NCBI RefSeq assembly: GCF_000315625.1
Contig: NW_005434599.1
Span: forward strand, 184,851-248,850
Direction of reading: 5' to 3'
Origin: Guillardia theta CCMP2712
Taxonomy: Eukaryota; Protista; Cryptophyta
DNA length: 64,000 nucleotides
In this document: in pieces, positions 1-64,000 of the stretch
Numbering within the stretch: the stretch's first letter is position 1
Layout of the letters: every line of letters starts with the position of its first letter
Made by a program: the position numbers and the translations under genes
Notes under the pieces: generated by a model
The model's input: only the letters and a program-made list of their open reading frames with translations
The model's database searches: none
What the model was told of the DNA's origin: nothing

Positions 1-297
1 GATGAGATGAGGCAATAGAGGATGTCAAGAATATCAAACGAGATTCCAAAGCTGGTGAAGGAATGAACCTGACGCTCTCCCACCATACGACTCATTCTAC
101 CATGTTCATAGATAAGATTTATGTCAATTAGGGAATGTTTGGATAAGTTTTTTTTTATCTCAATCAGGAATGTTTTTGTTTCGTCGAGAAATTCTTGATG
201 AGCAGAACGATATGAACCAGTTGGGAGGTAAGTTCAAGATCCACGGTGTGCGGAATGGAATAGATGTGAATGCTTGACGAAGATATGAGCTTGTGAT

Positions 298-1813
298 CTA
301 GAAACCAGCGCTTGCATTCTTGATTCGGTCAAGAATTTGTTGAATATCATAGCTACGTTGCTTGACTATTGCACTTGATCTTTTCTTGACCTCAACATGA
401 GCTCTGGCAACCCAACATAATCAGCAATAAAATACTGCAGCAAGCAAGCAGCCCTCTACCAGCCAAGAGTTGAACTCCACAGTCATGCATGGTCTGACGA
501 ATCAGGTCAGATATGGCAGGCGGCTGAGATATGTAGACCCTCACCTGGCAGTGTTGTTGCATCGTACCGTTGAAGTGCTTCTTGGCCGGCTGGGACTCCC
601 CGTCTCCCCATCGCTCGATCTTGGGAACGAACTCGGGGCTCTTCGGTCGGAAGATGCTTCCTGCAGGTGAACACGCGCGCCAATGTTGGAATGCTCCTAG
701 AACACTTGACCTCCTCACCTGTCTTCGCCCATCGATCTCCAAACTCGAGCACGTAGAAGTTGTGCATACGACTTGCGTGAACTCGGTCAGGAGGACACGA
801 GTCGCGTTCCAACAAAGAGTTTGAGAAGCAGCAACCTGAAAGGCCTTTCTCTGCTCCCCTCCTTCTGCTTCTGCCTCACCTGGAATCGACAGATTCACAA
901 TCAAGGCAGCAGGAGAGGAGCAGGAAGAGAAGGTGGAGAGGAAGGAGTCTTACCTTCCGCAGCTGTTTGAACCTCTCTTCGAACCTCTCTCCGTCGACCA
1001 CAACAAAAGTTCTTCGCAAGAGCTTCAAGTCAGTACACAAGCAGTCGGCTCGAGCTGCCGGACCCAGATGATGAGTTCCACTGCAGCGACGTCCCTTCCT
1101 TCACGAGCTGCTCGACCACCTGCAACTGATTGTCAGTCCTCAGCTTCATCAAGGCTGACTTCACCTTTGGGAGCGGTAACCCCGAAGCTCTGCTGTCTTC
1201 CTGGACCTCCTGCTTCACGCTGGTCTCAAGCTTGTCTTCGCCCTCTTCGAGGATGCACTCTTCGTAGGCTGCGGGCAAACATGCCTTCTGAAGTAGTGCA
1301 GACGAGGAGAGATGGAGTGCACCTAGCAAGGGTCAAGATAAATTCTTTACGACGCATCAAATCGCTCACCACGGTCTTCGTTCTTGTGGGCTTCTGAGTT
1401 CCCTTCCCGCATACTGATCGACGAGACCTTCCAGCCCTCGAGCTCGATTGCGTCCAACCAGTGCACGTGTAGGATGTTCCACAGGTCCAACAAGTCTAGG
1501 CGTGGAGAGTGGGAGAGGTTGAAGCGTCTGGACAACACAAACGTGAGCCACTTGACATTGCGATCACCGATATTACAAGATGCTGACAACAATCGGCGAC
1601 TGAATCTGCTTCCTCTCGATCTCGATTTCTTTCTCCAGGAATCGCTTCAGACACTGTGTCGTCGTGGAGGAAAGGAGGTCGAGGGTTCGAGCATCCACAG
1701 GCCCGAAGAAGAGCAGCTCGAGGAGGGAAGGAGGCGAACGAAGCAGCACTCTCAGCGCCGCATGCGGCATGACGTCTTCTCTACACCGCGAGCTCCTTGC
1801 TCCCGCACTGCAT
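298..1813 (-). CDS. Multi-exon hypothetical protein (boundaries uncertain)
   Basis: Series of protein-like minus-strand ORF fragments (1573-1770, 1347-1592, 1030-1329, 392-904) separated by GT..AG segments. Candidate ATG near 1813; candidate last exon ...QILDRIKNASAGF* near 298. No family recognised. Confidence 0.4.
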
Positions 1814-1869
1814 GGCGTGAAGATGCGTATAAGGTGTATCGCGAGACATCACGCCATTTCTACAAGTCT

Positions 1870-2090
1870 AGGATGGGTTCGATTGAAAGGGGTAGGGGTA
1901 TTCAAAGAAGGGGTATCTCATAATTGTTATTGGATCATACCACTCATGGCACCTATTATACCCTCATTTTGATACTGATTTTAAGGGGTGAAGGAATATA
2001 ATGTACCGGTACTAATTTCAAAAATCATGATGACCTCCGTAGGGGTAGAGAAATGCGGGGTAGGGGTACCCCTTAAGGGTCCCTCTAGTT
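1870..2090. promoter_or_regulatory. GGGGTA/TACCCC motif cluster in divergent intergenic region
   Basis: GGGGTAGGGGTA 1889-1900, GGGGTA 1910-1915 and 2042-2047, GGGGTAGGGGTACCCC 2057-2072. Regulatory role is inferred from position only. Confidence 0.45.
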
Positions 2091-2589
2091 GCGGGAGGCA
2101 AGTTTGTTGCGTGATAACAGATAAATATCCTAATAAGATATATTGTTCTGTAGCTCACCAAATAATATGTAAATATCTTATATAAGAGATAATCAGTTTA
2201 TTTAAAGTTCTGATTTTCCAATTAACACAATTATGTGCTGCCTACTAGGAAAATTATGTACTAATAGTAAATATATTGTCTATATCGAATGAAAATGTCT
2301 TGATCTAAATACAATATTGATTAGATTTATTGCTTATTTACGCATCAGTCGCATTGCCATGCGGCCGCTGGGAGGCTTATGGCGGCGGGAGGGTTGGAAG
2401 AGAGAGAGGAGGAGGGAGCAGCAGGACCTTCGAGGATAGAAGCTACGAGAAACATACTGGCATGACATGATGATATGAAGAAGCGAAGGCTATGAACAGC
2501 CATTTCATCGAGGAGGGAAGCAGAATGCTGTCAAGGGGCTGAAGGCTGGTGGCCGCGGGGCTCAGAAAGAGATGATGCCTTGAGTAGAG

Positions 2590-4150
2590 ATGGAGGGGTT
2601 GGAGCGGCTCGAAGGGCTCACTGAACTAGGTGGCCCCTCCTTGTTCGAGGTCGTTGGCGCCGACAGGCTTGCGGCAGCTGCTGCGGCGGCGCTGGATCAT
2701 GTGCTGAGAGTGTGGGGCATCAGAGCGTCAAGAAGGTTCTGGTGGGTGAGGAGCTACCGAGAAGAAGTTATCGGGATCGCTCGGCTGCTCCTAGAACGAC
2801 AGAGCATGGAAGGGCGGAATGCTTCTGCTGGGGAAGGGTTCTTCGGACTCATCCGCGAGGCGGCGGCTGGGGGGGTACCGAGTGCGAGACAGAAGCGGCT
2901 CTCGCTCATTTTCCTTGTCGCCATGCCATACGTGCAGGCCAAGATCGACAGCCTCATTCGTCGTCCTGAAGACGAGGAGCTGGAGGCAGCGCCATTGCCT
3001 TCGGGCAACTTCGAACCGCCTGTAGAAGGCAGGTTGTGGGCGCAGGCGCTGGGGCAGCCGGCGGGTACTGGAAGCCGAGAGCTGCGAAGGTCTTTTTGAC
3101 TCGTAGCAGCAGGAAGTGTCTGGAGGCCTCCAGCCTCCCTTGCATGGACTTGGCTGGATTGGGCGAGAGCAGTATGGCCGTGGGTGCAGGCTCTGAAGGA
3201 AGGATGGGTATGATGCTTTAACAGGATTGGCTAGCAGCTTCATGACTTGAACTGAAGGTGCTGGCGTACCAGATTGGATACCTCTTCAGCAAGACTCCGT
3301 TCAGCAGGTCAAAATGCTTCAGCTGTCAGTAGACATGAACAGCTTCGCAGCCCTTGGCTTCACCTCCTTGGCTTGAAACTCCGGCGAATGACTTCAGAAG
3401 ATTTCATAAGGCTCGAGCAAGTGATTGCCTCGCAATGCTCCTTATGCAGTCTAATCATTGAGTGTACAGATGCTGAGAAGTGCTAGAGCAGCTCAGTTTG
3501 CGTGGGCAGACAAGCATGCAATGTCTCGATACTGAATCCATCTCTGACGTCTCATTGACGCCTTAGCAGGCCCATTCGCCTTGTGCTCCGGGCGCTTTTC
3601 AAGTTTTGGCACTTTGCCAACGACAACTTCAAGGCAAGCAGGCTCAAGGGAGGGAGGATGTGAACTGACATGCTTCCAGCTTCTGCTTCTCTTCCTTGCA
3701 TTCGTTGTAAAGCTGGCAGACTGGTGGTACACCAACGAGGAGGTCCGGGACGAGGTTGCGACTCGCCTTTCAATCGTACTCCTGTAACTGGAAGCTGAGC
3801 GCAGACCGCGTACATTCCTCCTCCTCCTGTTCGACCTCCTCCTGCTGAAGATGGGCTCAAACTGCTGAGCAGCCGGGAGCATTGTACCATCTGCAATCAA
3901 GTTCGCAGGAATCCTGCAGCTTCGACCTCGGTGATCTTGGATCCTCACAGGAAAGTGGTGCTGATGAGGTTTGATAGGGCTACGTTTTCTGCTATCCTTG
4001 CATTTTCAAGTATGCTGAAGTGAGTGATCATGAAGTTTGCTGCCCCCATCCCCGCGCGCGCTGACCGCAAAGCAGGAGCACGGATGCTGTCCGATAACTC
4101 GGCTTCCTTGCTCAGTGCAAGAGATCCGGCGGCTCTATGAATCAGCATGA
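2590..4150 (+). CDS. PEX12: Peroxin-12 (peroxisomal RING peroxin), multi-exon
   Basis: N-terminal GPSLFEVVGADRL matches the PEX12 PSxFE motif; also LERQSM, FFGLIR, LVAMPYVQAKID, SPWLHLLG and KLADWWY. Spliced C-terminal degenerate RING CTICNQVRRNPAASTS/GYVFCYPCIFKYAE/EHGCCPITRLP...IRRLYESA* with stop at 4148-4150. Confidence 0.9.
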
Positions 4151-4353
4151 AGGGAAGAGCAGGACAACGAGTGAGTGTGACATTCTTGTACTGAGAGTCT
4201 CGTCTGGCAATTATACAAGTAGAGTTGAAACATAGGAACGACTCGATGACCTCCCGTGCTGCCACGAGAGGTGGGGCGGCGAAAGAATACAAGGCTCTGA
4301 TGGCAGTCTTGCTCCATCATTCGTCACATCTCTGAAGGATCTTCAACATGCCG

Positions 4354-7300
4354 TCATGAAGGGACCCACTTCATCGACAGGCAGTTGCTCATCTACAGTC
4401 ATAGTCAACCCCAACCAGATCAGAAAGGCAACAGCATGCACCTCGTCGTAGGAAAACCCGTCTTCTGGAACCGTCCAGTTCTCCTGCTTCAGCGCCTCTG
4501 TCCATTGATTCTTCACCTTCTCCAGTCGCCTGCCAGCCCTTGAGTGACAAGGAAAGATATCAAATGTGCCTCACTCTCTCGACGAGATGTACTGGCCGAG
4601 CTTCGAGGAGGTCATCCTGACGGCGACCAGCGCCCTCAGCTCTGAGATATCTACACTTGTTGCTCCCTCAATCTTCACATGCCGAGCAAGGATGCGAGCA
4701 ACAGCCCCGCCCCTTCCAAAGTTCGTCAGTTGAAACTCCACAAATACGCTGTGTGACTTCACCCTGTACCGTCGGCATCTCCCATGAGCACTCCCCCTCG
4801 CCCGTATCGTAGGTCATAGTCCTGCAGGAATTCTATCTCCACCTGAAAGGCAGGTCAACTCCACCATCAGGCTCTGGGTGCTCTACCTCGCCATCCGGAA
4901 ACTTCTGCGTGATTGTCAAACCTCGCGGGACGATGAGGTCTTGCGGTTCTCGTGACGCTGTGAAGGTCAGGTCGGACGTTCGGATGGACCAGGCATCTTC
5001 ACTCCCCCGGTCAGTTCGCTTGTCGCTATGAAGCTTCTCCGCATCCCGTATAATCGAGTTGTCAAGTTCTATCCCATCCTGTGTGGCATCCGCAAACATC
5101 ATTGAGTTGTATTGCTTGCTCGGGAGAAGGCTGTCGTTTGCTAGGGGGCCCTGCGAGGACCCGACGGGGGTGAAAGCTTGCTGATGACTTGAAGCATAAC
5201 TGAAAGGGGCATTCCCTCTTGCATTGGGAGTGCTGTTTACGTTGTTGGACGCCGAATCCTCAGGCGCAAAACTTGATGGGTTGCGCATACCATCCGATAT
5301 CTGTACATTATCTCGAGTGCTGGCTTGCAGGTTGTCATTTTCCTTTCCGACAGCCGGCGACTCGGACTGGAAGAGCTGTTTCTCGACGTTGCTGGATTCT
5401 TTGCGCTCCAGCATCTCACTAAATTTGGTACTCCATGAGCCCGCCGACGGTCTCAGCCTCAGACTTGGTGTGGATGACGAGATTAGCCCTGGACTTGGGG
5501 AGGCCTTTGCAGGCCGGATCTGACCAGAGGGCACAGGGCCACTCAGGCTCAAACTTCCATCGATCCGCGTCGGCCGGATGCTCGTCTTGCCGCGAGATGC
5601 TGAGTTCGACCCAGCAGCTCTAGCCCTGAAGGTTCCTCCAAGGCCAGCGTGAGGTGGCTGCGAAAATGATGAACGCAACGGTGAGTTGTTGCCTGTATCA
5701 CTCGAAATCTGAGCATGAGGGTCGGACGAGAAGAGACGAGGAGCTGTTTCCGAGTTTGAAGGCCTCAACTTCAGATTCCCGTATGGATTACTTTGTACAT
5801 CTGCCATCCAACTCGTATTTGCTGCTTGAGTTTGCGGCAGCACAACCTGGACAGGAGGAGCCTGGGCCACTTGCATGGTCGGCTGCGCACCAAAGGGGCT
5901 TGCTGGTTGACCAAACATGGATCCACCAGTGGCGGCCCCGAAGCCTCCGAAGCCTGACGATGTTGCCGGTGCTCCAAACCCCCCTCCCGTCGAGGCTCCA
6001 AAGGGAGAGCTCCCGAATGGCGTTGCCTGCGTCTGCCCGAACCCACCGAACCCTGTCGCTGGCTTTGCTGCTGCTCCAAACGCTCCTCCTGTAGACGCCC
6101 CAAACCCCCCAAACCCTCCCCCAGTCGACGCGCCAAAAGGTGACGAGGTAGCAGGGCTGCCAAACGCGCCTCCTGTTGAGGCTCCAAAGAGGGAGCCTGA
6201 TTGTGATTGTCCGAAACCACCGCCGAAGGGTGCAGCTGGCTTGGCACCGAAGGGATTTGCCGCCCCTGTGGAAGCTCCGAAGCCTCCGAAGCCTGACGAT
6301 GTTGCCGGTGCTCCAAACCCCCCTCCCGTCGAGGCTCCAAAGGGAGAGCTCCCGAATGGCGTTGCCTGCGTCTGCCCGAACCCACCGAACCCTGTCGCTG
6401 GCTTTGCTGCTGCTCCAAACGCTCCTCCTGTAGATGCCCCAAACCCCCCAAACCCTCCCCCAGTCGACGCGCCAAAAGGTGACGAGGTAGCAGGGCTGCC
6501 AAACGCGCCTCCTGTTGAGGCTCCAAAGAGGGAGCCTGATTGTGATTGTCCGAAACCACCGCCGAAGGGTGCAGCTGGCTTGGCACCGAAGGGATTTGCC
6601 GCCCCTGTGGAAGCTCCGAAGCCACCAAATGCTGATCCCGTTGCAGCACCAAAACCACCACCACCGAATGCTGGAGCACTCTGCGTCTGCCCAAACCCAC
6701 CGAAAGCAGCTCCAGTGTTGCCAAAGGGAGTGGATCCGAACGCTGGCGTCGCTTGAGTTTGGCCGAATGGATTCTGTTGCTGAGCAGCTCCGAAGGTGGA
6801 AGTGGCTCCAAACGTCCCCCCTGCGGCGTTGTCTTTCTTCTTGCGGTTCATCATGTAGTCGCCGACACGCAACTCTTCAAAAGAATAATTGGCATATGTG
6901 TTCATATGGGTGATAGACATGTAGTTTCCCTGAGTGCTTGCCGATGCTGTTCCGGTACCATCCGGCCCTTTGGTCGCTTCGTAAGGCTGCACAGAAGTGT
7001 TCGGAGTTCCTGGCGGTGCTGCCTGCTGGGCCGTGTTCCCAAACCCTCCAAACCCTGGGGCAGCACCACTGGAGACTCCAAAGGCTGAAGACGATGCTCC
7101 GAATGTTGGGGCAACCCCGGTGTTCGCTCCGAATCCTCCGCCACCAAAGAAAGAGCCTCCAGTCTGTGCAGGTGCAGTCTGGCCAAAGCCGAAGCCAGCT
7201 TGCGATGGTTGACCGAAGGGGTTCGAAGGATTCGCCGCAGGAGCGCCTGTCAAAGGATCCAAGTCAAGAGGTCGGACAAGGAGAGTGGCACATTCTTTCA

Positions 7301-7656
7301 TCCTTACCGAAAGGCGATGATGTTTGTCCGAAGCCAAACCCTGCCGGTTGTGCTGGGTTGGCGCCGAAAGCGCTGCCAGTGCTACCAAAGGAAGAGAATC
7401 CTCCAGTGGAGGGATTCCCACCAAAGGCAGGAGCCGCTGCTTGCGCGCCGAAGGCAGAGGTTGTCTGACCAAAACCAAAGGCAGGGGCAGCGGCTGGGGC
7501 GCCAAACGCTGATGCCTGCGGTTGTCCGAAGCCTCCAAATGCAGGCTGTTGCTGCTGAGCCGGCTGCTGTCCGAAAGCTCCTCCTCCAAAAGCACTTCCC
7601 ATGGTCGACTGAGCATTTTGGCCAAAGGCGCCGCCGCCGCCTCCAAAAAAGCTCAT
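4354..7656 (-). CDS. NUP98: Nup98/Nup116-like FG nucleoporin with GLEBS motif and degenerate C-terminal autopeptidase-like domain
   Basis: ATG at 7656 (MSFFGGGGGAFGQ); GT-AG intron 7247-7307; dense FG repeats; GLEBS-like SITHMNTYANYSFEELRVGDY; SNPYG after the FG region. Spliced C-terminus VEIEFLQDYDLR...GFSYDE/MSNCLSMKWVPS*. Confidence 0.85.
5938..6623. repeat. 339-bp (113-codon) tandem duplication inside the FG domain, 2 copies
   Basis: ccgaagcctccgaagcctgacg starts at 5938 and again at 6277; identity continues to 6623. Only one mismatch noticed (gtagacgcc vs gtagatgcc). Confidence 0.95.
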
Positions 7657-7869
7657 CGTGGATAAACCTTCCAATTCGATGTCAGAACATACTAGGATGA
7701 AATCACGCGAAAATTATTCAATTCACATTCATGAGGTTTACTTGCTGTCTCAGCAGCGCAGGCAGAAAGAACTAGCAGCCCACGATCGCTACTAGACTAT
7801 CCAATCCCATCATTCCCCATTGGATCCTTACTCCACCTCCCCATGCTTCTCCAGCTGAGCTCCGTTTCG

Positions 7870-8240
7870 TCTATCCTACCCGCAGATCTCACTGACTCAC
7901 TCACTCTGTTCTTAGTTCTGCACATTCCTTCCCCCCGACCATGCATTTGTTCGCCTCCCTCCCCTCCTCCCCATCCCTTCCCCTGTTCCCAGCCATTTAT
8001 TTCACGCGCGGCAGAATTCACCCAAATCCCCTCTACTACCCCCACCCTACCTTGATCTCGCACTACCCCTGTAGTTTCTTACTCACCCTGTGTATTCTAT
8101 CTATACCCCTCCTTTTTACTTATAATACCCCACTTATCTTGGGAAGAATTCCCACAAAAAGTCTCAAATAGTTATTCACAGTACCCCCTACCCATCAATT
8201 CACAACCACTACCCATGCCATTTCACCAAGCTTGGGGGGT
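7870..8240. promoter_or_regulatory. TACCC(C) motif cluster in divergent intergenic region
   Basis: Repeated CTACCC/TACCCC and TACTCACCCTGT at 8080-8091. Confidence 0.45.
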
Positions 8241-8434
8241 CATCAAGTGAAAGAATCGCCGGACAGCAGCAACATTCCCCGGACTACTCAGTGACCGGCC
8301 CGGGGGCACCGGCCTGGGCCGGGAGGGTTTAGATTAGCTTTTAGGTTTAGATTGGCCGACGGAAATAGAAGGAAAATGATGGCGGACTCGGAAGTAGTTG
8401 TGGTGAGGAAGAAGACGAACAGGTGAGCATTGCG

Positions 8435-8520
8435 ATGGAGATGGAGATGGAGATGGAGATGGAGATGGAGATGGAGATGATGATGATGATGATGATGATG
8501 ATGAGGAGGAGGAGGATTAT
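8435..8520. repeat. Compound microsatellite (GATGGA)n-(GAT)n-(GAG)n
   Basis: Directly visible; a related (GATGGA)n run occurs near 56418-56440. Confidence 0.9.
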
Positions 8521-8815
8521 GTCGATCTTGATTATTGTGATATTGCTATGATATTATTGATGATGGGGAGAATGATGATAAGGATGACGATGATGGAATT
8601 GGAGTTGGAAATGGAAACAGGCATTAATAGAAAGAAAATTTTAAACGATCGATACTACGATGCTGGAAATGATGTTGCGACTGATAATCATGCAAATGAT
8701 AAGTACAATGATGGTGCCTTCAATGTTGGTCATGATTGTATTGGTGATCGTGGGGGATGATGACCATGAAAGGATGTGGAGATTTTGACGAAAACTTGTA
8801 CCTCACAGGAGGAGA

Positions 8816-9880
8816 GTGATGGCTGCGGGATGTTCGGGGCTCTTGATGTTGGCAGTTGTCGTGGTTGCGACACGGGGCACCAAGGATACCATACTTGCAT
8901 CCACAGTGAGCAAGGGATACGGGGAGTGGTGCAACGGCTGCGGACCGCTTCCCCTTGCGGGAGTTGTCTCCCGCAACGCACACAGGATAGCGGCTAACAG
9001 CGACGCTATGCGCGCTCTCTACCAGTCTGCCAACTCAGGACTGACAGCAGCGAACAAGCAGCTGCTCCGTCTAGAGCAGACGGTGGAGCAGACGGAGGAA
9101 GGGCTGGCGTCAGGGCTTGCGCACTATCAGGCTGTTCCTGGCTATGGCGGAATCTACGCGCCTGTGCCCTCCTATACTGCTCCCTATGCGTCTCCCTATG
9201 CGTCTCCCTACGCTTCTCCCTACGTCTCTTCTTTTGCTAGCCCGGTGGTAGCAGCTGGACCTGCTGTTGGAGCAGCTGTGGTGACTGCTGGGCCGCATCG
9301 AGTGCCAGGAGGATGGCTTCCCGTCTATGATCAACCGGCTGTGTCAAGAGTCCCCGTCCCTGCTGGCCCGGTCGCTCCGCCTTTCGCTCCGCCTGGCTAC
9401 CAAGCTGTCTTCGTGCCTGGCGGGATGGGAGAAGGAAGTGCTGCTGCTCCTGCTGCCGACATCTCCCTCCCTCCACCTCCAGAAGAGGAGGCGGAAGAGG
9501 CGGAGGACACGGCAGCGCCAGCGAGTGAGGGATCGGATGAAGACGATTCAGCTGTTAAGCCGCTCATCCCCTTCAACTTGCCGGAGGAGGCGACACAGGT
9601 GGCTGAGAGCGCGGCCAGCCAACCGGAGGCGCCGCAGCCGGCAAACATCAGGGCGCGTGCGATGGAGCACGTCATGCAAAAAGCGGCGAAATCCCTTGGT
9701 CCCGTTGTTGCGGCTGCAGCTAGTCCAGGAGGAGGAGCAAGGGGAGGAGCGAAGGCTCCTTCTACTCAAGTTGCTGCTGCTGCTGCTGCTAGAGGGGGAG
9801 GACAGCGAGCGGCTCTTTTCGTGAACCAAGTTCGGTCGCACTTCATGGCCAACCAGCGAGACGATGGAGAGATGCTGTGA
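8816..9880 (+). CDS. Putative secreted low-complexity protein (signal peptide, CxxC, short coiled coil, YASP repeats, Pro/Ala/Glu-rich)
   Basis: Uninterrupted 354-aa ORF with hydrophobic N-terminus (GLLMLAVVVVATRG), WCNGCG, heptad-like LTAANKQLLRLEQTVEQTEEGL and a YTAP-YASP-YASP-YASP repeat. Confidence 0.7.
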   Translation: MMAAGCSGLLMLAVVVVATRGTKDTILASTVSKGYGEWCNGCGPLPLAGVVSRNAHRIAANSDAMRALYQSANSGLTAANKQLLRLEQTVEQTEEGLASGLAHYQAVPGYGGIYAPVPSYTAPYASPYASPYASPYVSSFASPVVAAGPAVGAAVVTAGPHRVPGGWLPVYDQPAVSRVPVPAGPVAPPFAPPGYQAVFVPGGMGEGSAAAPAADISLPPPPEEEAEEAEDTAAPASEGSDEDDSAVKPLIPFNLPEEATQVAESAASQPEAPQPANIRARAMEHVMQKAAKSLGPVVAAAASPGGGARGGAKAPSTQVAAAAAARGGGQRAALFVNQVRSHFMANQRDDGEML

Positions 9881-10009
9881 AGTGCTCGCAAACTATTCTC
9901 TCCTCACTGCGCAGTCAGATTGTAGAATTTTAACTTCCTGCATGTACAAAAATGAAACGATCGAGGTAACCGCTTCCTCTCGTTCCCTCCCCACCCCCCC
10001 CCGACCTGC

Positions 10010-13000
10010 TCACAGGCTCTGAGCATAAGAAACGAGAAACTCGGCGAACTCGTGCAGCAACTCGTCGCTCCTGACATGTGCTGACGTCACTCGACATCCT
10101 GCGGCAGCTCGCCCTTCACCTCTCCTTGCTCGGCACCTCGTTGAGCATCGTGTGGGCCTCCATGAGCTTGTCATCCTCCTCGTTGGCCTGCAGCAGTTGT
10201 CAGGCCTCCTCCTCCTCCTCCTCTTCCCTGTTGCTCAGCACCTTCTCCAGCAGGCAGGATGCTTGCTGTCGCGTCAGGATGCCCTGCAAGAGGAGGGAAG
10301 CTGTCAGTGTCCTCGAATGTGATCACTGCCGCTCGCTCGTAGTGTAACTCGGGCCTCACCTGAGCCTCGAGGGCCCAGAGGAGGTCGAAGAGGTCTCGTT
10401 CTCCCTCCACCGCACCTGCTCGGAAGGAACTGAGGTCTTTCACGTCACTTTCCTGTTCCTCCCCTTCATCTGGCCCTGTCAAGAGCGGCCTGCGAAGGTT
10501 CCCTCCTGGCTCAGCCTCTGCTGAAGGCACCAACTCCCGCCGCCCTTCCCCGTCCGGATCCCCGAAGACGTCGGGCCCGGTCTCTCGGCCGTCGTTCTCG
10601 TACGTCACCATGAGCATGGTCCCGTTGGTCAACGTCATCGGCGGTTCTCTCAGCTCGAGCTGCTGGATCGAAGCGTTGAGCGTCGAGGTGAGCCTCCCTC
10701 CTGAGATCGGAGAGATCTCGCTGATCATACACGACATTCTGAGTTTGCGCCCGGGACGGGAGATCACTGCAAACCTGCTGGAGTCGGAGCTGGAGGAATC
10801 TTGGTCGTAGTCATCCAGGGGAGGTTGATAGACCTGCCGGGGTCTATCCTGCCTACTCCTGCTGCTCCTCTCCTCCTTGTCGGGCTTGTCAAGCATGCAA
10901 GGTCGAGGAGGCAACCACCTTCGTCGGAGGTCCTTCAATCATCTTCATCCGCCCCAGCAGTCGCCGAGCTGCCGCCTGAAGAATCTGCGTCACACGAGGG
11001 CAGCACTAGGAGGAGGAGGCGGAGCGGCAGGGGCAGATGAAGGCATGACCCTCGTCCCACCTGCTGCCACTGGAAGAAGGAAAGCTTCTTTGCGCTGGCT
11101 TCCCTGCGAGGGGAGAGATTTCAACTTGAGGAGGACAGCACGCGGGTACGAAACCGGTCTGACAGTCCCCGACTGATAGAATCTTTCTGACCTCTGTTGC
11201 TGATGACCTGAGGATGGGAGAAGATGGTGAGGGAAGGGAGGGAGTAGAGCGATGAGCTCAACTTGTAGCTGGTTGTGACTGTTTGATGCGATCCAATCTC
11301 TTGCTGACGTTGATCGTCTTGCCACCTGATGCTCGAAAGCATCTCCTAGGTGATCCTGGAAATATTGCTGATGTCCTGAATCCTATCAACCAAGTCAAGA
11401 TTTCAAGCATGAATTCAAAATTCTTGGTGTTGGTGGTGATGGTGATGATTGTCAGACCAAACATTCGAAGTTGTGAAGAGTAAAATCTGCTCACATTCTT
11501 CTCGATGGGAGTCAAGTCTTCGTCGCTGATTTCGGAATCATCTTCCTCCTACATCCATCCATCAGGCAAAGGGAGGATATGCGACATTTAGACCCTTTAC
11601 CGGAATAAGGACAGACCCTGCTTGTCGCCATGCACAACAACACGACCAACATCCCCAAGTTAAAAAAATTTCAAGGGGTTGTGAGCTTGTTCCAACACAC
11701 CTCTGAGGTCGTCGAAGAACTGAACATCTCCGGCATAATCAAGATCAAGGATGTGAATGTCGTCCATCGGTCTGGGAAAACAAACTCGTCGTCACGTTTA
11801 CATCTCAATGTTGTACTTGCCAACCTGTTTCGATCGTTCATACCGCCAAAGATGATAATGTGCTGGTTGCCAACAGCACAAGCTGCAAAGTTGCTAGTGT
11901 AAGAAACGCCAAGAGGAAGAGTCTCAGCGAACGCGTTTTCCTTTCCCACATCACTCCAGCCATCGCTCATTTCAAGGCACCTGAATGTCCCTGCCTCTTC
12001 TCCGGAGCCTCGCCCAGCGGCTCTTGCGTACAGGCGATCCATTCGTCGTTGCAGACGGTGAGTTTGGGCATCAGCGAGTTGCTAGAGAGGCTGGGGGAGT
12101 CAGAACATCTTTCCTGGGAGAGGTCATGGCACGTATCTCATACTTTGAAGGTTCTCTCATTCTCCAACGGTGTGAAGGCTTCTCTTTGACCTCCCTCTCT
12201 CCGTCCTCTTGCAGGCTCTTGGCTAGGAGGACTCGGTCGTTCTTGTCGAAGAGGAAGTCCTGCAGTGTAGCTCAGCAGCCTCACCCCTGTGTGCACTGGA
12301 ACCTACATCTCTCGCTAGCGCTTCTAACGTCTGCAGCCTCTTCATCTTGTTGGACTCCTTCGTCTCAACGAATCCAACGTGCTTCTGCAGGTCCTCTCCG
12401 AGTTTCGCTACACACACAGTCAGCCGCCATGCCGTCTGCTGCAACGCCCTCGTCGCTCCTCTGACCTCTCCTCATGAAACTCTGCGCATACGATTCTGTC
12501 CTCGCATTCATGGCGGAGGAGTGGGCCTTCAGGACATTGTTCGACGAGGAGGAGTGCAACGTGGTTGAGATGCGGTGCTCTGAGGTGTGGAGGGGGCGGA
12601 GGAAAGCAGGTTGAATGCTCATGACTGCGAAGGGAAGTCAGGTAGGGGAAACAAGGCAAAGGAAAGACGACGAGGAATGAAATGACTAGGAAGGAGAGGA
12701 GCGTGCCAATGACCTTGATTTGAACATCTTCGTCCTCTTCTCCCGCCGACCAGAACGACAATGTCACCCGAGCTCTCCTTGCTGTCAACACCATGAATGA
12801 ATAAAAACGAGGGGGAAGATGAAAGAAAGACAAAGAGAAAAGAACTGGAGAAGTTGAGAAGAGAGACCATAGACAGAAAAGGAAAGGGAAGTTTGTTGGA
12901 TCAAATGAGGGATGAGCTCCAAAATTTGACAATAAGAAAGTAGGAGCAAGGAGCAGAAGGAGGACTAAACACTGAGAGTAGAAAGTTGCGAAGAAGAGTC

Positions 13001-13110
13001 CATATTCTCACCGTGGCATGGCGCAGGCTGTGTGGTTAGCAAGTCCTGGACTTTTTAGCTGCAGCATCTCCGCCACCGCAGGGAACTGAAGGTCTTTGAG
13101 CAAGAGGTGG

Positions 13111-13201
<91 letters not shown>

Positions 13202-14837
13202 AGGAGGAGGAGGTGGTGGAGGAGGAGGAGGAGACATCGATCCTGGGATTGGAGAGGAGGAGGGAGAGGAGAGTCACAATTAGCTCACCGATCTCGAGGA
13301 CGACATGTCCGAGGTCATCCCAGCTGGCAGAGGGTTGAGGCCCATAGATGACGCTGGCAGTTGGGTCCCTGCTGGGATGTCAGAAAGTTTGCGGGCTGTT
13401 GGGGTCTACCTCGTATCCTGTGCCAACCCCAGGAGTTGCCCAGCTCCAACACCCACACCTGCAGCAGGGGATGAGGAGGTCGTAGGGGCAGAGAGGTCGA
13501 CCTCGGTGAGGAGAGCATGAGAGCGACTGTCGATGCCTCCCGCGACGATGAGCAGGTTGTAAGTTCCAAGGGTGATCTGCCAACAGGATCCAGTGACACA
13601 CAGCCCATGTCATCAAGATCAAGTTGATCTCCGGCCGTGGGGTGGAGGTGGAGGGGAAGGGAGAAACGACGCACCTTCGTTGCCGAGTGCGAGTACCTTG
13701 GAGCAGGAGGCTGTCCGCTCGTGCGGGGCTCAGCACATCTGCATTCTGTCATCTGGCATCGGTGCGGGAGGGAGGAGGTACGAGTGATCGTCCAAGTCCA
13801 GGAGAAAGAGCTGACAAGCCGACGACGGGGATTGAGTGCTGGGGAAGTCGCCACGTCAGAGACTGACGACCATTCACTCGGGGGATAGGACACACCCAAG
13901 ACTCTCCAAGTCCATCCGATGGTTTTGAACTCCTGGACAGCAGCATGTGAGTTTCTCGTGCAAGTCAACGAGGGAAGGATCGTCAGGTCCACACACCGCC
14001 GAAGATGATGACTTTGTTCCACTGTGTCTTGCTCGTGCTGTGAAAGCCTCGTTCGGAGACTATTGGACCTGCCCTTGCAGCTCTTCCCGCAAGTCGGAAG
14101 ATGCTCCACTTCCAAGTCTGAGGATGGAGAGAGTGAGAGAGGAGGGCTAGACATTGTGCAACCTTCACGCTCAGCACGAAGAGGCTGTCTCGGCAAGCTA
14201 CTTTGTTGGCGTCCAGTCCACCGAGGAGGAGGATCTCCTGCCTTGAGGGCGTGTAGGTGAGCGAGTGCCCATATCGACCGCTCGGGATGGTTCCCTGCAC
14301 AGCAACCTTCCTCCACCTGGTCGGACGTCACATGGCAACAAGAGCATCGAGGTCCCTCCCAACCTGTCTCTCTCAAGGTCGTACTCCCATGTGCAGCACA
14401 GCAGCTTTGAACCCGTCCAACCGCCGAAGACAATCATGTACCGATTGTCGACCACGCAGGCTGCATGGTATGCTCGAGCCTGAGGGAGCATGAAAGAGAA
14501 GGTAAGTTCATCGGGTACAGGGCAGATTCTATATTGACAGTTGGCAACTAGAGGACTATGGGATGAAAAAGAAACGATACAGAAGAAAGGAACAGAGATG
14601 GATTACACACGATCGAGCAGAAGTTTGATCGAAAAACAATTAAGAAGTAAAACTCGCAAGAAGAGGAATCGTCAAGTGCGGTGATGGACGGAGGGAAGTT
14701 GGTGGATGGTCGAGAGGATGAGAGAGGAGGAGAGAGGAGGAGAGAGGACATGCTGCTTGTTTCAGCACCAGAGGCTTCGCCGTCGTCTCCCTGCATGCCG
14801 GTAGCGTCCATGCGACCCGACGAGCTCGACTGGCCAT
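10010..14837 (-). CDS. Intron-rich kelch-repeat protein with coiled-coil insert and long C-terminal region
   Basis: Spliced kelch motifs: KPL/ARAYHAACVVDNRYMIVFGG, PSGRYGHSLT..LLLGG, ERGFHST..IIFG, PAPRYSHSAT..LIVAGG, GLANHTAC..VLVGG, and PEKRQGHS/ACAVGNQHIIIFGG..MDDIHILDL. Exons can be joined through 11500-10010 to ...LHEFAEFLVSYAQSL*. Could be two genes. Confidence 0.7.
13110..13201. repeat. (GTT)n microsatellite, probably intronic
   Basis: Perfect GTT run of about 30 units. Confidence 0.95.
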
Positions 14838-15303
14838 AGCGGCGTCAAACTACCAGTTAGTTAGGATTCTGAAGGTAGGGGGTCAATTTTAGTGGGTGGG
14901 GGTAGTTTTATTGAGTTCCCATTGATAGTGATTTGATGTTTTGGTGGGGTGGGGTACACAAAAATTGTGGGTAGGGGTGATATCAATGGAATGGTGGTGG
15001 GTCATTATTTGATTTTGAACTTGGGTGAGATCCAGTGGTCATGTAGACTCGTGCTTGACTGATGGAGGACGTGAGGAGAGGAGAGGAGAAGAAGAGGAGA
15101 GGAGAGGAGAGGAGAGGAAGGGAGGCGAGAGATAGGATGAAGAGATGAGGAGAGGAGAGGAGAGGAGAGGAAGGGAGGCGAGAGATAGGATGAAGAGATG
15201 AGGAGGAGATGAGAAGGGTTCAACTTTGCACTGGAGTCTGGTAGTTTAAGGTACATCTATTCACATAAAACACGATGCGAGCAAGCCCGCTGCCTTCACA
15301 GCT

Positions 15304-18300
15304 CTAGTCTGCAGAGATGAAGATTGCAGCTCCACACAGAATCCATCGATCCTGCTCATTCACCTTGCACGACATCCTCAGTCGCATCAGGAACTTCGAT
15401 CGATCCGTTCGCTCGTACACCGGCAGCTCAACCATGGACGTGCTCGAGGAATCGTCCTCCCGCGAGGGGATGAAGGCGATGGTGCAGGAGGGGAGGGGGA
15501 CGACGGAGGGAGTGTCGAACTTCGCCTCTGCCAAGTACCCGCCGGAGAAGAGCGCGCCCTGCAGCACGAGGCCTTGCAGGACGCACGTCACGGAACCGAG
15601 CTGGCTCCTGGAGCCCTCCCCCCAGACACACGCCAAGGTGAGCTCGTCAACAGCCACCTTCGTCATCCTTGCCGTCTGAGCTCATGGGGAGAGGAGCAGA
15701 GGCGAGGAAGGAGGAGAGGGGAAGAGACGTACAGGGTAGGAGGAGCAGGAAAGGGATGAGATGAAGATGACAGCCATCAAAGTTAGGGAGAAGGAGGGAG
15801 CGAAATCGTCAGGCGATCAGCAGCATGAGGAAGAGACTTTCCCACCTGCTGCCGGAGGGCGTTGAGGAAGATCTGAGGGTTGAGGAGCCACGAGGGTGAG
15901 ATGGGGGCCGAGAGGGAGTTGCCGGACTTCTGGAGTTCCAGCCAAGAGTCTATCGCCAACTTCTTCTTCACCACCGCCTGCTCAGCTCCAACGTCATGCC
16001 AGCTGCCACTCGCTCCTCTCCTCGACTCACCTCCAGCCACAGCGCTAGCGTCTCTGGACCCTCCCACTGGTCTGACCACTCGTCCAAGACTGTCCCGCTC
16101 GCCAAGCACGTGGCCGCGGACTGGACGGAGGTGGTGAGGAGGTCGACGCCCTTGAGGACTCGGCTGACGGCCTCGATCGTGACGTGGACCAGGCGGACCA
16201 ACTTGTGCGCGTCCTGGGCCTCCATGACGATGAAGCTGTCGACAGGAAGAGACGCGTCATCGCTTCCCTTGGGCGCCTTGAGCACCTTTGGATTGTTGAC
16301 AAGGTTCTGCCAGAGGCTGATGACAGGCTTCAGCTGCGCCGACATCCGCTCGCGATCCCAGCCAGCGAGCTTGACGTCTGCTGTCTCCATCGTCTTGAGC
16401 TGGTTGGCGATCTTAGCGCTGTTGGTTTGCTGCAGCACCCTCTCGATGTTGGGGGGCAGGCCCAGGAGCGAAGGTGCATCCACTTCCGGCAGCTGCTCAG
16501 CCAGGAAATTCAGCAAGGGAAGATAGAAGAGGAGGGAAAGAGGGCACATAGAAGGAGGGGGTGCGGGGAAGGAGGAAAGATAGGAGGAGGGGGTGAGTGG
16601 AAGGGGGGGGGGGGAAGGACAGTAAGATAGAAGGACCGAACCGAGGGGGGAAGGTTGAACAACCTGCTTGATGACGCTGAGAAAGTCAGAGTGAGACGTG
16701 CTGTTGGGTACTAGGATGCCCTTGGTGTTGGGCAGAGGCCTTGCCTGCGACCCTCCGATGTGAATGTTGTCGGAGCGGAAGTACATTTTGAGACAAGCTC
16801 GGAGGATGCGCTGATCGTAGATGTTGTCAATCCTCCCCCCGTAGATCGCGTTGTCCAGCAGACCATGGAGGGTCTCCCACTTCGGGTTGTCTGCGGGGAG
16901 GAAGCGGTCAGATGGGACGAGGGAGCTGACGTTTCTCAGACCCGAAGTGAAGGTGGTCGAGATGATCTCAGCCGTGCTCCTCAGATCTGCGTAGCTGAAC
17001 TCGTGGAACTTGGTCCAGCCCTGAGGGAGGTACGTCCTGCGCTCCTGCACGATGGCATGGAACCAGGCAAGGACGAAGAGGAGCTGGCTCCTCCCCTGGT
17101 TCATCTTCGACACGAACTCTGGAGTCCACAGCGAGTACGCGTTGAGCAGGTTGCGCTTGAGGCCAGGAGGAGCCTCGAACGTCACCTTGACCGACTGCTG
17201 CAAGAGGATCGGCGGGAACCTGCGAGGAGGAGGGGAGGAGAGGTAGGGAAAGGCCCAAAGGAAGAAGCAGAGGAAGCAAGAGGGACGAAGCAGGAGACAG
17301 AAGAGGGAGGAACAGGAGAAAGGAGGGAGGGCAGTAGAGTCAGCACGATTGCACAGCCACCGGCTTCTCCGCACCTTGGGTGGGGTTCTGTTGTCATCCA
17401 GAGGCGGAAGGAGCTCTGGGGTTGGATGGAATGGAGGATTTTCTCGACCACCGGCAGCCACGAGACGACCAGGTGAACGTTCTGCAAGCACAGCCAGGTC
17501 CCCTCGTTCGCGGCCTCGTTCAGCATCCTGATCGCGTTCTCCGCCTGCCCCTGCCCCATGGCGATCTGCCTGTAGTTCCCTGGCCCGAGGATCTTCGGAT
17601 ACGTCAGGGGGAGGCACAGGAAGGGCAGCGGCCAACCTGATCAGCCTCCTGCTCCAGGATGGCCGAGGGGTCCGAGCCCGGCGTGACGATGAACATGATC
17701 GGCGTCCTCTCCGACGTCTCCTGCGACAGCTGCCGGAGGTCCAGCGAGCCAATGTTGGAGCTCTGCACCTGCGCTCGCGCGAAAGGATTCAGCACCACCA
17801 CCACCACCATCACCACCTCTTTCTCCACCACCACCACCTCCTCCTCCTCTTTCTCCTCCTCCTCCTCCCCCTCCCCTTCTCGTTGCTCACCCCCAGATTT
17901 TCTCCCACGAACAACTCCATGGCGCTCTGGAGGCGATCGGGCCGGAGGGCCTGGAGGATGAGCATCCTCTTGAACGCGCGCAGACCGGCCGCTTGGCTCG
18001 GGAACTCCTTGGGCACCTCCGGCTTCACCGAGTTGAACCAGTCGAGCCAGGACTTGCTGTCCTGAAGGTTCAAGCTGGACACGAGGGACGGCAGGGTAGC
18101 GGCGAGGCGCAGGAGGGAGGGAGCGCGGTCAGCAGGTAGCCATTCCGGGGGGTTGAAGCCGGAGGAGCTGGTGTCAGAGACGGTCAGACCGACGAAGAAG
18201 TCCCACTCCATGTCGGCGAACATCTCGGGGTTCATGCCATGGACGAGATGCATGCCGAACGTGAGGCGGTCGTCCTTGAAGAGCGAGCGGCCGACGAAGT

Positions 18301-21300
18301 AGAAGAGGTTGCGCTTGAGGGTGGAGACGAGGATGCGGAGGCGGTCCTCCACCTCGTTAGCTGAGGAGCTAAGAAGGCGAACGAGTCAGCAGGTCAGTCC
18401 GGTCATGTTCCTCCTCCTCCTCTCCTCCTCCCACCCCCCCGCGCCTACCATCTTATCTTATAGCTGAGTCAGCGAAGCTCACGAAAAGATGCCTCCACAT
18501 CTATGTCACCTTTTCACTTGGTCACATCATTGATGAAGAATGGCGTAATCCCTTGAAAAATTTCCAACTTTATGTTCCTTAACAACAAAATACGAGTGAG
18601 AAAAAAAAAGTGGTTTNNNNNNNNNNNNNNNNNNNNNNNNNNNNNNNNNNNNNNNNNNNNNNNNNNNNNNNNNNNNNNNNNNNNNNNNNNNNNNNNNNNN
18701 NNNNNNNNNNNNNNNNCCTCCCTCCCTCCCCTCCCCCACCCCCCCCCCCCCCCCACCCCCCCCACTTCCTCCTCCTCCTCTACCTGTTCTTCAGGGTGTT
18801 CTGGAACTGGAAGATGTAGGTAGGGAGGTCGAACTGGTACATGTAGTTGAGGCTTTTGAGTGCCTGAATGAGGAAGAAGGTCCCTGACGCCGTCCTTGCG
18901 AAGGGCCTGTAGACCTCGCGCTCGTCGTCGAGCTTCAGCTGGAGTTCAGCTGAGTTCCTCAACGCATCCTTGATCTCAATGCTGGAGTTCTTGATGTCAG
19001 TGAGCTTCTGGATCAGCTCCTTGTTCTCCAGCACGTTGCCCTGCGACTCCGCCAGCTGCTGCAGGAGCTGCTTCTCGAGCTCGGAGAGAGACATCTTCAG
19101 CTCCTCCTCCTTCTGCAGCAGCTCGCTCTTCTCCACCTCGAGCTTCGGCTTCTCGTGCTGAATGGTGAGGGCCAGGAGCTGGCTTTCCAGCCCCGACTTG
19201 GTGATGCTGAAGTTGACGTCGGTGATAAGCGGCCTGCCGTCAGGAGGGACCTCGATGGAGGGGTTCCGGGTGATCATGAAGAACTTGAAGTTCTCGTTGA
19301 AGTCGATGAGCTTCTCTCCTATCTGGATCATCCAACGAGGGCCCTGCCGAACCAGGTCCTTCCTCAGCAGCGCGAACATGAAGGGCTCCAGCTTGTCAAC
19401 CTGCGCAGCATCCCAGTGAGCCACCAGCAAAGAATGGAAAGAGAAGGGAGTGAGGAGGAGGAGGAGGAGGAGGAGGAGGAGGAGGAGGAGGAGGAGGAGG
19501 AGGAGGAGGAGGAGGAGGAGGAGGAGGAGGAGGAGGAGGAGGAGGAGGAGGAGGAGGAGGAGGATGTATGTGTAGGGGATGAAGGGGGAGGGGGGCCAGG
19601 TGAAGAGGGGAAGAAAGGGGAGTTCGAGGATCCAAGAACGCTCTCACCTCCTCCATCACAAAAACCCTCCCGAAGCGGACAGACAGCTCGAGCTTCTGCA
19701 GGAACTTTGGGTCCTGCTGGGTCGTGGTCTCCAGAGGAAGCCCGGAGGTCTCCAGCATCGTCCTCAGCCACTTTGCCGCCTGAGTGGAGGGGTCGACGAT
19801 GAGGGGGTAGAGCTGACAGTTCTGGATGACGATGGCGTTCTCTGTCGACAGGTCGTCGCCCGGGAGGCCCTGGGACTTCCACTTGAGTCGCTCAGTCTCC
19901 GTGCTCATCTTGTCGATGAAGCGAAAGTCCCTCAGCTCCATCCTCTGGCACCACTCGAGCAAGTAGCGCGACCGCATGTCCTCCGGCATGCCCCCGAGGT
20001 AGGTGATGAAGGCGGAGGCTAGCAGCACGCTGAGCGGCAGCCGGCCCATCTGGTCGTTGAGGTCCTGCATCTGCAGCTTCCAACGGTCGTTCTCGTCCTT
20101 GAGCTTCCCCAGCAGGTTCTCAGCAGCGTCCAGCCTCTCCTTCACCTTCTTGTACTCAACGCTCAACTCCGCCGCCTCCTTCGTCAGCGTCTCGTACTCC
20201 GAGCTCAGCCTGCTCGCCGTCTCGTCGGCCTTTCTGATCTCCACGTCGCACTCGTTCTTCCTCTGCCTGGAGGACTCGAGCGACTTGTCCAGCTTCTGCA
20301 GCTGATCCTCTAGCGGCTTGACATGCTCTAGAGCAGCGGAGTACTGCACTTGCGCCTTCACCCAGGAGGCGAGGGGAGCCGCAGCCAAACTGACGCGCTG
20401 GATGTTCTCAGAGCGGAAGGAGGCAGCCTTCTGGTGGAGGAGCTCGAGGACTGACTCCCTCACGTCCCTGGTGATCTGCCGCGCGTCAAAGTTGAGGATC
20501 TCTTGGATGACTGACGGTTGAGAGATGAACCTCTTGATGCTAACCCACGACGTGTCCTGGTTGTTCATCAGCCTCAGCACGCCCTCCAGCACGTCTCTGA
20601 TGGACTCGGGCGGGAGTTTGAAGGATCGGATCTCATTCAAGTTGTCTTTCTTGATGTTTCCCACTGCCAGCTTCGCTGCTTCCAGGACGGGCTGGCACTC
20701 GGCCAGTTCGGACTCGACCTTGGCTCTCTTCTCCTGCATCTCGGCCTCCGACACCTTGAGCTTCTGGCTCAGCTCCTCGGCCTCGCTCCGCTTCTGCGTC
20801 GCCTCCTGCATGTTGAGCTTGATCTCCGACATCTTCTGCTTCGCCTGCGCGTCCTTCTCCTTGATCTGCAGCTCCTGGTCCGACGCGTTCTTCGACAGCG
20901 TCTCTACAACATCCCACGTCTCCTCCAACCTGTTCAGCCCTCCCTTCAAGAACGAGGTCTGCCGCTCGAGCTCTCCTCGCTTCACCTCGTAGAGCTTCTT
21001 GATGGTGTGCAGCAGCGTCACGTAGTCCCTCGGGCACACCGGCAGGCTGGTCACGCTCCAGTGCAGGAACTGCATGTTGTCAATCATGGCATCCGCGCTG
21101 TCCATCTGCTCCAACGTATCCTGAAGGAAATGCTTAGGGACGCGGCTCATCCCGTGCTTGGACCAAGTCTCGAGCCACAGGATGGTGCAGCGGGTGTAGA
21201 GGGCAGGGTTGCTCTCGCAACGGAGGAGGAAGTCCGGGTGCAGAGGGTCGAGGCTAAGGAAAATGTGGAGGTTCTTCTGCACCCTGCTGACGAAGAAGGA

Positions 21301-24300
21301 GTAGAGGTTCCTGTACTTGTATCCCTGGCTGCGAAACTCCTCCTGCAGAGGCGCGGTCATGGCGTCGAGCTCCTGCGAGGTGAACATGCCCGGCACCTCC
21401 CCGGAGCTGAGGAGTCCGTTGATGACCTGAAGGAGCGAGCTGTCGACCAGCTGGTAGTCCTCGAGGAACAGCGCGTAGGGGGTCCCTTGCACCCCCGTGA
21501 CCTGCACGCAGACCTTGAGGTCGTTGATAAACTGCTTCATGTCGTAGCCCCGTCCTATCTTGGGGATGAAGATCTCCATCTTGTGCAGGTAGCAGGCGAT
21601 GCTGAGGCAAGTGCGTCGCCCCACCCCGGGCCTGCCGATGAGCAGGCCCGAGCCTCCAGGCTGGGACAGGATGCGGTCCAGCCGAGCGATGCGCTCCACG
21701 ACCTCGGGGAAGAGGACGATGTCGAGCTCCTTGAATTCTCGCTCGTAGAGAGTGATACCCTGCTGGATCACTGCCTCCAGGTCCTCGCCACCGCTCCTTC
21801 CCAGCATTTGGAAGTTCTCGTTCTTCTCGCCTGCGTACAGCCAGGTGGTGAAGAACGTGTTCTTCAGGTCGACCTTGTGGTTCCACTCCGTCCTCAGGAT
21901 GTCGCCCAGAACAGACGAGTCGAAGGATCTCATCGCATCCTCTCCTACCAGTCGGTCCCTGAAGATCCTCTGCGCCTCGTACGCAAGGACATCCAGCACC
22001 TCGTGCGTTGTGATCTCGTACCTCATCAGCCCGATGACGAGGGCAGTGACGTCACGAGGGGTGAAGAGATAGTGCCTGTGCTCGTCCACCACAAACGTGG
22101 TCTTGAGCCTCTCGTAGAACTGGATCAGGGTGCCGGCCAGCCTCTCCACACTCTTCTTGTCCGACCACGTGGGATGTTTGGGGATGTAAGAGGAGAAGAT
22201 GGCTCTGAGGTAGGACGAGTAGACCAGCTGCAGCTGGTCGTTCTCCGGGTACGAGACGGCGGCGACACGCAGGATGGCGGTGAAGCGAGTGGTGAGGTTG
22301 TGCCGTCCGATGGTAGTTGAAGGGTTCATGGAGCAAACCAGCTGGACTCTTTCGATCCCCATCCACTCTAGCCCATCGTAGAACCCTTGGTAGAGAATGA
22401 TCTGTTGGAGGAAGGAGATCAGCTGGATCGTGTCGTACTTGTCAGGCTTGGGGAGGTTGATATCCTTGAGGTAGAGGATCAGCCTCTCTGCCTTGGGGCG
22501 GTACACCCTTCCTGACTGCGAAGTGTTGACGGTGCAGGAGTGCTGCAGTTTCTGGATCACGTGGATCGCCGACGTCTGTGCATTGCAGTTGAGGACAGCA
22601 ACTTCAACGTTGCGGAACTTCTGGAAGTGAGCCCGAAGCATGGTGCTCTTCCCGCAGCCCTCCGGCCCCACCAGCAGGAAAGGCTCGAAATTCTGCATCC
22701 ACGGAGCAAAAACGTCGCTCGTCCTTAGAAGGTCCTTGGTGAGAACAACCGGCAGATCCCGTTCGGTCGGAGAGGACATGATCAGATCCTTGGCTGAGAG
22801 CTCTGAGTCCGTCCTCGCGGCATACTCCGCGTAGCTCTTCGCCTCCAGGTCGAAGTAAGTGTCCAGCGGTCTGTCCGTGCTGATCGGCCGCTCATTCAGA
22901 CTCTCAAAGATCTCCTTGGCCAGGTTCTGCCGCGCGCTCGTCACCAAGATGCTTCCGAGCCCGCGAGACAGCGCGCAGGCGAACTGCTCTCGTAGCTCGA
23001 CTCCTACCAAGGACGACAGAGCATTCAGCGCTATCCCCACCTTGGTTGTCTGCACAACAAACATGCTGGGCGGCTGCAGTAGGACCCAGTCAAGTCCCTT
23101 GTAGAAGGACTGATCGAGCCAGGCGGTCAAGTTGGGCCGCGAGGCCTCGGGCTGCCGGTCTACCCAGGCCTTGACAAGGCAGCTGATCTGCATGTCTTTC
23201 TCGGAGAGGAAAATCATCCCCATCCTGCTGACTGTGGCTGGGGAGGCGAAGCGGAGGTCGTTGGTCTCGAAAATGAAGTTGACGTTGGGCCCGAACCGGA
23301 TCCTCTCCCCACTCGGCATCGTCAGCAGCCTGTTGTCGTCCAGCACTGAGTTGAGCGACTCCACCCACTCGGGGTCAATGTCGCCATCACAGATGATCCA
23401 GCTCCGGACCTCCGGCGGCTCCTTCACCACCTGCCTCGCGCTCGCCGTCAGGACTCCATCGAACCACTCGCGCGTGTCGAGGTCCATGTGCCCCAGCAGC
23501 TGCTGCCTCGGCATGGCCTTGGGGTTCATGGTGTGGATCACCACCTCCTGCTTCAACTTGGCCAGGGCCGAGCGGAGGATGCGGAGGAGGGTCGACTTTC
23601 CGCTCCCGCTGGGCCCGACGATGACGCATCCCATCCTCTGACTGAGGTTCTCGTTGAGCTGTTGGACAGAGTCAGAGGTGAGGGGAGAGCAAGTAAGACG
23701 ATGGCGCTCACCTGAACGACCTTCTTCATCTGTGACGGCAGGAGGTCTAGTTTCATCTCCGCCAGACTTGCCTCGATCGCCTCCTCCAGGTCCTTGTAGA
23801 CAGCGTCGGAGACGATGATGCCGGGGAAGATGTCAAGGATCAGGTCCTCAAACTTCTTGGTATCCTCGAAGGTCAACTTGGCGAGGGTGTTCAGCCTCAC
23901 CGCCTTGATCAGCAGCTCCGTCTCTTCCTTCTGACTGATACTCTCCTTCGTCCTCCTCTCCAGCGCAAACAGCTTCCCGCTGATGAGGAGGATCGTCTTG
24001 AGAGCTCGCAGCCCCCAGTCGTAGTGCTGCTGGCGGCTGAGGAGCTGCCTGGAAAGGGTGAACAGTTCCACCACCTTCGCCCCGATGACGTTGGCGTGAC
24101 GGTAGCCCTCAGCGTACAGGATGACCTCGGCGATGAGCGCGTTGTCGGGGGCCGACATGGCAACAGAGCGGAAGAGCTGCTTCAGGTTGTCGGGGAGCTC
24201 CGAGCGGCCTCCGTATCCCTTCCCAGCTGGGTTGAGGGTGACGAAGATGCCAGAGTCCGGGTTCACGTCGATCTCCGTGCCAAGCAGGTTGAGCTTCGGT

Positions 24301-27300
24301 CGCTTCTCCTTCAGCGCGCCCTGGATCGTCTGGATCTGCTGGGAGACAGCTGAAAGAACCTCGGGCTCGAGCCTGTTGAACTCATCGAAGCAGCCCCAGG
24401 CGCCGCACTTGACGAGCCCTGTGAAGATCCTGCCCATGGACTTGAAGTCTATCCCCTCGTCGCAGTTGAACACCAGCACCTGCCGCGCAAGCGCCTGCCC
24501 CAGCGCCTTCACGGACTCTGTCTTGCCTGTTCCTGCTGGCCCATAGGGGTTCCCGCCGTACCCGAGGTGGAGGGCCTGAGTGAGGGTGAGGAAGCACTTG
24601 TCGGTGAGGGGCGTGTGGACGAGCTTCGGGTCGTTGCCCTGGTACTCGTAGGTGTAGGAGTTCTGAGTGTCGCACATGCGCACCACACACTTGTTGTCCT
24701 CGAGATAGAAGCGAAGCTGCTTCTGCCAGTGCCAGGAGTCGGCAGATACCACTCCTTCCTTCTTCAGCTGGCTGAGGACGTCGAGGTCGTGGATCAGGTC
24801 GAGGATCGTCGACTTGAACTTCAGGGTGACCACAGGGTCAGAGGTCTGCGGCAACAAAGTCAGAGGGAACAAGTCAGACAACAAAGAGCAACTTCACCGC
24901 GGCAAAACCTGTGTACTGAGCTAACTTCTCCCTAAGCGCACTCTCTATTCCATGCAACCCGCCCTTGGAGAACGAAGCTTCCACGTCGGCACAGAAACAG
25001 ATCTGCTCAACTGCGCAGAGGATCATGGAGGGGAAGACGCCGAAGTCGATCGTGGACATGCATTCGGAGAGCGAGGAGCTGAGGGTGAGGACCATGTCGG
25101 TCGACAAGTCAGACAGCCACTGTTCCACCACGTCGGTGATCTCGATCGGGTTCAGCAGAGCGACGGTCTCGCCCTCGAGGCTCCTGAAGGAGACGATGTG
25201 CTTCTGGTCCTCGGAGAAGTCCACGGCGAAGATCGCCTGGAAGAGTTTCTTGAGGTGGGCCTGGATGACCGTCGGGTTCTTGGACTGGCCGAGGATCTCG
25301 AGCAGGTCGTCGTCCCCGATGAAGTAGAAGCGAGGGAACTTGGAGCGTTTCTCCTCCAGGAAGTCACTCAGAGCCTTCTGGCATCGCTCCAGCTGGTTGA
25401 TCATCCCCGGCAGCTTCTCCAGGATCCCTGAGATCTCGGCAAACGACACCACCCGCCGGTTGCTCACGATGTCCACCATGATGTCTCGGTAGTCCTCGTC
25501 CACCCTCTTGAACCTCTGCTGCTCATGAGGCAGCGCTCCTCGCCCAAAGATGGGCTCGAGGTACAGCCACTTCCTCTGTATGGTGTTGAGGTCGCTCAGG
25601 CCTATCCCCAACGTCGACAGCTTTCTGTCCCAGTCCTCAGCCTGGACGGCGAACTTGCCGAAGTAAGGGGAGTCTTTCATGGCCTGGAGGACAGACTGGT
25701 GATCTCCCACCTGTGTCTGTACCTCCTTCCATTCCTTGATCAGGTTGATCGTCCTCCCGCTGCAGTCCTTGTGCTCGATCAAAGTGAACTCCGTCTCCTC
25801 TCCCCACTTCAGCAGCTCGTCGAACGCCTCCTGTATGCTCAGCTCCGCCGTCGCCCGGGCCTGCAGGTCCTTGATCTCGTTCATCTTGCTCACCACAAGG
25901 TCGCTCGAGTCGAGGAAGTAGCGGAGCTTGAGGTTCGACCGGTCGACCCCCTTGGGGAACTCGAGGAGGCGGAACAGAGAGAACCAGTGCTCTTGAGTGA
26001 ACGCGTCACCCTTGACGAACTTGAGGTAGGGGACGTTCTTCCTTAGCCTCTCGATCTCCGACAGCAGGTAACGAACCACCGGGTCGATGTCCTTGCCCTT
26101 GACCTTGTCAGCCCACTTGGCCAGGAAGTCGTCGAGCACGTAGAGACGATCTCTGATCTCCAGCCAGGCCTCATTCTCAATGTCTCCGATCTCCTTAGTG
26201 TACTCATCGTAGAGCCTCCATGAGGAGAGGGTCTGCTGGACGTCCTCCTGCAGCTCCTCCAGCTCGGGGAAGGAGGGCTCGGACATCTCGAACTGAGTGC
26301 AGTCCTGCTTGATCTTAACAGCAGTATCTGCCAGCAACGAGTACTCGGTGTCGAGGTCCTTCACTATCTCTATCGCCTTCTCTGCCGACTCTCGGTCCTT
26401 CAGTTCGTCCCCGTGCGGCTTCATCCCCCTCCACCTCCCGCTGAACTTGGTGATGGACTCGCGGAAGCTCTTGATCTGCTGCTCGATCAGCGACCGCAAC
26501 TTCTCCTTCTGCTCCTCCACGTTCTTGGCGTGCGCACTGAGCCTGAGCTCAAGTTCGTCCCAGTCCCTATGAAGCTCAGAGAAGTCGATCGAGCTTCCTC
26601 CCTGCAGCTTGATCAACCTGCTCTTCTCCTCCATCTTCAGCTTCCTCTCAGAAAACCCACTGAAACCTTCGTTGACCGCCTTCCACTTCCCTGTGGCCTC
26701 TGCGATCTCGTCTACACTCTGAGGCATCGAGGCGAGCGCCTCTAGCGAGGTCCTGGTGTACTCATGCACCTGCTCCATGTCAGCCTCTGCCGACTTCTTC
26801 AAACTTCTGACGAGCGCGTCGTTGAAGTCCTTGAGCTGCTTCTCTATCGTTTGCTTGAGGGGGGTCGTGTCTACAGTGATGCAGTCTACCTTCACCGTTG
26901 CATCAAGCTTCTCCGCATCCCTCGTCCTCGTCTTGAGGACCCGGAAGTTGGAGTCCCAGTCTTCCACCTCCTTCACCTTCTCCTCGACCAGCTCGTCCAG
27001 ATCCACCGTGCCAAGAGCCACCCAGTTGGAGTACTTGTCAACAGCGTCGAGCAGCTTCTTGAACAACTTCTCAGCTTGCTGGAAGACAACCTGAAGACCC
27101 TTGGGGTTGCACTCGGTGATATTCTTGAAGATGTCGGTCTCCCCGACCCCCTTGAACTTGAGGGGGATGTTGATGAACCGCATTAGGTCCTTGTAGTATC
27201 GTTGCCTGATGTCTTCGAACGGCGGGTCGAAGGTCAGCTTCTTGTCTTTGAAGTACAACGTCACTTCGATCTGCGGGAGAGTTTCATGGCAGCTCTCGAG

Positions 27301-29634
27301 CCCGACCTTGTACTGGAACTCCAGCGCCTTGTAGAGCTGGTAGTCCCAGTGGACGTACCATGCCTTGAGGTTGTCAAACCCCTCCTGTGCCACCTCCTGC
27401 ACTATCTTCTTGATCTCTTGCAGCCCGTACTTCCACTTGTCCCGCTGCCTCACGAGGTCTGTCTCCATCAGCTTCACCACGATCTCAGCGATCTGCTCGT
27501 GAGCCTTCCGCAGCCTCCTGTTCTTGTTTGTGAACCGCCTCATGGCGGTCTGAAGCTCTTCGGTGTACTGCGCGAGCATGTTGGTGTCTCCCCATGTGAT
27601 GGACCTTCCGTCGCCCTTAACCACTCTCTCAAAGTCGACTGCCTCGTTGATCAACATCGGCTTCTGGCTCTTGATGATGTGGCTCTCCAGAGTGTTGTAG
27701 AAGGCAGCAACCTGCTTGAGGATGGTTGCGTTGTTGTAGATTTTCTGTGCCTTCTCAACTTCCTCATCGATCTCCTTCGGTATCGGATGCCCGATGGCAC
27801 ACAGCTGCCTTGCCTCTCGGATGAGTTCGACAAGCTTCTCACTGTAATGGACCCTCAGCCTTCCATCTGCCTTGTCAAACGACATCAGCTTCCCCTTCAT
27901 GTCGATCGCCACCTCTTGCTCAGAGTCTCTCAGGGCTGCCTTCATGTCGTCCCTCCATGTTGTGAACTCATTCATCTTCTTCTCCTCAAGCTCTCTGAAG
28001 ATGTTATCACAGACAAAGTCCAGATGTTCCTCCCTCTCTGTCTCCTCCGAAATGTCGACAAAAATCGGGGTGGCCAGACCCTTGATCATCTGCACCTTGT
28101 GGATCAACTGCGAGTACAACACCACGTTGTTCACAGTTGTGCTGCAATTTTTGCTCTTTGTCAGCTCATACAACTTTGCATCAGAATCGTCTGTCTGTTG
28201 CATTGCGTACTCCCTGAGGTTCAACAAGTATTGTTTCACGTACTCGAACAGTCGTCTCCTCTCAGCCTTGGAACTCGCCAACAGCGCTGGCTTGCGTATC
28301 AGATCCTTGTACTTGTCGAATTCTTTGAGAACTTGGTAAGGTTTCGCAAGAGCGCTCGATGAGCTCGTCTTTTTCTTGCGAACGTCTTTCAGTTCCTCCA
28401 CGGCTTCTTTCAAGTTCGGGATGATCTTAGAAGCTATCATGTCCCTTAGTTTCTCTGACACCTTCAAGCTTGCTGGCTCGATGATCGCAGAATACTCAGA
28501 CACAGCAGCAGTCCAGGCTGCAGTCGAGTACGAGCTGACACTGAGGGGATGAACGTCAGCCAACTTCTTCAGAGAGTTGTCAAGTTTCAAGCCTCGCTGC
28601 TCGTCCTCACTCAAGAGGGTCCTGAGAGCCTCGTGTGAGGTGCGAAGCTCCAAGATCTTCTCCAGTCTCATGCTGATCGCCAAGAACCTCTCGTCAACGT
28701 AGGCCTTGTCTTGCCAGAGCGGCTGCTGCCCTTTCATGACCCACATCACCCCAGTCATCTCCTTGGTGACGGCCAGCCATCGCTTACAAGCGCTGTTCGC
28801 AGCATTCAAGTGTGATTCTGCTTGTTGGAATGGAATGTTCCAGATATCAGACGAGTCGACCTTCTTGCGTATCAGGTGCATGAGCTTGTCCCCCACCAAA
28901 CCAAACAAGTGCCTCATCCTCCTCTCCGGAATCTTCTCTTTCCAGATGTTGTCGACAGCATCTTTTACATTCTCCATGATTTCGGATTCGATGGACTCGA
29001 AGGTTTCATCGTTCACATTCTCAAATATCGAGTTGAGATCTCTCATTTGCCCGTGTAAGTCACCATACGCAGAAGGGTCTCTCATGCTCTGTTCGTGCCA
29101 GAAGTTGACCTCATCCTCCAAAGAAAGGATCCCCACACAATCCTCCAGGTTGCTGCTAAATGCTCGATGGCCTTTCACCATGAACTCCAGAGCTGCTTCC
29201 AAGTTCTGCAGCAGGTCCATGGTCTTGTCGTCAAGCTTCTCTGTTTGTCGCAACATGAGCGGCTTGTAGATGTTGTGCAATGAATCGTAGAGGGAATGCA
29301 AGGGGGAGCGAGCGAAGGATGACATCGAAACGCTTGTCTGGAAGTTGTCCATGGTGATGGCAGAAGATCCAGTCTTGTGGAACAAGATGCTTCCTTCATC
29401 GGCTCTCTCTGTCACTGAGTTCGCCAACACGATCTCGTCGTTTCGTAGCGACGCCAGCAGTGCAGTCGTAGTCGGGTCATCAAGGAAGCTGTCCAAACAA
29501 CGATCCGAGCAGAGATCAGCCTGCAGTCTGTCACGATCATCCAGAAGCTTTGATCTCAGCGATGCATCGCATGCAAAGTGGTCAAGAATGAGTTGCGCGA
29601 CGTGATCCTTTCGCGGGTCGTCAGAGCTCACCAT
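15304..29634 (-). CDS. DYNC2H1: Cytoplasmic dynein-2 heavy chain (retrograde IFT motor, DHC1b), about 4300 aa, at least 11 introns
   Basis: AAA1 GPAGTGKTESVKALG...VFNCDEGIDFKSMGRIF...CFDEFNRL with the dynein-2-type LNPAGKGYGGR; AAA2 GPSGSGKS; AAA3 GPEGCGKS; AAA4 GRPGVGRR; stalk coiled coil; C-terminal WILCGAAIF. Exon 1 is 24898-29634 and exon 3 is 19648-23658. Confidence 0.95.
18617..18716. other. Assembly gap (100 N) within a dynein intron
   Basis: Run of n. Confidence 1.
19452..19564. repeat. (GAG)n microsatellite in a dynein intron
   Basis: Perfect GAG run inside the intron that starts at 19647 on the minus strand. Confidence 0.95.
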
Positions 29635-30120
29635 AACGCAAACCTTGAGGCTTCAGAGAGGAGGGAGTCAGGACAGGAGCAGCAGAAGGAGGAAGCTAGT
29701 TGTTAGAGGAGGAGGAGGAGGAGGAGGAGGAGGAGGGGAGGATCACAGAAACGGACGAGGATGATGAAGAGGAGCCAAAGTGCATCGCGACTTCAAACCG
29801 CTCTCATGCCCCTCAAAGTTGATCCCATGGTGAAACTTTTATCTTGAAAGTTGAAATTTCATAACAACATTTGACAGGTGGAAGTCCACAGGCCTGCCTC
29901 GCATAAATTTTTGAAAATTTGAAACTAAAATATTCATCTAAATTTGATATTATGAGATAGTAAATGAACTTTTCTCATAGATATAGATTCTCTGAGAAGG
30001 TGTGGTCAACAAGGTCACAAAGGGGGGTAGGGTGGGGGTTAAAACAACAACTTTTAGCAGGTCTACCATCATCTTGGTTCCATCCACGTTTAAGACTGAG
30101 CGATGGTGGTCGGGGCAGCC

Positions 30121-31972
30121 ATGGCACGGATGCTCGTAGCTCGATGGCAGAAGGGAGTGATAGGAGTAGGAGGACGTTTGAGAGAATTGAGAGGAGGAGG
30201 AGCAGTAGTAGTAGTAGGAGGAGCAGCAGCAGGGTGTAGCGGCAGTAGAGCAGGAGTTGAAAGCACATTTAGATCCTTGCATTGGGTAGCTCGAGCAGCA
30301 ACCCAAAGGTCTACTTTGATGGCGGAGGAGAGATCCAGCAGGGCGTCAGGTATGGCTGCGACACAATGCAGCAGACTCATAGATCCTACTGGCCGACTTG
30401 AGCTCCTCCTTCAGGGTTGGAGAGGACAGCACAGGCCCTTCACCACTCTCACTCGCCCATATCCGAGGCCCAACATCGGCGAGTGTCGTCCCTGCCTTGC
30501 GCGTCCTCCCGGCGGACCCCTCGTGCTGAGACGTTCTGCGAGCTCGTCCTCGAACAGCGCCACCGGCATCATCCGCTTCGTACCTGAAAGCATCCAGCCC
30601 TACTTTCTGCTGGCGAGGCTAGACAAGCCCATTGGGACTTGGCTGCTGCTGTGGCCGTGCTGCTGGAGCATCGCCATCTGTGCGCCTGCGGGGGCGCTGC
30701 CGGACGTCTGGATGCTGACCAAGTTCGCCATCGGGGCTGTGGTGATGCGAGGAGCTGGTTGTACCATCAACGACATGTGGGACAGGAACATCGACAAGCT
30801 GGTACGAGATCCCTGAGGGACCCTCCCCTTCCCCTAAAAGAGCCCAGCTCTCTGCCCAGCTGTTCATGGTCCGGCAGATCCTGACTTGAAGCAGGTGGAG
30901 AGGACAAAGATGAGGCCGCTGGCTGCTGGGCAGATCACTCAGCTGCAGGCCCTGACGTTCCTGGGTCTGCAGCTATCAGCAGGACTTTGTGTCCTCGTGT
31001 CGATGAACCTGTACAGGTGACGTTGGTGTCGGGCGTCGGGCGTGCCTGACTGTTACCAGCATCCTCCTCGGTGCCTCGTCCCTGGCCCTGGTCGTTGTAT
31101 ACCCGCTCATGAAGAGGATCACCTTCTTCCCTCAGGCTAGTCCTCTCCCCTCCCAAAGCTGAAGTTTCTCATGCTGAGAGACAGTTTGTGCTCGGGCTGG
31201 CCTTCAACTGGGGGGCGCTGCTGGGCTCTTCTGCTGTGCTGGGGTACTGCCCATGGAGCGTTTGTTTGCCGTAAGGAGATCGTCTCCTCCCTGAGCGAAA
31301 TGACCGCGCATGGCAGGATGTACTGCGGGTCCGTCGCTTGGACATTGATGTACGATACCATCTACGCGCATCAGGCAAGATAGGAGGAGGAAGAGGAGGA
31401 GAAGGGGGTGGGGGGAAGGTTGCTGGTGATGGTGGTGATAGTATTGGTGGTTGGGGGATGACTAGTCTGCAGGACAAGAAAGACGACAAGCTTGTGGGCG
31501 TGAAGTCTACAGCCCTATACTTCGGCGAGCAGACGAAACCTGCGCTGGCAGCCTGGAGTTCTTTCTTCGTCGCCTCCCTACTCGTCTCTGGCAAGGTGCC
31601 AGCACGCGTTTGCCGGCGTCTCGCTCCTGAAGCCTCTTGCAGTTTGCGGGGATGGGGATCCCCTACGCGGTAGGGGTTGCGGGGGCAGCCGTGCACATGG
31701 CGTGGCAGGTTTGCGGGCAGAGGCCTCGTTGACCCTGCTGGTGACTTGCTGGCAGATCAGGACGGTCGACCTGGACAACACCATGGACTGCATGCAGAAG
31801 TTTGTGTCGAACAAGTCAGTTTTTGCCCTCTTCTGCTCCTTCTGCTCTCCTCACAAGACTCGTCCTCCTCCCCCATCCCCCCTGCCTCCCTTGCGCTTCC
31901 TCACTTCGACCTTGCAGATGGGTTGGCGCCATCATCTTCTCGGGTATCGTAATCGACAAGCTGCTGGCCTAG
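30121..31972 (+). CDS. COQ2: 4-hydroxybenzoate polyprenyltransferase (UbiA family), 8 introns
   Basis: [105 protein letters not shown]-terminal KFVSNKWVG...LLA*. Start codon uncertain (30121, 30319 or 30351). Confidence 0.93.
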
Positions 31973-32070
31973 CAGTGTCAAGAACTAACACAGAAACTAA
32001 CATCAAGAGATGTAGTCTGAGTTAACAACAATCCATAGTTTACAATGTCTTACAATCCTGCCTTGACTAC

Positions 32071-35000
32071 TCACTCCTTCCTTCCTCCTCCTCCCACGGC
32101 TCCTCCTCCAGCTCCTCCCCCATGAGCCACCTTGTTCGCATGTCCCGGGAGGGTGTTGTATCCAGAGCCGCTCCCTGCATGAAGTAAGCAAGGACAGGCT
32201 AAGGCAAGAGCTGGTACCTGGTTCGTGATTCCATCGGAAAGGTGTGATCACCTAACAGGGAAAGTCAAACTCTTTGCTCCTCTACCTCCCTTCCTCCCCC
32301 CCCTCTTCTTCCTCCTCCTTTCTCCCAGTCCTCCTCGTCCTCCTCGTCCTCGTCCTCGTCCTCCTCCTATTCCTCGTCCTCACACTGACCCGGCAGGACC
32401 CCACAATCTTCTGGTGCGTAGCTTCACTCCGCTCAACCTCTTGGACCTTCGCGCCTGTCAGTCTCTCCCTCCCTCCCNNNNNNNNNNNNNNNNNNNNNNN
32501 NNNNNNNNNNNNNNNNNNNNNNNNNNNNNNNNNNNNNNNNNNNNNNNNNNNNNNNNNNNNNNNNNNNNNNNNNNNNNGAGCGAGCGAGCGAGCGAGCGAG
32601 CGAGGGAGGGAGCGAGCGAGGGAGGGAGGGAGGGAGGGATTGAAGGAGGAGAAAGGAGGGAGGGACAGGGACGGAGGAGCGAGGAGGATGATCTTACCCG
32701 GACGATGACGGTCTTTCCCCATGGCTTCCTTCCTGGGATGCCGATGGCGGCGACTGGATGTCCATGCCCCTGCTCGCAAGGCTCACGGGGTTGTCAAAGA
32801 AGCAATCTCCTCACGTCGGGCCTCGAGTCATGCCCAGCAGCTCCGTTGGTCTTCTTCAGCAGCTGGGGCAGGGGGGTTCGATGTCAGCCGTTTCAGCTGG
32901 GGAGGAGGAGGAGGAACCTTTTCCCAGCTCAGCTTCGCGTCCTCGCAGAGCTTCAGCATGCGCCTCCCGTCGATTCCGCATCTGCGCTGGTGTGAGGAAG
33001 GGGGGAGGAAGAACAACGAAAGAGGAAGGAAGGAAGAGCAGGGAGGGAGGGAGGAGAAGGTGGGGGAGAGAGGAAGAGCGGGGGAAGGGGGGGGGCGGGG
33101 AACGAGGTAGGGGGAGAGAGGAAGAGCGGGGGGGAGGACGAGGGGCAGCTGGTGTGGGGAGGAGGGAGACTCACTTGGACAGGGCGTGCGCGACTTCATG
33201 GTTGAAGTTTCTCTCCCAGGCATCGAAACTTGTCACAGTCACAAGCTGGGACAGACAGTCAGAGAGCAGAGGGACAGGGGAGGAGGGAGAAGAGGACGAG
33301 GACGAGGAGGCGAAATAAGACAGGGCCACACGGGAGCCAAGGAAGGAGGAGAGGGCAGAGGGATTGAAGGGGGGGGGAGAGGAAATAGTATGAGGCTGAG
33401 GGACACACGAGAAGAGGAAGAGGGAGGAGGAAAGAGGAGGAAGGAGGAGGGAGGAGGAGGAGGGAGGAGGAGGAGGAGGAGGAGGAGGAAGGAGAAAGAA
33501 GGAGGTAGGAAAGGGGGGAGGAGGGACGAGGAGGACAGTGCATGGTAGCACCTCATCGGTGGTGAGGGTGAGCAAGTAGTTTGCCAGCTCCTTGCAGTCC
33601 GCTACGCTCCCCCATGTGTCGTAGGTGCGATGGTGGAGCTGTAGAAAGTCCCTCGAGAAGACCGTCACCAGCAGCCCCCGCTCAGTCCCCACCTGCCCAG
33701 AGCTCAAACGGCTCTGCGCCTCCCCCCTGTGGGTGAGGACGAGCTTCCTCGGGGGCTCTAGGGAGACCTGCATGTCCTGCATGTCCTGCAGGTCCACGAG
33801 GAGCTTCTTGCTCGACCTGCTGCCCGTCTCTGCCTTCCTCCTCGTGCTCTTCGCTGTGATCCTCGTAATGGGCACGAACGCGGTGAGAGGAGAGCAGCGG
33901 CATTGAGCCTCCCACTCATCCTCCCGGTAGGACGAGGAGGAGCCGGAGAGGAGCTGCTGGCGCAGGACGTAGCCCGACGCGTGCTTGAACCTGCCTCGCG
34001 TCTCCTTCACCACCTTCTTGAGCAGACTCTTGGCCTCGTCGCTAACGTCGAGCGCGACTCCATGGATGACCGCCTTCCAGGCGTCCCCCACCTCCTGCTC
34101 CAAGTGCTTCACCTCGTCAAGGATGCGGTCGGCAGAGACGAGGGGGAGGCGATCTGTGATGATCCAGATGTCCGAGCAGTTGGACGCCACGCGCTCTATG
34201 TGCTCCAGCGCTGTGGTCCACTCCATCCTCCTGCCCTCCTTCGTCTCCACCGACAGGCTCATCTCGATGCTTCGCTTCGCCGTCAGGCTCTCGGCCTCCT
34301 CCCGCGGAGTCGCGTCTGCCTCTGCGTCCTCCTCTTGCCCAAGTCGAGCTAGCCAAGGAACAACCTCGGCCATGACCTCCTCCTCGCTCTGGGTGGAGAT
34401 CATACTCTCGGCGAGGTACGGGTTCTTGTTCTCGCACGAGAGGAGGTTCAGCCTCTCCATGGTGAGTGCATACCGGCTTCCTCCCTCCTGCGATAGCTCG
34501 CTGTGAAGGGCGCGAACGATGAGTCGCTTGACCGAGTCGAGCCGGAGAGGGTCGAGCACATCGAGGATGATGACCGGCGCCTGCCCGAGGCCCCGGCCGA
34601 AGACGGAGGAGACGGGGGGCTGGAAGCTGATTAGCTTCTCTGTCAGTTGCTGGCAGCCCGTTCCCCTGAGGGCGATGCAGGAGGGCCAGTAGTACTCCAC
34701 CACAGCTCGCCGAAAGTCCTCGCTGTGCAGCACCATGCGCTGCTCGCCGTTGCTGAAGCGGACGAGGAGGTGCGGGGAGAGGGCTTTCAGTATGAGCTCG
34801 CGCTGGATATCGGGGATCACGTGGTTGGGCCCCATGGTGAGGAGGAGGTTGTGCAGGTTGGAGGTAACGATCCCGTCGTCCCCGGACTGCAGCAGGACCT
34901 TGAGGATAATCTCCACCGCCCGCAGCTCGGGGAAGTCAGCGGCCTTGGGCGCCTCCTGCCTGAACTCTGAGCCGAACACGTTGAACTCCCGCTCCATCCA

Positions 35001-38000
35001 GGGGAGGAACTGCTTGAGGTAGAAGAGGAACAGCTTCTGATCCATCGAGTCGATCTCCGTCACCAAGTTGCCGGGCCGTGACTGCTGGCAGGCAAACAGG
35101 ACGAGGGTTTTGAGATACCGCGGGTTCCCGCTCTCACTCTTGAACATGCGCATGAACAAGCCTGTCGGCTGCCGCAGCAGGTGGCGGCCATGGCGGAGGA
35201 TCGTGGAGTAGATCAGTGAAGTGGCCTCTGGCTTCGACAGCTGCGGCAGCCTGACGACCTGCGCTCCCTTGGCGTCCTCGAGCGTGTCCGACCCCACCTT
35301 CAAGGTAGCAACGCACCATACGCGCACCTGGCTGCTCCGCAGCCTGCTCTGGACCTGCTGGAGGATTTCTCCGACGGACTCCAGCTCGGAGCTGGTCAGG
35401 CCATCGACGAAGAGGCCGAAGTTGTAGTTGAAGCCGCCCGAGTACAAGTCGAGGAGGACGGCGCGGAGGAGGTCGAAGGAGTTGGACTTGGGGCCTGGGA
35501 GGATCTTGTCTGCGAGCCACTGCTGGGCGAGGGAGTGGGACTGGAGCTCGAAGAGCTCGACAACGGAGTCGAGAATCTCCCGCACGAGGTGTAGGCAGAC
35601 GTCTTTGGAGGAGTGCCAAGGGGCCTTGTAGAAGGAGATGAGGAAGAGGTGGGAGGAGGACTCGAGGTACTTCTTGCGCCACTCCAGGTCACCTGTCCTG
35701 CTCTTGAGGAAGAGGAAGTGCTGAATGCTCAGCGAGAAAGTCTCGTGCTCTTGCTTGCCCGGCAGCGGGGACGCGGCGTCTCGCTCCTCAAACCTCTTGA
35801 GGCCCTGCCTGGGCGCCAGCTGGTTGGGGTTCTTCCTGGATTTCTTCTGGGCAGCCTGAGCGTCCGACTTGATCTGCTTCCTCAGCTCTCGCGCCTTGGT
35901 CCTCATCACGGATGCAACGCGAGCGAGCATGGTGGTCCTGCCCGACCCAGCAGGGCCGTGCAGCACGAAGAGGCTCCTCTTCTTCTCCTCCAGGGCCCCC
36001 ATGAGAACCTCGTAGGAGGAGTTGAAGATGCCGTCGCCTCGATGCCGCAGCTCGTTCCTGCTGTAGATCCCGTCAACCTTGAGCCACTCGCTCTCCTCCC
36101 CGCGGAAGAGGCTGCACATGCTCAGCAGGAAGTTGGTGAACTTCTCTCGCTCGCCCTCGTCCATGCTAAACCCCGAGATGCACGCGTTGCTCACGAGCTC
36201 CTCCTCGTGCCGCTCCTGCTCGAACCGCGAGATGGCATGGCAGTCCTGCAGGTGCAGTAGCTTGGGGGAGACGAGCCGTTCGAAGACGGAGAAGGTAGAG
36301 GAGAACGCGTCTAGCATGAAGCCGCAAAGCTTCTCTCTGCTCCACGACAGCTGAGTGCTGTACGACTCGACCGAAGACGGGAGGCTGAGGGTCACAGGAG
36401 CCGGCAGGTCGTCGATCTTGAGCTCGTTGGTGAGCTTCTGGATGGCAGCTCGTCCTGCTCCCTCATGCGGGTACACCACTAGGGCGTCGCCCTGCAGCTC
36501 GTGGAGGACCTGCCCGTCCTCCTCCACCACGCTCGTCGTGTAGACCCTCGAAAGCTTCCGGCAGGGGCTGAACTTGGAGGAGGTCATGGCAAGGAAGACG
36601 TCCTTCTCCTTGTTGCTCATCTCCTTGGCCGCTCGCTCGGCGTCGGAGAACACCTTCTCGTTGAGCGTGAAGGGAAGGCCGGAGACGAAGACGCGGCAGG
36701 AGGAGGAGGCAGGGTCGACGATGTTCAGGTAGACCTTCTTGGAGTTGGCCCCCCAGGGACGCGACCTATCGAAGCGGGAGGAGATGGTGGAGGAGATAGC
36801 GCGGTGCTTGTAGACGAGCACAGCAGAGTCCTTCTCCTGCCGCAGGGAGCTGAACTGCGACATTGGGACGAGGTTGAAGAACGTGTGCACCTCCTCTGTC
36901 TTCACATCCCACGGCAGCCCCGTCACCTTGAGGAACCCGACAGGGTCGTTATCCCCGCGCTCGATGATGACGCATCCTCCCGCACGCGCCCTGTCCAAGT
37001 CCGAGGTGGAGGAGGCTGCAGGAGCAGAGGAGTGCATGGAGGAGCGGACGAACTTGGCCTTGTGCATGTTCTCTTTGACGCAGAGCGCAAGCTCGGTGCT
37101 TTCGTACAGCAGCTCCGCCCATCCCGTGCTCTCTCCCTCCGCCCTCGAGCTGTTGGCATGCACGTTGAACTCCTTCAGGGGGATAGAGAAGGTCGACAGG
37201 ACCGTCTTCTCCTGCGTTCCCGGCGGGATGCCGACGACTTCAAGGAGCGTCAGGTCAAAGTCGTCGTTGACCATCGTGACGTACTCGTTGCCCGCGAGCT
37301 CACACCCCTTGATCCGCACGCTGATGGTATGGTTCCTCAGCTGCTGCTTCTGGGTGGCGAGCAGGGCAGCAAGCTGCGCCTGCTCCCCGCGGAAGGTGAC
37401 GACTGCGTTGCTCCCCCGGTTGCAGAGGAAGCTCAGGTGCGGGTCGATGTCGTCAAGGGTTATGGGCCTCTGCATCTCGAACGTCATCCCCTCCAGCAGC
37501 CTCTCCGTCATGTACTGCAGCCTCGGCTCGCTCGCGCTCTTCTCCCCCTCCTTCGCCTCCAGCCCCTTCACCAGCACTGAGCTCCACAGCACCCGCGCAT
37601 ACGCAGAGGTCTTGAGCCCCTCCAGCTCCAGCGAGAAGTCGCGGCAGCGCTGCCGCTCCCGGAGGGGCTTCAGCAGCTTCTCCTCCAACATGTCGGCATG
37701 CAGCCGATGCCTCGCCCGCTCGGCCTGCGGCAGATGCTCGAGGGAGAAGAACTCGCGGAGGAGCCCAGGGACCTCCCGTGCGAACCTTTCGCTCTCCATG
37801 CTCTTCCTGTCTCGGAGGAAGCACGTCAGCTCTGACTCTAGCTCTCCCTCCACCAGCAGCTTCTCCTCCCCTGCCGCGCCTTCCTGGGGACGGGCAGGAG
37901 GGAGAGGAGAGGCAGCACGCAGCTGTAGCTCGAGGCAGGAGGGCAGCTCGTCCTTGCCCGTGGGGCTCAGGCCGAGCTCCTTCAGCTCCTCGCTGCGAAG

Positions 38001-41000
38001 GGAGAGGAGCGAGAAGTTATCGCGGCTGAGCTGATCGTGGTAGATCTGCCCGATGACGAACATGCATAGGAGCCGCTGAGTCTCGTCCTCCAGCCGGAGC
38101 CTCGACCCCTTCACCTCCTCAGCAATCCTCCAGCTGAACTGATCTCGCATCCAGGCGAGCTCAGCTGGGATATTCCCCTCACAGGAGGTGAGAAGTCTCG
38201 GAAAGAAGCTCCAGTCCAGCCACACCAGGTCGATGCCAAATCGCCTGCTCGCCTTCCTCAGTGCTGGCAGCACGCAGCTGTGGAGGAGGGAGCGCTCGGC
38301 GAACGTGTCTTGCGGTGTCCCGCCAACGAAGAGCCGAGCAGGCACCAGCTCTCGTCCCTCCTCCTCCAGCCCCGTGATGACAACCTGCGAGCCTACACTC
38401 TTTCCCTTGAGCAGGTTCAGCCGCATGAGCTCGCGGACTTCATCCGCATACTTGACGGTGGGGAGAGCGATGGCGAACGCGGCGGACTTGCGGTGGGAGC
38501 TGCTGAAGTGCTTGTGGGAGGTGCGAGGTCGAGGAGAGGACGTCTTCCCGCTAGCCGCCTGCTGCGACGATGCCACTGAACCCCCGCTGTCCGTCCTCTT
38601 GAAGTCATCCGTCTCCGTCGTCTTGTCGTCGTCACTGTCTTCAGACTCTTCCACCGAGATGCGCAGGACGGCGGAGGAGCGGGAGGTGTCGACGGAGGCG
38701 ACTGAGACGCTGGCATGCTTGCACACGCACGTCATGTTGAGGAAGGAGCCCGCCGCAGCATGCAGACCGACTTTAATGGCCTCGACCCCCTGGTTGCCGT
38801 CTGCCGTGAACTTCACGCGCAGCAGGGCCTCGGACGCGTGCTCCTTGCTGCACAGGGCCTCTGCCAGGCACTCGAAGTTCTCCTCGCTGAATCTCGAGCC
38901 TGTCCAGTGCTTCTCGCAGAAGGAGGTCACGGCCGACTTCCTTGACTCCTTGAAGCCACTGACAAGCTTCTGCAGACTGTCGATGAACTTCTCCGCGTCG
39001 TTCTGCTTGCCCATCGCCAGGAAGATCTTGGTGTCGCGGAAGTGCGTCAGATTCCGCAGCCTGCTGACGGCAGTGACTACGTCCACACCCTCCAGCGGCT
39101 TCTCCGACTCGCCAAGGAGGCCGTTGGCCTGTTCGACGACCTTCTTGACAAGATTCTGAAGGTGCGGGTCCAGCGAGGGAGCTGACTTGATGACGTCAAA
39201 GAGGAAGCTGTCGTGCTCCTGCGCAAGGTGAGAGTAGTGGAGGAGGAGGTAGGACTTGAGAGGGTCCAAGAAGCTCAACTCCACCACGTCCTGGTTCTTC
39301 TCCATCCGCACCAGGCTGGTCAAGCACATCTCAAGGTCCCGCACGAGGAGGTGCAGCGCTCCCATGCGGATCTTGGCATGGCAGTAGTGGAGGTTCCTGA
39401 GGATGCGCGGGAGGAACTCGTATGCGTACTTCCCTCCGACTCGCGCCAGGTAGGGAGCGAGCTCGAGCAGCATCCTCGGCCTCTCTGCCCGCCATAGATG
39501 ATCGTCGAGGTGCGCAGGCTTGGAGATGCCCTCGTCTGCAAGCCAGGAGAAGACTTGCCTCTCCATCTGAAACATCCTCCGCGCGCTCTCCTGCTCCTGG
39601 AAGCTCACCTTCATCTCTTCCAGGGTCGGGAACCCGATCCTGATCGTACCCGCCACATCGAAGATCTTGTGCCGCTGAACAGTGACGGCAGGTATCACGC
39701 CGAAGAGCTCGTCCTCGGCTACCCAGTAGCTCTCGGCCTGCACTGATCCCTCCTCCTTGACGATCAGGTAGCGAGCGTTGGAGGCTCTCAAAGCGATACG
39801 ATGCCCTTCGTCGGTCGAGTGGACGGAGACCTCGAACGTGTCTCCCGCTAACATGCTCCCTGCTCCATGCGGCTTCGAGATGATCCGTCCATCAGCTGCA
39901 AGCGACCAGTACTTGCCCTGGTTCTTGGAGCGGATGGCAAACTCAAACGCCGTTTCGACCCTCTCCAGCTGGAAGATGCAGGCATCGGTAGCTGCGAGGC
40001 TGCGGGAGACAGCGCAGAGCTTCCCGTCGTTGGAGAGAGTCAAGATCCGGTTGTCGTTAGAGACGAGGCAGATGGCAGCGCCGGAGCACAACGTGAGGGG
40101 ACGGGACTCGGCCGCGCTCCTCTGCTTGCTCAGTGCAGGGATGAAGATCCCCCCGAGCTGGTGGAGGCCTCGCTCGCTGAAGCTGCCATGAAACCCTAGC
40201 AGGCGCATACCCTCTGGCGGCTTCAAGACGATCTCCGAGCCGTCGGTGATGCGGCCGAACTTGTACTCACTCGTCGTCACCTTCCCCGTCTCCTTGTCGA
40301 CCGCCGCCGTGACCAGTCTCAGCTGCCCGATGACCCCGGGAGCGAGCCGTTGGCTGATGACGTACCCGACTTCAAGGATCTCCTCCTCAGGCTTCAGCGG
40401 CTGGTTGATCATGACGGGCATGTTCTTTCCCAGGTCAACCGACCTCTTGTCGGGCTTTGCGCCGCGCTGACCCTCCCTGACGTAGGTCACCTGAAGGCCA
40501 TGGATGTGGCCGGTAGACCAGATGGAGATCTCAGACATCCTGCACTTGTGAGACAGATAGTCATCGAAGAAAGACCAGTCGTCAAACGTCTCTGCTCCCT
40601 GGGAGGATCCTGTCAATTCGCTCCGCACCACATTCGCTCTCACGCCGATCTCGTCCTCCTCTGCCTTCTTCCTCGCCTTCGCATCGCGAACGCGCTGCCT
40701 CTCTACCTCTGCAGATTCCTTCGCCTTGCGCTTTTCTTCCGCCAACGCGAGGGCCATCCTCTCATTCTGCAGCCTGATTCCATCATTCTCCTCCTCGATC
40801 AGCCGTGACCTCTTCCATGCTCGCAGTATCCCATCATCCCCACCAGAGATCAAGATGCTGTACGCATAAGGGATCTTGTGGAAGACAGCAAGACATCTGA
40901 CCGACGTGTTGGGCCCGTGACAGGACGCGAGTCTTTTCCCGCTCTCAATGTTCCAGGCCTTGATGGTTCCATCGCGATCCCCCAGGTACAACAAGCCGTC

Positions 41001-42161
41001 GATCCCGACTGCGGCTGCCCATGGATGGCAAGAGCAAGAAGGCTTCTCCTCGTCATTCTCTTCCGAATCTGCGTCAAGGCTGATGACGCGCTTGCAAGTC
41101 AGCGTCTCTCCCTCCCAAATCCGAACGCTCCCGTCCTCCGAGCAGCTGCAGAACCCTGCTGTCGAGTTCCTTCCATCTGCTGCTCTTGGGAAATCCGACT
41201 CCTTCCCAGGAAACTCGCAGCCGATCAAGCACGTCACAGCTTGAGTGTGACCTGTAAGGTTCTGCAGGCAGAGCCTCTTGCTCACGTCCCAAACTTTGAT
41301 CACGGAGTCGTACCCCGCAGACAGCAGAAAGCCGTTCACCACCAAGAGCGTCAGGATCGGCAACTCGTGCCCTGTCATCATCCCTGAGCACGCCATGCTC
41401 TCAACCTCCCAGATTCTTATCGTTCGATCGTTTCCTGCCGTCAAGACGATGTCATCGTTCATCCCACAGATAGCCCGAACGAACCCTGCATGTCCGTTGA
41501 GCGAGCCAACAAATTCAAACCCCTTCCGCAGGTCCCACACGTTGACAACCGAGTCCCATCCTCCAGAGAAGAGGTACGTGTCTTTCACCAGGCACAGACT
41601 AGCGACAGCTGCTGTGTGCGCCTGTATCGATCGCTGCGGCTTCGGGAACTTAGCCTTCCCCCCCTGCACCTCCAGTAGCTCCTCGAGTTGCCAAATGTGA
41701 AGGTTGCCGTCCATGTCCCCGGTGTACGTGAGACCATTGTGCGGGTTGTAGACTATGCTGCGGAACGGCGCTTCCTTGGTAGAAGAGCTACAGAAGAGGT
41801 GTCGTGCATACTCTGTGTCATTCCTGGGACCCCTCTTCCTCTCGGGTGAACCGAAAAGCTTTCTCGGGCTATCGCCTGACAGCAGCAGGGTTCTTCCCCT
41901 ACCTTTCCGCGAGGGAGAAGCTCCAACAATGCTCTCAAAGTGCTTCTGCATTTCTTTTCCGATCGCACTCTTGGCGTGCCGGAGAGGGGAGGCGTTCCCA
42001 GGCGTGCTCGCGTGCGTCTCATCCTTCTCTGCCTTCTTCCTCCTCGGGGTAGTGAGCACAAGCCTCCTCCCGCTCTGAGGGCGAGAGCTTGCCAGCAGTG
42101 ATGTCACTCTGTGCGGGCTGCTAGCTGTCTTGGGCCTGGACGGAGAAGACGCACTCGCCAT
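32071..42161 (-). CDS. Giant multidomain STAND/NACHT-like protein: WD40 - coiled coil - jacalin-like - fascin-like - DUF4062-like - RRM-like x~4 - NACHT-like - vWA-like - ILEI-like
   Basis: 8610-nt first exon (33552-42161) followed by several short exons. WD40 repeats (AHTAAV..LFSGGWDSVVNVWD; GHAGFV..IRIWE; GHELPI..IKVWD), P-loop GPAGSGRTT, Walker B-like LFVDGL and GNPRYL. The 3' end crosses an N gap, so the stop at 32071 is tentative. Confidence 0.85.
32478..32577. other. Assembly gap (100 N)
   Basis: Run of n. Confidence 1.
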
Positions 42162-42324
42162 GTCTTCAGATCCTTGTCCTGCCTCTCACCATGTACAACC
42201 AACCGCCTGAATCCTTTTTTTGTTTTTCTTTTTTCTTTTTTTTGGTTTTACAGTGTGTCCCCCAGCAGCTTCTGATCGGATTGCCTAGGGACCCGCCTCA
42301 GATAAAACCGCGAAAGAAGTAAGA

Positions 42325-42945
42325 ACTAGGTGGGGTGGGGTAATTACAGATATTCATGGGGTAGGGTAGGTACCAGAACCACACATTTCATCATTACTTT
42401 CGAGGCAAAGGAAGGGTAGGGTGATATATCATCAAGGAATCTCTGTGGGGAGGGGTAGTTGGGATACGATTTGGGGGGTGGATAAAAGCAGGGTTCCTAC
42501 ACCCACCGGCTATTTGGGCGGGGTATATGGTGGGTAGGGGTCCAGTTGAGGTTGTACCCATAATTTTACTCAAGTTTCCATGTTGGCCGTTACGCCTCAA
42601 CTGTCGACTACAAGCCCGGTGACCACCCACCTCGCACAACTAGCGCCTACCCGCCGTCCTTGTACTAGTACCCCTACTTCCTAGATGTGTATTCGCTGTG
42701 AAGTACCGGTGCAATTCTTCTCCCCACCCCCTTGAGAATCAACCTGTGTAGTACTCCCTGCTAGCTGTTGTCAAACTCGCTGAAGGTCCGATTGAAGGGT
42801 AGGGGTACTCACCCCTACGAGGAATTACATACACTCCTCGAGTTCACACCCGTACTACGAAGAGACTTACACAGTGATTAGAGGGGTACAGTTTTATTTG
42901 GGTAGGGTGATTGACCCCACCTGAACTGGGTTATCACCCCCACTC
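42325..42945. promoter_or_regulatory. GGGGTA/TACCCC motif cluster in divergent intergenic region
   Basis: Many GGGTAGGG and TACCCC variants, including GATTGAAGGGTAGGGGTACTCACCC at 42790-42814. Confidence 0.45.
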
Positions 42946-43475
42946 CCGGCTGCCCCCTCCGGCGCTCGAAGAGGAAAAATGGAGAGGAAGGCCGGGAGGG
43001 AAGGAGATGAAAGCAAGAGGAGAAGGACAAGGATGGGATAGAGGGGGGAAGGAAGATGACAGGATCATTGAGAGATAGGTTACTTGTCAGTACCATACTC
43101 GTTCCAACCGTGTAAACCGTTTCCTTGCGCCTCCACATGTTTCCTCTCACTCCACCTGTCACTCCGCCTGCGTCCAGACAAGTGAGGGGAAGCAGGAAGA
43201 AATGTTAGTAGGAAACAAGGACAAGACGAAGTGAGAAAAAATATGATTCCCTGGAAAATCAATCTGAAAGAATCGGCGGGGAGTGCGATCTGGACAGAGA
43301 ATAAGTAGAAGATTGTGATAGGCAAAAGTCAAGGTCAAAAGGATTCCAATCACCATCATCCTTCTAGACTATGAGCTTAATAACAGACGTCGACTCAATC
43401 TGTAAGATTGCTGACGCTGATGACAGTTGATTTGATCGCCAAGGTGCTTGTTGGTGAGGACTCCATCTCATCGCG

Positions 43476-46400
43476 ATGGAGGTAGGGAGTAATGGAGCGG
43501 TGGGAGAAATATCAAATGATATTTCGCAGAAGAAGAGAACCTCATCGTACAAGGACAATCGGCTCCTTGTCACGTCTCGAATATGGCTCAAGGTGTCCGA
43601 CCTCCGATGGGTAGCTGGCACTGTTGAGAGCGTTGACGAGAAGTGAGTCAGCTAGGTTGTGTGAGGCTTGTCTGAACATTGACTCAGGAACCTGACGATC
43701 CGAACCGAGGATGGAATGCTCGTCTCGGTCCCTCGAGGCAGCAACCGGATCAGTCAGAGAACTCCACCAGGGATGGTCGCCATCGACGACCTGACCGCTC
43801 TCCCGGATCTTGATGAGCCCAACATGCTAGACAGCCTGTGTCAGAGGTACCTGCAGCACAAGATATACACCCGGACAGGCCCCATCCTCGTTGGAATGAA
43901 TCCCTGGCAAGACTTGCGGCTGTATGCTCCGGAAGTGCTGCACTCATATCGCAAGCAGCAGATGAACTCGATGCCCCCGCACGTGTTCGCCGTGAGTGAA
44001 ACGGCGTTTGCGAACCTGCAGGCTGAGAGGAAGGATCAAACTATTCTCGTGAGTGGCGACTCGGGATCGGGGAAGACTGAGAGCACAAAATTCATGATGC
44101 AGTACTTGGCAGCTGTCGCAAACCACACCCAGAAGACAGCAAACATCGAGCAGCGTGTCTTGCAGTGTAACCCAGTGCTAGAGGCGTTCGGAAACGCTAA
44201 GACTCTCAGGAACGACAACTCTTCAAGGTTCGGAAAGTACATTGATATCAACTTCGACTCTTCGTTCGCCATCAGCGGAGCAAAGATTGACACGTACCTC
44301 CTTGAGAAATCTCGTGTTGTCTCCCAACAACCGGGTGAGCGAAACTTCCATATCTTCTACCAGTTGTGCTCGCAGGTGGGCAAAGATGCATACTTCAGCA
44401 ACATCCTTGCGCTGAGGCCCGCTGAAGACTTCAACTATCTGTATCAGGGAGCACATGTCACGGTCTCTTACAAAGCTGCAAACTCATTTGAAAACACAGT
44501 CGAGGCCTTCATGGCCATTGGGATTCCACAGAATGAGCAAGAAGAGATTTTCAAAGTCATCGGAGCTGTAATGCACATGGGAAACATCAAGATATCATCA
44601 GACAAGGACGGCAACAGCGTCATCGATCCCAACTCTACAGACGCTATAAACTGCACAAGACTCCTTGGCTGCTCTCACCATGACTTGATCAATGCCCTGA
44701 TGCAGCGACAGATCCAGGCAGGGATCCTGGGCTCAGGCGACAACTACCTAGTGGCTCAGACATGCCAACAAGCAATGGATGCAAGAGATGCGCTCGCCCG
44801 TGCCCTATACGAGCACATGTTCTCTGCTCTCGTGCAGCGTATCAACGTCTCATTTGGCATGGTAAACAACGAGTTGAATGGAACGAGCCAAAAGAACCAC
44901 AAGATCATTTCCATCCTTGACATCTTCGGGTTCGAGCACTTCAAGACGAACTACTTCGAGCAGATGTGCATCAACTACGCCAACGAGAAGCTTCAGGGTC
45001 ACTTCAACGAGTACAACTTCTCCTTGGAGGTGATCGAATATCAACGAGAGCAGATTGACTGGTCTTACAGCGACTTCAAGTTTGAGACCAACACCAAGTG
45101 CATCGAACTGATCGAGGGGAAGCGAAATGGCTTGTTCGCCCTGCTCGATGAACAGTGCATCATGCCCAATGGCTCGGACTCTACCTTCTGCACCAAGATC
45201 CAGCAGGAATTCGCCAGCCATCCACACTTCAGCGTTGTCAAGATGTCCTCCTCGCAATTTCAAATCAAACATTACGCCGCTGACGTCATCTACGATGCCA
45301 ACGGCTTCTGCTTCAAGAACAAGGATCCAGTGCAACCCGCACTGGTCTCGCTCATGTGCAACCAAACGTCCCCGTTCGTGAAGGAGCTCTTCAAGCGCTT
45401 TGTGCACAATGACTTGTCCAGTATCGCGGGATCTCCTACCCGCGGCCGGTCAACCATCATCTTCGAGAGCGTGACGATGCAGTTTAAACGTCAGCTCGGC
45501 GACCTCATGGCGAGGATCAACGCGGCTCAGCCTCACTTCGTCCGCTGCATCAACCCCAACTCACAGAAGATGCCAAAGCTGATCGAACCGGAGATGATCC
45601 TAGACCAACTCCGCTGCTCGGGCCTCATGGAGGCTGTTCGTGTGTCTCGCGCCGGCTTCCCAGTCCGCATCCTGCACGAGGACTTCATCTACCGCTACTC
45701 CATCCTAGTGCAGCCCATCAACATCTCCGAGGACCGGCTCAACGTCATCGAGATGATCCGACAGATGAAAATCTCCATCGAGAACTTCCGTGTTGGACTG
45801 ACCAAGGTCTTCCTCAGGAGAGCTGTGCATGAGAGGATGGAGGAGGACAGGAGCAGGCTGCTCGTGCGTGAAGCCAGCACGATTCAGCGCGTTTGCCGAG
45901 GTCACATGGCAAGGAAACTGTTCAGAAAGATCAAGAAGATGAGAAACGATGCAGCTCGGGCCTTGCAGGGGCAGTCGCGCATGGCAATCAACAGGATAAA
46001 GTATGCCATGCTCCTGAAGAAGAGGTATGAAGCGCTGCGGATCGCAGCAGAAAATGCAAAATTGGCAGAGTCGCAAGAGAAGGAGCGAGAGAAGGAGAGG
46101 GAGTTGGTGAAGGAGCAAGAAAGAAAGGAGGTCAGGGCCCCTCCCCCTCCTGCTCCTGTGGTCCCCGTGAAGGAGGTCGCGAGGCCGGCAAATGACGTCA
46201 TCGTCGCTCCAAGAGAAATCCCCTTCCAGCAAACCCCCGAGGCGACTTACATCTCCGACCTGCTCTGGAGCATCCGCACGTCGGCCAACAGCTTCGACAT
46301 CGATACGAAGAAGAAGGAGATCGAGGCGAAGATGGCGAAGAACAGCGGGTGGTACCAAGACGTCCTCAAGGCCTGCGAATCACTGTTGCAGGAGAAGCAA

Positions 46401-47117
46401 GACTTCCTGACTGAGATCAAGAACCTTCACGCAACGGTGGACCACAACGCCAAGAACAAGGTCGACGTGCTGACGAAGGAGATTGTCGGCAAGAACTCTG
46501 AGATCCACCAGCTGACCCAGTGGCTGGTGGAGGCTCGCGCACACGCCAAGGATCCCATCTACGTCCGCAGGCAGCTGGAGGAACAGTTCCAGATGAAGAT
46601 CAGCTCCCAGAACCGCGTCATCGAGGAGGTGGTCCGCCAGCTGGAGTTGACCAAGGCCGAGCTCAGGTGGAAGGAAGCTGAGAACGCGGACCTTGTCAAC
46701 CGCGTCAGCCGCCAGATGGCCTCCTCCTCAGGCCCCCGCATCGATCCGCACGACGGGCGCCTCTACTCGAGTGCCCAGCAGTACTCAAGCTCGAGAAACA
46801 GCTTCGACGGAGAGTTCTCCCCGTTCCGGTCGACGTCTGGGATCTCGCAGGAGCATCTCAAGGCTGCAATGCCGTCGGACCCTCTCATGCGCTCCAAGGA
46901 CGAGCGCATCCGCGAGCTGTCGAGGCAGCTGGAGGAGCAGCAGAGGAGGTACGTGACGATGGAGCAGCAGCTCTCGTCCGAGCTGCAGCAGCGGAACGCG
47001 ATGATGCACGAAGTGATTAGGGAGAAGGACATGAAGCTGGAGGAGATGGGCATCCGGCTCTACATGCTCACCGAGGCCGCGATGCGACAGAAAGACAGGC
47101 AGCTCAACGGATGGTAA
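43476..47117 (+). CDS. Myosin heavy chain (N-terminal SH3-like, motor, about 2 IQ motifs, coiled-coil tail); class not assigned
   Basis: ATG 43476 and intron 43643-43687. Motifs DDLTALPDLDEP, IYTRTGPILVGMNP, P-loop GDSGSGKTE, NPVLEAFGNAKTLRNDNSSRFGK, LDIFGFE, PHFVRCINPN, QLRCSG, GLTKVFLR and IQRVCRGHMARK. Confidence 0.95.
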
Positions 47118-47280
47118 AGAGCTCCGAGTGGAGAGAGAAGTTTCATGTGGAGATTGACACGTTGGTGAATGTAACATGTCCTTATCGCGAGCGTTGCCTC
47201 TCTTCCTTTCACTCCCTTCCAAATATTTCCTCTCCTCCATTCCTGCCTCTCCTTCCCAACATTCCTCCGTATCTCCTCTC

Positions 47281-47401
47281 CCTCTGTCATTATCTTAACT
47301 CTACATCTCTTCCTCTGTCATTATCTTAACTCTACATCTCTTCCTCTGTCATTATCTTATCTCTACAACTCTTCCTCTGTCATTATCTTATCTCTACAAC
47401 T
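47281..47401. repeat. 31-bp minisatellite, about 4 copies, downstream of the myosin stop
   Basis: cctctgtcattatctta(a/t)ctctaca(t/a)ctctt at 47281, 47312, 47343 and 47374. Confidence 0.95.
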
Positions 47402-47602
47402 ACAACAACAAAAATACATCTTCTCATGCTGCACTCGTCCTCAAGACAACCTCACTTCACCTCCTCCTGCCCTCTGCCGCCTTGCTCGCGTTCTCTTCTC
47501 TCCTGCCCACACCTCCACACAACAGAGCTCAACACCAGCCAAACTTTACCAGGACGTTAGGGATTATGTACAAGGCAGTCATCCCTACTACAGGGGCAGC
47601 GT

Positions 47603-48159
47603 CTAGGGAAGCATCGGGCTCGGGGTGAAGGACTTCATGCACTTGATGCCTGCAGGACCGAATCAGACAAAGAGCACATCCAGATTGTCTGTTTTAGCCA
47701 GTACCATCCACAACCATTCCTCATTCTCTCCCTCTCCCCTCCCCTCCCCTCTCCATCTCCTTGTTCTTTTCCCGCTCTCTTCTCGCCAGCTCTCTTCTCC
47801 TTTTTTCTCATCCTCCCTAGAACGTCCCCGCCTCCCTCCCCCCGCCTCCCTCGCCCTCAATCGCAGCAGCGACAGAACTCACGATTGCCCAAGTGCGAGA
47901 AGGTAGTGGTACAGTAGTCGATGTTCTGAAGGTTGTTATAGATGGCTGGCCACCTGCAACAAGCATATGAGCACAAGCTCGCACTAGAACCATCCCTGTA
48001 CGTGTTGGGGGAGGCGCCGGCAGGGGCGATGTAGTCGTCAGGAGGCATCGGGATGCCTCTGAAGTAGAGGTAGTGATCAGGTTCACTGCTCTGCACGGGT
48101 GCAGTGGCAGTTTCCGTGTCGTCTTGCAGTTGGACGAACTGACGAATGAGGCTGAACAT
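47603..48159 (-). CDS. Small 3-exon orphan protein, 91 aa
   Basis: GT-AG introns 47954-48001 and 47650-47882 give an in-frame product MFSLIRQFVQLQDDTET...ASPNTWPAIYNNLQNIDYCTTTFSHLGNRIKCMKSFTPSPMLP* (276 nt). Confidence 0.65.
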
Positions 48160-48699
48160 CCTGCGCTCGCTAGGTCAAAGGCAGGGAGCGGACATCAAGC
48201 CCACTCCCGATCTGCTTCACGTCTCTACTCGTCGAGATGCTCCTCTGAACGCTTCCTGTACTCCGCTCCGTCTTCTACAGGATTCTTCGCACTCAAATCT
48301 ACTCCTCCCCCGCCCCTCACGAACGACCTCCTCTCCCCGACCCCCACATCTTCTGCGTCTTTCATATGCACCGCATCATGAGCTTGAACGAGTTAAGACT
48401 CATACCAGTGCAATGTTCTTTGAACATCTCCCTACACTCTTGCTCTCCTGTCGTCCGGTGGCTGAACTGAAACAATCGTTCGCCCTCATTTCAGCCATCG
48501 TGAACCTTTCTACCCGACTATCGCAGCTCAACTTGCCTCATTCTCTCCCACCCTTTCTATCCCATCAAGCACGTCACCTATCCTCCTCTTCTTTTCTCCT
48601 TCCTTTCTCTTCTCTCATCCTCTCCTCTTCCCTCGCCTCCGCCATATCGCTCCATCTCCAACCCGGCATCTCTATTTTCGGTAGAGCTCATACAGACCA

Positions 48700-49280
48700 C
48701 AATTTCCACCCACCCCCCTCTCTCCCAATTTCACCCCCTTCTCTCCCCAATAGTACCCCACCATCCAAACAAACAACCCTTCTACCCCTGATTCTCCCTA
48801 TAGACTACCCGGTACTCACCCTGTACCCCTTCGAGGGCACCACCCCCCACCTCCACCTATCGGAGATCTGACCTTGACCTTCCGACTTCCGACTTCACCA
48901 CTACCCCTACCCCCTCCAGAACAGTATAAACTACCCCTACACGCAAAGTGTGCTAAACCCCAGTTTCTGCCTCCGGGTATGGACCCACCCCTCACTCATA
49001 CCACTACCCCTACCCCCACAATTAACTTCTTTTTGTACCGTGTGCCCTGTGCCCCCTGGGTATCCACCCCTGAGTTTCCGTGATACACCACCCTCCATGT
49101 TCCATGTTTGGTACCCCACCCATTTCACTGAGGACCCCATTGCTTGCCGATACACCCCTGGTATCCGACCACCAACCCAGTCATAGAGTTTGAGAGAAGG
49201 GTATATTCTGTGGAGATGAGGGGGGTACTTTTATGACCCCACCCCCCTTTTCAACTCCGAAAAAAATGAACCCACCCGTT
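48700..49280. promoter_or_regulatory. TACCCC motif cluster in divergent intergenic region
   Basis: CCACTACCCCTACCCCC near 48898 and 49001; TACTCACCCTGT at 48813-48824. Confidence 0.45.
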
Positions 49281-49337
49281 TAGCACAGACCCTCATTCCA
49301 ACCTTCGATCTGAGATTGCGCCATGGCAGGCTAGCGC

Positions 49338-50857
49338 ATGGAGTGGTGGGTATGGCTGGTGATCGCCGCGGGCGTCGTGCTGGTGCTGATGGTCGTCGGG
49401 ATCATCTTGATGAAGAGGAGGAAGGGAGGAGGAGGAGACGGTGACCAGGCGAATGTGGAAGCGGCGGCTGAGCAGAGGTGCTCATGGCCAGAGAAAGTCG
49501 TGTCAGGATCGTGTACAAAGGAGGAGGCTGAGGAACAGGACGAGGACGTGAGGTTGGAGGCAGCGGTGGGGTTCGATGGATGGGGGCTGGTACAAACTAT
49601 CGACGATCCCGAGAAGAAGAAACTCTTGAGCTCCAAGAGCGATGACGGGGATGAGGCCGATGCTTTCAACGGACTTTACGTGGGCAAGTTGGGCGGGGGA
49701 GTCGCCGATCCTCCTTCCATCGGTCTCGGTACAGTCTTCCCCGATCCTGAGAGTCACAATCCTCGTCCTGATCCTCATAGAATGATCGTCAAGAAGCTTC
49801 CTTCGCCGCCAAGTGTTGGAAACGGTCGAAGGTCTACATTCGACGAACATTTGCGAGCAGCCGATGAACCGGCAGTTGAGGCAGAGGCGGAGGCGGAGGA
49901 GGGGGGGACTAAAATTCTAGCACACATGCATGATTGGGGAGGAGAAGTGCCTGAAGATGAAAAGGACAATCGGCCTTCAGAAAACGGAAGCATACTGAGC
50001 CCTGCCATGGTCGAGGAGAACATAGCGGAGGATCCCTCGGTGACGCGGAAGAGGTTCACAGGGTACTCGCAGACACCTGCATCTCGGTAAGATACAGCAG
50101 AGGAGGCGGCGCGTGCGTGAGTTGAGACTTGCCGCCAGGAAGAGGAATGGCACGGACCTCGTTGGTGCCGCCGACCTCCAGCTGAGCTCGTGAGCGCGTT
50201 CCTTGGTGCCTTGTCGCTGTCCTGTGACGAGGATCTTGCAGATCTCCATCGCCGAACTCTTCGCGCAACTCTGAACATGGGTGGAGCGATGATTCCATCA
50301 AGTCTCGGACTCTCTCTTCCTCTGACTCCTCTGACTCTCCCGCCAGGTGGGTCCAGGGGTTCCGCGTCCGTGCGCCATCCATGTCTCCTCCTCAGACTCG
50401 ATCGAGACGGAGGATCCTTGCGCTGCATCAAGAGGTTCGCCTTGCTTGCTGTTCGTGGAAGCGGAGTTGGAGGGAAGGGAAGAGAACGAGGAGGGAGGAG
50501 GAAGAGTTGGGGTGGGGGATGGGGGATGTCTCCAGGATGGGAGCGAGCGAGTGGGCGACTGGAGCGATCACGGCATGGGAGGAAAGGAGGAGGTGCGATA
50601 ACTGCCTGTCTTAGATCTTCTCGGAGACTAGGACGCAGAACATGACGCGGCCAGTAGAGCTGCCAGGGGACAAGGTCAACCCGCTCTCCCTCGCTAGGCT
50701 GAACTGACGAGGGCGAGTACAGGGCGTCTCTTTCTATCAGTCAGGGGGAGCGCTGGCAGGGCGCATGACCTACACGTCGCTGGAGCATGTCTTAGTGCAT
50801 GAGCCGACAGTGATGCCCGAGGGTGTGATAAACGACGAGGACGAGATGTGGGGGTGA
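49338..50857 (+). CDS. Single-pass membrane protein (N-terminal TM helix, acidic disordered tail); 3' exons tentative
   Basis: MEWWVWLVIAAGVVLVLMVVGIILMKRRK is a TM helix followed by a basic cluster. ORF to 50090 ends at a GTAAG donor; candidate last exon ...HEPTVMPEGVINDEDEMWG*. Confidence 0.6.
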
Positions 50858-51100
50858 GGGGGTGCGGGGTGAAGCTATTCTTTATTCTTTCTTTGGCATG
50901 AGTGAAGTCATACCATGCTTGCTAAAAGGCAAGAAGTGAGTTAGGTACAGTTCATACAGAGCGAGGTTTTCACAGAAGAAGTTTCAGCACGGAAACGCTC
51001 CAGATCTCAAAGATGTTCCCACGAATCGATGGGGCAGATTGGTTGCACAAGAGAGTAGACAAGAACGGCATACACAGCATACACATTTTGACAGCTCTTC

Positions 51101-53200
51101 TCATAGCGCCAGCAATTTCTCGAAGCGGTCGATAACCTGCGCAACGGTCACTCCCAATGAGAATGTCTTGAAGTCGCTGCTCACCAGCTTGACCGGCTTG
51201 AGGTTTTCGTAGGAGATGGATGACTTCTCCTCTGGACCCCTGTGTTGACGTCAGCACAACCAGCAGGAGGCGAGCAAGGAGATACTCGAGCTTCGGCTGC
51301 ACTTGCATGTCCAGCAGCTTCCCCGCCTGTGTTCACGTCAGCATCCCCTCACTGCATGCGGTCAAACCGTCACCAGATTCTTCGCCACTCGGTTCGCCAT
51401 GTCTGAGACAACACGCGCGCTGCTCAGCACCTGCATGCCGGGCGCAACGCCGCTTTGCAACGCCGTGAGCCGCGACGAGTCGACGCGAGCTAGAGAGCTT
51501 CCACTGGCCTCGGCAAAGGCAGGAGGAGGAGACGAAGCATGGTAGCTTGAAACCTGCTTAATCAGCATCAGCGATGGACAGGGGAGGAAGAGGAACTTGG
51601 AAGCAAGATCGGGAGGTGGGGGGAGGTGGGGCGGTTATGGAAGTGAAAGGAGTGCATGCTTGACCTGAAGGTCTGGGATGTTGTGAGGAACCATCGCAAG
51701 CTCCTGAGGAGTGGACGGCGACACCGGAGCTGCTCTTGCTGGAGCCACTGGGACCATCGCGCGAGAATCATCCATGGCGCTGGCTGGCTCCTTCACCGGG
51801 ACAATAAGATTGAGCAGAGAAGATAAAGGAGACTCGACCTCCTGAGGCTTTGCAGCTTCTGACGGGGCAGGTCTTAGCGACACCTGGAGCTGTTCGGCCT
51901 GTTTCTTTGCTTCCTCCTCCTCTTTTTGCTTCCTCTCAACCGCTCTCGCTTCCTCTGCCCGCCTCTGCGCATTGATCCTCGCTTCCTCCTCTGCCCTTCG
52001 TCGCTCAATCATTTTCGCTTCTTCCTCTTCCTTCCTCTTCCTTTCCTTCTGCTTCTCAGCTTCGAGCTTCTCTGCCTCTTTGCGCTTCTCTGCTGTTAGT
52101 TTCTCCCTGGCCTCTTCAGCAGGGTCGGCCGTCAGGTCCTCCTGCTGCTTACCATAGAAGCCATGCCAGATAGCTTCACCTGTCTCATCCTCAATGATGG
52201 TGATCGAGCCATCTGCATTCTTCTTCGGCCTCCGCAACAGTCGCCCCTTCCACATGAACACATCCTGGTCGCCCTTGACCGCTTGCAACTCGTCCAGCAT
52301 CGAGTCCAACAGCTTTTCGTCCGAGGACGCTCGGGACGTGTCGATGGGGATCGGAACACGGAGGAGCGTTCCAGGAACAGCTCCGAGCGGCACCTGGATC
52401 CTGAGGAGCTGCCCTTTGTCGTCTGTCGCCTCTAGGAAATCCAGAGGCTCGGCGTCATCGGGCACCATGATGCTGATGCATCTCTCTTGCTTCCTCCTCC
52501 TCTTCGTCCTCTCGTCCAAAAAGGTCGCCTTCTTTCCCCGCGTCAGCCTCACAATTCTCACCCGCTTCTCCCCGGGTGCCCGAAGGCCCAGCTCCACCTG
52601 AGAACCAAAGGCCCCGGTGAGGAGGGGAGTGACGTCGGTGACGGGCTTCCCGTACACTTCCTTCCCGTCCACCGACACGAGACAGTCGTCCACCATCACC
52701 TGCTTCGACTGCGCTGCCGGCCCGTCGGGCGCCAGAGACTTGACGTACATCCCTTTGTCCGATCCCACCCGAAAGATAATCCCGACGCCCGCCGGTTTCG
52801 GCAGCTCAGCCGTCTTGCCTCGCGTGAGGACAGGAGAGAAGTACTGGAACTCGCAGGTCCCGTTGTCGAGCACGACATTCCTGCGGAACTTGACAGAGAT
52901 CGGCGTGCCGACAGGCCCTATGATGAGGCGAGTGACGATGTCGGGAGGCACCCCGAACGCCTTCTTGGAGTTCACGGAAATGAGGCAATCCCCTTCCTCC
53001 AGCAACCCGCATTCATCCGCTGAGCCGCCCAGCTCCATGCTCTTGATGTAGAAGCCGCCATCAGGCGCTATCTGAAACACGATTCCTATCCCTGCCTGGT
53101 CTGCTGCCGCTTCAGAACTCTCCTCTACCTCGAAGGAAGTTTCGGGCGAAGCTGACGAGGGAGGGGTCTTTGGTGAGCTCTTGAACAGCCGCTTGAGCAT
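51101..53200 (-). CDS. Tandem PDZ-domain protein with charged coiled coil
   Basis: Two PDZ repeats (AGIGIVF..FYIKSMELGGSADECGLLEEGDCLISVN..GPVGTPISVKFRR; AGVGIIF..YVKSLAPDGPAAQSKQVMVDDCLVSVDG..GAFGSQVELGLR) and an E/K/R-rich helix. Short 3' exons to ...VIDRFEKLLAL* are tentative. Confidence 0.85.
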
Positions 53201-53671
53201 GCTTCACTCGGAAGGGCTAGTTTCGCCTCTGCTGCAGCCCCGTGCTTGCTTGTTAGAATCAACCAATCTGCTGGACTCGTTAGATGTCATGCAGCGAGAA
53301 TCGTGTCGTTTTGCTCCCTCCTCCCTCCTCCCTCCTCCCTCCTCCCTCCTCCCTCCTCCCTCCCTCCCTCCTTCTCTCTCATTGTATCCTATTGAACCCT
53401 CTCAGAATTTCCTTCTCCTTCCTTTGCTCTTCTCCCTCCTGCTCCTCCTTTCCGCTCTCGTTTGCCCTGCATCTTCCGCCTCCTGGGATAAAGGCAAATA
53501 GCATTGCGAGGGGTGGGTCTGTAGCATAAGGGGGTACATGGCTGTCGGGGTACCTAAAGAACGGGTGATAATTACAGTAATATGTCGAGAACAAGGGGGT
53601 AGTAATTATTTTAACAGGGGTAGTGCAGATGAAGTTGTCCGAACTCGTTGAAAGGGTGGTGAGTAGAGATA

Positions 53672-54393
53672 ATGGCAGAGGGGGGAGGGAAGCGACGGAG
53701 GAGGATGGAAGTGGCGGAGGAGTACGAGCTGGCGGCTCGACCCAACAGGAGCAGGATAGAAGATGTGTCGGAAGCTACGTGGATCACTCGCAAACAAGTC
53801 GCCATCCTGCAGCAGCCCCGAGGAAAGGTCCTACAAACCATGGGGCACATGGCTGGTGACGATGGTGCTGCTCGACAATGGCAGCTGCTACCAGAGGAGG
53901 CGCTGTTCATGGTGCAGCAAGGCCTCCTTGCTATGAGGTACAAGAAACTTGTGCGCTCAGATTGAGCTGACCATCAGCCTGTAGGAATGAGAAGGAAGCT
54001 CGGGCCATGGCGGTGACTGAAGCCATGGATCGGGTTTTCAGCGGCGGGATGTCTCCCTTCTTCTTTCACGCGTACGCAAAGATCCGCGATGCAGGGTTCG
54101 TAGCTGCGAGGGCAGAGGGGAACTTCCATGGCAGGCCGCTGCTCCATGTATGGAAACCTGAGCTGTCGAAGAAATGGCGAAAGAGCCAACCCAGCTTCGT
54201 CATGGGGGTGGTGCGATGCAGCGAAAGCCTCTCTTCCTCCTCCTGCGAGGAGCTTGTCAGGCTGCAGAGCCGTAGCAACTGTCCTCTGAGGATGGCGATG
54301 GTTGACGACTCGTTCGCCGTGACCTTCTTTGATGTCCATCCCAACCCTGACACCAGCGGAGCGGCCGGGAATCCGAGCTGCGAATTCCCTTGA
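53672..54393 (+). CDS. TSEN54: tRNA-splicing endonuclease subunit Sen54-like protein, 2 exons
   Basis: SEATW..VAILQQPRGKVLQTMG..LLPEEALFMVQQGLL and FHAYAKIRDAGFV resemble the Sen54 N-terminal domain. Intron 53938-53984 joins two ORFs in frame (about 224 aa; start 53672 or 53705). Confidence 0.7.
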
Positions 54394-54513
54394 CAGGGAG
54401 TGACATGATCGGCATGTAACATTCAACCCTCACATCATCTTGTAACATTACAATAGTCTACCTCCTCCTCCTCGTCAAAAACTCTCCTCCTCCTCTCCCA
54501 GCAGGCACCCCCG

Positions 54514-55289
54514 TCAAGATCGCCTCGAGCCAGGGTCGTCGTAGATCACGTCGTGCACTTCCGTCGGCCGCCAGTAGAGGATCGACTTGAACTGCTCAAA
54601 GGAGATGCTCTCCTTCATCGCGTCGCCAGCCGCCGCCTCGATCATCTTCCGAGCTTCCAGCGACGTCACGTCCACGTCGTCCACGGCCTTCAAGACGGAC
54701 CGGATGTGGCTGGCCTGCGTGAGCATCAGTGGCCTCCCTCAGGGGAGCGTCAGGGTACCTCGACTTCTCCTGTGCGCTTCACGTCGAAGAGGCTGAACGC
54801 CTCCTCGAGCTCGTTGGCGGTGAAGTCAACGGGAGGGGGGCCGAGGAACGTGAAGGAGAGCTTGCCGTGCTTGTCCGCCATCATCTTGTATCCCTTCGCC
54901 CATCGCAGGAGCACGTCCAGAAACTCGCGGCGCGGGATGAAACCGTTGCCCTCCAAGTCCATGTCGCACGCGAGGATCGCAAGGTCCTCGTCGTTGTACG
55001 GCGCGATCACCTCCTGGTCCAGGAGCTCTGCCAGAACTACTCCTAGCTGCTCCGTTCCGATCAGCTCAGTCGCGTCTACATCCACTTCGTTGAACGCCTC
55101 TATACACACTTCAACAAAGTCTCGCAGCTCTTCTTCGCTCTCCTCGAAGTTCTCGTCTACTGGCTTCTGCGACCTCTGCTCGCTATGATCCTCATGGAAG
55201 CTCTCTCCATCCTGTGAAGGTCGGGCTGTGTTGATATGCTCTCCTTTGTCCTCAGGGAAGTTCGAGCCATCCTCAATCGCGTTGTTCAT
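54514..55289 (-). CDS. Divergent calmodulin/centrin-like EF-hand protein, 2 exons
   Basis: EAFNEVDVDATELIGTEQL, DMDLEGNGFIPRREFL, ELEEAFSLFDVKRTGEVE/ASHI and ISFEQF; one short intron near 54715-54758. Confidence 0.8.
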
Positions 55290-55619
55290 TCTTCTCCACC
55301 TCAACGCAACTGCAACACTGTCATCACGTGAGACATTCCATTCACAATCACAAAAATGCAGAAAAGAGAGAAAAGAAAATTGCTGTCACCAAACATCTTG
55401 TGAAATCCTGGGTCACTACCATCGTCTTTTCCCCTATTCTTCTCGTCTCCTCTCTCGTCTCCTCTCCTCCCCATCTCCCATCCTGTTCCTCTACCATACT
55501 CTACTTCTCCCTCACTGTATCTCCTCTTCTACTTCCTCCTTCCCTCCCTCCTCTCTCCTCACTCCCATCAGCTCCCCTGCTATTTTTTCCGACATCACTC
55601 AAACAACATTGAACCAGGA

Positions 55620-56195
55620 CCGCACCGCGAGGCGTCAGTTGAACTCGCGGACCCGGCCCCCCGCCGGCCCGCCCGGCGTGGAGGCCCGGGGCCGGGCCGT
55701 GCTCACTGTCAGTCAGTGCAGTGCCGCGCCGCACTCGAGTCACTGGACGGTCATCAGTCTCGGCGGGGCGCTGAGCAGTGAGACGGTCACTGCCACGGTG
55801 ACAGTGCCCGGACTCGCCGGGTACGGTCAGGTCAGGCCCGCGGGGGGCGGCGGCGGGCCGAGGGCGGCCGGGCGGTCTATCCGGCGTCCGGCGGCCCGGG
55901 CCCGGCCCGCGGGGGGCACGGTGATTTCAGTGCCAGCCTTGGCACCCGGCCGCGCGGCCTCACAGTGAGTGGCGCGGCCACCGCGCCGGGCCGTCAGCCG
56001 CCGGCCGGGCGCGCCCGCGGCACTGCGCACGCCGACTCGCTGGCGCGGCTCAGTCAGCCTTGACGGTGGGACCCCCCGGGGACTCTCACAGAGTCTGCGG
56101 CCGGCGCGGCCCCGTGAATCTCACTGGTCAGTAGTACTAGGGTCAGTGACACGCCAAGCCCCCCTCACCGTGCCCGTGCGGTCCCGGCGGTGCGG
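55620..56195. repeat. Very GC-rich low-complexity island with recurring CAGT/ACTG and GGCCGG motifs
   Basis: Abrupt compositional block between CT-rich and TACCC-rich DNA; a shorter similar block at about 8277-8325. Confidence 0.7.
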
Positions 56196-56362
56196 CTACC
56201 CTACCCACTAAAAGCCTATTGATTGGGCCCATTCCTCTCTAGTAAGGTGCAGGACCTGGGTGGGTAGTGACCCCTACCCTATGATAATCATGTTTGAAAT
56301 GGGGTAGTGAAGGGGGTGTTTGCACTAATCGAAAAGATAAGTAAACATTTGAAATCTCAGAC

Positions 56363-59300
56363 ATGGCGCGAGTAGAGCTGCGAGGCGGCGGCGGCGCCTT
56401 ATGGCAGAGGGTGAGAGGATGGAGATGGAGATGGAGATGGAAATATCTGAACATTGAACTACGATGACGTTGGATATCGTGAAGATCGTGATAATGCATA
56501 TGATGGTGGAGATATGCGACACTGCTGTTATGGTTGTAGTTTTTGTTGTTTTTGTTGTTGTGATAAATAGGAGGATAAATCGTCGAAAGGATGTGACCTT
56601 GCTCATGTGTCAATAACAGACTCCAAAGATAAGCAGCGATGGGACAATATTTACAGCATGTCGACCGACGGAAGGGAAGGTGCAGATTGGACTTGAAATT
56701 TCCCCGCGTATGACAATCCATCATAGATTGGAATGGGGACTGTAAACTTCTCTCATATCTGCTTTGCTCAGAATGGTGAACGGTATTGAAACTTCTCGCA
56801 TACATTTGCTTTCTTCTAAGCTTAGCCCTGGAAGGTTTGTCGGAGTTGACGAGGCAGGGGACATTTTTGTATTCCACTTGAGAGGAAACAGATTTTCACT
56901 CGTCGGGCGGTCGAAGCTTTCTTTGGAATACCTCTTGTACTCATCTTCAGAGAGGAATGAAGTCATTTTCGCCACGAAGGATCACAGGTGCCCCCCGTCT
57001 TCATGGCATCACTTTGTGTTGGGTCTTAATTGTTCACAACAGCATTCACTTCATAGATGTGATGTCGAAAGAGAGAATCGTAAAGTTGAAGGTGAGAAGA
57101 GAAAGACCCACGTCCCATCATGATGCTTGAAGCGCCAGGCGCACAAGCATGCCATCAGCTGTCTGGAGCTTCACCCAAGGGGCACGTACCTGGTTAGCTG
57201 CAGCTCAGGTGCAAGACAGGAAGGAGAGCGAAGAACTGAGGTTGTGATGTAGATGTCTGCATCTTGTGGGACATGAAAACTCGCAACAAGATCAAGAACG
57301 TGAGCTCGAATCCTAGTCCCCCTGCGGCCAACCTGAACCACGTGCAGTTTGCTATGATGGACTTTCAGGCCCTGAAAGCGTGTTTTGTTCCTGACGGTGG
57401 GGATAATATCAGCATTGAGAATGCGAGGTGACGATGGAGCAGGAAACACACTGATCGTCTTATCCAAGTCGTCTGAGATCCTCCTCCTTCACTTTCCGAC
57501 GCTGCAAGTGCGATCGCGTCTGATATGTACTTCACACGAAGGTAACGATGGGGCATCGGGGATTGTGGCAAAGGATTTTAACGGCCTCTCAGGCTCGAAA
57601 GTCTCGCTGAAAAACCTCGTTGTTACGTCAAGCGGGAAATACTTCGTTGTTGTTTCCCACGGTAAGATCTGAACGAAGGGGAAGAGCGGAGGAGGAGGAG
57701 GAGGAGGAGGAGGAGGAGGAGGAGATACAGGAAGAGCAGAAGAGAACATCTCCACGACCTGACAAAAAAGGTTCCAGACGGCTCGGCGTATGTGTGGGAC
57801 CTTGTTTCTGAGTCCTTAATCGACGAGTTCCAGCTCCCTTCAGCCCTTGGGTGATCTTTGGACCCCTTCCTTTCTCGATCCTACATCTTCCTCCTCTCTC
57901 CCCTTCCTTTTCTCCCTCCTTGTCGCTGCCGTCCCTTCTGTCCATTCTCACGGCCTGGCAGGGACAATCTGTCTGCACTTCAGCCCATGTACTTCGGGCA
58001 GACACAGAAGGAGCCGGAGGTGAAGGAGGCAAGACCTCCTCCTCCTCCTCCTCTGACTTGCAGCAGAGCCACTGCATCGCTTGTCTGTGTGGCGACTCGC
58101 AGCTCCGCGTCTTTCAGGTCCCTGAAGGTAACGCAAGTCGAAAGCTTCTCCTCCTTCTTGGATCTGTTCCCCCTCCCGTCCTCTGGCTTCTCATTCTCCT
58201 CCCTCCTCCCTCCCTCTCAGCTCTCACTCCTTGACGAATCCCTCAAGGACTCCTGTTGTTCTCCTGCGATGTCCCTTGCCATGCCTTCAGCATCATCGGG
58301 AGACGGTAAGAATTGATGCATCAACTAGGCAGATGTTTGCTCCCTCCCTTCATTTTTCCTCTCCTTCGCTCCTCATGCCCAGCCCAGCTCCTCTCTCTCC
58401 TCCCTCTCACTGTCCATCGCTCCAGAGTTGCCTTGTGCTGTCCAGATTCAACTCTCAAGCTCTGTGAACTTCGTGGCCGCAAAGTCAAGGTCTCTGCTGG
58501 GCTCGAGCTAGTGGGGACGTGTGACTTGCTCTTTTCTCCTAGGCCACCGGCAAGGAGGTGAATATTTCCCTCCTGCACAGGATCGAACCAACGGCAGCAA
58601 CGAGCGAATTCGAGAGGGAGGAGGAGGAGGAGGAGGAGGGGGAGGGGGAGGGGGAGGGGGAGGGAATGGTTCAGGACGAGAATTCGAGGCCTGTGAGGCA
58701 GGAGGGAAGGAAAGGCGTCTCCTCGGTCAAGAAGAGACAGGAAGTCGACACTGACCCCGCCTACTCGGACTGGAGGAGGAGAAAGGAAAGATTGTTGGCC
58801 TTCCTGGACATCCACGACAACTTTCCTGAGAGGTTCCGCGAGCAAGTCTACAGACAGCTTTTGCGCCTTCCGAGGAATCAGTAAGCATCTCCCTCCCTCC
58901 CGCCCTCCCTCCCGCCCTCGCCTCAACTTCTCCCTTGCCGCTCCTCGTCGCCCTCTCTGAATCCGTCCCTTCTTCCTCTTTTTGTATTGTCTTTCTCCTC
59001 ACTTCTGTGCTCATAAATAATCGTTTTCAAGGCAAGCTTTCAACACTTTGGTCAATATGGGCTTGCACCCTCTAGCTACATCGCAGGTGAGGGGTAGGGG
59101 ATGGGGGTGGTGAGGGGGGAGGAAGAGGAGGAGGAAGGCGGTGTTGTTAAAGCCCAGCAGCTGCAGGCCTACATGCTTTCCGACTCTCGACTGCGTCACA
59201 GGCTCTCCCGCGTCGTCCACGTCCTCGCCAACTGGTGTGAAGCTCTCGCCTGCAGGTAGAGGAGGAGGAGGAGGAGGAGGAGGAGGATATGTTGAGAGAA

Positions 59301-61625
59301 GGGCTGAAGAAGCTGTTCAGCTCGTTTCTTCCCTCCTTTGCCTTTCCCTGGGGAAAGTTTCACGGTCGCGACGACTGTCTGGCGGGTGAGGAGGATTGAG
59401 AGGTCCCAACCCTCACGCTCAAGTTGCCGCAGCTGAGACATGCATCATGTTCTTCCTCACTGGCACACAACTCGGTTTCCACGGTCCCTCCAACGCCCCC
59501 CCCCCCCCCACCACCACCACCACCAAACACACACACTCATCCTCCTCCTCCTCCTCCTCCTCCTCCTTTCTCATCTTTTTCCTTCAGTTTTGGCCATCGC
59601 CGCCTGTCCACTTGCTCTCAACTGTCGAAAGACTCCTCTTCGCCAAGGACTCACAGCTCTTTCGACACCTCGACAAGGTTCTTCTCGCCTCCTACTCCTC
59701 CTACTACTCCTCCTACTCCTCCTACTCCCTACTCTGCCGCCGCCAACACCTTTCCCTCGTCCTCCTCATCCCCCATCCACCCTCTCTTCCTTCTCTTTCC
59801 TCTCACTTTCCCTCCTTGCAAGCATCTTGCCCTTACTTGATTCACAGATTGGCCTCAAACCTCAGGATTACATGTGGCCGCTCCTACGAAGTGCCTTCTC
59901 GGAGGTTTGAAACCTCAACTCAGTTCTCCTCTTCCTCCTTCCTCTTTCCTCCTTCCTCTTCCTCTACTCACCTGGCCTTCAGGTCCTTGACAGGAATTCT
60001 TGGCTTCACATCATGGATCATATTCTGGTACATCTCCTCCCCTCCTTCTCTCCCTTCTTTCAACCCTCCAGTTCATTTCCTCAAGTTGATTTGCTGCTTG
60101 CTTGTCCCCCCCCCTTCCCGCTCTCCCTTCCTTCCTCTGCCCGGCCCCTCACCCTACAAGCAGGTCAAGCCAACCTCTTTCATCTACTGCGTCCTCGTCG
60201 CCTTCCTCGTCCACTCGCGCGCAGCCATCATGTCATTGAAGAATCAATCGCAGGTAGGGAGAGGGAGAGAGGGATAGCAGGTTGACTGATTATGCAGATG
60301 AATCTGTTCCTCACGCGTGCCAATCCCGTCGATGCGAAAGTGATGGGGAGGAGGGCAGAAGGGGGGGGGGGGGGGGGGGCAAGGGGCGAGGAGGTTGGTG
60401 GATGGAAGGTCGGANNNNNNNNNNNNNNNNNNNNNNNNNNNNNNNNNNNNNNNNNNNNNNNNNNNNNNNNNNNNNNNNNNNNNNNNNNNNNNNNNNNNNN
60501 NNNNNNNNNNNNNNGCTGGTAAGTGCATTCCTGCACACCCTTCCTCCTCCCCCTCGTCTTTTCCTCTGGTTCCTTTGGCGTCCTCCTCCTCCTTCCTCCT
60601 CCCCTCCCCTGTCCCATCCTCTCCTCTCCTCTCCTCTCCTCTCCTCTCATCATCCTCATCCTCCTCCCTCATCCTCCATCCTCCCCTCTCCTCTCCTCTC
60701 CTCTCCTCTACTCTCCTCTCCTCTCCTCTCCTCTCCTCATCTACCCTTGCCCTTGTAATCTCCACCTGCAGGCCAAGAGAGAGCAGATGAATCACATTCA
60801 AGAGCTCAACAGGCATGGGGAAGGAGCAGCCTCACCTCTCAAGTGACGAGGGCGCAGGGAACGACGAGAGCGCATGCGCAAGATGGAGGAAGAAACGAAG
60901 CTGTCGAGACTAGAGAAGGTCAGGGAAGGGCGGGGGGGGGGAGGAGGAGGAGGGAGACTGGAGCTAATGCAGCATGTGGCAGATCAAATGGATGGCGGAG
61001 AAAGTCTGCTCCTCCTCTCTTCCCCTCCCCTCCCTGACATGCTTGGGCAGGACGAGGCTCAACGGCAGCTGATCGTGGAGCGACAGCAGCAGGTGCGAAG
61101 GCAGAGGACAGCTCCCATCCCCTCACTCACGGGCAGATGCTGCGCGAACTGGACGAGCAGGAGGCGGAGAGAGAGGAAGCAGAGAACGAGTGGCTACAGG
61201 TTCCCTGGCAGTCTCCTCTCCTCACCTCCCTCTCTCCTCTCCTCTCTTTCCTTGCCTCTGCTCACGCTCTCCTTTCAGTCTCGCCTCGAGCGCGAGGAGC
61301 TCGAGCAGCTAGAGTTTCAAACCTTTCTTCACTTTCGAGAAGGTTCACAGAAGACCATCCAGAAGAGTCAGGTTCTGTTCTTTCCTCCCCTCCTCCCCTC
61401 CTCCCCTCCTCTCCTCTCCTCTCCTCTCCTCTCCTTCCTCTCTCCCTCGATGTGACTGGAGGGCAGGAACTGGGGCAGCAAGCGGAGCTCGAGGCTCGCC
61501 GACGGATGCAGCAGCTCCAAGTGAAGGCGGCGGAGGAGAGGTAGAGGAGAGCGTGCGATGCCTGCCGTTGGTGACGGGGAACAGATGGGAAGCAGAAGAT
61601 GAGCAGATGGCAGCAGCAAGACGGT

Positions 61626-61657
<32 letters not shown>

Positions 61658-64000
61658 GGAGGGAGGAGGAGGAGGAGCAGCAGCAGCAGCAGATCTGAAG
61701 GAATGGCAGGCTGATGATGGAGGAGACGAATCAGCATCTGGCTCTCCATGCTCAGGTGAGCTGCTGCTACAAGGAAGAACGAGTGACGGGGACACAGACG
61801 GAGACGAAGATGACGGCAGAGTGCCAGATGAAGGTGAGGGAGGAGGAGGGGAAAGAGGCGAGGAGAGGAGAGGAGAGGGGAGGGGAGGGGAGGGTAAGAG
61901 GAAGGGAGAGGGAGAGAGGGGGAGGAAGTACTGAGTTTGATCCAGCTGGAGGATGAGCGACTCAAGAGCATGTTGCACAGCATCGACCTGAAGCGACGAG
62001 CGAGACTCTTGACAGAAGAGCAGAGCTCGCAAGCTCAGCGACGAGAGGTGACGGGGGGACAGGACGAGGACGAGGAGACTGACTGATGGTCGTGCAGGAC
62101 GAGGAGGCTAGGCTGGAGAGGACAATGGTTGCGCAGGTGAAGGAGGGGGAGAAGAGGAAGGGGGGGGGAGGCTGTGCGGTTGCTCAGAAGGGCATCAGGA
62201 AATGCGACAGCTGGAGCAGGTCGTCAAGTACAAAGATCTCGAGATGCAGAAGATGATGGTAAAACCTCCTCCCTCCTCCCTCCTCCCTCCTCCCTCCTCC
62301 CTCCTCCCTCCTCCCTCTTTCTCTTGCTGTTCTCTCCGATCGCCTTCGCTTCACTGTTCCTCCCTTCCCTTCCTCTCCCCTTGACTCTGCTCCCTCACTT
62401 CGATCGCTTGCAACAGACTGAAAAAGCTGAGATGATACGCGCGGAGAGAAAAAGAATCGAGCAGAAGAAGGTTGTTCCTCTCCTTGCCCACTCCTATTTC
62501 TTCTTCTTCTTCTTCTTCTTCTTCTTCTTCTTCTTCTTCTTCTTCTNNNNNNNNNNNNNNNNNNNNNNNNNNNNNNNNNNNNNNNNNNNNNNNNNNNNNN
62601 NNNNNNNNNNNNNNNNNNNNNNNNNNNNNNNNNNNNNNNNNNNNNNTCTTCTTCTTCTTCTTCTTCTTCTTCTTCTTCTTTCTCTTCTTCTTCTTCTTCT
62701 TCTTCGTCATCCTCTTCTTCGTCATCCTCTTCTTCTTCTTCTTCTTCGTCATCCTCTTCTTCGTCATCCTCTTCTTCATCATCCTCTTTCTCTCTCCCCC
62801 TCTCTGTCCCCTCTCTACTCTGCGAAACCTCATCATTTTATCCCTCTCCTCCTCCTCCTATTTTATCCCTCTCCTCCTCCTCCTCCTCCTCCTCCTCCTC
62901 CTCTTCTGCCTTCTAGATTCGATTGTTGACGATTGTCTCGTCAGATGGAACGTTATCGACATCTCCGCCTGCTAGAAGTAATGCAATGCTCCTCTCGTCT
63001 GTCTGCACTCTCAACCCTCCCTCCCTCCCTCCCTCCCTCCCTCCCTCCTCCTCTTCTCTCCTCCTCTCATGATCGAGGTTTTGCCAGGCAAGGAATCGCA
63101 TCCGCGACTTCGAGTCTCAGCTGAGCAGAGAAGGAGCAGCTTGGAAGGTTCTGTCTTCCCTCCCTCCCTCCTCTTGTTCTTCTTCCTTCCTCCTCCCATG
63201 CTTCGTCTTCTCCCTCCATCCTCTCGTCTCCTCCCCTCTTCTCTCCTCTAACTTATTCTCCTCAGCTTGCGGCCTCGCACTACGAGCAGGAGGTGGAGGA
63301 CAACCTGCTGTCCCTGCAAGCAGAAAGGAAGCAGCTGGTACCTTCCCCCTCACCTCCTCCTCCCTTTCAACTCTTCCTCCCCGTCACCTCCTTGTCCAAC
63401 AGGAGATGCTCGACGCCGAGATCGCTGCGCGGGAGCGGGAGCTTAGGATGAAGGAGGAGGTGAGGAGGAGGAGGAGGAGGAGGAGGCTGAAGGATGAGGA
63501 AGGACCTGGAGCTGCGCGACTTCGAGCACGAGGGGATGCGACGGTCCGTGCAGGAGGCCCAGCGGGGCCAGCAGGAGGAAAGAAGCGCGAGAGAGTCGCA
63601 GGAGAGGACAGCTGGAGATGATATCGAGGACTCCTCGGGAAACTCGAGCGAATGGCTCGTTGGCATGGCCAAGGCAGCAAGGGAGGAAGAGAGAAGCGGC
63701 AGGGAGAAGGAGCTGATGGGAAGAGAGAGGAGAGAGGAGGAGGAAGAGGAAAGGAGAAGGAAAAGGCCTGGAGAGCGAGGATACTGGCAGATGCGAGCTC
63801 AGCTTGCTGGAGTTGAGCTCGGGAGGAAGGAAGAGGGGTTCAAGAACAGGCAGGAGACAGGGGTAGGTAACATGCTTCCTGAATGTGTGCGTTGACTGCA
63901 AGGCAGGTGGCAATTGAGGTGCCAGGAGGAAGCGAAGTGAAAGTGAAGCTGTCGGGGCAGGTGACTCGGAGGAGGAGGAGGAGGAGGGGAGGGGAGGGGA
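56363..64000 (+). CDS. TBC1D31: TBC1 domain family member 31 (WDR67)-like: WD40 + Rab-GAP TBC + long coiled coil; intron-rich, 3' end beyond window
   Basis: GDIFVFHLRGNRFSLVGR, HKHAISCLELHPRG, RLLAFLDIHDNFPERFREQVYRQLLRLPRN, WPSPPVHLLSTVERLL..DSQLFRHL and YMWPLLRSAFSE resemble TBC1D31 segments; E/R/Q-rich 3' exons follow. Confidence 0.85.
60415..60514. other. Assembly gap (100 N)
   Basis: Run of n. Confidence 1.
62498..62785. repeat. (TTC)n microsatellite with an internal 100-N gap (62547-62646), intronic
   Basis: Directly visible. Confidence 0.95.

Follow-up and report, generated by a model that had tools for sequence, protein, structure and literature searches.

The cryptophyte Guillardia theta CCMP2712 encodes what we interpret, with a probability of about 0.5, as one cytosolic protein of ~3,040 residues that represents a diverged and rearranged branch of the TeTIR(DUF4062)-STAND proteins and serves as a scaffold with little or no enzymatic activity. 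Its gene occupies positions 32071..42161 on the minus strand of the window, i.e. the whole 64,000-nucleotide stretch analysed (contig NW_005434599.1, positions 184,851 to 248,850), and comprises about 3,040 codons in at least eight exons, assembled from the long ORF together with 3′ exons located by tblastn to orthologues and by GT-AG sites. An ORF scan of the window gave an uninterrupted ATG-to-stop frame of 2,996 codons (42161 to 33171, minus strand) inside a stop-to-stop frame of 3,004 codons, the frame remaining open for 9 kb. The ATG at 42161 is supported by orthologue alignments that begin at residue 4–6.

The same domain order was found at six further loci sharing 24–37% identity with the G. 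theta gene (L002, L006/L007, L008/L009, L004, L005 and L003), one from the cryptophyte Baffinella and five from metagenome contigs, one locus having been gained by a scan of metagenome contigs. Two of these carry open frames of 2,048 and 1,454 codons that cross domain borders. Since six other loci display this order, we regard the G. theta sequence as one real gene, and the colinear orthologues rule out a chimeric assembly; the gene would be expected to yield a single transcript. A preliminary description of this DNA had proposed a single ORF of ~3000 amino acids; this was confirmed, and every segment that it named was found in its place. The gene is single-copy in the G. theta genome, where the public protein model covers only 236 residues; a word-indexed protein search matched nothing except this fragment, and the public annotation in Baffinella is likewise a fragment (592 residues). 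As public annotation holds only such fragments, surveys of domain architecture would miss the family.

The first core element is a diverged DUF4062/TeTIR/NIR-like domain (residues 1270–1400; 37962..38354, minus strand), within which the DUF4062-like motif reported earlier begins at residue 1275. The homology is at profile level: an orthologue profile matched the TEP1 chain 11gz_A in the PDB at E 1.1e-5, and an hhalign comparison with six genuine DUF4062 domains encoded elsewhere in this genome gave a probability of 91.9% (E 7e-7, 84 columns). PF13271 itself is silent, with no match to this protein at E values up to 1 and eight matches elsewhere in the genome scan but none in this gene. The earlier DUF4062 call is borne out by these profile comparisons as that of a diverged domain. 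In bacterial defence, as in TEP1, domains of the DUF4062/NIR/TeTIR type serve as NADase effectors. The activity of TEP1 needs F902, R914, R942, C959, R976 and E1008, and its mutants at R942 and R976 are inactive; the TeTIR domain of NPHP3 is inactive. Counterparts of F902 and R914 are retained. In two alignments, the R942 position is occupied by His, with the R942 counterpart absent from all copies, and the R976 position (GE[RK]YG) lacks Arg or Lys in every copy. The C959 counterpart is Ile in G. theta, an aligned Cys being kept in four of seven orthologues. No glutamate is invariant among orthologues at either candidate catalytic helix; the helix corresponding to TEP1 E1008, where five orthologues carry an I-D-E-Y motif, does not align with confidence, so that some residual enzyme activity is possible.

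The second core element is a STAND-type NTPase module (residues 2042–2524; 34590..36038, minus strand) that unites a nucleotide-binding domain, a helical domain and a winged helix. Its Walker A motif (GPAGSGRTT, residues 2069–2077; 35931..35957) has Arg where the aligned orthologues have Lys (GSGKT, GCGKS or GSGKS), and the G. theta sequence thus departs from the consensus GxxxxGK[ST]. As the orthologues keep this lysine, the switch may be active in the family at large. The Walker B-like LFVDGL (residues 2250–2255; 35397..35414), whose hhhhDG pattern is conserved in all orthologues, is followed by an acidic patch (LFVDGLTSSE here, hhLDG in orthologues) and aligns with NACHT modules; it lies about 170 residues from Walker A, owing to a lysine-rich insert, and GNPRYL follows at residues 2345–2350. 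Comparison by hhalign with NACHT/NPHP3_N modules of the same genome reached 90.5%. All Pfam scores stayed below their cut-offs, namely 22.8 bits for the top match, nSTAND_NTPase5 (cut-off 34), 16.9 for NPHP3_N (24.8) and 12.9 for NACHT (26.7), and single-sequence PDB searches of the central parts returned only generic P-loop and weak RRM matches. With ORC/Cdc6 AAA+ proteins scoring nearly as high, the clade is left undecided by the fold, and the NTPase is best called STAND/ORC-Cdc6-like. What had been described as a NACHT-like P-loop hence stands as a STAND module but not, by Pfam, as NACHT. Both members of the DUF4062 plus STAND NTPase core, the defining pair of TEP1/NWD/NPHP3 proteins, were recovered as proposed.

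Between these two core domains lie four RRM-fold domains (36429..37586, minus strand; residues about 1526–1616, 1638–1707, 1732–1814 and 1812–1911), which display the beta-alpha-beta-beta-alpha-beta arrangement and correspond to the RRM-like repeats noticed earlier. The Pfam RRM model (PF00076) scored 19.7 bits against a cut-off of 20.7. In the orthologue alignment the RNP1/RNP2 aromatic residues are only partly kept across the block: RNP2 is well preserved in the fourth domain (RVFVSGLPF), and RNP1 of the third is non-aromatic (SAVLVYKH). RNA binding by these domains may be supposed from the name of the fold.

The N-terminal arm opens with a WD40 beta-propeller (residues 128–440; 40842..41780, minus strand; Pfam WD40 3.2e-25, 87.9 bits vs. 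a cut-off of 27) that matches WD40 proteins of the PDB down to 1e-42 and lies at the N-terminus, as first reported. A charged, helical, coiled-coil-like linker (residues 455–515; 40617..40799), read from the translation, leads to a jacalin-like domain (residues 517–670; 40152..40613; PF01419 30.5 bits vs. 22, with 25.4 bits in orthologue L006) and a fascin-like beta-trefoil (residues 710–822; 39696..40034; PF06268 40.7 bits vs. 23.1, with 27.6–30.5 bits in L006, L004 and L002). The WD40, jacalin and fascin assignments all exceed Pfam gathering scores; glycan and actin binding would be read from the fold names of the latter two. An alpha-helical region follows (residues 880–1240; 38442..39524), for which a Pfam search gave no match. 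Its feature neighbours in the atlas are HEAT/ARM families, and since the atlas recognition of 1742 is below 2300, the possible HEAT-like character is a lead only.

Two C-terminal regions are assigned tentatively. The alpha/beta stretch at residues 2530–2738 (33948..34574, minus strand) has vWA families as atlas neighbours (0.91–0.92), and an AlphaFold model shows alternating beta and alpha elements at pLDDT 37–58. Alignment by hhalign to ten vWA domains was in register at P 0.03 (probability 1.6%), while a two-sequence vWA reference gave no match, nor did Pfam (PF00092 / PF13519) or PDB profiles, and a search of the region for a DxSxS MIDAS motif found none, the sequence reading D-V-L-D-P or D-V-E-N-P. 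The vWA-like segment thus holds as an alpha/beta stretch in the expected place, but not as a profile-supported vWA domain. The ILEI-like C-terminus, split by introns (32698..33680, spanning the last part of exon 1 through exon 5), likewise shows a weak PF15711 signal in two orthologues that falls short of the cut-off of 27: 15.7 bits in the G. theta copy (E 0.022, profile positions 1–44) and 14.3 bits at the same place in L002 (E 0.059, profile positions 17–76). A PDB profile search of this region found nothing, and a genome scan for ILEI gave no match. The NCBIfam and PHROGs family libraries gave no matches, and the two AlphaFold models had mean pLDDT values of 53 and 59, with the TeTIR-, vWA- and ILEI-like parts poorly modelled.

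We favour a scaffold that is non-enzymatic or weakly enzymatic because the R942 and R976 counterparts are absent and because C959 and the Walker A lysine are lost in this alga. By analogy with NPHP3, with its inactive TeTIR domain, and with the RNA-holding TEP1, such a function seems the most likely. The peripheral domains would bind partners or ligands, as in other STAND proteins, upon which the nucleotide state would govern whether the central module assembles with itself to form an oligomeric platform, with the RRM-fold block holding RNA or protein partners; a role as an NAD+-depleting immune executioner would not be expected. The alternative of an NLR-like sensor that is active in immunity or cell death, in which a glycan, protein or RNA of a pathogen would be recognized by the WD40, jacalin, fascin or RRM domains, whereupon the STAND module would oligomerize and the TIR-like domain would degrade NAD+ or signal (cf. 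bacterial Avs-NIR systems and plant TNLs), appears unlikely, although it draws on the NADase effector role of related domains, the presence of a STAND module, lectin-type and RNA-recognition folds that could serve as sensors, the Walker A lysine kept in orthologues and the C959-aligned Cys kept in four of seven of them. The gene is single-copy and colinear across distant relatives, unlike diversifying receptor families, its effector domain is internal and at neither terminus, and to this are added the two arginines missing throughout, the lack of an invariant glutamate at either candidate catalytic helix and the Arg in Walker A of G. theta. The innate-immunity role offered in the preliminary description consequently fits poorly, and we infer that colinear single-copy conservation resembles cellular machines of the TEP1/NPHP3 type more than expanded immune receptor families.

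A TEP1-substituting RNA-protein machine, in which the RRM block would replace TROVE and a small RNA would be held in a large particle, we consider rather improbable. Such a machine would account for an inventory overlapping that of TEP1 (TeTIR-like, STAND, WD40 and perhaps vWA), for the four RRM folds and for a genome scan free of any TROVE domain, but the RNP motifs are partly degenerate and the vWA-like call is tentative. A genome search for the major-vault-protein shoulder also found no match, a scan that is uninformative as its control matched nowhere. More speculative still is a STAND switch with a four-RRM sensor built in between the TIR-like effector and the NTPase, in which viral or cellular RNA would gate assembly, making the protein a cryptophyte-lineage counterpart of TEP1 with RRMs in place of TROVE.

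The 3′ part of the gene, all on the minus strand, differs from the long ORF as first read. Exon 1 (33552..42161) encodes residues 1–2870 and ends at a donor GAG|GTGCTA (33552/33551). It is followed by a CT-rich GT-AG intron of 306 nt (33246..33551; GTGCTA...TCCCAG) that is in frame and stop-free, so that the ORF reads through it as residues 2871–2972; the final 126 ORF codons thus consist of this intron plus exon 2. We assign these residues to an intron because the flanking residues adjoin each other in L002, which reads ...TPSETVVITSFDAW... uninterrupted across the exon 1/exon 2 junction; the stretch is missing from both L002 and L006. The 3′ exons were searched singly by tblastn against the orthologues, not as a joined spliced protein, and each is supported except the one directly after an assembly gap. 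Exon 2 (LVTVTSFDAWERNFNHEVAHALS; 33175..33245) matched L006 at 2.5e-9, L002 at 4e-8 and L008 at 2e-7; exon 3 (CGIDGRRMLKLCEDAKLSWEK; 32918..32981) matched L002 at 2.8e-11 and L006 at 1.4e-17; exon 4 (LLKKTNGAAGHDSRPD; 32815..32862) aligned with LYKALGCDPGDDARPQ of L006 at equal length; and exon 5 (GHGHPVAAIGIPGRKPWGKTVIVR; 32698..32769) matched L008 at 1.5e-10 and L002 at 1.9e-5. The L002 segment CSASIRVLGSKGG was considered as an exon and rejected, being an intron whose true next exon is CGIDGR....

Beyond exon 5, the assembly gap (32478..32577) precedes exon 6 (…AKVQEVERSEATHQKIVGSCR; 32390..32454), whose 5′ end is uncertain, whose donor is CGG|GTCAGT and whose sequence weakly resembles ...AQGRVVGVCK of L002/L006 (tblastn not significant). 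Exon 7 (VITPFRWNHEP; 32218..32251) matched VVTPMRYHHE of L002 (E 0.005), and exon 8 (…SGSGYNTLPGHA…RKE followed by the stop; 32071..32174) matched GDGAAYNTLPGHA of L006 (E 1.2e-4) and contains the stop codon of the gene, TGA at 32073–32071. Exon 5 ends in phase 0, the acceptor past the gap requires one base of a preceding exon, and about 22 orthologue residues at this place, with the pattern D-x-L-T...S-A-D-L-x-V-D, have no counterpart in the assembled G. theta sequence; the phase mismatch and the unseen residues suggest that the gap hides coding sequence, probably about 22 codons, the reading frame through it being uncertain. A position of the gap inside the long ORF is ruled out, since it sits 594 nt 3′ of the ORF stop. 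That the long ORF is an artefact, whether through chimeric assembly, through run-on between neighbouring genes or as the remnant of a dead gene, is very improbable despite the short public model and the gap in the 3′ part, given the length of the open frame, the order shared by six independent assemblies, the exons on either side of the gap, which have identical orthologues as their matches and in an unchanged order, and, suggestively, five sequencing runs (four of them only guessed to be RNA) that hold 0.86–0.87 of the sampled words from 32600–38500, as an intron-free transcript would.

It was not until 2026 that DUF4062/TeTIR/NIR domains were identified as NADases of TIR-like type; they connect anti-phage systems of bacteria with TEP1, NWD1/2 and NPHP3, human proteins that are little understood. 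The stated rule is that the domain directly precedes the NACHT module. This adjacency is broken here, the end of the domain lying near residue 1400 and the start of Walker A at 2069. RNA-recognition folds in the TeTIR-NACHT gap, combined with apparent catalytic loss, make the family a natural experiment on roles beyond NAD+ cleavage. No paper in the literature searched describes this domain order, in keeping with the earlier claim of an undescribed architecture.

With TEP1, the protein shares a DUF4062/TeTIR-type domain, a STAND NTPase, a WD40 propeller, possibly a vWA-like domain, and a module of nucleic-acid-recognition type within the same chain; the Pfam model Beta-prop_TEP1_C reached 37.8 bits (cut-off 32), although many WD40 models cross-match. 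The order is permuted, with the WD40 propeller N-terminal here and C-terminal in TEP1, and the TeTIR domain and NTPase, adjacent in TEP1, are separated by ~640 residues with the four RRM folds. TROVE is absent from the protein, as are the R942 and R976 counterparts, whereas the jacalin, fascin and ILEI-like parts are additional. NPHP3, NWD1 and NWD2 also combine a TeTIR-like domain with a NACHT-type STAND module and repeats (TPR or WD40), and in NPHP3, as here, the TIR-like domain looks catalytically degenerate, but in the G. theta protein the repeats are N-terminal and the RRM block is inserted. Plant and bacterial NB-ARC/AP-ATPase STAND proteins (NRC2, Apaf-1 and Avs) differ in their unrelated effector and sensor domains, and the G. 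theta protein has no NB-ARC match at the sequence level.

The giant minus-strand gene carries a single ATG-to-stop open reading frame of 2996 codons (42161 to 33171; 3004 codons from stop to stop), in agreement with the one frame of ~3000 residues in the preliminary description, and is present as one copy in its own genome (87.1 Mb in 669 contigs, as scanned here). An exhaustive HMMER search with residues 1270–2469 recovered 21 proteins, all fragments: one, 236 residues long and identical to the gene, is the own genome's public model, the cryptophyte Baffinella frigidus CCMP2293 contributes a hypothetical protein of 592 residues (KAJ1471456.1), and the remainder are metagenome-derived. The contigs behind these fragments were compared with residues 1–2883 by tblastn, and the matches were colinear across the fetched loci with a per-piece identity of 24% to 37%. 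Three loci were covered almost from end to end, i.e. the JGI metagenome contig L002 (residues 6–2875, 11 ordered pieces), the Tara Oceans contigs L006/L007 (residues 4–2855; 36.8% identity over 4–926, E 1.6e-169; open frame of 2048 codons) and the JGI contigs L008/L009 (residues 15–2684; open frame of 1454 codons across the RRM block, the NTPase and the next domain). Two further JGI contigs matched residues 6–2357 (L004, up to the contig end) and 1191–1956 (L005, a short contig), and the Baffinella locus, L003, matched residues 780–2850, its upstream part being without public annotation. The start codon appears sound, since orthologues align from residue 4–6. Colinearity, single copy and start together make it very unlikely that the gene is a chimeric assembly, the outcome against which the preliminary description had set its one-gene reading, or a run-on of separate genes.

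Public annotation of the family consists of fragments only (236 residues in G. theta, model P0001; 592 in Baffinella). At the Baffinella locus (MU647161.1, 81022–103001) the public model covers just the 592 C-terminal residues, leaving ~10 kb of upstream coding sequence unmodelled, and a long tandem array with 'TLNPKP' units in all frames lies downstream of the orthologue (~12100–12700 of L003).

Near its 3′ end the long frame reads through an intron. Where L002 continues uninterrupted across the exon 1/exon 2 junction (...TPSETVVITSFDAWERCF...), the window has 102 proline/serine-rich, CT-rich codons between ...TTDE and LVTVTSFDAWERNF.... Orthologue comparison and GT-AG borders (GAG/GTGCTA at 33552/33551; TCCCAG/CTT at 33246/33245) place here a 306 nt minus-strand intron (33246–33551), which, being in frame and stop-free, is passed over by a plain ORF scan, adding ~102 false residues. 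The apparent stop of the long frame falls in the GTGAGT donor of the following intron. The 3′ exons, all on the minus strand, were compared with orthologues one at a time rather than as a spliced protein: exon 2 (33245–33175; tblastn E 2.5e-9), exon 3 (32981–32918; E 2.8e-11 and 1.4e-17), exon 4 (32862–32815; aligned with L006 at equal length), exon 5 (32769–32698; E 1.5e-10), exon 6 (ending at 32390; match not significant), exon 7 (32251–32218; E 0.005) and exon 8 (32174–32071; E 1.2e-4). The TGA of the last (32073–32071) gives precisely the gene end at 32071 proposed earlier. All introns read have GT-AG ends, three of them being very short (32175–32217, 43 nt; 32770–32814, 45 nt; 32863–32917, 55 nt). 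Five sequencing runs, four of which are only guessed to be RNA, contain 0.86–0.87 of the words sampled from 32600–38500, close to the expectation for a transcript lacking ~12% intron sequence.

An assembly gap (32478–32577) lies not inside the long frame, as had been considered, but 594 nt past its stop; three further 100-N gaps occur in the window (18617–18716, 60415–60514 and 62547–62646). By comparison with the orthologues, both flanks of the 32478–32577 gap belong to one gene, in correct order and strand. The end of exon 5 is in phase 0, but the acceptor past the gap leaves two bases and needs one from the preceding exon, and orthologues have ~22 residues at this site (D-D-L-T-R-F-G-S-P-A-D-L-T-V-D-L... 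in L006) that are unseen in the window; a small exon, or else the first part of exon 6, is therefore the likeliest content of the gap, and no reading frame is assigned across it.

The N-terminal WD40, jacalin-like and fascin-like segments of the preliminary description all exceed Pfam cut-offs in the gene product, the latter two in orthologues also. The helical residues 880–1240 match no Pfam family, and their language-model neighbours are HEAT-type repeats, under the tool's recognition level.

The segment called DUF4062-like (residues 1270–1400) is, judged by profile comparison, a diverged member of the TIR-like domain TeTIR/NIR, recently described as an NADase, although the Pfam DUF4062 model is silent on the gene product. 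A profile of eight orthologous segments matched a single chain in the PDB, 11gz_A, which is 'Telomerase protein component 1' (E 1.1e-5), over the block FVGG..ED..ER..L..VLPAL......I.L.W.DW. An hhalign comparison with six bona fide DUF4062 domains from the G. theta genome gave a probability of 91.9% (E 7e-7, 84 columns), with both the CL.E...C helix and the strand hhhhhG falling within the aligned part. Residues known from TEP1 mutagenesis were mapped via both alignments. F902 and R914 are kept in the family and C959 in four of seven (Ile in G. theta); R942 (RWG loop) is His in all orthologues and R976 (GE[RK]YG) non-basic in every one, both being essential in TEP1. The E1008 helix was not alignable, neither of two candidate motifs (I-D-E-Y; P-S-L-L-E-L) having an invariant Glu. 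Elsewhere the genome has at least eight canonical DUF4062 matches in open frames of up to 4061 codons (loci L010–L023; e.g. contig positions C11:477271–477531, C87:185607–185867, C49:304089–304349, C35:156520–156783, C160:79242–79538 and C1:1005000–1005245), three followed by GPxGSGK[ST] NACHT/NPHP3_N or nSTAND1 modules; from their sequences these loci look like a family of TEP1/NWD-like genes.

Foldseek and Atlas searches agreed on residues 2042–2524 as the NTPase, and hhalign against the own-genome NACHT/NPHP3_N modules that follow canonical DUF4062 gave 90.5% (E 1.3e-6), the aligned part starting at Walker B. Walker A and Walker B are ~170 residues apart, via a lysine-rich insert. Walker A reads GPAGSGRTT in G. 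theta and GSGKT, GCGKS or GSGKS in orthologues, its Arg (residue 2075, 35937–35939) being Lys in all four orthologues covering the motif. This Lys-to-Arg change is used experimentally to disable STAND switches (Apaf-1, NOD proteins); here the switch function may truly have been lost, or the Arg may stem from an erroneous base.

The RRM-like repeats (residues 1526–1911) proved sound as a fold, with RNP aromatic positions kept in part only. On a shallow orthologue alignment the AlphaFold model was poor overall (pLDDT 53), residues 1633–1827 being mostly at pLDDT ≥ 70 with a single low-confidence loop, and Foldseek retrieved tandem-RRM proteins (e.g. raver1, U2AF65, HuR and Sxl); two flanking units show, at lower confidence, a beta-alpha-beta-beta-alpha-beta pattern and a 'GLP' signature. 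Assignment of residues 2530–2738 to vWA is unproven: the low-confidence model, again from a shallow alignment, alternates strands and helices and the language-model neighbours are vWA families, but there is no MIDAS motif and no vWA profile match in Pfam or PDB, and hhalign against ten bona fide vWA domains placed hhhhSDR/TxGRF in register with hhhhTDG/GG at P of only 0.03. The ILEI-like C-terminus, with sub-threshold Pfam matches that coincide in position between two orthologues, is likewise unproven, the PDB profile search of this end and a six-frame own-genome scan for ILEI both being blank.

We favour a scaffold or assembly role for the product, given the single copy and colinearity, the absence of both TEP1-essential Arg and the Walker A Arg. 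By analogy with TEP1, NWD1/2 and NPHP3, the peripheral domains would bind ligands or partners, with oligomerisation controlled by the nucleotide state, and the RRM-fold block may hold RNA or proteins. A TEP1-like role in an RNA particle is attractive, as a six-frame scan of the genome found no TROVE domain; the major-vault-protein shoulder scan was blank, but its control was also silent, making the blank uninformative. A classical NAD+-depleting immune receptor, close to the innate-immunity role first suggested, is disfavoured by the single copy, by a domain order kept even in distant relatives, by the lack of the two Arg in every copy and by Arg in place of the Walker A Lys in G. theta. An active sensor is a less probable reading, most plausible for those orthologues whose Walker A is intact.

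The TeTIR/NIR family has been described in three 2026 preprints, which mention neither RRM nor cryptophytes. What appears new from sequence is the arrangement on a known TeTIR-STAND core: an N-terminal propeller, four RRM folds between the core domains, and attached jacalin-like and fascin-like domains, an order proposed at the outset and recurring in the orthologous loci (two cryptophytes, G. theta and Baffinella, and five metagenome contigs). TEP1, NWD1/2 and NPHP3 share this combination of a TeTIR-like domain and a STAND NTPase, and the favoured scaffold role is modelled on NPHP3, whose TeTIR is inactive.
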